Part shown: piece by piece, positions 1 to 64,000 of the stretch
How positions within the stretch are numbered: the first letter of the stretch is position 1
How the letters are laid out: every line of letters begins with the position of its first letter
Assembly (NCBI GenBank): GCA_951406725.2
Contig: OX597836.1
Coordinates: 31,868,001-31,932,000, forward strand
Origin: Octopus vulgaris
Lineage: Eukaryota
Direction of reading: 5' to 3'
DNA length: 64,000 bases
Made by a program: the position numbers and the translations under genes
The notes under the pieces: generated by a model
The model's database searches: none
What the model saw: the letters and a program-made list of their open reading frames with translations, nothing else
Told to the model about the DNA's origin: nothing

Positions 1-364
1 CTAATCTCTGTATTGGGTGTCTTTCTTAAATGTTATGACGGTCAGTTGTTAGATAAGATATAATGTGGTATTTGTCCTACTTCTCTGTGCTCTGAGTTTA
101 AATTCCATCAAAGTCAATTTTGCCTTTCAGGGATGGCTGTGCAGTGCAGAAGCTTGTTTTGCAACCATGTGGTTTCGGGTTCAGTCCCACACCGCCGTAC
201 TTTGGAATCTTAGAACCAAAAATTTAGAAGTGGGGTTTTGATTCAGCCTTTTGAGGTCAATAAAATAAGTATCAGTTGAGCACTAGGGGCAATGTAACTG
301 ACTTACCCTCTCTCTCTCACAACTCCTAGCCTTGTGCCTCATAGAAGAGGCTTATAATTATCAT

Positions 365-615
365 TTCAAATCTTTTCCACAAGGGCATCTTGGGGGAGGT
401 GGGGATGAGTCGATTACATCGACCCCAGTGTTCAACTGGTACTTATTTTATTGACCCTGAAAGGATGAAAGGCAAAGTTGACTTGGTGGAATTTGAACTC
501 AGAACATAGCGATGGGTGAAATACCTATTTCTTTACTACCCACAAGGGGCTAAATACAGAAGGGACAAATGGATTAAATTGATTATATCAACCCCAGCGT
601 GTAACTAGTTCTTAT
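365..615 (-). mobile_element. SINE family B fragments (tRNA-derived; central GCCTTTCATCCTTTCGGGGTCGAT domain, Meta/MESC-like)
   Basis: Reverse complement of the family B body and tail seen many times in this window. Confidence 0.75.
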
Positions 616-619
616 TTCC

Positions 620-1000
620 TTTTCTTTTGTGCAGGTACTCCTGAACAAATTCCAAAATGCTTCATCCTTTGTAGGCTCTCTTCCCTTTGTAAAGCATCTG
701 TTAAGAGCCAAATTGTTGAGTGACTACAAGATAGACTGCCTTGGAAAGCAGTGTGCCACCTTTCTATGGCATTATTTGTTCACAGGAAATCCATCTGAAG
801 TTTCCTAAAAACATTCCACAATGATATTGGAAATTTCAGTTTTCTTCTAGGGTTGTTTACCAATGAGTGGCCAATATAATTATCTTTGAAATATTTGAAA
901 ATAATATCAAGATCTTCATCATAATTTTCCATCTCATGTATGGCTTGAAGCCCTGCTTTGACATCATCTGCTGGGAGAAATGCTGTGCAGGTCATCACAA
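620..1000 (-). pseudogene. Degraded MULE (Mutator-like) transposase fragment, C-terminal part of the catalytic region
   Basis: ORF 780-998 (AFLPADDV...YFKDNYIG...KFPISLWNV) reads on through a stop into TNNAIERWHTAFQGSLSCSHSTIWLLTDALQREE. This matches the FPxxxWN...RTNNxxEGWH...HPxIW signature of invertebrate MULE transposases. Confidence 0.75.
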
Positions 1001-1140
1001 TGCCACGTAATTGAGGGTTTGCGTAGCGTTATCCTTTGTATAGATGAAACCATAATAGGGTATTTTGTTTTTGCCATGATTTGAAACAATAATATCAATG
1101 ATAAGTTAGATATGAATGCCTCTAATAACTTCGAATAACT

Positions 1141-1770
1141 GTTTACATTATTTACATAATTTACATTCGACGGATATTTGTCCTCATCTTGTTTGTAAAA
1201 GAAGCAGCACTTATGCTAGGACACAACAACCTCCTAAGCAGACTGAGTGCAGATATGAGCAGCATACGGGAACCGGTATTAAGGAAGGATAGGAAAATAT
1301 TAGATTTATAAGCCCTAAAATTCACTCCGTAATTGCCCATGGGCATATGGCATAGTGGTTAAGAGTGCGAGCTACTAACCCCAAGATTCTAAGTTCGATT
1401 CCAAGCAGTGAGTTGAATAATAATAACAACATTGAAAAATACCTTAGGATTGAGAACCCAGGTTTGAAGAAGGCTGGAGGGTATATCAGCTGCAATGTTG
1501 TAAATAATGTACATAATTCCTCATCTCTTAACCCTTTCGTTACTGTATTTATTTTGAGATGCTCTGTGTTTCTTTCAATTAATTTTAAATACAACAAAGA
1601 ATTTAATAAAAGGACTTAGTTATTAAGCTAGTGTTGGGAACATAAATTGTGACTAAGGTTTGGTGGAAGATTTTAATTCAAAACTTATGAAAACAAGACA
1701 TTTGTTCTATAGAGCCAGAGGAGGTTTTGGCCGGGTTGGTATCAAAAGGGTTAAATATAGAACTGTATTT
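1141..1770 (+). mobile_element. tRNA-headed element with degenerate hammerhead motif (family H), with a short inverted copy of its 3' end at the 5' side; interrupted by a piggyBac MITE
   Basis: A box TGGCATAGTGG at 1348-1358, B box GTTCGATTCC at 1393-1402, (AAT) spacer, then TGAAGA-AGGCTGGAGGGTATATCAGC-TGCAATGTTG (decayed hammerhead). Homologous to 19763-19988 and 35735-36128. Confidence 0.65.
1532..1750. mobile_element. piggyBac-type MITE, copy 1
   Basis: TTAA|CCCTTT...AAAGGG|TTAA: TTAA target-site duplication with CCC/GGG termini. An inverted second copy lies at 33154-33375. Confidence 0.85.
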
Positions 1771-2476
1771 TCGAATAACTGATTTGATAAACAAGGTCAT
1801 TTAAGTTAATGCCCATCACTTGCTGATGTCAATCACAATATATACAATGGTATATATTTTGCTTTAAGTTAACCTTTGCTGAAAGTACTGTTCGCTCATT
1901 GTGTTTCATTCAAAAATGATTTCACTAAAAAATAACTTTGTTCAGGATGAATGGCATCTTTTATTTGTTCTCCCATCATGTAAACCAGTCACGGGTAAAC
2001 TGTGACCTAATAAAAGAATTACCTTGAATATTTCAGTAGTGTGGCCTGCTTGATGGTGAGCCAAGTTTCAAGTGGTACACTTCTCTAAAACAGTGTTGCC
2101 CATCCCGGATGTGAACTATAATGAATGGTTATAATTCTGACTTAATGTGATAAAAAAACATTAGCTGAAGTGGGGTGTCAGTGCAAAATACATAAGCTGG
2201 TATTTTAACAACACATCAACTTTGTCATTTAACCTTTTAGGTGAAGTGTAAGAGGTCAAACAAATAAATCTTTGTAGGATAATGATAAAAAGTAAATAAA
2301 GCTGTAAAGTATTTTCAGAAGTACTTACATATACAAATATATATATCCAGGAATACATACAAAAGCATTTGTACAAATATATACTGAATTATTTATACAT
2401 TAGTATATATAATGTTACAAATACAGGCATTCATCATAAATTAGGAATAAGTTAATGTGTTGTGTATTTTGTATGT

Positions 2477-2995
2477 CATCATCATCATCATCATCATCGT
2501 TTAACATCTGTTTTCCATGCTAGCATGGGTTGGCCGGTTTGACCGGGTTCTGGGAAGCCAGGAGGCTGCGCCAGGCTCCAGTCTGATCTAGCAGTGTTTC
2601 TACAGCTGGATGCCCTTCCTAACGCCAACCACTCCATGAGTGTAGTGGGTGCTTTTTATGTGCCACCAGCACAGGGGCCAGGGGAGGCTGGCAAGCGGCC
2701 ACGATCGGTTGGTGCTTTTTATGTGTCACCGACACGGACGCCAGTCAGGCAGAGCTAGCATCAGCTATGTTTGGATGGTGCTTTTTACGTGCCACCGGCA
2801 TGGGTATCATAACTACAATTTCCATTTGATTTTTATTTTGATGTTGGTGTTGACGTACATCACTCAATAGGTCTCCTCAAGCACAAGAGGTCACTCTATG
2901 ATCCAAGGTTAGCACAGCAGGCCATCCTGCGAGCCATGAACTCACTTCATTTGTTGGGTCTTCGCAGTCACAGCATATCTCAGAGGTCTCAGTCT
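2477..2995 (-). mobile_element. SINE/LINE-tail family D with (GAT)n tail and internal ~63-66 bp repeats
   Basis: (CAT)n-CGTTTAAC...TTCCATGCTAGCATGGGTTGG...GGATGCCCTTCCTAACGCCAACCACTCC, shared with copies at 37630, 44800, 48880 and 52740. Confidence 0.75.
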
Positions 2996-3219
2996 TTCAT
3001 CATTTCTACATTGTATTTGGTAAATAAATTTCAGGTCAAAGTAGAAAAGTGTCTGCTTTTACTGTTGATTTGCTCCAGCTTTACTGAGCAGGACTTGCAG
3101 CCACACAGGGATTTGTGGCCATGTGGGACTTGTGGCCTTGCTGGACTCGTTATCAATGACTATGATGATGAACAATATCAATTATCACCATCATCTTCAT
3201 TGTGGTTAGAATATGGAAT

Positions 3220-3600
3220 TAGATATTTATTACACACATGTGAGTGAGAACACTTTGAGATATTTTTGGTATCTAACATATGTCAGATACTGCAAGCACT
3301 GCTTCTGATTGGTCAATCCATGGTGATGACCCGAGGTCATGGTGACAGCGCTGCTTCTGATTGGTCAATTCATGGTGATGACCCGAGGTCACGGTGACGG
3401 CACTACTTTTGTCATTCGTAAGTTACAACTAAACGTGAAGAATTTAGTTATCGGGTTAATAAAATATGGTCGTTTATTCGTGTGTAATAAATAAAATACC
3501 AAACTCATTCCCTATGGATACCGTATTTATTACAACTCGTGGCTTGTAAACGTATCTAACGAGCGAAAGCGAGTTAGATACCTTTACAAGCCACTCGTTT
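3220..3600. mobile_element. Palindrome-rich non-autonomous element (possibly Crypton-like)
   Basis: 52-bp tandem duplication containing CTGATTGG (3301-3404); TATTTATTACA inverted repeats; 22-bp-arm hairpin at 3539-3594 around GAGCGAAAGCGA. The family assignment is inference only. Confidence 0.45.
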
Positions 3601-3602
3601 TA

Positions 3603-4172
3603 TATTGGGTTGTCCGGAAAGTTTATGCCGATTTATAGTAGCTTACCTTTCGACTTATTTTAGAACATGGTTGAGTCCATAAAATAGGATTTTACTACAC
3701 CTCCATTTAGAGCACAGTTTAAGCTATCTTTTCATGGAAGAAGGTTTATGTTCCTATAACCTGTGTTAATTCTGCAACCCTTTAAAATGGAAGATAAGAA
3801 AGTTCATTTTCGGCACTTGATGCTTTGGGAACCAGACAAAAATTGCTGCAGCTCAGCTGGGATGTGTTACCCCACCCTCCATATTCACTAGATATTGCTC
3901 CTTCGGATTTCCACTTATTCAGGTCTCTGCAGAATAGTGTTAGTGGTAAAAATTTCAATTCCTTGGATGACATAAAAAGATACCTTGATGAATTCTTTGC
4001 CATGAAACCACCTCAATTCTGGGAAGATGGTGTTTTCAAGTTAAAGGAAAGATGGAGATGCATTGTGTAGCAAAATGGTTCATATTTGGTTGATTAAAAA
4101 TGTAATAGCAAGTATTTATTGACCTTTTTCTTTCCTTTAAAAATCGGCACAAACTTTCCAGACAACCCAATA
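3603..4172 (+). mobile_element. Internally deleted, non-autonomous mariner element
   Basis: ~32-bp TIRs (TATTGGGTTGTCCGGAAAGTTTATGCCGATTT) with TA flanks. The transposase start MEDKKVHFRHLMLWE is fused to the C-terminus carrying HPPYSLDIAPSDFHLFRSL, the mariner YSPDLAPxD motif. Confidence 0.92.
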
Positions 4173-4404
4173 TATATCTTAAAGATTCCATAATGGAATC
4201 ATCTAGAAACAATGAGGAAAAATAATGTAATTTTGCAGCAGAATCTTTGAAATTAACGGAAAATTAATATTAGTAAAATAATGTTTTGGTACTTATTTTA
4301 CACCAAACTGTGAAGTTACAGGGGACACAAACAAACCAACACCAGTTGTTATGTGGTGGTGGGGTGCAAACACTCACACACATGCTGGGCTTCTTTCAGT
4401 TTCT

Positions 4405-4820
4405 TATTTCTTTATTGCCCACAAGGGGCTAAACATAGAGGGGACAAACAAAGACAGACAAAAGGATTAAGTCAATTACATTGACCCCAGTGTGTAACTG
4501 GTACTTAATTTATCGACCCCAAAAGGATGTAAGGCAAAGTCGGCCTCAGCGGAATTTGAACTCAGAATGTAATGACAGACGAAATACCTATTTCTTTACT
4601 ACCCACAAGGGGCTAAACACAGAGAGGACAAACAAGACAGACAAAGGAATTAAGTCAATTATATCGACCCCAGTGCATAACTGATACTTATTTAATCGAC
4701 CCCGAAAGGATTAAAGGCAAAGTCGACCTCGGCGGAATTTGAACTCTGAATGTAACGGCAGATGAAATACGGCTACGCATTTCGCCCGGCGTGCTAACGT
4801 TTCTGCCAGCTCGCCGCCTT
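4405..4820 (-). mobile_element. SINE family B multimer nested in a family A SINE
   Basis: One head plus two bodies, flanked by duplicated TTCTTTCAGTTTCT from the host family A copy (about 4280-4980). Confidence 0.8.
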
Positions 4821-5362
4821 TTTCATTGTTTCTTTCAGTTTCTGCCCACCAAATCCAGTGACAAGGCTTTGGGTTGGCCTTAGGATATAGTAGAAGACAC
4901 TTGCCCTAGGGTACCATGCAGTAGGACTGAACCAAGAACCATGTTGCTGGGAAGGGAACTTCTAACCATGAAACCACACCATTTGATAGGATACTTACTT
5001 GCAAAAGCTCAAGTTTTAAAGTAGAAATTAACCTAAATTAAGAATAATAATAAAAAAAAAAAAGAAAGCAAAAAGAAAACGGAATACAGTTTTGCAAAGT
5101 AGCACACTCTGCTACCTGAAACCTAACCTAACAACCTTGACCTTGGCTGGCATTTCAATGACGGTCCTTCATAGAATCATGAAACCAAAAGTAAATATAA
5201 ACAGAAAGCAGAACAACAAACATTAACATCATTAAATCTTATCCCCTGACTTAACAAAGAAAGCACTGTTTGAGCCATTGTGGTGGTGACTATGAAATAA
5301 CTTGAGAATTACTGGCAGGCTTTCTTGTTTCATCACTTAAACAGTAACAATTTGGAGAGGCC

Positions 5363-5764
5363 ACTATTTACTATTTACTATTTACTATTTTACTTGTTTC
5401 AGTCATTTGACTGTGGCCATGCTGGAGCACCGCCTTTTAGTCAAGCAAATCGACCCAGGGACTTATTCTTTGTAAGCCCAGTACTTATTCTATCGGTCTC
5501 TTTTGCCGAACCGCTAAGTGACGGGGACGTAAACACACAAGCATCGGTTGTCAAGCAATGCTAGGGGGACAAACGCACACACATATATATACATATATAC
5601 GACAGGCTTCTTTCAGTTTCCGTCTACCAAATCCACTCACAAGGCATTGGTCGGCCCGGGGCTATAGCAGAAGACACTTGCCCAAGATGCCACGCAGTGG
5701 GACTGAACCCGCAACCATGTGGTTGGTTAGCAAGCTACTTACCACACAGCCACTCCTGCGCCTA
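5363..5764 (-). mobile_element. SINE family A, full length (tRNA-derived, CORE-like TTGGGCAAGT motif)
   Basis: Head GGCGCAGGAGTGGCTGTGTGGTAAG with B-box-like GGTTCAGTCCC, central TA/TG tract, tail ...GACTGAAACAAGTAAAA. More than 15 related copies occur in the window. Confidence 0.9.
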
Positions 5765-6461
5765 TGTCAGATCAAATAATAATAGAATAATGCCAGTATA
5801 TACACAATTGCCTTCCTTAAAAACATATCTACACTGTATTTAGTCTTGACCGAAATTAGGCCCACAGGGAGCCATTATAGAGATGGACATAACTCCAGAT
5901 ATCTTTATTTATTTCATAACCGTATTTGGTATGAGAACTCTAGTCAATATTCCACAGAAAGAGATTATTTGTAAGCAATTTACAAATGAAACTAAGTTCT
6001 TTTGTGAACAAGTCAAGGACTGATGTATGAAACAAACATTTTAGAATTATTATATGGTTTAGGAATTCCAGGGTTTTGAAGATTGTGGAACTACCTTTTA
6101 ATCACTATTGTTCCTAGATCTACTCTGACCTGGAGTTGTGGCACCCGTTATGGTCCAAGTAATGAGCTAAATAGTATGTAACCACTCATGTGAAGGTACA
6201 TTGAAACCATAGGATGCAGCATGGTGGATGTGAACTATATGAGTTGATGAACTTCATTGGATGCTGAGTGGATGAAGAGACAACAAACTGACAATGGTTA
6301 CGATCAACCAGTTCAGTTAGCAATCTACTGCTACTGTCTGTAGTTGTGTTATGTGCAGATGAGATATTTCAGCTAATGAAAGACCAGTGTGACTGAAACC
6401 CAAGCCAGACATTCATGCCACATTGTTTGATTGGGACATCTGGCATGGGAGGAGTTGCATT

Positions 6462-6645
6462 GGCGGTGAGCTGGCAGAAACGTTAGTCCACCGGGTGAAA
6501 TGCTTAGCGGTATTTCGTCTGCCGTTACGCTCTGAGTTCAAATTCCACCAAGGTCAACTTTGCCTTTCGTCCTTTCGGGGGTTGATTAAATAAGTACCAG
6601 TTACGCACTGGGGTCGATGTAGCCCCTTGTGGGTAATAAAGAAAC
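6462..6645 (+). mobile_element. SINE family B (internally deleted)
   Basis: GGCGGTGAGCTGGCAGAAACGTTAG head, GTTCAAATTCC B box, central domain and AAAGAAA tail. Confidence 0.8.
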
Positions 6646-8030
6646 AAGTAAGTCACCTGACCTAGATGGATGGATGTCGCCTGCCTCTGGGAAACAGCTG
6701 GTAAGAACGTGATAAGTGTTCAGCAAATAAACAGTTATAATTCTTTCTTCTGCTTATCTTCTATTATAATCTATTATAATCCCATTTGTACTCAGTATTC
6801 AGTAATCTATGTTCGTAGATATAAAATGGCACTACAATGTGAAACAAGTTGAAACAATAATCAATTGTGTCTGACAAAACTGATACATAAATTTCTATTT
6901 TGCTTTTCATTTGCGATATTTCATACCTTATTTAACTCTAGGTGTGTTTCGAATATAATAGAAATTCTCTTTTACAGAGACAAAAAGAAATTTATCTGAA
7001 TAACTTGTTAACTGAGAAACTGGTTTATTTTTTTGTTTTTCCTGTAATCTACTTTAGAGAATTATTAATAGTTCAGCGTTTATCTGAAACTTATTCTGCA
7101 TATATTTAACAGTTAAATAAAAGATCTGAAATGCCTCAGATAGATATGAATTCTTGCATTCTTCATTGCTAATGTTTGTCTATTTACAAATAGTTTACTT
7201 CACATAAATGTTCATTTTTTTATGTACAAAAAAATCAAAGATTCTATGTTACAACAGGGGCTAAACACAGAGGGGACAAACAAGGACAGACAAACGGATT
7301 AAGTCGATTACATCGACCCCAGTACATAACTGGTACTTATTTAATCAACCTCGAAAGGATTAAAGGCAAAGTCAACCTCAGTGGATTTTGAACTCAGAAC
7401 ATAAAGGCAGACAAGTTTGACTGAGTTGAAAAGCCAGCTATGAATGATTTTCTACAGTTTAAATTTCTTCGTAATGTGTTAATCTGGTTCAATATATAAC
7501 TTTATTTAGCTAAAGAATAAAATGTTGCTTTTAATCGAAAGCTCATTTTTTTGGTATTATTTCCATTCTATATGCAACTTATGAGAAGCAAGAATTTGTA
7601 TTAAAAGGATCAGAGACACGACCTTCCAGCTGCTAGAAACATTGTTTTATTCTGAGGAATTTCAACCATGTTTCGTGGTCTGCTACCACAACAGCTCCTT
7701 TATAGGATCCAGTTAGCTCAAGACATCAACAGGAGGAATCACATCCGGTTTCGGCCCCTACTTCTTTACCGTTTTGATGTGGTGGGGGTCCCCCTTTCGG
7801 AGGTGTCTTCAGCTCTGGTGTTGGGTGCATGTCTTCTTTCTTCTGTTCCCTGGTCTCATCGATGTAGCGTCAACATCAATTTATGACAAAAACTTAATTT
7901 ACATTTTCATAATTAGCATATAAAATCAAATCGTTCACCAATTGGAAAGACAACAATGACAAAAAAAAAATTAAAAATCAGAGAAAAGATAACGCAGAAT
8001 ATATTGGAAAACATCAGCCAACAAATAAAA

Positions 8031-8444
8031 GGGATCGGTTTGAACGGCAGTTTTTAACATAATTTCTAGGTAACTAAAAAATTTTAAATTTCGTATACTG
8101 GTAAAATGTGTTTATAAAACATCTTTTTTTCTTGCCTTTATTGAGAAAATTCTATAGTTTGTAAGATATTTGTTGTTTTTTTCTTCAATTTCTGCAATTT
8201 CAACCAATCACTGACGTCCATTGAGGTAAACAACATTCTGTGCCGTATGAATATGTCCCTCGTTTAAGAAACAGATTGGGTTTATTTACATTTGTGAAGA
8301 AAAAAAAGATACCCTTCCCCCTACCCCTAACCCTAACCCTAAAATAGATTGAAATGCAATAGATCGATACTAGGGTCATAATAATGGGTGACAATTTCAT
8401 ATGACACCGCTAGAAAAAACTGCCGTTCAAACCGAAAAGATCCC
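8031..8444. mobile_element. MITE with GGATC(TTTTC)GGTTTGAACGGCAGTTTTT TIRs, copy 1
   Basis: Terminal inverted repeats are visible and there is an internal (CCCTAA)3. A near-identical copy lies 300 bp downstream. Confidence 0.85.
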
Positions 8445-8743
8445 AAAAATTTTATAATTTCACCCTCCATCCATCTCAATTTAAAATTTTGAACATTTTT
8501 CAAAATATTTTTTTCCTGTTTAAGATGATGGAGATTCCGAATATGCAAGAAAACACGTTTTCAAAATTTTAAATTCAATAAGCATGCAGATATGTGTATA
8601 AAGAGATAGAGAGATATGAATGTATTCCTAGGGCTAAAAACAACAATAATACCGCCTTCTATAGGACTGCCACATTTAGTTGACAAATATATTTTATGAA
8701 TAAATGGATAAGGATAAATTGATAGACAGACAAATAAATAAAT

Positions 8744-9147
8744 GGGATCTTTTTGGTTTGAATGGCAGTTTTTAACATAACTTCTAGGTAAATAAAAAAA
8801 TTTAAACTTCGTATACCGGTAGAATGTGTTTATAAAACATATCTTTCTCTTGGCTTTATAGTTTGTAAGATATTTGTTGTTTTTTTCTTCAATTTCTGCA
8901 ATTTCAACCAATCAATGACGTCTATTGAGGTAAAAAAAACATTCTGTGCCGTATGAATGTGTCCCTCGTTTAAGAAACAGATTGGGTTTATTTACATTTG
9001 TGAAGAAAAAAGATACCCTTCCCCCCACCCCTAACTCTAACCCTAAAACAGATTGAAATGCAATAGATCGATACTAGGGTCATAATTATGGGTGACACTT
9101 TCATATGACACCGCGAGAAAAAACTGCCGTTCAAACCGAAAAGATCC
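8744..9147. mobile_element. Same MITE, copy 2
   Basis: Same TIRs and body in direct orientation, with a small internal deletion. Confidence 0.85.
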
Positions 9148-9402
9148 AATAAATGGAGGAAAAAGTTTGAAATTTAAAATTGGAGAGGTTGAAATTTGAG
9201 GCCCTAATTAAACTTTATAACAATCATTAAACATTAAAGATTTGTTTCTCATAAAATGGAGTATATTTAATTTACATTAAATTGTTAATTACGGTTATTT
9301 AAGGCAAACACAAGCAAAATGCCAATTGTTTTCACTTTAATGATTTTGTCTGTATTTAATTTCGATTTGCATATGTTCGTCAATTCGCTACAATCTCTTT
9401 TG

Positions 9403-9708
9403 AGGCACATAGCCTAGTAGTTAGAGCAGCAAACTCACGGTCGAGGGATCGCGGGTTCGAATCTCAGACCAGGAATGTGTGTGTTAATGAGCAAAACACT
9501 TAAGAAGCTCCATGCAGCTCCAGCAGAAGGTAATGGCGAACTTCTGTTTACTCTTTCACCACAACTTTCTCTCACCCTTTCCTCCTGCATCTTGCAGCTC
9601 ACCTGCGACGGACCGGCGTCTCGTCCAGGTGGGGAACCTATACGCCAAGGAAAACAGGAAACCGACCTTTATGAGCCAGGAATGGCTTGAGAAGGAACAA
9701 ACAACAAA
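9403..9708 (+). mobile_element. SINE family C (tRNA-derived, V-domain-like TGAGCAARACACTT)
   Basis: A box TAGCCTAGTAG, B box GGTTCGAATCTC, tail GAGAAGGAACAAACAAC. Relatives at 23034, 23693, 32520(-) and 49430(-). Confidence 0.75.
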
Positions 9709-9765
9709 TTAGGGGGAGGGGTGAAATTAAAGAAAAAATTTTTTTTGCATATTCGTGACCCTCAA

Positions 9766-10440
9766 AATGATAAAGGGGAAATTTTTCTTTGAAAAAATTT
9801 TTAATCCGTGATTTTGGAACGTGGCCCCACCCTACCTCACCAGGACCATCACCATTAATTCCGTCACACCATGTTATAATATTCCATACGTTTGAAACAC
9901 ATGTAATCTGCATTTTTAAAGAGGCAAAATTAGTCAAAAAATTTCATGATCACCAGCCTCGGTTAAAAAATTCTTTTTCACTTCAGAATTAAACCTTTTC
10001 ATTTCAACATCAAAAACGTAGGAATCCAGAAAAAAAATTTCCAAAAAAATACATTTTTCTCGGAGAAGTGCGATTCTGCATTAGCCCCTAAAGTTTTGTT
10101 AGAAACATGTGAAAACTTCCACGTGATTTCCAGTAGTTGCATGCAGCATGCTGAATTTTTCAAATTGTAATGATAATTTATGGACACCATGTATGTATAT
10201 AAAAGAATAAACAACTATATATATATATACGATCGGCGTCTTTCAGTTTCCATCTACCATATTCACTCACAAGGCTTTGGTTGATCCAAAGCTATAGTGG
10301 AAGACATCTGCCCAAGGTGCCACTACGTGGGACTGAACCCGGAACTATGTGATTGGGAAGCAAGATTCTTACCACACAGCCAGTGTGTGCATATATATAT
10401 ATATGCATATACAATGTGTGCATATATATATATATATAGG

Positions 10441-10479
<39 letters not shown>

Positions 10480-12318
10480 CAAGCTTCTTTTAGTTTCCGT
10501 CTACCTAATCCAGTCGCAAAGCTTTGGATTGGACTGAGGCTGTAGCAAATGACACTTGCCCAAAGGTGCTTTATAGTGGAACTGAACCCAGAGTCATGCT
10601 GTTTGAAAGCAAACCATTTTGCCACACATTTACACCTGTTCGGCAAGGTCTTTCATATGTCAGGAGATGGTCGAACATTCGCAGGTGCATTCTTTTGTTT
10701 GAATATATAAAAATAAATGCACTTTCTGTAAGCTTCCGAGAATGACGTCATGTATTGTGAAATCACCTGGCACAGGTTTGACACTTGCTGTAATGTTTTA
10801 TTTTACAAAATGGCAAAAAGTGGAAAAAAAAATAAAATAAAAAATAAAATAAAACATGGGGTAAATATTGTTTCACAGCTATTTCGGAATGGCTGTCCCA
10901 CATAAGTTGGATTTTTCTCCCTTTTCAGCGGGATTTTTCAGAAATCTTTTTTTGCACCCACTGCTTCAAATTGATATTGGTGAAATTTTTCTTTGAAAAA
11001 AATTTTTAATCCGTGATTTTGGAACGTGTCCCCACCCTATCTCACCGGCACCATCACCATTAATTCCGTCACCCCATGTTATAATAATCTATACATTGAA
11101 ACACATGTAATCTGCATTTTTAAAGAGGCAAAATTAGTCAAAAAATTTCATGATCACCAGCCTCGGTTAAAAAATTCTTTTTCACTTCAGAATTAAACCT
11201 TTTCATTTCAACATCAAAAACGTAGGAATCCAGAAAAAAAATTTCCAAAAAAATACATTTTTCTCGGAGAAGTGCGATTCTGCATTAGCCCCTAAAGTTT
11301 TGTTAGAAACATGTGAAGACTTCCACGTTGTTTCCAGTAGTTGCATGCAGCATGCTGAATTTTTCAAATTGTAATGATAATTTATGGACACCATGTATGT
11401 ATATAAAAGAATAAACAACTATATATATACAATGGGCTTCTTTCAGTTTCCGTCTACCATATTCACTCACAAGGCTTTGGTTTATCCAAAGCTATAGTGG
11501 AAGATATCTGCCCAAGGTGCCACTACGTGGGACTGAACCCGGAACTATGTGATTGGGAAGCAAGCTTCTTACCACACAGCCAGTGTGTGCATATATATAT
11601 ATATGCATATATATATATATGTATGCATATATTGGCCTACTCGCTTAGCCAGTGGGGTGGCGTCATTCGAAGGCTAAAACAATGCGAACGCATTGTGACC
11701 AGCGATGTGTAGCAACATCTGATAGTTTGGTCGGTCACGTGATCACGTGATATGCATATATATATATATGCATATATATAATGTGTGCATATATATATAT
11801 ATATGTGCATATATATATATATATATATTGGCACGCACACACTCACACACACACACAACAAGCTTTTAGTTTCCGTTTACCTAATCCAGTCGCAAAGCTT
11901 TGGATTGGACTGAGGCTGTAGCAAATGACGCTTACCCAAAGGTGCTTTATAGTGGAACTGAACCCAGAATCATGTTCTTTGAAAGCAAACCATTTTGCCA
12001 CACATTTACACCTGTTCGGCAAGGTCGTTCATATGTCAGGAGATGGTCGAACATTCGCTTGTGCATTCTTTTGTTTGAAAAAGAATAAACAACTATATAT
12101 ATATATACGATCGGCGTCTTTCAGTTTCCATCTACCATATTCACTCACAAGGCTTTGGTTGATCCAAAGCTATAGTGGAAGACATCTGCCCAAGGTGCCA
12201 CTACGTGGGACTGAACCCGGAACTATGTGATTGGGAAGCAAGATTCTTACCACACAGCAAGTGTGTGCATATATATATATATGCATATACAATGTGTGCA
12301 TATATATATATATATAGG

Positions 12319-12353
<35 letters not shown>

Positions 12354-14580
12354 CAAGCTTCTTTTAGTTTCCGTCTACCTAATCCAGTCGCAAAGCTTTG
12401 GATTGGACTGAGGCTGTAGCAAATGACACTTGCCCAAAGGTGCTTTATAGTGGAACCAAACCCAGAGTCATGCTGTTTGAAAGCAAACCATTTTGCCACA
12501 CATTTACACCCGTTCGGCAAGGTCTTTCATATGTCAGGAGATGGTCGAACATTCGCAGGTGCATTCTTTTGTTTGAATATATAAAAATAAATGCACTTTC
12601 TGTAAGCTTCCGAGAATGACGTCATGTATTGTGAAATCACCTGGCACAGGTTTGACACTTGCTGTAATGTTTTATTTTACAAAATGGCAAAAAGTGGAAA
12701 AAAAAATAAAATAAAAAATAAAATAAAACATGGGGTAAATATTGTTTCACAGCTATTTCGGAATGGCTGTCCCACATAAGTTGGATTTTTCTCCCTTTTC
12801 AGCGGGATTTTTCAGAAATCTTTTTTTGCACCCACTGCTTCAAATTGATAATGGGGAAATTTTTCTTTGAAAAAATTTTTAATCCGTGATTTTGGAACGT
12901 GTCCCCACCCTATCTCACCGGCACCATCACCATTAATTCTGTCACCCCATGTTATAATAATCTATACATTGAAACACATGTAATCTGCATTTTTAAAGAG
13001 GCAAAATTAGTCAAAAAATTTCATGATCACCAGCCTCGGTTAAAAAATTCTTTTTCACTTCAGAATTAAACCTTTTCATTTCAACATCAAAAACGTAGGA
13101 ATCCAGAAAAAAAAATTTCCAAAAAAATACATTTTTCTCGGAGAAGTGCAATTCTGCATTAGCCCCTAAAGTTTTGTTAGAAACATGTGAAGACTTTCAC
13201 GTTGTTTCCAGTAGTTGCATGCAGCATGCTGAATTTTTCAAATTGTAATGATAATTTATGGACACCATGTATGTATATAAAAGAATAAACAACTATATAT
13301 ATACAATGGGCTTCTTTCAGTTTCCGTCTACCATATTCACTCACAAGGCTTTGGTTTATCCAAAGCTATAGTGGAAGATATCTGCCCAAGGTGCCACTAC
13401 GTGGGACTGAACCCGGAACTATGTGATTGGGAAGCAAGCTTCTTACCACACAGCCAGTGTGTGCATATATATATATATATGCATATATATATATGTATGC
13501 ATATATTGGCCTACTCGCTTAGCCAGTGGGGTGGCGTCATTCGAAGGCTAAAACAATGCGAACGCATTGTGACCAGCGATGTGTAGCAACATCTGATAGT
13601 TTGGTCGGTCACGTGATCACGTGATATGCATATATATATATATGCATATATATAATGTGTGCATATATATATATATATATGCATATATATATATATATAT
13701 AGGCACGCACACACTCACACACACACACACAACAAGCTTTTAGTTTCCGTTTACCTAATCCAGTCGCAAAGCTTTGGATTGGACTGAGGCTGTAGCAAAT
13801 GACGCTTACCCAAAGGTGCTTTATAGTGGAACTGAACCCAGAATCATGTTCTTTGAAAGCAAACCATTTTGCCACACATTTACACCTGTTCGGCAAGGTC
13901 GTTCATATGTCAGGAGATGGTCGAACATTCGCTTGTGCATTCTTTTGTTTGAATATATAAAAATAAATGCACTTTCTGTAAGCTTCCGAGAATGACGTCA
14001 TGTATTGTGAAATCACCTGACACAGGTTTGACACTTTCTGTAATGTTTTATTTTACAAATTGGCAAAAAGTGAAAAAAAAAAAATAAATAAATAAAATAA
14101 AACATGGGGTAAATATTGTTTCACTATTTCAAAATTCATTTACTTATTTTGCCGTGTAGAAAAAGGGAAGGATTTTACAGAATGGTAAAAGGGGGAAAAT
14201 ATAAGATTCATAATTCTAGGGCGAAAAAAATAAAGAAAAATTATGTGCGACAGCTATTTCGGAATGGCTGTCCCACATAATTTGGATTTTTCTCCGTTTT
14301 CGGCGGGATTTTTCAGAAATCTTTTTTTGCACCCACTGCTTCAAAATGATAATGGGGAAATTTTTCTTTGAAAAAATTTTTAATCCGTGATTTTGGAACG
14401 TGGCCCCACCCTACCTCACCGGGACTATCACCATTAATTCCATCACCCCATGTTAAAATATTCCATACATTTGAAACACATGTAATCTGCATTTTTTAAA
14501 GAGGCAAAATTAGTCAAAAAACTTCATGATCACCGGCCTCGGTTAACAAATTCTTTTTCACTTCAGAATTAAACCTTTTC
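9766..14580 (+). repeat. Nested tandem segmental duplication (periods ~1204 bp and ~1874 bp) built from an unknown repeat plus family A SINE halves
   Basis: Near-identical ORF pairs are offset by 1874 (10524/12398, 11497/13371, 11900/13774) and by 1204 (9999/11203). The block GAAAAAATTTTTAATCCGTGATTTTGGAACG occurs four times. Confidence 0.93.
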
Positions 14581-15280
14581 TTTTCAAACTTTTTTTACAT
14601 TTATAAAAAGTAAATGAATTTTAAAGTAAGAGTGGAACTATATTTACCCCCATATTTAGTGAAAAAAAAGTGTTTTAATGAGAACTCAGAATATCACATA
14701 ATGTACTACTGACAAACAAATTTACTATAGAATTACAAATCATCCTGTATGAGAATAAAAGAATAAACTAAAATAATATATCTTACCTTCACATTAAATT
14801 TATATCCCATTACGGTTTCAAAGCAGTTTCATACGGATTTTTTCTCTTCTAATTTTCTTTTCTAGCAGCCAAAAAGTTAAAAAAACACATTTGACGGAAA
14901 ATAGGGTCAGTTTTTTTTTCCCAGAATGGGTGTGGTTATTTGAATTTAATTACAATGTGTGGGCCGTTACATTACTATTTTGTCGACTCTTCAGGGTATT
15001 ATAAAGAGAACTTGCTGCTTTAGTTTCTAGAGAATGTCAACATTTACATAGATATATCGTTCACAAACGGGTCTATCAAGGCGGACTGTTTGAATTGATT
15101 TAGAGCTAAATGTGTGTATGTGTAAACCTAAAGTGTACACACACAGATCTGTTTGCTGTTGAAACTTTTATTTGAATAGATGATAAGAAACGGGATATAT
15201 ATGAATGCGTGTGACCTTTCCATATGAAGGGTTTTAACGGTAAGCTATATTATCGCCTATAATTCGTATAATTTCTTTTA

Positions 15281-15281
15281 T

Positions 15282-15319
<38 letters not shown>

Positions 15320-15348
15320 TGATGATAATAATAATAATAATGATGATG

Positions 15349-15379
<31 letters not shown>

Positions 15380-15435
15380 TGATGATGATGATAATAATAA
15401 TAATAATAATAATAATGGTGATAATAATAATAATG

Positions 15436-15481
<46 letters not shown>

Positions 15482-15752
15482 TGATGATAATAATAATAAA
15501 TAATAATAATGATAATAATGATAATAATAATAATAATAATAATGATAATAATAATAATAATAATGATAATAATAATAATAATAATAATAATGATGATAAT
15601 AATGATAATAATAATAATAATAATAATGATGATAATAATAATAATGATAATAATAATGATAATAATAATAATAATGATGATAATAATAATAATAATTATG
15701 ATGATAATAATAATAATGATGATAATAATAATAAATAATGATAATAATAATG

Positions 15753-15786
<34 letters not shown>

Positions 15787-15955
15787 TGATGATAATAATA
15801 ATAATAATGATGATAATAATAATAATAATGATGATAATAATAATAATAATGATGATGATAATAATAATAATAATGATGATAATAATAATAATAATGATGA
15901 TGATAATAATAATAATAATAATAATGATGATAATAATGATGATAATAATAATAAT
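15281..15955. repeat. (AAT)n/(GAT) compound microsatellite, ~675 bp
   Basis: Seen directly; it abuts the 3' end of a minus-strand family B SINE (15956-16170). Confidence 0.98.
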
Positions 15956-16206
15956 GGTTTCAAATTTTGCAACAAGAGCAGCAATTTTGGGGGAGGAACT
16001 GAGTCGATTACATCGACCCCCCAGTGTTCAGCTGGTACTTATTTTATCGATTCCAAAAGGATGAAAGGCAAAGTCGACCTCGGCGGAATTTGAACTCAGA
16101 ACATTGCAACGGGCGAACTACCGCTAAGTATTTCGTCCAGCGTATCAATGATTCTGCCAGTTCTTTGCCCTAATAATAATAATAATAATAATAATAGTAA
16201 TAATAA

Positions 16207-18008
16207 GTAGCACCAACAATCATAAAATTCATAGAGCACTCTATGAATAAATGGCAAACAGTCCTACACCTCCAAACAAAAGAGGGACTCATGAAAACCA
16301 AAGACATCCCCATTAGAAGAGGAATATTCCAGGGAGACACGCTCTCTCCACTCCTTTTCTGCTTGGCACTGTCACCTCTATCTGATATGCTAAATAGAAC
16401 TGGATGCGGATATAAATGTTACGGCAAAACGATCAGCCACCTTTTATATATGGATGACCTAAAACTATACGCTGCAAATGACAAACAGCTGGAAACACTA
16501 TTAAAGACAGTTCATGGATTTACCAAAGAAATAGATATGAAATTTGGATTAGAAAAATGCGCCAAAGTAACCTTGAAAAGAGGAAAACTAGTTAAGAGTA
16601 ACAACATCACACTAGATAAAACCAATGAAATAAAAGAATTAGACCAAAGCCAAACTTACAAATACTTAGGAATCCATGAACTAGATAAGACACAACACAC
16701 ACAAATGAAAGAGAACATAAAAAAAGAATATTATAGACGAGTTAGATCAATACTAAAAACAGAGCTCAATGCTAAAAACAAGATAATAGGTATCAACACT
16801 TTAGCTGTCCCAGTTATAAGTTACAGCTACAATATCCTTAACTGGACACGAAATTAACTGTCCAAAATAGATAGGAAAACAAGAAAAATACTGACAGGAT
16901 CTAGGATGCATCACCCAAAATCTGACATAGAAAGACTATATATACAACGTATAGAAGGTGGTAGAGGCCTTATACAGCTGGAAAACTACTATAAAATAAC
17001 CACCATAGGACTGCAAAAATACCTACTTCAGAAGGAAGGAAAACTGATCCAGATAGCAGCAAAACACGAGCAAAACAAAAAACTGTTCTCAGTATTTAAG
17101 GAAGCTGACAAATACAAACAAGAAATCATACCACCTAATAAACACAAAGAAGAAGAAGAAGATGATGAAGAAACAACAAAAGCTATAGAACAAATGAAAT
17201 CCAAACTAAAAATAGAACAGCAACGAGCCATGATAAAACGATGGCAAGAAAAGCCCCTTCATGGTAAATACTGGACTAAACTAAACGCAAAAGAAATAGA
17301 CAAAGAAAAATCCCAGCAATGGTTGAGAAGCTCAGGACTCAAAGCAGAAACAGAGGGATTTTTAATTGCAGCACAAGACCAAAGCCTCCCCACCAGAAAT
17401 TACCAAAAACATGTAATGAAAAGAAATATTACAAGTAACTGCAGAATATGTGGAGATGGACAAGAAACAATAAATCATATTATCTCTAGCTGCCCAGTCC
17501 TGGCTAAGAAGGAATATATTCACAGACATGACAGAGTTGGAACCTACATACATTGGAAGCTATGCCAACATTATGGAATAACAACAGAAAAAAGATGGTA
17601 TAGGCACACACCAGAAAAGGTCACAGAAAACGAGAAAGCAACCATACTCTGGGATATGCCGATACACACAGATAGAGAAATTAAGGCCAACAGACCAGAT
17701 ATAGTTGTCAGAGATCATGAAGAAAAAAATGCTTTCTAATTGATGTATCAATACCGGCAGATGACAACGTGTCTCTAAAAGAAATGGAGAAACTCTCAAA
17801 ATACAAAGACCTGGAAATAGAGGTAACTAGAATGTGGAACCTGAAAACAGAAACAATTCCTATCATAGTAGGTGCATTAGGCATGATAAAAAAATATTCA
17901 GACAAATACATAACAAAAACACCAGGACTTACAAACACATATAACATACAGAAAATTGCACTACTAGGCACTGCACACATCCTACGCAGAACACTTTCCA
18001 TACAATAA
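16207..18008 (+). pseudogene. Dong-type RT-endonuclease ORF broken by one in-frame stop (16855-16857) and one frameshift in an A-run (~17725)
   Basis: ORFs 16243-16857 and 16906-17739 share a frame. ORF 17769-18008 is shifted and restores KKCFLIDVSIPADDNVSLKEMEKLSKY. Confidence 0.9.
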
Positions 18009-18102
18009 CCATCAGAGCATCACAACAAATCACAGCACATACCCAAGGCACACAGAACTGCGCTCGGTAGTGAAGTGAAAGCACGCTATAAAAATAAAAC
18101 TA

Positions 18103-18106
<4 letters not shown>
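16207..18106 (+). mobile_element. 5'-truncated R4/Dong-clade non-LTR retrotransposon (RT, CCHC zinc knuckle, restriction-like endonuclease)
   Basis: RT motifs RGIFQGDTLSPLLF and HLLYMDDLKLY; CRICGDGQETINHIISSC knuckle; RHD; RPDIVV...LIDVSIP...KLSKY endonuclease. (TAA)n on both sides is the known Dong target. Confidence 0.93.
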
Positions 18107-18143
<37 letters not shown>

Positions 18144-18147
18144 TAAT

Positions 18148-18684
18148 GCCCTGATGCAGTACCAGGCAGTGGCTCTTGTGGCTTCTGATCTTAACTGATT
18201 GGAAGTGTTATCATGCACATTGTTTTGACTTGGTATAAAAGATGGGCTACAGCAAATATTCTGCTCAATACCACAGATTTGCTTGTCAGTTCTCTGACCA
18301 TAACCAGTTGAGTATGTCCCTTTGTGGCTGATGATATGTGCATCTCTGATCACGAGCAGAAGTAGTGGGGGAGCAATCATAGCCATATGTAGAGAGGAAT
18401 TCTTTTGGGTTTCGAATAATTCACCTCTGGAAACATGGTGTTTCATTCAACATCCTTAAACAACCCTTATTCAGGGACCTTTTGACCAGAAGAAAATTCT
18501 AACTGGGCCCCACCTGCAAGGTCATGTGCTGTTTATCTTGATTTGAGATCACCATGTCGTGCACATATGGTTGTGATGCATGTGCCTAGTGTACCCTTAT
18601 CAGACGGATAGTCATGATGGGTATGCTGGGTTTTGTATATTTTACCCCATTGTCAATTTGATGGCATGCACTGCTCTCTCACTC
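18148..18684 (+). mobile_element. Unclassified ~540-bp non-coding insertion between (TAA)n tracts (probable retroelement 3' portion)
   Basis: Sharp boundaries with (AAT)n on both sides, higher GC than background, and no similarity to the adjacent Dong 3' end. Confidence 0.5.
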
Positions 18685-18741
<57 letters not shown>

Positions 18742-19762
18742 CTTTTCTACTATAGGCACAAGGCCTGAAGTTTGGGGGATGGGGCCAGACGATTAGATTG
18801 ACCCAGTACGCAACTGGTACTTAATTTATCGATCCCGAAAGGATGAATGTGACACAAGGCCTCAAATTTGCGGAGAGAGGACTAGTCGAATGAAGGAATG
18901 TACTTCAAAGAAATATTGACCATTTGTAAAAATATATCTTACGGTAAAAACAATAGAAGTAAAACTGTTTCCAACAATCGTAATTCGTTTCATTTCCATG
19001 AAACGTTCGAGTGTGACTACTGGGACAACTAACGGACCCAGCATAATTGGGCATTCCCTAGACTGTTTTTCTTATGAAGATGGGCACTTCTGCCTGAAAT
19101 ATAAAGGTTTTATTGTACTTATTGCATTGCTAGAAGCTCTCTATTCTCTCTCTTTTCACATTCTCTGATATCACAATGTCCAAGCAAGCTACAACACTCT
19201 TAATGTTCTAAAAAAGATTTTTCATTAGCATTATTTCTACATTTTCCCTTATATATAAATTTTTCTCTCCTAATTCATTTGGTTTCTCATTGCTCATTGT
19301 TACTGCTTTATATTTTTTCTATTATTGCTCTCCTTTAAAAAAAAATTATTTCTGATAAATATTAATTAAAAAATTAATTCTAAATAGAACATATTCCATA
19401 ATACTCAATGTAAAGAAAGTGCTGTTCAATTTAGAATTTCTAGCAACAACGAATAGGCATCAATTAATGATCAATAAGAAATAACATAATATGAAAAATT
19501 AAGCTAAATTTATTATTAGAATAATGTTTATTAATTTTTCTGCATTGCCTGTAATAAAAGTGGACTAGAATCAAAAAATGCAAGCAAGGGATAACAATAT
19601 TCTTAAGTAATTAATAAACCTGTAAAAGTACAGGGGAAGAAGTAAGCCTAAAATAAAAGAAAAGAGCTTAAAATATTTTCTTTCCTCTCTAGGCATAAGG
19701 CCCGAAATTTTGATGGAGGAGCCAGTCGATTAGATCGGCCCCAGTACACAACTGGTACTTAA

Positions 19763-19988
19763 TTCCTAAGGTATTTTTTGATGTTATTATTGTTAGTGTT
19801 CAGGTTACTGCTTGGAATTGAACTCGGAATCTTGGGGTTAGTAGACCATGCTCTTAACCCCTATGTCATACAGCCATGGGCAATTATGGAGTGAATTTTA
19901 GGGCTTATAAATCTAATATTTTTCTATCTTTCCTTAATACCGGTTCCCATATGCTGCTCATATCTGCACTTGGTCTGCTTAGGAGGTT
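19763..19988 (-). mobile_element. Family H element, partial (upstream region plus tRNA-like head)
   Basis: Reverse-complement homology to 1230-1450. Confidence 0.8.
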
Positions 19989-20222
19989 CTAGGTAAATAA
20001 ATTAAATGTTTGATTTTAGTAATATTTAAGCCTATTTAAGTAAAATGTTTTCTTTGTTATATTTTCGAAGAAAAATATTTTACTTTACTTTTAATTTTCG
20101 TTTAGTTAACTGTTTGTCATTTCATTTTACTGTCAGGTAAATCTAAGTTTCTCTCAAATAAATGCAGAAATAAACAAAAATGAATCCCTATTTCAAAAAT
20201 CTTAAAACAATTTTCCTTTGAT

Positions 20223-20636
20223 AGGCGCAGGAGTGGCTGTTTGGTAAGTAGCTTGCTAACCAACCACATGGTTCCGGGTTCAGTCCCACTGCGTGGCATC
20301 TTGGGCAAGTGTCTTCTGCTATAGCCCCGGGCCGACCAATGCTTTGTGAGTGGATCTGGTAGACGGAAACTGAAAGAAGCCTGTTGTATATATGTATATA
20401 TATATAAGTGTGTGTGAATATGTTTGTGTGTCTGTGTTTGTTCCCCTAGCATTGCTTGACAATCGATGCTGGTGTGTTTACGTCCCCGTCACTTAGCGGT
20501 TCGGCAAAAGAGACCGATAGAATAAGTACTGGGCTTACAAAGAATAAGTCCCGGGGTCGAGTTGCTCGACTAAAGGCGGTGCTCCAGCATGGCCGCAGTC
20601 AAATGACTAAAACAAGTAAAAAGAGTAAAAGAGTAT
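20223..20636 (+). mobile_element. SINE family A, full length, young copy
   Basis: Complete head, body and (AGTAAAAG)n tail, with CpGs largely retained. Confidence 0.92.
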
Positions 20637-20841
20637 ACCTGGGAATTTGTGATAAAGCATCAGATTGTTTTTATAGAATTTTATATTTAGCTGCAATATT
20701 TTGAGCTCTTTTCTTTATTTTAGGCTTACTTCTTGGGTGAAAGATGGCTGATCAGTTTTGAATGGCGAGGCTTATTTGAATATTTTACTTAATAGGCAAC
20801 ACGTTCAAATTTTATTTTAGCTGCAATATTTTAAGCCTTTA

Positions 20842-21195
20842 AGGCGGTGAGCTGGCAGAAATGTTAGCACGCCGGGCGAAATGCCTAGCGATATTTCGTC
20901 TGCCGTTATGTTCTGAGTTCAAATTCCACCGAAGTTGACTTTGTCTTTCATCCTTTCGGGGCCAATACATTAAGTACCAGTTGTGTACTGGGGTCGATCT
21001 AATCGACTGGCCCCCCCTGCCCCAAAATTTCAGACCTTGTGCCTAGAGTAGAAAGGAATGCTTAGCGGTATTTTGTCTGCCAGGGTCAACTTTGTCTTTC
21101 ATCCTTTCGGGGCCAATAAATTAAGTGCCAGTTGCGTACTTAATGCTAAGCATTTCGCCCAGAGTGCTAATGATTCTGCCAGCATGTTGCCTTTC
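20842..21195 (+). mobile_element. SINE family B with rearranged partial copies
   Basis: Full head and body with tail CCTAGAGTAGAAA, followed by a partial repeat and an inverted head fragment. Confidence 0.8.
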
Positions 21196-21357
21196 CAAGC
21201 AGGGTAATATTTCTTTATGACCAGGTAAGTTTGTTATAGAAGAATGGAAACAAACAATGCCACTTGTACAACAGTGATACTTGTTTACAACTATCACATG
21301 ATATCAAAATAAAGGTGTAAACAAACATACGCATGCATACATATACATATATATCTC

Positions 21358-22345
21358 TCTTTCTCTTTTTACTTGTTTCAGTCATTTGACTGCGGCCATG
21401 CTGGAGCACCGCCTTTAGTCGAGCAAATCAACCCCGGGACTTATTCCTTGTAAGCCTAATATTTATTCTATCGGTCTCTTTTGCCGAAACACTAAGTGAC
21501 AGGGACGTAAACACACCAGCATCAGTTGTCAAGCGATGTTGGGGGGACAAACACAGACACACAAACATATACACACACATACATATATATATATACATAT
21601 ATATGACAGGTTTCTTTCAGTTTCCGTCTACCAAATCCACTCACAAGGCACTGGTTGGCCTGAGGCTATAGCAGAAGACACTTGCCCAAGGTGCCACGCA
21701 GTGGGACTGAACCCGGAACTATGTCGTTGGTATGCAAGCTACTTACCACACGATGGGCTTCTTTTAGTTTCCATCAACCAAATCCACTCACAAGTCTTTG
21801 GTCACCCTCGGACCATAGTAAATTAGAAGACACTTGCTTCAGGTGCCGCACAGTAGGACTGAACCCAAAACCACATGGTTGTGAAGCAAGCACTTTAACC
21901 ACACTGCCAGGCCAGCACTCAGGTATACACTTTTACTCTTTTACCTTTTACTCTTTTACTTGTTTCAGTCATTTGACTGTGGCCATGCTGGAGCACCACC
22001 TTTAGTCAAGCAAATCGACCCCAGGACTTATTCTTTGTAAGCCTAGTACTTATTCTATCGGTCTATTTTGCCGAACTGCTAAGTTACGGGGACGTAAGCA
22101 CACCAGCATCAGTTGTCAAGCGATTTTGGGGGACAAACACAGAGATGGAAACACATACACACACACACATATATATATATACATATATATACGACGGGCT
22201 TCTTTCAGTTTCTGTCTACCAAATCCACTCACAAGGCTTTGGTTGGCCCAAGGCTACAGTAGAAGACACTTGCCCAAGGTGCCACACAGCGGGACTGAAC
22301 TCGGAACCATGTGGTTGGTAAGCAAGCTACTTACCACACAGCCAT
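21358..22345 (-). mobile_element. Cluster of two full and one partial family A SINEs
   Basis: Repeated TACTTGTTTCAGTCATTTGACTG...CTTACCACAC units. Confidence 0.88.
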
Positions 22346-23033
22346 TGGGTAATTTCAAAAATATAAGACTTGCTCAATAATTAGTTTAGGTCTTATAATA
22401 ACAAGTGGCAATCACTGCCAAGATTTTGTTGATTATTAAAGCAGGACATTTGCAATTCGATGACATGAAATTTCAACCTTGCATTATAAATATCACACAA
22501 TCTAATTTTATCTGTTCCGTCTTTCTATAAGTTATTAAAATTGAATCTTTTCATATAATTATTTCATCTATCTTTGCCAGGGTGTCCCACCTCTTCATGA
22601 ATTTTCTTTGTTCTCTGTTGTCTGTTCATCTTTTTGGCATACATTCAATATCTTTAAGACTTACAGAAATTCTACTTAAGGCATCTCATCTCCAACCAAA
22701 TTCTCTCCTCTCAGACAGTAATATAGTTCATGTGAGAATAATTCTGAATGGTATAATCTCCAACTATCAACAAGGAAATTTGTTGATTTGTGACATGTTT
22801 AAATCTTGCGCTTGTAGGTCACAGTTTTCTAGCAATTGTAAGAACTTCTAGCCTTGTAGCTGACCATTTCCTTTCAGTGTCATTCAATGCATGGGAATAA
22901 AAGAAAATTGGTTGCCAATTTTTCACAAGAACAAAAGATAATACTGAAAATGCATCTGTTTCAAGAACTGGGTGTCAGAACAGATAACAAAGCCACTGCA
23001 ATACTTGTGTTTCACCTGCTTAATTACATCAGT

Positions 23034-23345
23034 GAAGGCATGTGGCTAAGTGGTTAGGGAAATTCGTTCATGACTGTAAGGTCATGAGTTCAATACCTGG
23101 TGGTGTTTTGTGTTCAAACACTTTATTTGATGTTGCTCTAATCCACTAAGTTGGAGAAAACGAGTGGTACCTGTATTTCAAAGGGCCAACCTCATCGCAT
23201 TCTTTGTTACATTGAATCTCCCTGAAATCTACATTATGGTTACGAGTATCTGTGGAGTACTCAGCCACTTGCATGTTAATTTTATGAGTTGGCTGTTCCA
23301 TTGATTAGATTAACTGGAACACTCATTATCGTAACCAATGAAGTG
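23034..23345 (+). mobile_element. SINE family C
   Basis: GAAGGCATGTGGCTAAGTGGTTAG head, GAGTTCAATACC B box. Confidence 0.7.
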
Positions 23346-23692
23346 CAAGTTAATTAAATCAAGATATAATATTCAGGTGAAAATCGAAAACCTTGATACT
23401 AAAGTGTATATGATGGCGAAAACAATAAATGTAAAAATGGTGTAGTTTGCATGAAGCATTGTCTCATGTATATAAGCTTGACAACCGGTGTTGATATATT
23501 TACATCCCTCATAACTTTGGGGTTCGGCAAAAGAGACCAATAGAAAAAATGCTGAGATAAATTCATTGGACTAAAATCCTTCAAAGCTGTGCCCCAGCAT
23601 GGCCACAGTCTAGTGACTAAAACAAATAAAAGATAAAGGATTATATATATATATGTGTGTATGTGTATGTGTGTGTGTGTGTGTGTGTGTGT

Positions 23693-23936
23693 AGGTGCGT
23701 GGCTTAGTGGTTAGGATGTTGAACTCATGATTGTAAGGTTGTGGTTTCAATTCCTGGGCTGGGCGATGCGTTGTGTTCTTGAGCAAAACACTTCATTTCA
23801 CGTTGCTCCAGTCCACTCAGCTGGCAAAAATGAGTAATCCTGCAACGGACCGGCGTCCCATCCAGGTGGGGGATTTCTACGCCACTTAAACCGGGAAACT
23901 GGCCCTTATGAGCCTGGCATGGCTTGAGAAGGAACA
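23693..23936 (+). mobile_element. SINE family C
   Basis: GGTGCGTGGCTTAGTGGTTAG head, TTGAGCAAAACACTT domain, tail shared with 9600-9700. Confidence 0.78.
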
Positions 23937-24006
23937 TTAATTTTTTTTTATACATACACACACACACACACATATATATACATATGTATTTATATATATG
24001 TGTATA

Positions 24007-24039
<33 letters not shown>

Positions 24040-24061
24040 GCATATATATATTTATACAGAT

Positions 24062-24092
<31 letters not shown>

Positions 24093-24132
24093 CATACATA
24101 TACATACATACATACATACATACATACATACA

Positions 24133-24190
<58 letters not shown>

Positions 24191-24585
24191 TATATATATA
24201 TTTGCTACAAGTAAATTAAAGTGCAAGGGAACTTTCACCCTTGAGTCATATGTAATGCCATCTTAGGGTCTTGTATAATTCCCGACCATTCTATTTTATT
24301 ATTGAAACCAGCTGTTGTGTCTCGCATACATAACAGAAATAAATCTAGTTTACTATTCCTGCCTGGCATTATAAGTTGAAGATATCTTTCAAACTGAATT
24401 ATAAATTCATCAAAGGTCTTCGTAGAATTACCCTTTAATATAAGAGGATTGATTTATTTTAACGACTCTGATGGATACAGTAATCTCTGAAGCATGAAAA
24501 ACATTGTAATTTCAGCCATAATTTGAAGGAGCCAATATTTAATTGCAGACACGTTCTGTACTTCAGAAATTGTCAACTAATGGAA

Positions 24586-25184
24586 GGCAGCAAGCTGGCA
24601 GAAACGTTAGCACATCGGGTGAAATGCTTAGTGGTATTTCGTCTACCGTTATGTTCTGAGTTCAAATTTCGCCGACGTCGACTTTGCCTTTCATCCTTTC
24701 GGGATTGATTAAATAAGTACCAGTTACGCACTGGAGTTGATATAATTGACTTAATTTGTGTGTCTGTCCTTGCCTGTCCTCTCTGATTTTGGCCCCTTGT
24801 GGGCAGTAAAGAAATAGGTATTTCGTCTGTCATAATGTTCTGAGTTCAAATTCCGCTGAGGTCGACTTTGCCTTTCATCCTTTCGGGGTCGATTAAATAA
24901 GTACCAGTTACACACTGGGGTCGATATAATCAACTTAATCCATTTGTCTGTCCTTGTTTGTCCTCTCTGTGTTTAGCCCCTTGTGGGTAGTAAAGAAATA
25001 GGTATTTCGTCTGTGGCTATGTTCTAAGTTAAAATTCTGCTGAGGTCGACTTTGCCTTTCATCCTTCCGGGGTCGATTAGATAAGTACCAGTTACACACT
25101 GGGGTCGATATAATCGACTTAATCCTTTTGTTTGTCCTTGTTTGTCTCCTCTATGTTTAGTCCCTTGTGGGCAATAAAGAAATA
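24586..25184 (+). mobile_element. SINE family B trimer flanked by a 21-bp target-site duplication
   Basis: AGAAATTGTCAACTAATGGAA at 24565-24585 and 25185-25205; one head plus three ~185-bp bodies. Confidence 0.9.
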
Positions 25185-25766
25185 AGAAATTGTCAACTAA
25201 TGGAATTGTTATGATGTTATATACTCTACAAAGCTCTTTTGTTAAATCTGCAATTAAATGTTGTCATAAGTTACTTCTCTGGCACCAGCAGACAAAATGG
25301 TAATGGCATCGCCTTGAAGATATGCTGAAACATCCACTCTGACTCAGTAGAGACCTCTAGTGTTCTTGGCCCTGAGACCATATCCCTACTCACTGCTGTC
25401 CATAATAAACAGCCAGCTGTCCCATCAAAGGCCAATACACATGTGCACACTGCTCTGGTGATCTCTTATAATTCAATTTATTTAGCATAAATATATTTGA
25501 CAATTATAGAATATTTGGTATTGCAGTCCTTTCCTTATATCTTCTATCTTTTACTTGTTTCAGTCATTTGGCTGCGGCCATGCTGGGGCACTGCTTTGAA
25601 GGGTTTTAGTCAAACAAATCAACCCCGGTACTTATTTTTTTAAAGCCTGGTACTTAAACTTATTGGTCTTTTTTACTGAACCACTTAGTTACAGGGATGT
25701 AAACACACCAACACCATTTGCCAAACTCAGAGTGGGGAGGAAAAACACAAACAAAGACACACACAA

Positions 25767-25815
<49 letters not shown>

Positions 25816-25824
25816 TATATGCAC

Positions 25825-25914
<90 letters not shown>

Positions 25915-26414
25915 GTCAGGCTTTTAGTTTCTGTCTACCAAGTTCATTCATATGGCTTTGAACAGCCTGGGGCTATAACAGGCTATAACACTACCTTAGG
26001 TAGACTGAACCCAGCACAATGTGATTGGGAAGCAAGCTTCTTACCACACAGCCACACCTGACAAGTAATAATAGCATTCATGCTGTCGTAGTATTGATAT
26101 TTTACATAATCAACATGTCATGTGACTTAAACTGATAGTCATGTGATTAGGACTATTTCAGTTGGCTATCAATTTAATCTTCTTTCATCATGTTTTTTTC
26201 TACTTGCTTCGGTCATTAGACTATGGCCATGCTGGGGCACTGCCTTGAAGTATTTAATTTAAGAAATCAACTCCAATACTTATTTTTTAAACTTGGCATT
26301 TATTCTGTCAGCAACTTTTGCTGAAAAGCCAAACAATGTGGATGTTATATGGATGTAAACAAACCATCACTAGTTGTCAAGCAGTTGTGAGAGACAAAGT
26401 GAAACATACACTCA

Positions 26415-26572
26415 TATGGGGTGGGGGTTGAAAAGTTCTTGGCTTTGGCTAAAAGAAAATACAATGGTTCTTCAGTTTTTCTAAGTCCTGTAGAAGAACC
26501 TGGAAGGTTGGGCCTTCCGCCAGGTCCTTCACAATACCCTTAAAGCCAGGAACTTTTCAGCACCCCCTCATA
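26415..26572. mobile_element. Mariner-type MITE
   Basis: Imperfect TIRs TA...GGGGGTTGAAAAGTTCTTGGCTTT and AAAGCCAGGAACTTTTCAGCACCCCCTCA-TA. Confidence 0.7.
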
Positions 26573-28309
26573 TACATATATTCTTTTATTTTTTTTACTT
26601 GTTTCAGTCATTCGACTGTGGCTAAGCTGGGGCACCACCTTTAGTTGAACACATCAAGCCCAGGACTTATTCTTTGTAAACCTAGTACTTATTCTATCGG
26701 CTGCTTTTTGCTGAACTGTGTGTGAGCATATGTATGTATTTGTGTATGTATGCATATTGCTGCCACCACTTGGTTTGTTTATATCTGTGTTACTTAGTGG
26801 ACCAGCTAAAAATACTGATTGAATAAGTACTAGACATTAAAAAAATATTAGGTTCGATTTGCTCAGTTAAACCCCCTAAAAGTGGTACCCCAGTATGGCT
26901 GGAGTCCAATGACTTAAACGAGTAAAAGATACAGGACAGATATGAATTTTTCCTTCATGTATGTTTGTGTGTGTATGTGTTTATCAGCCTGCAGCGACCA
27001 TCTTATTGAAACAAATTTGTTTTTTTCTCTCTCAATGTTTTCCTCTCCTCATCTATTCTTTCTTTAGAAGAGTATATACCCAAAACATAAAAACACTTTT
27101 CTTTTTATTTTTCCCAAAGCGTAAACCTAATACACTGTTTTTTATTCATCTCGTCATTGTATCATTAAAAGTTTTTGCACCTTATATATGAGCTCATCTG
27201 GTGCTATGCAGTAACTAAATCCTTTGTTACCAATTAATAATCTTAATGATTTTCAAAAAAGGGAAACAAAATTGTTATTTTGTGCTGTTTGTTGTTGTTT
27301 TAACCATAATACTTATCTCAAGATCTTTCAAATCTGCAATTAATTTGAAAAACCACACTGATACACTAATCACCTCTACTCTCTCTCTCTCTCTCTCAAA
27401 ACCAAGTATGGAAATATTCACAAATTCAAAGGACATTTCCTTCCACTCATTGGAAGTAATTTTAGCCTATAATTACCCAAACAATAAATTAAAGCCTATT
27501 GTTTCACTGATATGTGTTACTTGATTAGCTTAACTAAATTACTTCTTATTTATTTATTTACTTACTTGCATAAAATGCTAATTAATGAATGGATTGTGTG
27601 AGTTTGCTAATTCCAGTTTGGAATATGATCAAAGGGTTTTGTGTATCTGATAGGTGAAATTGATTTAATGACTGTAAGACTTGACACTTCATAACATTGC
27701 AATCTTTAAGTTTTGTTTACAAAATTCCTATTTTACTGGGTTTTTTTCTGTTTTTTGTTTTTGCTTATATCATTAATTAGGTATACCCATAAAAAACAGT
27801 TCGGTGATATAGAGAAATATAAGCAAAGTTATGGCAGGAATTAGATCAACATAACAGCTTTGAAAATAAACTTATTCAAAATATCAGGTAAGAGCATCAA
27901 GGTGTGGCTTCTGTTTAACAAGAATTTACCATTGCACTGTTTTACTTGTATGAAGGCAGCAAGCTAGCAGAATCATTGGCATGCCAATTAAAACGCTTAG
28001 CAGCATTTTGTCTGTCTTTGCGTTCTGTGTTCAAATTCCACTGAGGTTGACTTTGCCTTTCATCCTTTCAGGCTCAATGAATTAAGTACCAGTTACACAC
28101 TGGGGTCGATGTAATCGACTCATTCCCCCCCTCCCACCAAAAAATGCTGCTCTTGTGCCAAAATTTGAAATCACTATATCTTTTACTTGTTTCCGTCATT
28201 AGGATGTGACCACGATGGGGCACTGCATTGAAGGGTTTTAGTGGAGGAAATTGGACCCAGGATTTATGTCTTTTAAAGTTTGCTACTTATTCTAAGAGAA
28301 TTAAGGATC

Positions 28310-28945
28310 CTGTAAATCCATGGTGTCTACAATATCCAATTGCTTAGAAGCCAAATCTGTAACGATACCAATGCTAGGTATGTTCTTTCTTCCTGCAAGA
28401 ACTAGGGGAGTATTTTTGCACAGAATTTTTTGAACGGGAAGTTGAATGTGTGGAAAAATGAGGTTCTGTGAGACATTCTATGTTTTCCCTGAGAACCTGA
28501 ATTTTGTCTTTGGTAAGTTTACAGAATGCTGTCAATTTTGAAGAAGTAGGGTAAGCTAGAAGCAAAATGATGAAAATGCTATCTGCTGAATCTTCCAGTT
28601 CATTGATAAAACGATGATTCCTTTACTGATGCAGAAATTACTTGTACATTCAGCAGTAAACGTGACAACAACAACTGTTTTATAAAAGATTCTTCTAAGG
28701 AATTAATTTCTTGCATTTCCTCCATTCTTAGTAATAGTTGCGAAGGCTTTTTTCATCTCCCAAAATTTCACTACTTGAAAGTTGATCTAAACACTTTTTT
28801 CTGTGAGCTGGCTATGCTTTTATTATCTCTAGCTCAGTTTTTTCATACAAAACAGTTTCTGCAGCAGCTGTAACGAAGTCCTTTATCTCATTGCTTAAGG
28901 TTGGTGGACAAATGCCAATTTCAGTAATTCCATTTTTTGCACTGA
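28310..28945 (-). pseudogene. Decayed Gypsy gag fragment (LGDxKPSQLL / CWYHxRFG type)
   Basis: Minus-strand pieces with frameshifts: PPTLSNEIKDFV, LDQLSSSEILGDEK, PSQLLLRMEEM, FIKQLLLSRL, LEDSADSI, HWYRYRFG. Their order matches this gag family. Confidence 0.7.
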
Positions 28946-28957
28946 CAGAGATATATT

Positions 28958-29402
28958 TTTTTCTACTCTAGGAACAAGGCTGGAAATTTTTGAGGAGCGG
29001 GGTGTCAATCGATTAGATTGACCCCAGTATGCAACTGGTACTTAAACTGGTACTTAATTTATCGACCCCAAAAAGATGAAAGGCAAAGTCAGCCTCTGCA
29101 GAATTTGAACTCAGAACTTAAAGACAGACGAAATACTGCTAAGCATTTTGCCCAGCATGCTAACATTTCTTATTTCTTTAGTGCCCCCAAAGGGTTAAAC
29201 ATAGAGGGGACAAACAAGGACAGACAAAGGGATTAAGTCAATTATATCGACCCCAGTGCGTAACTGGTACTTAATTTATCAATCCCAAAAGGATGAAAGG
29301 CAAAGTCAACCTCGGCGGAATTTGAACTCAGAACGTAACAGCACACAAAATACAGCTAAGCACTTTGCCCGGCGTGCTAACTTTTCTGCCAGCTCGATGC
29401 CT
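28958..29402 (-). mobile_element. Two tandem or nested family B SINEs
   Basis: The tail AAAGAAATA of one copy joins AGAAATGTTAGC in the head of the other (~29165). Confidence 0.82.
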
Positions 29403-29570
29403 TACTAACAGAGATATATTGATGATGAACAAACAGAGATCTGTTGGTAAAGCTGTTGGGATATGTGTTTTGATGATTCTCTTTGTTAGGAGTCTTGGGT
29501 GCATGGAAATGTTTCTTAAATATATGTTCTCTGTTTTGTTGGAAAGAATGTGTACATAAGATACTCTGGT

Positions 29571-29624
<54 letters not shown>

Positions 29625-29626
<2 letters not shown>

Positions 29627-30036
29627 CGGAGTAAGCACATAAATGTGAAACAAGGTGGAAAATAGAGTACTCAAATGCCAGAGGTAGTGTAATATGCTTT
29701 ATTTAAAAGCAGCAGAAACTATAACACAAGCTCTCACACAGAGCTTCATGTTCCCGTTCATTGGACAGTTTTGTTAAAATAGAACTGAGTAACAGCTTTT
29801 GCTATATTTTCTGCTGCTTTTAAATAAAGTATATATATATATATATATATATATATACTCTGGTATACATATATATATATTCTTTTTTTATTCTCTCTTT
29901 TTTTATTTTCTCATGTTTCTTTCTGTTGAAGAGCATAGGTTTGAAATGTAAAAGACTTTCTCACCTTCCCGAGCGTTAAACTAATACACCTGTTTGTTGT
30001 TTATACACCTGTCTTGTCTTTTGTTTTTCAACTATA
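29625..30036. mobile_element. Penelope-like terminal remnants in (TA)n: 22-bp inverted repeat and a variant hammerhead motif
   Basis: CTTTATTTAAAAGCAGCAGAAA at 29697-29718 is inverted at 29808-29829. TCTTT-CTGTTGA-AGAGCATAGGTTT-GAAA-TGTA-AAAGA lies at 29918-29955. Confidence 0.5.
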
Positions 30037-30705
30037 TAGTTATTTATATACATATATGTGTATCTATTTGTGTATATATTTATATATATTCATGTGTGTG
30101 TGTCTGTGTGTGTGTGTGTTACTGACTCATTGCTTTGACATCATTATGTGGTGTCTGGTCATGGGAAGATATCTTGCCTGGAAAGAGGTGAAGGTTGGTG
30201 ATAGGAATGGCATCCAGCCAGAGAAGCTTCATAGAAGCGCAAACAAGTTCTGACTGACCCATGCAAGCAAGAGAAAGTGGACATTAAACCGATGATGATG
30301 ATGATAATGACTAATATGTAATTCTGTTTAATTTTTTAAAACATTAATATGTGTTATTTGAAGCTTATTTGACTGCTATTTCTAGCATACCAAGTGCTCA
30401 CATAGAAGCACTTTCATTTTCTCACAATATTAAAACAATTGACAGAACGGAGTGTTTTTGACTCTGGCAACTGTAAAGCATGAGTTTCTTTCCATTTATT
30501 GATGCAGTGAAAATTCTCTGGCAGCGGAACAGGTGATAACAGAAAAGTAGATCGAACTGATAGATGCTGCTGAGGCACCATACTGAGCATTAATTAATGG
30601 TTTGATATTTTATTGAATCGAGATGGAATTCTTTCACATGAGAATAAATAATGAATAAATCTGATGAATAACTCAGTAAGATTGAAACATCATTAACATT
30701 AACAT

Positions 30706-31121
30706 AGGCGCAGGAGTGGCTGTGTGGTAAGTAGCTTGCTAACCAGCCACATGGTTGCGGGTTCAGTCCCACTGCGGGGCATCTTTAGGCAAGTGTCTTC
30801 TGCTATAGCCCCGGGCTGACCAATGCCTTGTGAGTGGATTTGGTAGACGGAAACTGAAAGAAGCCTGTCGTATATATGTATATATATGTATATATCTGTG
30901 TGTGTGTGTGTTTGTGTGTCTGTGTTTGTCCCCATAGCATTGCTTGACAACCGATGCTGGTATGTTTACGTCCCCGTCACTTAGCGGTTCGGCAAAAGAG
31001 GCCGATAGAATAAGTTCTGGGCTTACAAAGAATAAGTCCTGGGGTCGATTTGCTCGACTAAAGGTGGTGCACCAGCATGGCCGCAGTCAACTGACTGAAA
31101 CAAGTAAAGAGTAAAAGAGTA
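30706..31121 (+). mobile_element. SINE family A, full length
   Basis: Complete head, body and tail. Confidence 0.92.
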
Positions 31122-31384
31122 TATATATTCATTACATGTTTACAGACAGGTACTCATCCATAAGTGTGTTTATATAATGTATATAATGTGTGTGTGTTTG
31201 CATATGATTATGTATATATCTCTCTCTCTGTATATCGAACTATCTATATATGTATATATAAAAACACACACATCATACACATACAAATGTAATATATGTA
31301 TATAAATGTATGTACGCATGTAAGTATATATATATAAATATATACATATACATACACATAGATTAATATATACAATCTATTATC

Positions 31385-31496
31385 TTTCTCTCTCTCTCTC
31401 TTTATATATATATATATATATATATATTCAGTGGATTATATATCCCAAAAAGAAGCACTCAAAAGGTTAGAGGAGTAATGCATTATAATAAATAAG

Positions 31497-31533
<37 letters not shown>

Positions 31534-31568
31534 CACACATATATATATATACATACATATATAAATAC

Positions 31569-31617
<49 letters not shown>

Positions 31618-31640
31618 CATATATATACGCACATATATAT

Positions 31641-31702
<62 letters not shown>

Positions 31703-31753
31703 TATACATATATATATATACACACACACACACACATATAAAATATATATACA
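31385..31753. repeat. (TA)n/(CA)n compound microsatellite
   Basis: Seen directly. Confidence 0.95.
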
Positions 31754-33153
31754 TACCAGGTTGACTCAAAAGGATCGTTTTTGATTTTCACTGATTTTTG
31801 GCAACTTCTATCTCCATGTTACATTGATTTCAAATTTTTGGCACAGGCCCAGCAGTTTCAGGGGAGGGAGTAAGTTGATTACATTGACTCACCGCTTAGC
31901 TGATAGTTATTTTATCGACTCCAAAAGGACGAAAGGCAAAGTTGATGTTGGCAGAATTTGAATCCAGAGCGTAAAGACAGATAAAATGCTGCTACACATT
32001 TTTCCTGGCATGCTAACGATTCTGCCAGCTATCTATCTTATTTTGATTCTCTTTTACTCTTTTACTTGTTTCAGTCATTTGACTGTGGCCATACTGGAGC
32101 ACCACCTTTAGTCGAGCAAATCGACCCCAGGACTTATTCTTTGTAAGCCTAGTACTTATTTTATCAGTCTCTTTTGCTGAACCGCTAAGTTACGGGGACA
32201 TAAACACACTAGCATCGGTTGTCAAGCAATGTTGGGGGGACAAACACAGACATACAAATGTATACACACACACATACATATATATACATATACATGTATA
32301 TGACAAGCTTCTTTCAGTTTCCATCTACCAAATCCACTCACAAAGCTTTGGTTGGCCCGAGGCTATAGTAGAAGACAATTGCCCAAGCAAGCTACTTACC
32401 ACACAGCCACTCCTTAATTCAATACAACTTGTGCAATCGTCACTGAATAGTTTAGTCGTTATTTTATGGTTTTGAGTGGTGAAAAAATTGCAATGAGAGC
32501 CATTTAATGCTACCTGTGGAAACGAGTTCTAAGGACTGGACGTCCTTGATGATGGGGATTGCAGTTGATCCGATTACTGGAACAATCTGCTCGGAAAATT
32601 ATCATGCATGTGGCTGAACACTCCACAGACATGTGGATTCAGTGAGTACTCCATAGACACTGAGGGATTCAGTGCAACACAGTGTGAGACAAGGCCAACC
32701 CTTTGAAATACAGGTACTACTCGTTTTTGCTAGCTGAGTGGACTGGAGCAACGTGAAATAAAGTGTCTTGCTCAAGGACACAATGCGTCTTTGAAGACAC
32801 TTGCTCCCATAACTTCCAAAATAAATTTTGGTTTTTGTGGAGCATCAAAGTTGGGAACAAAAGTAGGACAGTGGTAACATACAAGGAAACCGAACAAAAA
32901 CAAACATGGAGGGTCATTACACCGGAACAAGGGGGAAAATTGTGAATGCTGGAAGAAATATTTTCTTTGAAAAGAGAAAAGATAGAAGAGAGGGACAGTA
33001 GATGTCAGGTCCTTAGAACATTGGGTAGGAAAAGAAAGATGGTCACGTGAGGAAAAGAAAAGGTGTGTAAGTGAACGAGAAGTTTGGGTTCTTCATCAAC
33101 GAACATCTTTTATTACACTTACCATTTTCTCTTTATACTGATAGATCTTTTAA

Positions 33154-33375
33154 CCCTTTTGTTACCAACCCAGCTGAAACCGGCTCTGGCTCTGTAGTAC
33201 AAATGTCTTGTTTTCAGAATTTTTGGAATTAAAATCTTCCACCAAACCTTAGTCACAATTTATGTTCCTAACACTAGATTAATGATAACTAAGTTATTTT
33301 ACTAAATTCTTTGTTATATTTAAAGTGATTGAAAGAAACACAGAGCATCTCAAAATAAAAACGGTAATAAAAGGG
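33154..33375. mobile_element. piggyBac-type MITE, copy 2 (inverted relative to 1532-1750)
   Basis: TTAA|CCCTTT...AAAGGG|TTAA; the body is the reverse complement of copy 1. Confidence 0.85.
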
Positions 33376-34067
33376 TTAAGGAGCTTAGGTGTTTCGCTCA
33401 TAAACACACACAACACCCGATCTGAGATTCGAAGCCATGATCCCTCGACCCCAAGTCCACTACTCTAACCACTAGGCCATGTGCCACGACGCCTACATTA
33501 CTATTGTAAAACTATTCATTTGCAGCACATGACTGCATAGTCAATATCACCATACTCTTTCTCGTTATGCAAGTAGCTTAGTGAATATCTAAATTGTATG
33601 CACACGTAATTTTTCAATTGTGAAATAAAAGCAAATGAAAAGAACAAAGAGAATAAAAAGCTTGTATACCTTTTCATAGCTTTTCGACATTTTCCTCTCT
33701 CTCTCTCTGTGTGGACAAAACAACATTTGTGAAGTATCAACATAACAAAGCCTGCAATTATAGGAAAATTCAGACAATGAAAATAATAACATAAAAAGCA
33801 GAACAAAGCCTTTGTAATCATGGCATTTCATCTATTTAGAAAATTATCATTGTTACTCTGTGGTGTAAGTAATTTGTTATAAATAAATTTGGATATAAGT
33901 ATATCAAACAAAACGACTTAGTAGTTACTGTGCTGATATAGAACATATATAAAAACGTATCAGTATGAAGGTTACTTCACATGGCTCTGGCAGAAGATAA
34001 TGGTGAACTTCTGCTGACTCTTACGCCACATTCATTTTTTTTTCTCCTGCATCTAGTAGCACACCAT

Positions 34068-34465
34068 TCTCAGAATTTTCCAGGAAGTACTCCCCATCCT
34101 CCTCTTTCCCCGCTTCACCCTCCCCATACTCGGATTTTTCCAGGAAGTAATCCCACTCCTCCCCTTCTTCATCATCAGACTTTCCCATCCCCCCTTCTCC
34201 ATCCTCGGACTTTTCCAGGAATTACATCCCCTCCTCTACCCTCGGATTTTTCTAGGAACTACCCCCTCCTCCATCCTCGGACATTTCCAGGAAGTGCTCC
34301 CCTTCCCCATCCTCGGACTTTTCCAGGAAGTACTCACCCTCATCCATTGAATTTTTCTAGGAAGTACTCCTTCTCCTCCACTTCCTCATCCTCGGACTTT
34401 TCCAGGAAATTATCCCCCTCCTCCCCTTCCCTATCCTCAGACTATTCCAGGGAGAAATCCCCCTC
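34068..34465. repeat. Irregular minisatellite: core CTCGGACTTTTCCAGGAAGT separated by variable C/T-rich spacers
   Basis: About 10 cores, at spacings of roughly 34-75 bp. Confidence 0.85.
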
Positions 34466-34908
<443 letters not shown>

Positions 34909-35752
34909 GTAGAAATTGAGATTGTATTACTCATTTAAAGTTCTACAGAAATTGCGAATTGCTATCTTGATGTCAATAGGTATAGTGTCATTCCCCACAC
35001 CACCTCTCTCTCCGTCTCCCTTCCTCTCATCCTCACTCGCTCTCCATTCTATCTTCAATTTCTTTCTCTTCTCCTCCTTTCTCTTTTAATCTGTCTTCTT
35101 CTTCTTCTCCACCTCAATCCTTCCCTCTCTTACTCTTCAGACAATTAACCTCCTTAGGCATGGTCATCAGCTATAAACATAATCTTATCTTCTCGATCGT
35201 TTCTTCTTCTTTTTTTCTTCTTTTTTTTCCATCACAGTTAATTAAAAAGCGGGTAATTTTCATCTGCTAAATATTAAAATAATGGCATTATTACAGAAAA
35301 CAGAAAACAGAAAAAAAAAAAGCAAGAGAGACTGTCTCAAAGACAGCATTAGATATAGAAAGATTGGTGTTGATAAGATAGAGCGCAGATAAGGGGGGAA
35401 TATGTGAAGCCAAGAGAGACAGAAAGAAAGGTTGAAAGCACAAGAAATGAGTGAGAAACAAATACAAGGAGACATGTAGGAGACAAGAATTAATTAGGGG
35501 AAGAGTTAGCCGATAGAACTCAAAGAAAACATTGTTATCAGTGATGTTGTTCATGGTTTTGGCAATGATGTCTAAACAAATTAAAGGACTACAAATAAGA
35601 GTTGTTCTTGTAATGCATCAAGCTGGTCTGACGTTGTTACCTGCCCCTGTTTTTTTTCCTCTTTTTTTTTCTTGGACCTTTAAGACTCCTAAGACTAGTT
35701 TCACAACAATTCCTCTGAGAGGGGCGCCAGTCAATGTTTGTTTGTTGTTAAC

Positions 35753-35797
35753 ACACAACGTTTCGGCTGATATTTCCTCCAGCCTTCATCAGGTGTC
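35753..35797 (-). ncRNA. Putative minimal type I hammerhead ribozyme in a family H element (35735-36128)
   Basis: Minus strand: ACAC-CUGAUGA-(A)GGCUG[loop]CAGCC-GAAA-C-GUU-GUGU. Stem I has 4 bp and stem II 5 bp; stem III is a loopless palindrome (AACGUU), as in Penelope-type minimal hammerheads. Confidence 0.6.
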
Positions 35798-36031
35798 TTG
35801 GGGGAAATTTCGAACCTGGGTTCTCATTCCTGAGGTATTTTTCGACCTTCTTCTTCTTCTTCGTCTTCTTCCTCCACCCCCTCCTCTTCTTCTTCCTCCA
35901 CTCCTCCTCTTCCCTCTCCTCCTCTTCTTCTTCCTCCACCTCCTCCTCTTCCCTCTCCTCTTCTTCTTCCTCCTCCCCCTCCTTCTTCTCATTATTATTA
36001 TTATTATCATTATCATCATCATCATCATTAC

Positions 36032-36079
<48 letters not shown>

Positions 36080-36737
36080 CATTATTATTATTATTCAGGT
36101 CACTGCTTGGAATCGAACTCGGAATCTGAGTTTCTTATGTGGCACTGGTACCAGTGATATAATCAAGTAATGTGCCTAACAGCTTTTATAATCTGTTATG
36201 GATCTATGGTTGAATGATTAATCCTGGCTCTCAATTGGGATTTGAAACCCTAGGTTATGCTGAATGGTTTAACAGGAGCTGACAAGCCAGCTCACCACCT
36301 TGTATGATCACCAATGTCAATAACAACATTACAATATGCTTGACATCTTACATTGACACAAAGATTTAAAAAAAATTCTTGTGGGAAGAATTACAATCAG
36401 TTAAAACTTAATCCCAATTTTGTATTTCACCAACCTTTGAAAGAATAAATTTTCAATTGCCTTCACTTGGATTTGAACTAGGAACAAATGAATAGCTGTA
36501 ACTAACTAACTACTGTACTGCATTTTATTTTATTGCCACAACAATTCTGTTAAGCTATCACAGCATTATATAATTGACAACTGTTTTTATTAGAGATTTC
36601 CAAATCTTTCATCCTAGATTTAATTCAGAAGACATTAAAATCATTGATAAATATTTCCCAAGAACATCAGTCATGTTCTGCAACCATGAAAAAGAGAATC
36701 TCTTTGATTCTACAATATTAAATCTTTAATCAAATGC

Positions 36738-36778
36738 TACTATTATTATCATCATCATCATCATCATCATTATTATTA

Positions 36779-36836
<58 letters not shown>

Positions 36837-36850
36837 CATCATCATCATCA

Positions 36851-36915
<65 letters not shown>

Positions 36916-37012
36916 ATTATTATTATTATTATTATAATCATCATCATCATTATTACTATTGTCTTCATCATCATCCTCATCATCCTCATCATCAATATTA
37001 ATATTATTATTA
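36738..37012. repeat. (ATT)n/(ATC)n compound microsatellite
   Basis: Seen directly. Confidence 0.97.
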
Positions 37013-37631
37013 TGCAAAGTGTAGCATTTATTTATTACTTTTTAACTATCCTCTGATGCCATATTACCTGCAGATTCCATGTGTATTTTTCTCAGCCGCA
37101 CTTTTGCAGCGAGATATAATTGCAGTGGGTGTTTGGTGATTTATAATCTTTACTTTCTTGCTGTCAGCGGATAAAGATGATCGTCCTCACCGCTGCCATT
37201 ATCCCTGCCACCACTACCATAAATGTGTGTGTGTGTGTGTGTGTGTGCATGGACTTTTCTGTCATAGATGACAGATGTATGTTCTGCGGTTTCTTGGATA
37301 ACTTGCACAGAGGATTTGTGTATTGTGATCAAATGCTTGTGCTGCATATTAGCTCTCTCTCTCTCCTTCCCCCAAACCAACATTGACTTGACTGGTGAAC
37401 ACAAGTGTGCAACACACAAGTGTGCAACACACAATACCGATAAGCATTTCACCTGGTGTGCTAACGTTTCTGCCAGCTTGCCACTTTGCTGAAAGAAAAA
37501 TATTGAGATTAAATGTATAATAGAATAGATCTGTTGCATACATACATCCAATCCATGCAAATCTAAGGGGAAAAAAAGTATCAATGATTAGGATTCTTTT
37601 ATGAATGTAGAACTAATGAGTGAGAATTTGA

Positions 37632-39198
37632 CATCATCATTATCATCATCATCGTTTAGCATCCGTTTTCCATGCTGGCATGGATTGGACGGTTTTACTG
37701 AGCTCTGGACAGCCAGTGGCTGCACCAGGCTCCAATCTGATCTGGCAAGTTTTCTACAGCTAGATGCCCTTCCTAATGCCAACCACTCAGAGAGTGTAGT
37801 GGGTACTTTTTATGTGCCACTGGCGCAGGAGCCAGTCAGAGGGTACTAGCATCGATCACATTTAGATAGTGCTTTTTACATGCCACTGGCACAGGAGCCA
37901 GCCAGTGGGTACTGGCATCAGCCATGTTGAGATGGTCCTTTTTATGTGCCACTGGCACAGGAGCCCGTCAGGCAATCCTGGCATCAATCCCATTTGGATA
38001 ATGCGTTTTACATGCTACTGGCATGGGAGCCAATCAGAGGGCACAGGCATCAGCCACGTTCAGATGGTGCTTTTTACATGCCACCAGCATGGTAGCCAGC
38101 CAGTCAGGCAGGCCTGGCATCGATCATATTCGGATAGTGCTTTTTACATGCCAGCAGCACAGGACCTAGTCAGGCGGGCCTGGCATCGATCATGTTCAGA
38201 TAGTGCTTTTTACATGCCACTAGCACAGGAGCTAGTCAGGGGGCACAGGCATCGGTCCCATTCGGATAGTGCTTTTTACATGCCAGCAGCACAGGACCTA
38301 GTCAGGGGCCACAGGCATCGATCACGTTCAGATAGTGCCTTTTACATGCCACCAGCACAGGACCTAGTCAGGCGGGCCTGGCATCGATCACGTTCAAATA
38401 GTGCTTTTTACATGCCACTAGCACAGGACCTAGTCAGGGGGCACAGGCATCGACCACGTTCAGATAGTGCTTTTTACATGCCACTAGCACAGGACCTAGT
38501 CAGGCGGGCCTGGCATCGACCACGTTCAGATAGTGCTTTTTACATGCCACTAGCACAGGCCCTAGTCAGGGGGCACAGGCATCGATCACGTTCAGATAGT
38601 GCTTTTTACATGCCAGCAGCACAGGACCTAGTCAGGCGGGCCTGGCATCGATCACGTTCAGATAGTGCTTTTTACATGCCACTAGCACAGGAGCTAGTCA
38701 GGGGGCACAGGCATCGATCATATTCGGATAGTGCTTTTTACATGCCACTAGCACAGGACCTAGTCAGGGGGCACAGGCATCGATCACGTTCAGATAGTGC
38801 CTTTTACATGCCACTAGCACAGGACCTAGTCAGGCGGGCCTGGCATCGGTCCCATTCGGATAGTGCTTTTTACATGCCACTAGCACAGGCCCTAGTCAGG
38901 GGGCACAGGCATCGATCACGTTCAGATAGTGCTTTTTACATGCCACTAGCACAGGACCTAGTCAGGGGGCACAGGCATCGATCACGTTCAGATAGTGCTT
39001 TTTACATGCCACTAGCACAGGACCTAGTCAGGGGGCACAGGCATCGATCATGTTCAGATAGTGCTTTTTACATGCCACTAGCACAGGAACTAGTCAGGGG
39101 GCACAGGCATCGATCATATTCGGATAGTGCTTTTCACATACCACCAGCACAGGAGCCAGTCAGGCATCCCTGGCATCGATCACATTTGGATAGTGCTT
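37632..39198 (-). mobile_element. Family D element with an expanded internal 66-bp tandem array (~21 units, ~16 homogeneous)
   Basis: The family D tail at 37632-37800 leads directly into units GGCATCGATCACGTTCAGATAGTGCTTTTTACATGCCACTAGCACAGGACCTAGTCAGGGGGCACA. Confidence 0.92.
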
Positions 39199-40107
39199 GA
39201 TTATAAAATATTGACAATATAAAATATTCTAATCATTGGAATAAATTACTCCAGTATGTTTTAAAAGATACAAACTATAATTAATGATACTGGAATGTAA
39301 TAGAAACTGACAGTAAGTGAAGAGATGTTTTATTACATTGGGATATTTTTCATGAAAAATTAATTGACATTGTCAACAGTTTTAGACATGAAATTTTTAA
39401 TGACTACTGTAAAAAAATTGTTGAAATCAAAATGAAAAAATTAAATTATGCTTAATTAAAGATTTTCTAATTTTAGTTATTAATTTGCTGAAAATTAACT
39501 CTCAATAAGAAATGCAACTCTTGTTTTATATCGGAAAAAAAAACCCACTCCAAAATGTATTAATCATTTTTAAATGCTCTGGGTTAATGATAATAAATTT
39601 ATGGTAATACTTAAAATATAATTAGAATAATACTCCAGAATCGTGGCTGTGTGGTAAGAAGTTTGCTTCCCAACCACAGTGTTCTAGGTTCAGTCCCACT
39701 GCATGGCATGTTGGACAAGTGTGTTTTACTATAGCCTTCGGTTGACCAAAGCCTTGTGAGTGGATTTGGTAGACAGAAATTGAAAGAGGCTTCTGTGTGT
39801 CTGTCTCCAACCATTGCTTAACAACCAGTGTTGGTGTGTTTATGTCCCAATAACTTAGCAGTTCAGGAAAAGAGACCAGTAGAATAAGTACCAGGCTTAA
39901 AAAAACAATTCTGGGCACAATTTGTTCAACTAAATATTCTTCAAAGTGGTGCCCCAGCATGGCCGTAGTCTAATCACTGAAACCAGTAAAAAAAAAATTG
40001 AGCAAATGAAAAGTCAAAAGAACAAGAAATTCAAAGAATCTTGAAAATATTTTCCCTTCAAAAGTGAAATATATCTCAAGTAATTTGAAGTGAAACTAAA
40101 TTTTAGT

Positions 40108-40870
40108 TATCATATTTGCCAGCGTATAAGATGCAGCTTTTATTTTTAAATCTGTCAAACAGTTGTTCTGCATCTAATATGGCTGTATTATGGAAGGGTG
40201 ACAAAATGTCAAAGGTTAGAAAGCCAAATAAGCATGTCTGCTAGGCATGGTAATTGTTACTTATAATTAAATATTGAAAACAAGCCAAAATATCAGTTTG
40301 TTTGCACAAACATACGAAAAATTGCTTATGGTATATTGGCATGAACAACCCACACCTGATACGTGTCTTATATAATTTACAGACTTTGTCACCTTTAAGA
40401 AACATTTTTTTTAATTATCTATAAGAAAAATTCTTGCCTGTCAGCTATTTACAATGAACGTGCTGCTCTGGAGTTTGATAGTAGTTATATAACAACATGG
40501 CCACAAATATTAGTTTTATATCCTGTATGGCAATTTTGTTGACAAAAATATAAACAACTCTGCAACTGATCTGAAAGAAGATAAAGCTGAAATACAGTAC
40601 TTATATACTGGAATAAAGTTTGAAGCCGTAATTTTATAATAAATAAAATTATGGTTTTATATTTTATTCCAGTATTCTGTCACAACATTGCATTTACATG
40701 CACAGAATTTTCCTGGCAAAACCACTTTAAAATATCTTTCAATAATGATACGATATTCTTTTATTTTTTTTATTCTTTTATATGTTTCAGTTTAATGACT
40801 GTGGTCTTTTTTTTCCCACAAAATATGCTCGCAAAATGGAGATGCATCTTATGCACTGGCAAATACAGTA
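40108..40870. mobile_element. Old pogo/Tc2-type non-autonomous DNA transposon
   Basis: TA-TCATATTTGCCAGCGTATAAGATGCA at left and TGCATCTTATGCACTGGCAAATACAG-TA at right, consistent with CpG-decayed CCGTATTTGCCGGCGTATAAGACGCA TIRs. Confidence 0.65.
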
Positions 40871-41849
40871 ATTGCCAAAAGTCAAGGCAGTTCACTTGTT
40901 AGCTTTTAAAGCTCCTGGAGACCCATTCCTTTTCCAATAACTTTATAATGTCACCATAACTAAATCAATAAGGCATCGAATTTTAGTCGAAACAAATAAA
41001 TTGTGATGATTTTCAAATAATATAGAAAAAATATCGTTTTGTGCACTGATGCTAATAAAAATCATTGTGTACACTGAGGTTGATAAAAAAAAGAAAAGAA
41101 AACATTTTATTCTTTTTCTTGTTTCAGTTATTCAATAGTAGCCATGCTGGAGCACCACTTTCATAGGTTTAGTTGAACAAACTGACTCTAGTACATTTTT
41201 TTTTAAAGTCTGGTTACTTATTCTGCCAGATATTTTGTTGAACTTCTAAGTAACAGGGATATAAACTAGCCAACATCGTTGTGAAGTATTGGTTGGGGAT
41301 AAATACAAACACAAAGACACACACACAAGCACATGCGCGCACACACACATCCACATGCGCACACACACACACAAACACACACACTCACACAGATGATCTT
41401 CTTTCAGTTTCTCTTGACCAAATCCACTCACAAGGCATTGGTCAACCAGGAGCTATTGTAGTTCACTCCCTTGCACTTGCACTCAGACCAAGTCCCTGGT
41501 TTGAGGATAACTTCTTCCCTTCTTCCAACTAGCCTTGGAGGCCCCGAAAAGAAAAAAAAGGTTATGAATGCTTCTGACAAAGTGTTAATCAAACTAAACT
41601 GTATGAGGTTAAAACACATTTGTTTTATTGTAGAACTAATGAGGTAATAAGCATTAAAATATCTTGTATCTCTGTAAGGCCACCATTTCATCTTGCATTG
41701 AATATAAGTTTCAAATTTTGGCACAAGGCCAGCAATTTTGGGGGAGGATCAATAGTTTATTTGCAGCACTTTAACAATTATATACTATAGTAAATAATAT
41801 ATAATACACACACACATATATATATAATATCGTGTTCAACTGAATAATA

Positions 41850-41874
41850 AATAATAAATAATAAATAATATATA

Positions 41875-41918
<44 letters not shown>

Positions 41919-42214
41919 GACATCATCAATGGTGCAAATAATGCAAAATATGTAAACAAATGAGTTAAATACATAAACAACAAGGAAAAAAATTTAAAAA
42001 AACATTGTCATTGAATGCTTGAAATGAAGAGTAGACAGACAGCTGACAACTGATGAAGGGTCCTTCTTCTGTGTTTACTTGTCCTCTTTTCCATTTTTTC
42101 TCGTTGCTTACGTATTTAACTCGTTTGTTCATATATTTCATGTTGTTTGCACCATTGGTGATGTCCTGTACTCATACATGCATATATATATATTATATAT
42201 TATTTACTATTTAT

Positions 42215-42216
<2 letters not shown>
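41850..42216. repeat. Imperfect long inverted repeat in (TA)n (Penelope-like inverted remnant)
   Basis: TACAGGACATCATCAATGGTGCAAA... (41913-41990) versus ...TTTGCACCATTGGTGATGTCCTGTA (42094-42170). A related fragment lies at 50735-50860. Confidence 0.7.
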
Positions 42217-42298
<82 letters not shown>

Positions 42299-42415
42299 TA
42301 GTACGTTTAAATATTTGTTGTGCAAGAATTTTTATGTGAAGTCGTGTGTTGAAACAGATATTGTTATATTTCGGAATGGTCATATTGCATATATATATAT
42401 ATACGTGATATATAT

Positions 42416-42496
<81 letters not shown>

Positions 42497-43242
42497 AATG
42501 AGTATATGTATGTATGTATTTAAGCACACACACACACATGCACACATGTGTCTAATTTCTGTTGATTTGCCGAAACACTCATTACAAGCTACAAGAACGT
42601 TGCATTATTCAAAACAGCAGTTGTTTGAATATATAAATATAAGTAAAATTATCGGTAGACGTCTTTCAAAATTACTAAATCTTTCATTTCCCATAATACC
42701 TTATGCATAAAAGGCACCTGATTGTAGATTTAGATTATGCATAAACAAAGAAAAGTTTTGAATTGCACACAAGTTTATGTTTACAATATTATTGACTTGC
42801 CTAAGCTTATGCTAAAAAAAAAAAAATTTCATGTTTTTTTTTTGGTTGTTATTTGACTAAATATTGTAAAAGAGAAGTTTGTTACTGTTTTTCTTGTTTC
42901 CTCCTCATTGTATTATGATTAAAGCTAAAAGCAGTTTCAATATGTTTTCTGATTAGTGTATCAGACTTGCATTTGTTTTCCTTCTCAAAGAAAAAAAATT
43001 TTAACAATTGTATTGAATTCTTTCATTGGAAATGATTTTTCTTTTTTTCTTTTATTTTTTTTTGCTTGCATCTCAGCTGCGTCTCTTCCCTCTTGACCAT
43101 CATACTATATACATTCTGGTATACAAATCAAAATTTTTCAAACTAAAATTTCCAGCCCAAAAATGTAGGCCAGCTTAAACACCGAGACAACTTTGGAAAG
43201 CGAAAAATTCCAGTTGAATGCAGCAAGATTTGGAAAGATATA

Positions 43243-43718
43243 GACAGGAGTGGCTGAGTGGTAAGTATAGGTGCAGGTGTGGCTGTGTGGTAAGTAGCTT
43301 GCTTATCAACCACATGGTTCTGGGTTCAGTCCCACTGTGTGGCACCTTGGGCAAGTGTCTTCTACTATAACCTCCGGCCGACCAAAACCTTGTGAGTGGA
43401 TTTGGTAGACGGAAACTGAAAGAAGCCTGTTGTATATACTCTCGTTTTTTTACTCTCTTTTACTTGTTTCAGTCATTTGACTGTGGCCATGCTGGAGCAC
43501 CACCTTTTGTATGTGTGTCTGTGTTTGTCCCCCCACCATGACTTGACAACCGATGGTGGTGTGTTTACTTCCCCATAACTTAGCGATTCGGCAAAAGAGA
43601 CTGATAGAATAAGTACTAGGCTTACAAAGAATAAATCCTGGGGTCGATTTACTCGACTAAAGGCGGTACTCCAGCATGGCCACAGTCAAATGACTGAAAC
43701 AAGTAAAAGAGTAAAAGA
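43243..43718 (+). mobile_element. SINE family A with duplicated head and an inverted family A tail inserted internally
   Basis: 43450-43507 is the reverse complement of 43659-43716. Confidence 0.88.
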
Positions 43719-43743
43719 CAATGTCTGAATGGTTACACTACAT

Positions 43744-43975
43744 CAGAGATTCTTGACCAGGGTCCAACTGACCCTTGGGGGTCTATACAAGATTTTGTTA
43801 TCAAAATCTATAAGCAATGAATTGGTTATACTTCTACAATCCACAAAATACTTCAACAATTTTTATTTACATTATTACAAAAATATGATTTTGTTAACAA
43901 TGAATAACTAGGAGAGTCTGTCAGTAAAATAGAAACCAGAGGGGTCCTTAGACAAGAAATGGTTGAGAAATACTG
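43744..43975. mobile_element. hAT-type MITE
   Basis: CAGAGATTCTTGACC...GGTTGAGAAATACTG termini (CAG/CTG); 8-bp flanks CACTACAT and CATTACAT match at 7 of 8 positions. Confidence 0.75.
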
Positions 43976-44441
43976 CATTACATGTTTACACTATATTCTA
44001 TGTTGACTTGTATATCAGAAAACACAATATGAATGGTCTCAATTATTTGCCATAACCTAATATCATACACTACTTTCCAGCACTCAATCAAACAAGAAGC
44101 CCAAATGTGTTTACAAAATTGGCCAAGTCAGACAAATTATACTAGAAAACTTATAACTGTTTGCTTTCTAACACAATCTACACAATCTACAACACATACA
44201 AAAAATCCCAAAATGCTATCAATACTATTTTTGTCAAAGAGTGATAAATTTGTACTCTACCAAATGCATTGAGTAAATCTCCAATTTAATGTAAAATTGT
44301 CTCTATTATACCATAAAAACAAACATTAATATATACATATATATAAATTTACATCTAATGTAGGATAAAATTTTTTCGAAAAAAAAATTTTATCAATGGC
44401 CAGCATATTAAAAAATTCCATTAAAGGTTAAATTTATAAAC

Positions 44442-44777
44442 AACTTATAAATAACGGCAAATGAAAAAATTTCAAATGTCAAATATGCCGAAATTAGACA
44501 CATTGTCCATAACCATATAATTTATCACAATAAGCATGCTACTTGAAAAAGGTCGACAGAAATCTCTAAAAAAATTCCATTATTACCATATCAGACCGAT
44601 TTCAGGGTTGGTTCATAAGAACCCTCCCTTCGTCAGTGATAAATATGGCTAAAGAAATAAATGAAATACTTACTCATACCCATGCTTGTTGTGATAAATT
44701 ATATGGTTATGGACAATGTGTCTAATTTCGGCATATTTGGCATTTGAAATTTTTTCGTTTGCCCTTATTTATAAGTT
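44442..44777. repeat. ~96-bp near-perfect inverted repeat with 143-bp loop (Penelope-like inverted pseudo-LTR)
   Basis: 44442-44537 versus 44681-44777, with only a few mismatches. Confidence 0.9.
44589..44641 (-). ncRNA. Putative minimal type I hammerhead ribozyme
   Basis: Minus strand: UAUCA-CUGACGA-AGGG(AG)GGUUC[UUAU]GAACC(AA)CCCU-GAAA-UCG-GUC-UGAUA. The catalytic core is complete, with 5-bp stem I, 4+5-bp stem II, GUC cleavage triplet and near-palindromic stem III. Confidence 0.75.
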
Positions 44778-44800
44778 ATATATATATATATATCCATATA

Positions 44801-45241
44801 GGGCACGTAACAAACACCATCCGAGCGTGGCCGTTCGCCAGCCTCGTCTGGCACCTGTGTCGGTGGCACATAAGAAAACCCCATCCGAGTGTGGCTGTCT
44901 GCCAGCCTCGTCTGGCACCTGTGTCGGTGGCACATAAAAAACACCATCCGAGCATGGCCGTCTGCCAGCCTCGTCTGGCACCTGTGTCGGTGGCACATAA
45001 AAAACACCATCCGAGCGTGGCCGTCTGCCAGCCTCGTCTGGCACCTGTGTCGGTGGCACATAAAATCACCCACTACACTCTCGGAGTGGTTGGCGTTAGG
45101 AAGGGCATCTAGCTGTAGAAACACTGCCAGATCTGACTGGCCTGGTGCAGCCTTCGGGCTTGCCAGACCCCAGTTGAACCGTCCAACCCATGCTAGCATG
45201 GAAAGCGGACGTTAAACGATGATGATGATGATGATGATGAT
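44801..45241 (+). mobile_element. Family D element with four 63-64 bp internal units and (GAT)n tail
   Basis: CCATCCGAG unit starts at 44817, 44881, 44944 and 45007; tail GGACGTTAAACGATGATG. Confidence 0.9.
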
Positions 45242-46809
45242 AAATAATCTAAATAATAAGACAAAGAAAGACTTTCACACATCTTTAATGATCAATTACA
45301 ATTGTTTCTATACCAACTCTGCTTTCAATGCCAGTTTATGCAAAAAGTTCAAAGTGAAGATGTATATAATATTTACGGCTTTAGACATTAGAGTGGCACT
45401 TCATCAGACTTGCAATAACGCTGTATTCTTTTATTCATCTACTTGTTTCAGTCATTTGACTGTGCCCATGCTGGAGTATCACTTAGAAGTGTTTTTGTTG
45501 AACAATTTGATCCCAGGACTTATTTTTAAGTCTAGTACTTATTCTGTCTCTTTGCTGAACTGCTAAGTTACGGAGATGTAAACACACCAACACCGGTTAT
45601 TAAGTAACGATGGGGGGGGGCAAACACAGACACAAAGACATGCATATACACACACACACACATATATGTGATGGGCTTCTTTCAGTTTCTATCTACCAAA
45701 TTCACTCACAAGGCTTTGGTCAGCCCAAGGCTATAGTAGAAGACACTTAGCCAAGGTGCCACATAGTGGAACTGAACCCAGAACCATGTGGTTGGGAAGC
45801 AAGCTTCTTACCAGAGAGAGAGAGAGAGAAAGAGAGAGGTGGAGGAGAGAGAGAGAGATTATCAGTGAAACTGCGTGGGTGACACTGTTATACTCTTATC
45901 ATTTAATCCCAGTTTTAAATCAACCCTATCAGTAAATAAAGGCTGTCAGTTTGTTTGTAGAAATCCAAAGAAATATGACAACTGGAGGCAGAGGGATCAG
46001 CTCCAGCACTTGACAGGTACTCATTTCACTTGAGCTTATTGCAGTGTAAGGTGAAGTACCTTGCTTGAGGCCACAACACGTTCCTGCTGCGCTTGTAATC
46101 AAACCCACGTTCTTATGATCACGGGTCTAACACATTAGCTACAAGACTATGCACCTTTATGTGAAAATACCAAGTGTAAAGTAAACTTTATTGAATACAT
46201 TACTTCTTTCTGTGATTCGTTATGTTATCACTAATTAACGAGACTCTAGACAGTGTCAAAAAACAAACAAACAAACAAAAAGAAAAATTAGAAATTTAAC
46301 TTGGTACTTTATCACAGAGAAAGTACTAATAATTCATTTCTATCAGTATGGAATTTTATCTTTCAAGTAAATCATTGCATGTACAACATTTTATCTACCG
46401 ACAGGATCAATAGTTTATTTGTAGCACTTGTGCAAAATATCTCTAATGCTTTAGAAATTCAATTAGCATAAATTTTTCTTTTCTTACTCATAAAACACCT
46501 GATTCTAAATAATTTTCATGAAGTAATAAATTGTTTGGTATAAGAAATTTACAACCAAGATAGTTCCTTTTCTTTGTGCGATCATTTTTATATGCAAATT
46601 TTGTATTTGTTTTCAGATTTATTTAATAACTTTCTGTTATCTGATACTAATTATTATTATTATTATTATTTTATTTTTTTTTCTCACCTTTATTTTTGTT
46701 CATCATTCTTTAGAAACTAGCGTTAATAGCAGACAACATACATTTCTGTCCAGTCAATAGTTCCTCAAATATTTGCTGCTGATTACAGTGCCAATATATC
46801 ATAGTTAAA

Positions 46810-47303
46810 TATTGGGTTGCCTAGAAAGTTTGTGCCAATTTTTAAAGGAAAGAAAAAGGTCAATAAATACTTGTCATTACATTTTTAATCAACCAAATAT
46901 GAACTATTCTGTTGCACAATGCATCTCCATCTTTCCTTTAACTTGAAAATACCCTCTTCCCAGAATTGAGGATGGTTTCAAGGTATCTTTTTACGTCAGC
47001 CAAGGAATTGAAATTTTTACCATTAAGACTATTCTGTAATGACCTGAATAAGTGGAAATCCAAAGGAGCAATATCTGGTGAATATGGAGGGTGGAGCAAC
47101 ACATCCCAGCTGAGCTGCAGCAATTTTTGTCTGGTTCCCAAAGCATCAAGTGCCGTAAATGAACTTTCTTATCTTCCATTTTAAAGGGTTACAGAATTAA
47201 CACAGGTTATAGGAACATAAACCTTCTTCCACGAAAAGATAGCTTAAACTATGCTCTAAATGGAGGTGTAGTAAAATCTTGTTTTATGGACTCAACCATG
47301 TTC
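46810..47303 (-). mobile_element. Second copy of the internally deleted mariner, left TIR lost
   Basis: Same MEDKKVH...WE / TRQKLLQLSW fusion and HPPYSPDIAPLD motif; right TIR at 46810. Confidence 0.9.
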
Positions 47304-47630
47304 AGATAGTACTTTTTATGTGCCACCGGCATGGGAACCAGTCAGGGAGTACTAGCATTGGTCATGATTGGCTGGTGGTTTTTACATGCCACTTGCATGG
47401 GAGCCAGCCATGCAGACCTAGCATCAATCACATTCTGATTGTGCCTTTTGCGTGCTGCCAGTATGGGATCTAATCTGGGATACTGGCATCGGTCATGATC
47501 AGTTGGTACTTTTTATGTGCCTCTGGTTCAGGAGCCAGTCAGGCAGACCTGGCATCGACCACGTTTGGATGGTGCCTTTTATGTGCCACTGGCATGGGAG
47601 CCAGTCTGGGGGTACTGGCATTGGCCATGG
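47297..47630 (-). repeat. Five diverged ~66-bp family D units
   Basis: Repeated (G/A)CTTTTTATGTGCCAC...GGAGCCAGTCAGG. Confidence 0.8.
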
Positions 47631-48877
47631 CACAAGGCCAGCATACTTGGGGGAAGGCCCAAATCAATTAACTCGACTCCCATAGCTCAACTGGCACTTA
47701 TTTTATCAACCCTGAAAGGAATTGATAAAACCACTACGCCAATATGCCATATGCCCATCTGAAAGGAAAGAAAGGCAAAGTTGACTTTGACAGAATTTGA
47801 ACTCAGAACATAAAGATGGACAAAATGCCACCAAGTATTTTGCATTTTGCCTGGCATTGCTAATGGTTCTGCCAGCTCACCATTTGACCAACATCTCTAA
47901 TATAAGACTGCTTACAGTTTCTTTAACTTATATTTCACACAGGTTTCTGTCTCACAAAAATTTCCCAAAAGATAATTAGTTTGCAGTTCTTGTTTACTTA
48001 TTCCTAAAATATACAACATAAGACTAACAACAACTTAATCTTTATTCTTCAAAATCTTGCCAACCATTTTTCTTTTCCCTCTTTTTTTTTTTCGATCTTG
48101 TCCTTTCATATAAATATTTGTTTTTGAATCCTTTACCAGCTTTCATAATTTCATATGCCACAAATCAATACTGTTGTATATATATAAATATTTAAATACA
48201 AACATATTTTTTTAAAATCATCATTTAGTTTATGCGTATTGAGGCCTTTCAGGAAAACAACATTAAATGTCTGCAGAAATTTTTACTGAAATATATTTTC
48301 CAATTTTTCCCCCACAATTTTATATTTTTCTCATATCTTTTTCATGAAATAAATTAAAATGTGATAAATCTCTTTTTTTTTTTGTTCTTTATTTAAAATA
48401 TGAAATACGGTTTCACAGGTTTCTTTCAAGCAAAACTATCAACTTTGGATGATTCTTAGAAAAATAAATAGCCACACTATCTTTCTACAGAAAGTCTACA
48501 TCAAATTCAGAAAGATATGGTGACACTTGAGGACAGTCATGGACACATGTTTCTGTCTGGATGAGCATCATCAGATTAGCAATTATATTACCTTATCTTC
48601 AGTAGTCGAGGGACCAGCATCCTAGTATAGACTTGGGAGTGTTGCAGTACGAACAAGGACAGAACATAGTAATTGTAGTCATATGTTGAGTTGTTCCCAC
48701 ACCATTTCTGAAAACCAGCCTGACATAACAAGATTTGATAATACCATTGTTAAAGATTACACTGTGCTCACTGTCCAACAGGAAAACTTATTTCTCTAAC
48801 TTCTCTATTGAGTGGAATGGCAGAATTTTTAAATAGTCAATGGTGGGTTTTGTACCACCTTTTTACAGAGCCATACT

Positions 48878-49130
48878 TTTTTTTACATGCCACCGGCACA
48901 GGTGCCAACCAACCATGGCCATTGCCAGCCTCGCCTGGCACCTGTGCTGGTGGCACGTAAAAAGCACCCACTACACTCACGGAGTGGTTGGCATTAGGAA
49001 GGGCATCCAGCTGTAGAAACACTGCCAGATCAGACTGGAGCCTGGTGCAGCCTTCTGGCTTCCCAAATCCTGGTCGAACTGTCCAACCTATGCTAGCATG
49101 GAAAGTGGACGTTAAACGATGATGATGATG
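48878..49130 (+). mobile_element. Family D element, 5'-truncated with an inverted 5' piece
   Basis: Canonical tail; TGCCACCGGCACAGGTGCCA is inverted relative to TGGCACCTGTGCTGGTGGCA. Confidence 0.8.
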
Positions 49131-50267
49131 GTGCTTTATTCTTGGATTGCTGGAGAATGAGGAATGATGCTCTATGGGTTATGAAATAAAAGATTCTGTA
49201 TTTCAAGCAACTAAGCATTTGAGCTTTTTCATGCTAAGCTGTTATGATGCTTTGAACTATTCAGTCTGTTTCAACTTTGGCTCAAATCACGAGATCCCCT
49301 TGATGGAAATTTCAAGTGTCACATTCAGTAATGTACCCCAGCATCATTAGGATTGGTTCCCTAAAAAACCAGATCCCTAAAAATTGGATCCCAAATAGAG
49401 GATTCTACCCAACAGTGCTGAGCTGAGACCCCTTTCAGTCATGACTGACCATGAGATTGCACCTAGAAAGTTACCCTCCCAGGCACAAGTCCGGGCAAGG
49501 TTATTTATGGAAGACCAGTAGTCACCCATGCATACTGGCCTCCCGTCTTCACACCACTGATATTATCCAAGGGAAAGGTAAGGGCTGATACAGATTGGCG
49601 CCAGTGATGTCACAACTCTTTTCTACAGCTGAGTGATGTGGAGCAATGTGAAATAAAGTCTCTTGCTCAAGAACACAACATGCAGCTCAGTCTGGGATTT
49701 GAACTCACAACCTCACGATCGTAAGCTCGATGCTCTAACCACTGAGCCATGTGCCTTCACTACCAATGGTAGAATTGTAAAATTCTTGTTCTTGTTTGTT
49801 CTACCTTTCTGCAGATTCAAACTTAAAATTGGATCCCTAATGGCACTACTGCAAAATTTAGACCAGTGCAACTATTTAATAACACAAAGAAATGGTTAAG
49901 AAACTTATGCTACATGCCACCAAGATTACTAATCTCATTTGGTGCACCAAACAACAGGCTTCAATTCTACTTTGAATTCCAATCAAACCAACAGATGTAC
50001 ACTTTTGATTTAGAAAATGTCAGTTTTCAGAACATTTAAACTTTGTTATTTCATTCAACAATTCTCAAGGGCCAACATCGACAGTTGCTGGACTGCATTT
50101 TGAAGAATACTACTTTGCTAATGGCTGATTTATACAGAATGCTCAAAAGTTAGAAGCCTCCATAATCTCTTTACTTATATCCCCCATTGGTAAATGCTAA
50201 AGTCATTGCATTTCTTGAAGTGCTGATATGACATTGTTCAAAATTGCTGAGGCTGTTATGGTTACAG

Positions 50268-50713
<446 letters not shown>

Positions 50714-51509
50714 TAAAATAAAACATACATATTGTGTACAGGACATCACCAACGAGTTAAAAATATGGAAACACACAAGAGAAGAAAACAGGACAAAACA
50801 CCAAAAGAAGGTAACTCCTCATCTGTTGTTGACTGCTTATTACTCCTATTTCATGCTTATATATAGTTGATTATATCGACTATGGTGCTCAACTGGTACT
50901 TATTTTATCGACCCCGAATGGATGAAAGACAAGGCCAACCTCGACAGATTTTGAACTCAGCATGGAAAGCGGACGTTAAACGATGATGATGATGAATGTA
51001 AAGACGGATGATATACCATTAAGTATTTTACCCTTCATACTAACGACTCTTCCAGCTCACCATCTTGTGTTCCAACAGAAAGTCTTTTCCCAAACTTAAT
51101 GTCTTTACTATCTGCCAGACTGTGATACTGAAAATAAAATAAATTTTCTTTTTCAACAAAAGCAACACTTTCTAACACTTGCTTCTAGTCACAAATTGTT
51201 TGATGCAGAAGATAAGAAGACAAGAAGGAAAATAAAGACATGTGTCTTATCTAACATTGTATTTACAGATGCCAGTTTGTCTGCATTTTGTTATTCACAC
51301 AAGCAGAAAGACCGCCCTCTGGGTGGTTTTCTGCTACTTGTTAAATGATATTTACACATTTGATTCTCAATTTGCACAATTTTCCTGATATGCTGTCTAA
51401 ATTTTGTTTGTATTATCCTATAATCATCTAATAGTACTCACATGCACAGTTAATTTTTTTTCTCATTATTTTATTGCCGTTTTATTTGTTCTCTTTTAAA
51501 CGATAAGTT

Positions 51510-52345
51510 CCAGTGTGACTGTGTGATAAGAGGCTTGCTTCCCAACCACATGGTTCTGGGTTCAGTCTCACTATGTAGCACTTTGGGCGAGTGTCTTCTT
51601 CTGTAGCTTCAGGCCAAGCAAGACCTTGTGAGTAGATTTGGTAAGATGGAAACTGTAAGAAGTCAAATAGAACTATAATGAGGTGGTGAGCTGGCAGAAA
51701 TGTTAGCACGCTGGGTGAAATGCTTAGCGGTATTTTGTCTGCCATTACGTTCTAAGTTCAAATTCTGCCAAGGTCGACTTTGTCTTTCATCCTTTTGGGG
51801 TCGATAAATTAAATACCAGTTACGTACTTGGGTCGATGTAATTGACTTAATTCATTTGTCTGTCCTTGTTTGTCCCCTCTATGTTTAGCCCCTTGTGGGC
51901 AATAAAGAAATATGAAACGTTAGCACACCGGGCAAAATGCTTAGCGGTATTTCATCTGCCGTTACGTTCTGAGTTCAAATTCTGCTGAGGTCAATTTTGC
52001 CTTTCATCCTTTCGGGGTCGATAAATTAAATACCAGTTACGTACTTGGGTCGATGTAATCGACTTAATCCCTTTGTCTGTCCTTGTTTGTCCCCTCTATG
52101 TTTAGCCCTTGTGGGCAATAAAGAAATAGGAAACTGTAAGAAGTCCATTGTGTTTGTCCCTGACCACCACTTGACAGCTGGTGTTGGTGTGTTTACATCC
52201 CTGTAACTTAGTGGTATGGCAAAAAATACTGATAGAATAAGTAACAGGCTTGAAAAAAAAATACTAGGTTTGATTCATCCAACTAAAAATTCTTCAAGGG
52301 GGTGCCCCAGCATGGCCACAGTCTTTTGACTGAAACAAGTAAAAT
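51510..52345 (+). mobile_element. Family A SINE interrupted by a family B dimer (51681-52128)
   Basis: GGAAACTGTAAGAAGTC is duplicated at 51648-51664 and 52129-52145. Confidence 0.85.
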
Positions 52346-52866
52346 AAAAAAAACCTGAAATGTAATCCATCCTCTTTGTGGTTGTTTAGTATGCAAGAAA
52401 TAGCAGGCATCACATTGGTATATTCTAAGGTAGTAGTTCCCAAATTTTTACAGGCTGCTGCCCTCTTGACACACTGGCCACATTCCTAGTGCTTCCCCCT
52501 TACCACTACAAACGTTGACCACTTTCTAATGGAAATTCAATACAACTGTGTTTCACAAACAATCGACTTAAACTAATTAACGCATTACTCTTTACTCTTT
52601 TACTTGTTTCAGTTATTTGAGCACCGCCTTTAGTTGAGCAAATCAACCCCAGGACTTATTCTGTGTAAACTAGTACTTATTCTTTCGATCGCTTTTGCTG
52701 AACCGTGAAGTTACGGGGGACATCCAGCACATAGAAAAGCACCCAGGAAGGGCATCCAGTCATAGAAACTATTGCACAACAGAGAAATGGATCCTGGTAT
52801 AGCTCTCCATCTTACTAGCTCCTGTTAAAATGTCTAACTCATACCAGCATGGAAAATGGACGTTAA

Positions 52867-53242
52867 ATGATGATGAAGATGATGATGAAGATGATGACGC
52901 CAGCAACGATAATGATGATGAGGATGATGATGATGATGAGGAGGATGATGATGATGATGATTAGGATGATGACAGCAGTGATGATGATGATGATGATGAT
53001 GACGATGACGACGACAACAACGATGATGATGATGACGACGATGACAATGCTGCTGCTGATGATGATGAAAGCAACGAGGATAATGATGATGATGATGACA
53101 ACGATAGCAATGATGATGCTGATGAAGATGATGATGAGGATGATGATGATGACAACAATGCTGCTGCTGTTGCTGATGATGACGATAACTATGATGAGGA
53201 TGATGATGACGATGACAATGATGATGATGATGGTGGTGATGA
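52867..53242. repeat. (GAT)n-derived array, the expanded tail of a family D element
   Basis: Follows GGACGTTAAATGATG. Confidence 0.95.
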
Positions 53243-53649
53243 TTTCCTTCTATTTCATTAAATGATATTAATGTTAAATTACTCGATATACATCGCATAA
53301 TTAAGCAAACCTGTATTTGAAACTTAAAACAAAATTTGCTGTTTCAAAATGTCCAATTTACAAAATAAAAATATCCAAAACTGAGATGGGTTCCAACAAA
53401 AAAATTCTTCGCTCAAACATTTATTTTCCTGTAAAAAGGTGAAACCGAAACGAATTAGGAAATGATTTGAAATAGTTTTGTGATTAAATATCATTCCTGT
53501 CATTTTTCAACATTATCGTTAAACACATTTAGTTAACTTATTAAGCGAGCAGTGATTTAAAATGAAATGTTTCTTATTAAACAAAAACAAAACAAACGAA
53601 CAAATATTCGTAATCAATCGAAAATATGATTATTTATTTGAAAGCTTTA

Positions 53650-53997
53650 TCATCATCAACATCATCGTCATTATCGTCATCACCATCATCACTGCCACCA
53701 CCGTCATCGTCATTTAACATCGTCATCATCATATTGAGGATCATCATCATTTATCATCATCATCATCATCTAACATCATGATGATTATCATTATCATCAT
53801 CATCATCATCATCAACATCTAACACCATCATCATTATTTATCATCATCATCATCATTTAACATTATCATCATCGCTGTCATCGCATCTTTATCATCATCA
53901 TCGTCATCATCATCATCATCATCATTAACATTTAACACCATCATCATTATTTATCATCATCATCATTGCCGTCATCATCATCATCATCATCATCATT

Positions 53998-54038
<41 letters not shown>

Positions 54039-54288
54039 AATCGTCGTAATCGTCATCATCATCATCATTAAGATTTAACACACTCATCATTATTTATCAT
54101 CATCATCATCGCCGTCATCATCACCATCATCGTCGTCGTCATCGTCATCATCATCATCATTAACATTTAACACCATCATCATTATTTATCCTCATCATCA
54201 TCGGCGTCATCATCATCATCATCATTTAATATTATCATTATCACCATTGTCATCCTCATTATCATTTAACATCATGATCATGATCATC

Positions 54289-54325
<37 letters not shown>

Positions 54326-54440
54326 CTATTTAACATTATCATCATCACCATTTTCATCAGCATTATCATTTAATATTATGATCATCATGATCATCATCGT
54401 CATCATCATTATCATTTAACATCATTATGATCATCATCAT
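53650..54440. repeat. (CAT)n-derived array with recurring TTTAACA punctuation; tail of an opposite-strand family D-like element
   Basis: Seen directly; followed by CCATGCTGGTGTAGGTTGGATGG. Confidence 0.93.
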
Positions 54441-56289
54441 TTAACATGCACATGCCATGCTGGTGTAGGTTGGATGGTTTGACAGAGTCCAATGATGCCA
54501 AGGTCTGCATTGTGCTCTGATGTCTCTTTCGGATGGTTTCTGCAGCTCGATGCCCCTTCTCGAATACCAACAACCACATTCTTAGCATGAAAAAATGTTT
54601 CCGAAAGTCATGGGAGCTGTGCTGTTTTCTGACTTTGTAAATATGTCCTCAGGTGTTAGACAGGTGGGAGTTTGAAAAGGTGCTCAGAGATATTGTTAGT
54701 AAGATGGTTAATAATTTTATGGGTGTCTGCCATGTCAGGATATCAGTCCATCAAGTCCATCATAGGGCTCCTGTTTACAGTTCAATGAACTGGAGCAATA
54801 TGAAATTAAATATTTTGTTTAAGAAAACTGTGGGTCTGGGAATTGAACCCATGATCTAACAATCATGGGTGCAACACCCGAACCCAAGGCCACATGTTTT
54901 CATATGCAAGTGCATATAATACAAATAAATGCAGTATTAATGCATCTATGTGAGAATTCTCTCTTTGTATATTGAGGTGAAGGAGTGTCAGAGAGTGAAT
55001 GTAAGTGTGAGAAAGTGTATCTGAGTGAATAGCAATACTGTTTCAACAACAATTGGTGCCTGTCATTGAAACAACTTAATTTAAATATTTAAATTCAGTT
55101 TTTTTTTAGTCTAGGACATTTACCCCTCTCCCTTCTCGCCCATGGACAATAACCTCCAAAGACAATTACCTCTGGAGACAACAACCCCATAGGACAATTA
55201 CCCCCTAGGACAATTACCTCTAAGCAGTTAACCCCACCCCATGTGTACCGTATTTTTTGGTATATAAGCCACTATTTTTTACCTGGGAAATTTAATGTGG
55301 CTTAGAGAAAGGTGTGCCTAATGTCTCTTTTTTCCTTTTACTTGTTTCAGCCATTTGACTGTGGTCGTGCTGGAGCACCGCCTTTAGTCAAGCAAATCAA
55401 CCCCGGGACTTATTCTTTGGAAGCCTAGTACTTATTCTATCGGCCTCTTTTGCCAAACTGCTAAGTTACGGGAGCATAAACACACTAGCATCGGCTGTCA
55501 AGCAATGTTGTGAAGACAAATACAAACACACAAACATATACACATCATCCATATATATATATCATCATCATCATCATCATCATCATTTAGCGTCCGTTTA
55601 TATGCATATATATATATATGTATATTTTTTTCATTTTATCTAGTTTCAGCTCACGAGCTGTGGCCATGCTGGGGCACCGCCATTCGTCGTATGTATATAT
55701 ATATATGCGACAGGCTTCCTTCAGTTTCTGTCTACCAAATCTACACACAACGCTTTGGTTGGCCCGAGACCTTAGTAGAAGACACTTGCCCAAGGTGCCA
55801 CGCAGTGGGAATGAACCCAGAACCATGTGGTTGGTAATGGTGATGATGATGATGATGATGATGATGGTGAAGATGATCATGATCAGGCTGAGGATGTTGA
55901 TGATGTTAGTGAAGATGTTGATGATGAAGATGATGATAAAGGTAATGATGATGATGATGGTGAAGATGATAATGATGATGATAATGAAGAGGAGGAGGGA
56001 GAGGGAAATGATGATGATGATGAAGACGACGACGACGATGATGATGGGGATAATCATGATGATGATGATGATGATGAAGTCAACTGAGATCAACTTTGCT
56101 TGTCCTCATTCTGGGGTGTGATAAAATAAATAGCAGTGGAACACTGTGGGGCGGTGGTGGGGGTCAATGTAATTGATTTACTCCCTCCCACCAAAATTGT
56201 TAGCCAGGTGCCAAAGTTTGAAACCACTATTAATTGTTAAAACTGACGAAGGATCCATTAACTAATTACATGTGTGAGTGCTTCTTTGC

Positions 56290-56765
56290 ATATGTATGTG
56301 TGTGTGTACAGGTGTGTGTGTGTGTGTGGGGGCGTTTGAGTGTGTTTGTGCGTATGTGTGTGTATGTATGTGTATGTGTGTGCCTGTGTGTGCATGTACG
56401 TTTGTGTATGTGTATGTGTCTGTGTGTGCATGTGTGTATCTATATGTGTGTGTGCGTTTATGTGCTTGTGCATGTGCATGTTTGTGTATGTGTGTATGTG
56501 TGTGCGTGTGTGTGCGTTTGTGTGTGTGCTTTTGTGTGTGTGCCTTTGTGTTTGTGTGTGTGCGTTTGTGTGTGTGCATTTGTGTGTGTGCGTTTGTGTG
56601 TGTGCATTTGTGTGTATGTATGTGTGTGTATGTGTGTATGTGTATGTGTATGTGTGCATGTGTGTACGTGTGTGTAAGTGTCTGTATGTGTATGTGTATA
56701 TATGTCTGTGTGTGTTTGTGTGTGTGTACATATGTGTCTATGTGTATGTGTGTATGTTTGTATGC

Positions 56766-56805
<40 letters not shown>
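56290..56805. repeat. Degenerate (TG)n microsatellite ending in (TA)n
   Basis: Seen directly. Confidence 0.96.
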
Positions 56806-56806
<1 letters not shown>

Positions 56807-57252
56807 ACATTATCTACCAAAACAGTGATGACCACTATCAATCAGGCTATTACTTTTCAAATTAATTAGAAACAAATTAAGAATAATTACATACACATTA
56901 ATCATATTCACTCATACAAAAGCCACCACCAGTGCCCCAAAATATGGCATAATGGATATTTACAGATTACAGTGAAAGGTTTACAAAATGGTAATATTGA
57001 ACATCTGTTTGGCTTAAGAACTGGCTCAATATTTCTTCCCTTGGCATTCCCCACCACTTCCATTTGTATTTTCTTCTTTTCATAAGCATCATAGTCAATT
57101 TATATGCTGAGATTTTAATGTCTTTATTACATTGGAAACAGTTAATGAATTCAGATTGCATTTCTGCAGCAAATTCAAATTTTAATCTCTTTCAAATCCT
57201 TTTGGTCTTCAAAAAATAAATAAATAATAATAAAATGGATGAAATACCAATA

Positions 57253-57645
57253 TAGGCATAGGAGTGGCTGTGTGGTAAGTAGCTTGCTTACCAACCACAT
57301 GGTTCCGGGTTCAGTCCAACTGCGTGGCACCTTTTAGTATAGCCTTGGGCCGACCAAAGCCTTGTGAGAGGATTTGGTAGATGGAAACTGAAAGAAGCCC
57401 ATCGTATACATGTATATATATATATATATGTATATGTTTGTGTGTTTGTGTTTGTTTGTCCCCCAACATCGCTTGACAACCAATGGTGGTTTGTTAACAT
57501 CTCCGTAACTTAGCAGTTTGGCAAAAGAGACCGATAGAATAAGTACTGGACTTACAAAGAATAAGTCCTGGGATCGATTTGCTCAACTAAAGGCGGTGCT
57601 TCAGCATGGCCACAGTCAAATGACTGAAACAAGTAAAAGAGAAAA
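57253..57645 (+). mobile_element. SINE family A
   Basis: Head, body and tail are all present. Confidence 0.88.
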
Positions 57646-57970
57646 TAAAAAGGAAGAAAAAGAGACATAAATAAACATTTAGTTTTTAAAAAAAAATTAG
57701 AAGTGTGCTGGAAGGGGGAGAGAGCTTCATCCTCACCCTTGTTTGTCCTCATTTTCCTCCTCCTCATCATCGTCATTGTCATCATCATCGTAGTGTCCTC
57801 ATCATCATAGTGTCCTCATCATTAGTGTCCTCCTCCTCCTCCTCCTCCTCCTCTTCATTATCATCATCATCATCATTGCCATCATCATCATCGTAGTGAC
57901 ATCATCATCATCATTGCTATCATCCTCATCATAGTGTTATCATCACCATCACCGTCATCACCATCATCAC

Positions 57971-58005
<35 letters not shown>

Positions 58006-58023
58006 CCACCATCCTCAGCACCA

Positions 58024-58055
<32 letters not shown>

Positions 58056-58428
58056 TTGCTGTTATTGTCGTCGACATTATCATTGACATTATCTGTCATC
58101 ATCATCATCATTGTTTTAATGTCCAGTTTCCCATGTTTGCATAGTTTGGATGGAGTTTGCTTAGGCAAATTTTCCTACAGCTGGATGCCCTTCCTGTCAC
58201 CAACCCTTACCTGCTTCCAAGTAACATAGTATTTATTCTCCAATGCCAAACATGATTTTGGCAGAATACTAGAAATGAATGACACTGCTTGTATGACAGT
58301 GACACTCATTTACAACCATCATGCGATGTCAAGACAAAGAAACACAAACGTACATGTGTTCACACACACACATACACACATTCAAACACACACACAGACA
58401 CACACAAACACACACACACAAACACACA

Positions 58429-58475
<47 letters not shown>

Positions 58476-58844
58476 ACCCACACACACACACACACACACA
58501 CAAGCACACACGCACAATGGGCTCTCTTTAGGTTTCCATCTACCACCTCCATTCACAAGGCTTTGGTCAGCCTGATGACACTTGCCCAAGGTGCCATTTC
58601 TTAAATTACTAAATCCCTCCAAATTCTTGATTATTTTCAAAATGAATTGAAGTCCATCAGCAACATATTCAATTAGAAGCAGGATAGCAAAAATATTAAT
58701 TAACTTCGTTTAATTTTGTAATTTCAGAATGCCCTGAAGGGGTTTTCTAAATTATCCTTGAATTTCCTTAATCTGGCAGACAATTGTCTGTGAGTAAACA
58801 TTCCCTTTAAGCGACCACGCCATTATGTTGTTCTCAGATTCTTT

Positions 58845-59238
58845 TATTTTTTTATTCTTTTATTTGTTTCAGTCATTTGACTGTGGCCATGCTGGAGCAT
58901 CACCTTTAGTCGAACAAATCGTCCCCAGCACTTACTCTTTGTAAGCCTAGTACTTATTCTGTCGGTTTCTTTTGCTGAGCCGCTAAGTTATGAAGACATA
59001 AACACACCAGCATCGGTTGTCAAGTGATGGTGGCTTGGACAAACACAGATGCACATACACACACACAGACACACACATATATACGATGGGCTTCTTTCAG
59101 TTTCCGTCTACCAAATCCACTCACAAGGTTTTGGTCGGCAAGATGCTATAGTAGAAGGCACTTGTCCAAGGTGCCATGCAGTGGGACTGAACCCAGAACC
59201 ATGTGGTTGGTAAGCAAGTTACTTACCACACAACCACA
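58845..59238 (-). mobile_element. SINE family A
   Basis: Reverse complement of the family consensus. Confidence 0.88.
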
Positions 59239-59484
59239 TTCTTCCTCTGGTGTCTTTAATGAAATCCATTTTATAGCAATAATCTGAACCAGATCTTTAT
59301 TCTGAAGGTTCATGCTTCCTATTGCAGCAACTTATGAACTGCATTTTTAAGAATATTGTTTTTAATATTTGTTCAACTAAATCCTTCTAAGTTTATAATC
59401 GTACTGCTCCAGCATGGCCATGATCCAGTGACTAAAACTAGTAAAACACAAATGACAACTTTTGAAATAATCAAGACTGATATT

Positions 59485-60590
59485 GGTTTCAAATTTTGGC
59501 ACAAGGCCAGCAATTTTGAGGGAAGGGGTAAGCCAATAACATGGACCCCAGTGTTTCACTGGTATTTATTGATCCCAAAAAGATGAAAGGCAAAGTTGAC
59601 CTTGGCAGAATTTGAACTCAAGCGTAATGATGGAAGAAGTACTGCTAAGCATTTTGTCTGACATACTGACAATTCTTTTCTACTCTAGGCATAAGGCCTG
59701 AAATTTTGGGGTAGAAGTCCAGTTGATTAGATCGACCTCAGTATTCTACAGGCACTTAATTTATCAACTCCAAAAGAATGAAAGGTAAAGTCAACCTTGG
59801 CGGAATTTTAACTCAGAATGTAAAGACAGACAAAATACCGCTAAGCACTTTGCCCAGCGTGCTAACAATTCTGCCAGCTCACCACCTTAAATATCATTCT
59901 TTTCTACTCTAGGAACAAGGACCGAAATTTTGGGGGAGGTGGAGGCCAGTCGATTAGATGTACCTCAGCACGCAACTGGTACTTAATTTATCAACCCCAA
60001 AAGGATGAAAAGCAAAGTTGACCTTAGTAGAATTTGAAACACAGAATGTAAAGACAAACGAAATTCCACTAAGCATTTCATCTGGCATGCTAATGTTTCT
60101 TCCAGCTCACTGCCTTAAAATGATATTCTTTTCTACTCTAGACACAAGGCCCAAAAATTTTGGTAAGAGGACCAACATTTCTTATTTCTTTACTGCCCAC
60201 AAGGGGCTACACACAGAGGGGACAAACAAGGACAGACAAACGGATTAAATCGATTATATCGACCCCAGTGCATAACCGGTACTTATTTAATAAACCCCAA
60301 AAGGATGAAAGGCAAAGTCGACCTTGGCGGAATTTGAACTCAGAACGTAACGGCAGACGAAATACCGCTAAGCATTTTGCCCGGCGTGCTAACGTTTCTG
60401 CCAGATCACTGACTTAAGCAAGAACATGACATTTGCCTTCAAATTCTGGCACAAAGCCAGCAATTTCAGGTGGTGCTGGTGGTGGTTGATTACATCGACC
60501 CCAGTACTCAACCGGTACTTATTTCACCAGCCCCGAAAGAATGAAAAGCAAAGTCAACCTCAGTGGAATTTGAACTTAAAGCATAAAGAC
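59485..60590 (-). mobile_element. Pile-up of at least five co-oriented family B SINEs with three tail types
   Basis: GATGAAAGGCAAAGT-like domain near 59582, 59778, 60004, 60304 and 60540. Confidence 0.88.
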
Positions 60591-61348
60591 TGCCGAGTAC
60601 AAGAATATAATATTAAAATCCTGTGATGTGTTCAAGAGTTTTGCGTTACCATATTTCTTATAAATAATTCTGTTCCTTTCGTAATTGTTATTTTCTTTAT
60701 ACACAAATACATTTTTATTCAAACAGTAAGGAATTTAAAACTAATATCGCTTTGTTCTTTAAGTTATTATTTACTTTGTATTTATATATTTCTTTACTTT
60801 ATTTTAAATTTTTCTGATATTTCTTCAAACAATGCTGACTGGAAATATATTTTGTCAAAATACAAAAAAAGAAAAAAAAAATAGGAAGGAAAGAAAAAAA
60901 AATGGTGAAATGTTTTGTTTGAAATTTTTGGTTAAGTTCTCTATTATAATTTCTTTTCTTTTGGTATTTTCGTGCTGAAGCATTTAAATTATTGAACGTT
61001 GCAAGAATATTAAAGAAATGGTTACTTCTGTGGCAGAGAATCCAAACAAAATTTCTCTGCCCACTTTTGAATGACAAAACATTTACAGGCCGTGAACTGG
61101 TAAAATTCTCGGAGCATTGGAGAAAATTATCCTCCTCCTCCTCCTCCTCCTCCTCCTCATCATCATCATTATCATTTTAGTATCCACTTTTCCATGTTAG
61201 CACAGGGTCGAATGGAATTTGTTAAGACAGGTTTTACATGTGCTGTTACCTCTCCTATCACCAACCCTCGCCTAATTATAAAGGAGGTCATATTTTCCCC
61301 AAGGCCAAACATGTTTTATCTTTTCCATAGAAGACTAGAATGTGTGTA

Positions 61349-61645
61349 TCTCTCTATATATAAACGGCAGTTTGTCTGTCTGTGTGTCTGTCAGGTTGTA
61401 CCCTCACCCTGACCACGGCTTTCAACCGATTCTGATGAAACTTGACACACACATAGCCCAATGTCATAATTCAAAACTAACGCAGTGAAAATTTTGAAAA
61501 GTTCCCCCAGTTCTGAAAAAATCGATAAATTAGACATGGGGTCGAGAATCTAAACTTTTTATATGCAACACATTTTCTGTTGTAGTTTTCGCAACTTGCA
61601 ATCGATTTTCACTAAACTCATGGTGAAGCTTATTGTTACCCTAAG
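61349..61645 (+). mobile_element. Non-autonomous Helitron-like fragment
   Basis: A|TCTCTCTATATATAAA 5' end, GTCT microsatellite, AACCGATTCTGATGAAACTTGACAC core typical of DINE/Helitron-type elements. No clear 3' CTAG hairpin. Confidence 0.55.
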
Positions 61646-61648
61646 AAC

Positions 61649-61679
<31 letters not shown>

Positions 61680-62394
61680 TGTATGTATTCTTTTACTTGT
61701 TTCAGTCATTTGATTATGGCCATGCTGGGGCACTGCATTTAGCTGAAGAAATCGACCCCAGGACATATTCTGTTGGTCTCTTTTGCTGAATCCCCAAGTT
61801 ATGAGGATGTGAACACACCGACATCGGTTGTCTAGCAATGGTGGGGAGGGAACAAACACAGACACACACATACAAATATATATATATATATATATATATA
61901 ATGAGATTCTTTCAGTTTCCATCTACCAAATACACTCACAAGGCTTTGCCATGCAGTGGGACTGAACCTGGAACCATGTGGTTGGTAAGCAAGCTACTTA
62001 CCACACAGCAACTCACTTGTTTACAGCTATCAAACAATGTCATGATATGGAGACACTAACAAAACTGTCAACAACTAACCCAGTCACCTTCTAAAACCTC
62101 ACTAGCAAGGGTATAAATTGAGTGTTGTTCCCAAACTGGGATCAAGATTGATGGTGGAAAATTATGTTGTGACACACTGACAGACTTAGGATACAGATGA
62201 CAGCCATTCTATCATCTATCATGATGCTTTCTAAAAGTGAAAACTGTGGCCAAAAGACGATAAGGATCTTTTGGTTTGAGGGTTAACCTATAAAAGAACT
62301 CTTGAAATGCATTAATTTCTGTGTAAATTTGCATAAATCAATTTTGACTCAAGATTATAATCTAACCACTAATTATTCTGACTTGAGCAGTTTG

Positions 62395-63043
<649 letters not shown>

Positions 63044-63556
63044 ATTGTTCCATGCAAACTTCAAGCAGCTAAGGGACTGGAATATCAACTTTGGAAAATT
63101 CTTTGTTCTTGTGATTATCTTGTATGAGCCAGCTTTAATTGTCATTTAGTTATTGTGGCGTGTCTTTGAGAGGCGAAGATAATTTTAATAAATTTAGCTA
63201 ATATGTCATGGGAATACAATTAGAATAAATAAGATGTGAATAGGCTGAAAAAGGAGATATAAGGTGGGAAGAGAAGAGCCTAGGAGTAATGCTGAAGACA
63301 AAAGAAGAAAAAAATAACGAGAGAAGTTGCTAGAAGGTGTATAATGAAATAATCATGAATTAAAAAAATTTACACTAAAGGTAGTTTTGTTAATATATAT
63401 TTTTTGGCAGCCTCTCTTTCTCTCTTGCTCTTTCTCCCTCTTGCCCTGTCTCTCACTGTCCTTGTGTGTTTGTGTGTGTCTGTGTATATACATACATACA
63501 AGCATGTATACATATATACATATATACATACATACAAGCATGCATAGATACATACA

Positions 63557-63588
<32 letters not shown>

Positions 63589-64000
63589 GTGAATTACATA
63601 CAAAGAGGGAAAATGCACAGAAATGTATGCCTGAATGTCTTCTAAACTGTCTTGCTTTGCAAAACTGTGTAACATATTTGCCCAGGTGTATGTCATACTG
63701 ATGATTTCAAATAAGAATGAAATGATGCTATACATGGGCAACTATCAATAAAAAATATCTAAGCTGTATGTAATGAATAAAAAGGAAAATATCAAAAATG
63801 AATATTCTGTACAAGTTCTCTTTGGTTTAAAACTCAAATTTCTATCCCTGCCATGGTTTAATTAACAATAATTATCTCCTTTACAATAGCTGCTGCTAGG
63901 GTACCACATGTATACGTTTTTTAGTTTTTATGTTTTGTTTGTTTCAGGCATTTGAATATGGACATGCTGGAGCAATGCCTTGGTGGGTTTAGTTGAACAA

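Follow-up and report, generated by a model that had tools for sequence, protein, structure and literature searches.

What kind of mobile element joins a tRNA-like head to a hammerhead ribozyme, and why does the sequence upstream of the head travel with it? The question is raised by a repeat near the left end of a 64,000-nt stretch of Octopus vulgaris DNA (contig OX597836.1, positions 31,868,001 to 31,932,000, assembly GCA_951406725.2; here called the window), which has a GC content of ~36% and is rich in microsatellites. The first-pass annotation took three copies in the window for a non-coding, self-cleaving element that RNA polymerase III (Pol III) drives and that is related to retrozymes. 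Family-level evidence was drawn from the contigs of eight public runs, in two sets of four, aligned to copy 1 (1110-1530); where a contig continued beyond its aligned part, here called a loose end, the 30 letters past it were revealed as well. Contigs matching copy 1 numbered 17,506 in run X1, 20,635 in run X9 and 4,250-14,812 in the four runs of the second set. These numbers show that the family is large; copy number is not derivable from them, and summed contig depths were left out as a measure of it.

The locus of copy 1 holds a single insertion spanning 1142-1769, composed of an inverted 5' arm, a forward body, a later MITE and the remainder of a tail. It is bounded by a 12-bp target-site duplication, the left part at 1130-1141 (+) being an exact repeat of the right part at 1770-1781 (+) and flush with the insertion end; the word occurs twice in the window, and a 12-mer was shared by chance in 330 of 20,000 random 40-nt pairs. 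The inverted arm (1142-1196, -) equals the 3' end of the element minus a 30-nt tail. From the window sequence alone only 19-25 nt of it match (arms 1137-1161/1494-1518); the joint of 1196 to 1501 on the opposite strand was seen in 8, 9, 5 and 2 contigs in the four runs of the first set, so that the inverted piece of its own 3' end noticed earlier at 1141-1197 is real. The forward body (1196-1527, +) lies between this arm and the MITE and carries two deletions, of ~20 nt at 1468 and ~41 nt at 1501. The first part of the element's 3' end (1501-1527, +) follows the second deletion, with a loose end behind 1501 in 52 contigs (agreement 0.86). An unrelated MITE with TTAA ends, presumably of the piggyBac type judging by those ends, was later inserted at 1528-1754 (terminal inverted repeats of 16 nt at 1528-1543/1739-1754; second copy at ~33140-33380). 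Beyond it stands the rest of the tail (1755-1769, +), which matches the reverse complement of the family's loose end before 1147. The insertion had been thought to end at 1531, and its actual end at 1769 lies across the MITE, where the duplication bounds it.

The tail is one-sided, since the forward end has it and the inverted arm stops ~30 nt short. According to the available parts of PMC8557442 and PMC11167929, Penelope-like elements (PLEs) are marked by an inverted copy next to the element and by a tail of 30-40 nt on one of its ends; copy 1 shows both a 5'-truncated inverted arm and such a tail. In the anole element PAc, tail length is reported to equal the gap between two internal start sites of reverse transcription (PMC11167929, in part). 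The 12-bp duplication, the inverted arm, the one-sided tail and the minimal hammerhead described below bear out the Penelope-type mobilisation that had been suspected. Copy 1 itself is truncated, decayed, dead DNA.

Copies 1 and 2 are 86% identical over 235 columns (E 4e-76), and copy 3 aligns with copy 1 as three separate stretches (E 2e-11, 2e-9 and 2e-4). The claim of three homologous copies with a common layout therefore stands as regards homology and fails as regards layout, the upstream segment and the A box being present only in copies 1 and 2, as copy 3 starts at 36127. Copy 2 (19763-19988, -) consists of the ORF end, a spacer, the tRNA-like head and (AAT)n, its 3' part being replaced by the end of another abundant repeat, and the sequence downstream of its head matches ~20 other sites in the window. 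Copy 3 (35735-36127, -) begins inside the tRNA-like head and continues with a ~250-nt microsatellite spacer, an ATG and an intact minimal hammerhead core at 35753-35797. In this spacer (35845-36095, -), AAT has grown to ~250 nt while shifting from AAT to GAT to GAG/GAA units. No convincing target duplication was found for copy 2, and none for copy 3. The head is preceded by 145 nt in copy 1 and by ~113 nt in copy 2; neither copy starts at its tRNA-related head as a SINE does.

The core of copy 3 (35753-35797, hit at 35792, -) passes a strict minimal-hammerhead descriptor, which matched twice in the window and in none of 60 block-shuffled control windows. Its fold has a z of -2.9; helix I is 4 bp long, A9 is followed by an extra base, and the four bases of helix III form a palindrome. 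The minimal hammerheads of metazoan PLE terminal repeats, as far as the available part of PMC4209133 describes them, have in common with it a helix I of 4-5 bp, the extra base between 9 and 10.1, the G10.1-C11.1 pair, the palindromic 15.2-16.2 and the lack of loop 3; their helix II has 7-8 bp, whereas that of the octopus hammerhead has 5-6 bp and the whole is preceded by a Pol III-type head. In copy 1, a broken minimal type I hammerhead lies at 1465-1501 (+), with stem II recognisable, CpG-type decay and a fold z of -0.2. Alignment to copy 3 shows that the ~20-nt deletion at 1468 takes out the 5' strand of stem I together with CUGAU. Of the hammerhead states described in the first-pass annotation, the intact core in copy 3 and the absence from the 19.8-kb copy hold, and "decayed" is right for copy 1 except that the damage is mainly this deletion; judged by what is left of it, copy 1 cannot self-cleave.

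The family-majority hammerhead is intact when the missing letters are supplied from the loose ends of the first set at 1468 (169 and 215 contigs, agreement 0.74-0.75) and at 1196 (239 and 183 contigs, agreement 0.65-0.68), and copy 3 differs from it in loop II and not in stem II. A minimal hammerhead in the terminal repeat, as PLEs have it, is thus found both in copy 3 and in the family majority. Rfam, which had been proposed as a check, found no hammerhead at E<=10 in the hammerhead stretch. The PAc hammerhead is cleaved only with protein and is dispensable for insertion in vitro (PMC11167929, in part), and minimal hammerheads cleave poorly as monomers (PMC4209133, in part), so that self-cleavage need not drive the octopus family. 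By analogy, its hammerhead is probably active only as a dimer or with the help of protein.

A second, unrelated type I hammerhead-like motif lies at 44600-44641 (-), with a 5-bp helix I and a long helix II (fold z -2.85, 0 of 200 shuffles). It sits in the 142-nt gap of a fold-back element at 44429-44790, the 110-nt arms of which are 93% complementary.

The tRNA-like head occupies 1341-1413 (+), with an A box at 1348-1358 and a B box at 1393-1401, and the predicted tRNA position 1 is placed at 1341 by the usual offset from an A box at 1348. Both boxes fit the consensus in copy 1, and internal boxes of this kind are a feature of tRNA-derived SINEs. An (AAT)n spacer follows at 1416-1430 (+), which is much expanded in copy 3. 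ARAGORN found no tRNA gene in the window, none of the 130 Rfam matches in the whole window was a hammerhead or a tRNA, and no tRNA was found at E<=10 in the head stretch. A cloverleaf fold of the head is absent (z 0.9 and -0.5), the acceptor and T stems being unfolded. No T4 run occurs on the sense strand in 332, 226 and 111 nt, which is compatible with Pol III in stretches too short for this to count. Single contigs span the ORF end to the head (1213-1411 and 1228-1423) and the head to the hammerhead edge (1312-1464 and 1336-1468); with such bridges, the tie between the tRNA-like head and the hammerhead is confirmed.

Several other repeats share the window. Two short stretches, at 47739-47758 and 33462-33485 (-), match the part of the head that holds the A box and are probably other tRNA-derived repeats. 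Long (AAT)n tracts flank a broken non-LTR retrotransposon ORF at 16207-17739 (+; Pfam RVT_1 E 1e-15, zf-RVT E 3e-6), which we take to be Dong/R4-like from its look. A 444-codon open frame at 37866-39200 (-) is a tandem repeat of ~25-26 codons and probably a minisatellite, and near-identical translated stretches ~1.87 kb apart at ~10000-14200 (10323/12170 and 11407/13281) suggest a local tandem duplication.

What precedes the head appears to be coding. The upstream segment of copy 1 (1196-1311, +) has 37 open codons followed by TAA at 1309-1311, and the frame is open in copy 2 too; the spacer from the stop codon to the head (1312-1340, +) is identical in copy 2 at 28 of 29 positions. Copy 1 is 5'-truncated at 1196. 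The family continues upstream of that point with one 30-letter consensus in 5-6 of the 8 runs among the rows listed (61, 5 and 8 contigs in the first set and 50, 71 and 31 in the second; agreement 0.76-0.95), and the continuing sequence is not found elsewhere in the window. A 25-residue reading, composed in frame from the window, the family's loose-end letters and the majority letter at 1211, was set without gaps against the last endonuclease block of PLEs (the E...N block in Fig. S2 of PMC8557442, seen in part); in this comparison by hand, which carries no statistical control, 10 of 25 residues are identical in PoseidonFr and 9 of 25 in Pglau_0662. In the same hand alignment the conserved Glu of the block is present and the conserved Asn is replaced by Ser. 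The upstream segment is thus likely the C-terminus, with stop, of a Penelope/Poseidon-type GIY-YIG endonuclease ORF, as read from the sequence.

Protein searches with the 37-40-residue peptide gave no relevant match at E<=10, with none in Pfam or PDB and a top Atlas score of 0.80. The sole match, P0002, was rejected as spurious, being a four-fold repeat protein in which single stretches are weak. Neither a reverse transcriptase, which in EN+ PLEs is telomerase-related and encoded in one ORF, nor a full ORF was seen in the window copies, which are truncated, or in the family contigs; a motif scan of the window revealed no further recognisable PLE coding piece, and a 21-nt family motif had no match in metagenome and viral contigs.

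On the other side of the head, a predicted ORF start codon lies at 1450-1452 (+), which is ATG in the family and in copy 3 and TTG in copy 1; position 1450 is A in ~99% of the depth in all four runs of the first set, against T in copy 1. When the pieces are joined by hand, the frame opened by this ATG crosses the hammerhead and reaches the end of the tail, 52 codons with no stop among them. A short intron in the tail had been considered and was dropped, as the frame is open without one. The ORF of PAc likewise starts at the hammerhead, and the ends of PAc insertions lie 111-118 nt inside the ORF, with the tail in addition (PMC11167929, in part); the two ends of the octopus family lie ~125 and ~155 nt into the predicted ORF. 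An ORF end with its stop, then the tRNA-like head and (AAT)n, then an ORF start overlapping the hammerhead, and last the tail: this order reads as the terminal repeat of a PLE. In such a unit the ORF end stands ahead of the head, which would explain why upstream sequence travels with it.

The element had been called non-coding, a property expected of a SINE and one that does not agree with an ORF end with stop upstream of the head, in a family that extends further upstream, and an ATG-led open frame downstream. A wholly non-coding hybrid of Pol III SINE and retrozyme, in which the upstream segment would be part of a circular or tandem unit, has a precedent for the pairing of Pol III and hammerhead in Schistosoma Sm-alpha, and would suit the many family copies that begin at the head. 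It is nevertheless highly improbable, because what precedes the head looks like the C-terminal end of an endonuclease, stop included, and extends further upstream, and because the hammerhead is overlapped by a start codon and an open frame.

A related possibility is a non-autonomous, internally deleted Penelope derivative, in which the head and hammerhead would be flanked by nothing more than the two ORF ends, and which would be copied in tandem or circular form by the enzymes of another element, much as retrozymes are. The lack of any visible full ORF and the absence of the peptide from the protein records searched agree with this, as does the derivation of animal retrozymes from PLE terminal repeats (bioRxiv 10.64898/2026.07.22.740005, in part). 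The frame, however, is open, and the family variants listed for 1198-1308 introduce no stop; moreover the window is without a tandem unit. We therefore regard such a derivative as quite improbable. Retrozymes carry a hammerhead in at least two consecutive tandem units, whereas all three window copies are single; neither a retrozyme nor the tandem or circular replication suggested at first is supported, no tandem array or circular form having been seen. Tandem or partly tandem copies, which form pseudo-LTRs in PLEs, are absent from the window.

Where family copies begin can be read from contigs that join arm to body, as insertions with an inverted arm are frequent and such contigs show the start points of the body. 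In the main listing of the second set, 10 of 13 junctions fall within 1333-1344, with 0.7 expected if they were uniform (13 of 15 rows were used, one opposite-strand row and one internal deletion being dropped). Adding the 8 distinct rows among 12 from a second listing, with 4 duplicates dropped, gives 13 of 21 (expected 1.2); these counts cover the best-supported rows among those listed, beside which 65 and 70 further rows exist. The first set gave 8 of 12 junctions in the head cluster after landings at the deletions of copy 1 were dropped, a count that shares loci with that of the second set and is not independent of it. Most simply read, this means that the tRNA-like head formed the 5' end of many templates. 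A SINE-like population of short copies is thereby supported indirectly, through the clustering of junctions at the tRNA 5' end. Pol III initiation is the preferred cause of such ends, with RNase P cutting or reverse-transcriptase drop-off as alternatives.

The pile-up may also be viewed differently. An alternative upstream sequence joins at 1334, seen as a loose end in 5 contigs of the first set, and landings could accumulate at the head through a subfamily whose upstream part differs in this way; without the landings at 1333-1334, 10 of 18 still lie within the remaining head cluster. It is conceivable, though unlikely, that an ordinary Penelope once took up into its terminal repeat a SINE or retro-pseudogene of tRNA origin, (AAT)n tail included, in which case the head would be a passenger. 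The 5' pile-up would then result from an RNase P cut at the tRNA-like fold of a Pol II RNA, from reverse-transcriptase drop-off or from the collapse of subfamilies in alignment. Such a capture is favoured by the second upstream sequence at 1334 and by the resemblance of the head with (AAT)n to a minimal SINE. SINE uptake into terminal repeats has been proposed for Cassandra, Ajax and Helenus (available part of PMC10886601), and promoters are already present in PLE terminal repeats (available part of PMC6765202). Against it, the landings are scattered from 1333 to 1344 rather than placed at one base, and of the 5 cluster rows for which the intervening letters are known, 4 have no more than 3 foreign letters ahead of the head. 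In addition, copy 1 has consensus A and B boxes but unfolded acceptor and T stems, which fits a promoter better than an RNase P substrate.

Other signs of subfamilies were seen in runs X16, X17 and X4, namely a divergent head with a joint 1196-1371; in X16, a different sequence takes the place of the 3' half of the hammerhead (29 contigs, agreement 0.59).

With a probability of roughly 0.55, the family is best explained as the terminal repeat of a Penelope element, in which a head likely used by Pol III gives rise to short copies resembling SINEs, copy 1 having come from a longer RNA. The tRNA-derived head would be a likely start site for RNA polymerase III within the terminal repeat of a likely coding Penelope/Poseidon-type element. 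The element's protein may bind the start of its own ORF and begin reverse transcription inside the RNA, as it does in vitro for anole PAc, giving rise to the short and the tailed ends. Two classes of template would be served by one and the same Penelope machinery: copies 1 and 2 would stem from long RNAs covering the ORF end, the many short copies from short RNAs that begin at the head. With internal priming, a Pol III transcript could extend into any flank and would not depend on a 3' tail of the SINE type.

A bolder extension is that an autonomous Penelope uses the tRNA-derived Pol III promoter of its terminal repeat both for the full coding RNA and for an inbuilt SINE. Where copies are in tandem, the head would lie ~110 nt ahead of the start codon. 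We consider this dual use doubtful.

Penelope/Poseidon EN+ PLEs such as PAc of Anolis carolinensis share with the octopus family what is likely a C-terminal GIY-YIG end, the terminal-repeat hammerhead overlapping the ORF start (a predicted one in octopus), the inverted 5' arm, the one-sided 30-40-nt tail and an AT-rich target, whereas the A/B-box head with (AAT)n between stop and start codons sets the octopus family apart and is not mentioned in the available parts of PMC11167929 and PMC8557442. It differs further in the Ser in place of the conserved Asn of Poseidon-type endonucleases, and no full ORF was seen for the octopus element. The Schistosoma repeats Sm-alpha and Sj-alpha (PMC2770079 and PMC6765202, both in part) also combine a tRNA-related Pol III promoter with a type I hammerhead in an abundant short repeat. 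They are described there as non-coding and often tandem, with cleavage releasing monomers, in contrast to the octopus family, where the head belongs to the terminal part of an element that likely codes for protein and the copies, which are dispersed, have inverted arms.

Cassandra, Helenus and Ajax (TRIMp3) similarly have a small-RNA-derived Pol III promoter in a retroelement terminal repeat; according to the available part of PMC10886601 they are non-autonomous LTR elements with PBS and PPT, whose autonomous partners are expected to use Pol II. Animal non-LTR retrozymes (bioRxiv 10.64898/2026.07.22.740005; PMC7229834; both in part) have in common the type I hammerhead and the relation to PLEs, but they form circular RNA and tandem arrays in which every unit has a hammerhead, none of which was seen here, and "tRNA" and "promoter" do not occur in the main text of the preprint. 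A full-text literature search, most subscription papers lying outside its scope, found no paper on a tRNA-headed PLE terminal repeat. The supplements of PMC13282606 and PMC8967140, too small to serve as repeat libraries, do not contain the family motifs, nor does that of PMC8557442. The family may already be catalogued in Repbase, Dfam or the O. vulgaris library (PMC13282606), which comprises 190 PLE families.

If the preferred reading of a Penelope terminal repeat with a tRNA head is true, it would provide a direct route to a SINE-like family from a coding element of another class. SINEs are commonly taught to be Pol III parasites of LINEs that imitate the LINE 3' tail; here no tail mimicry would be needed. 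The more doubtful dual use, if true, would make one sequence both an autonomous element and its own non-autonomous parasite, enabled by internal priming. For annotation, short copies starting at the head would be classed as SINEs though they are PLE ends. The preferred reading would also be relevant to the transcription of PLEs and to how Pol III-hammerhead repeats, Sm-alpha among them, arose.
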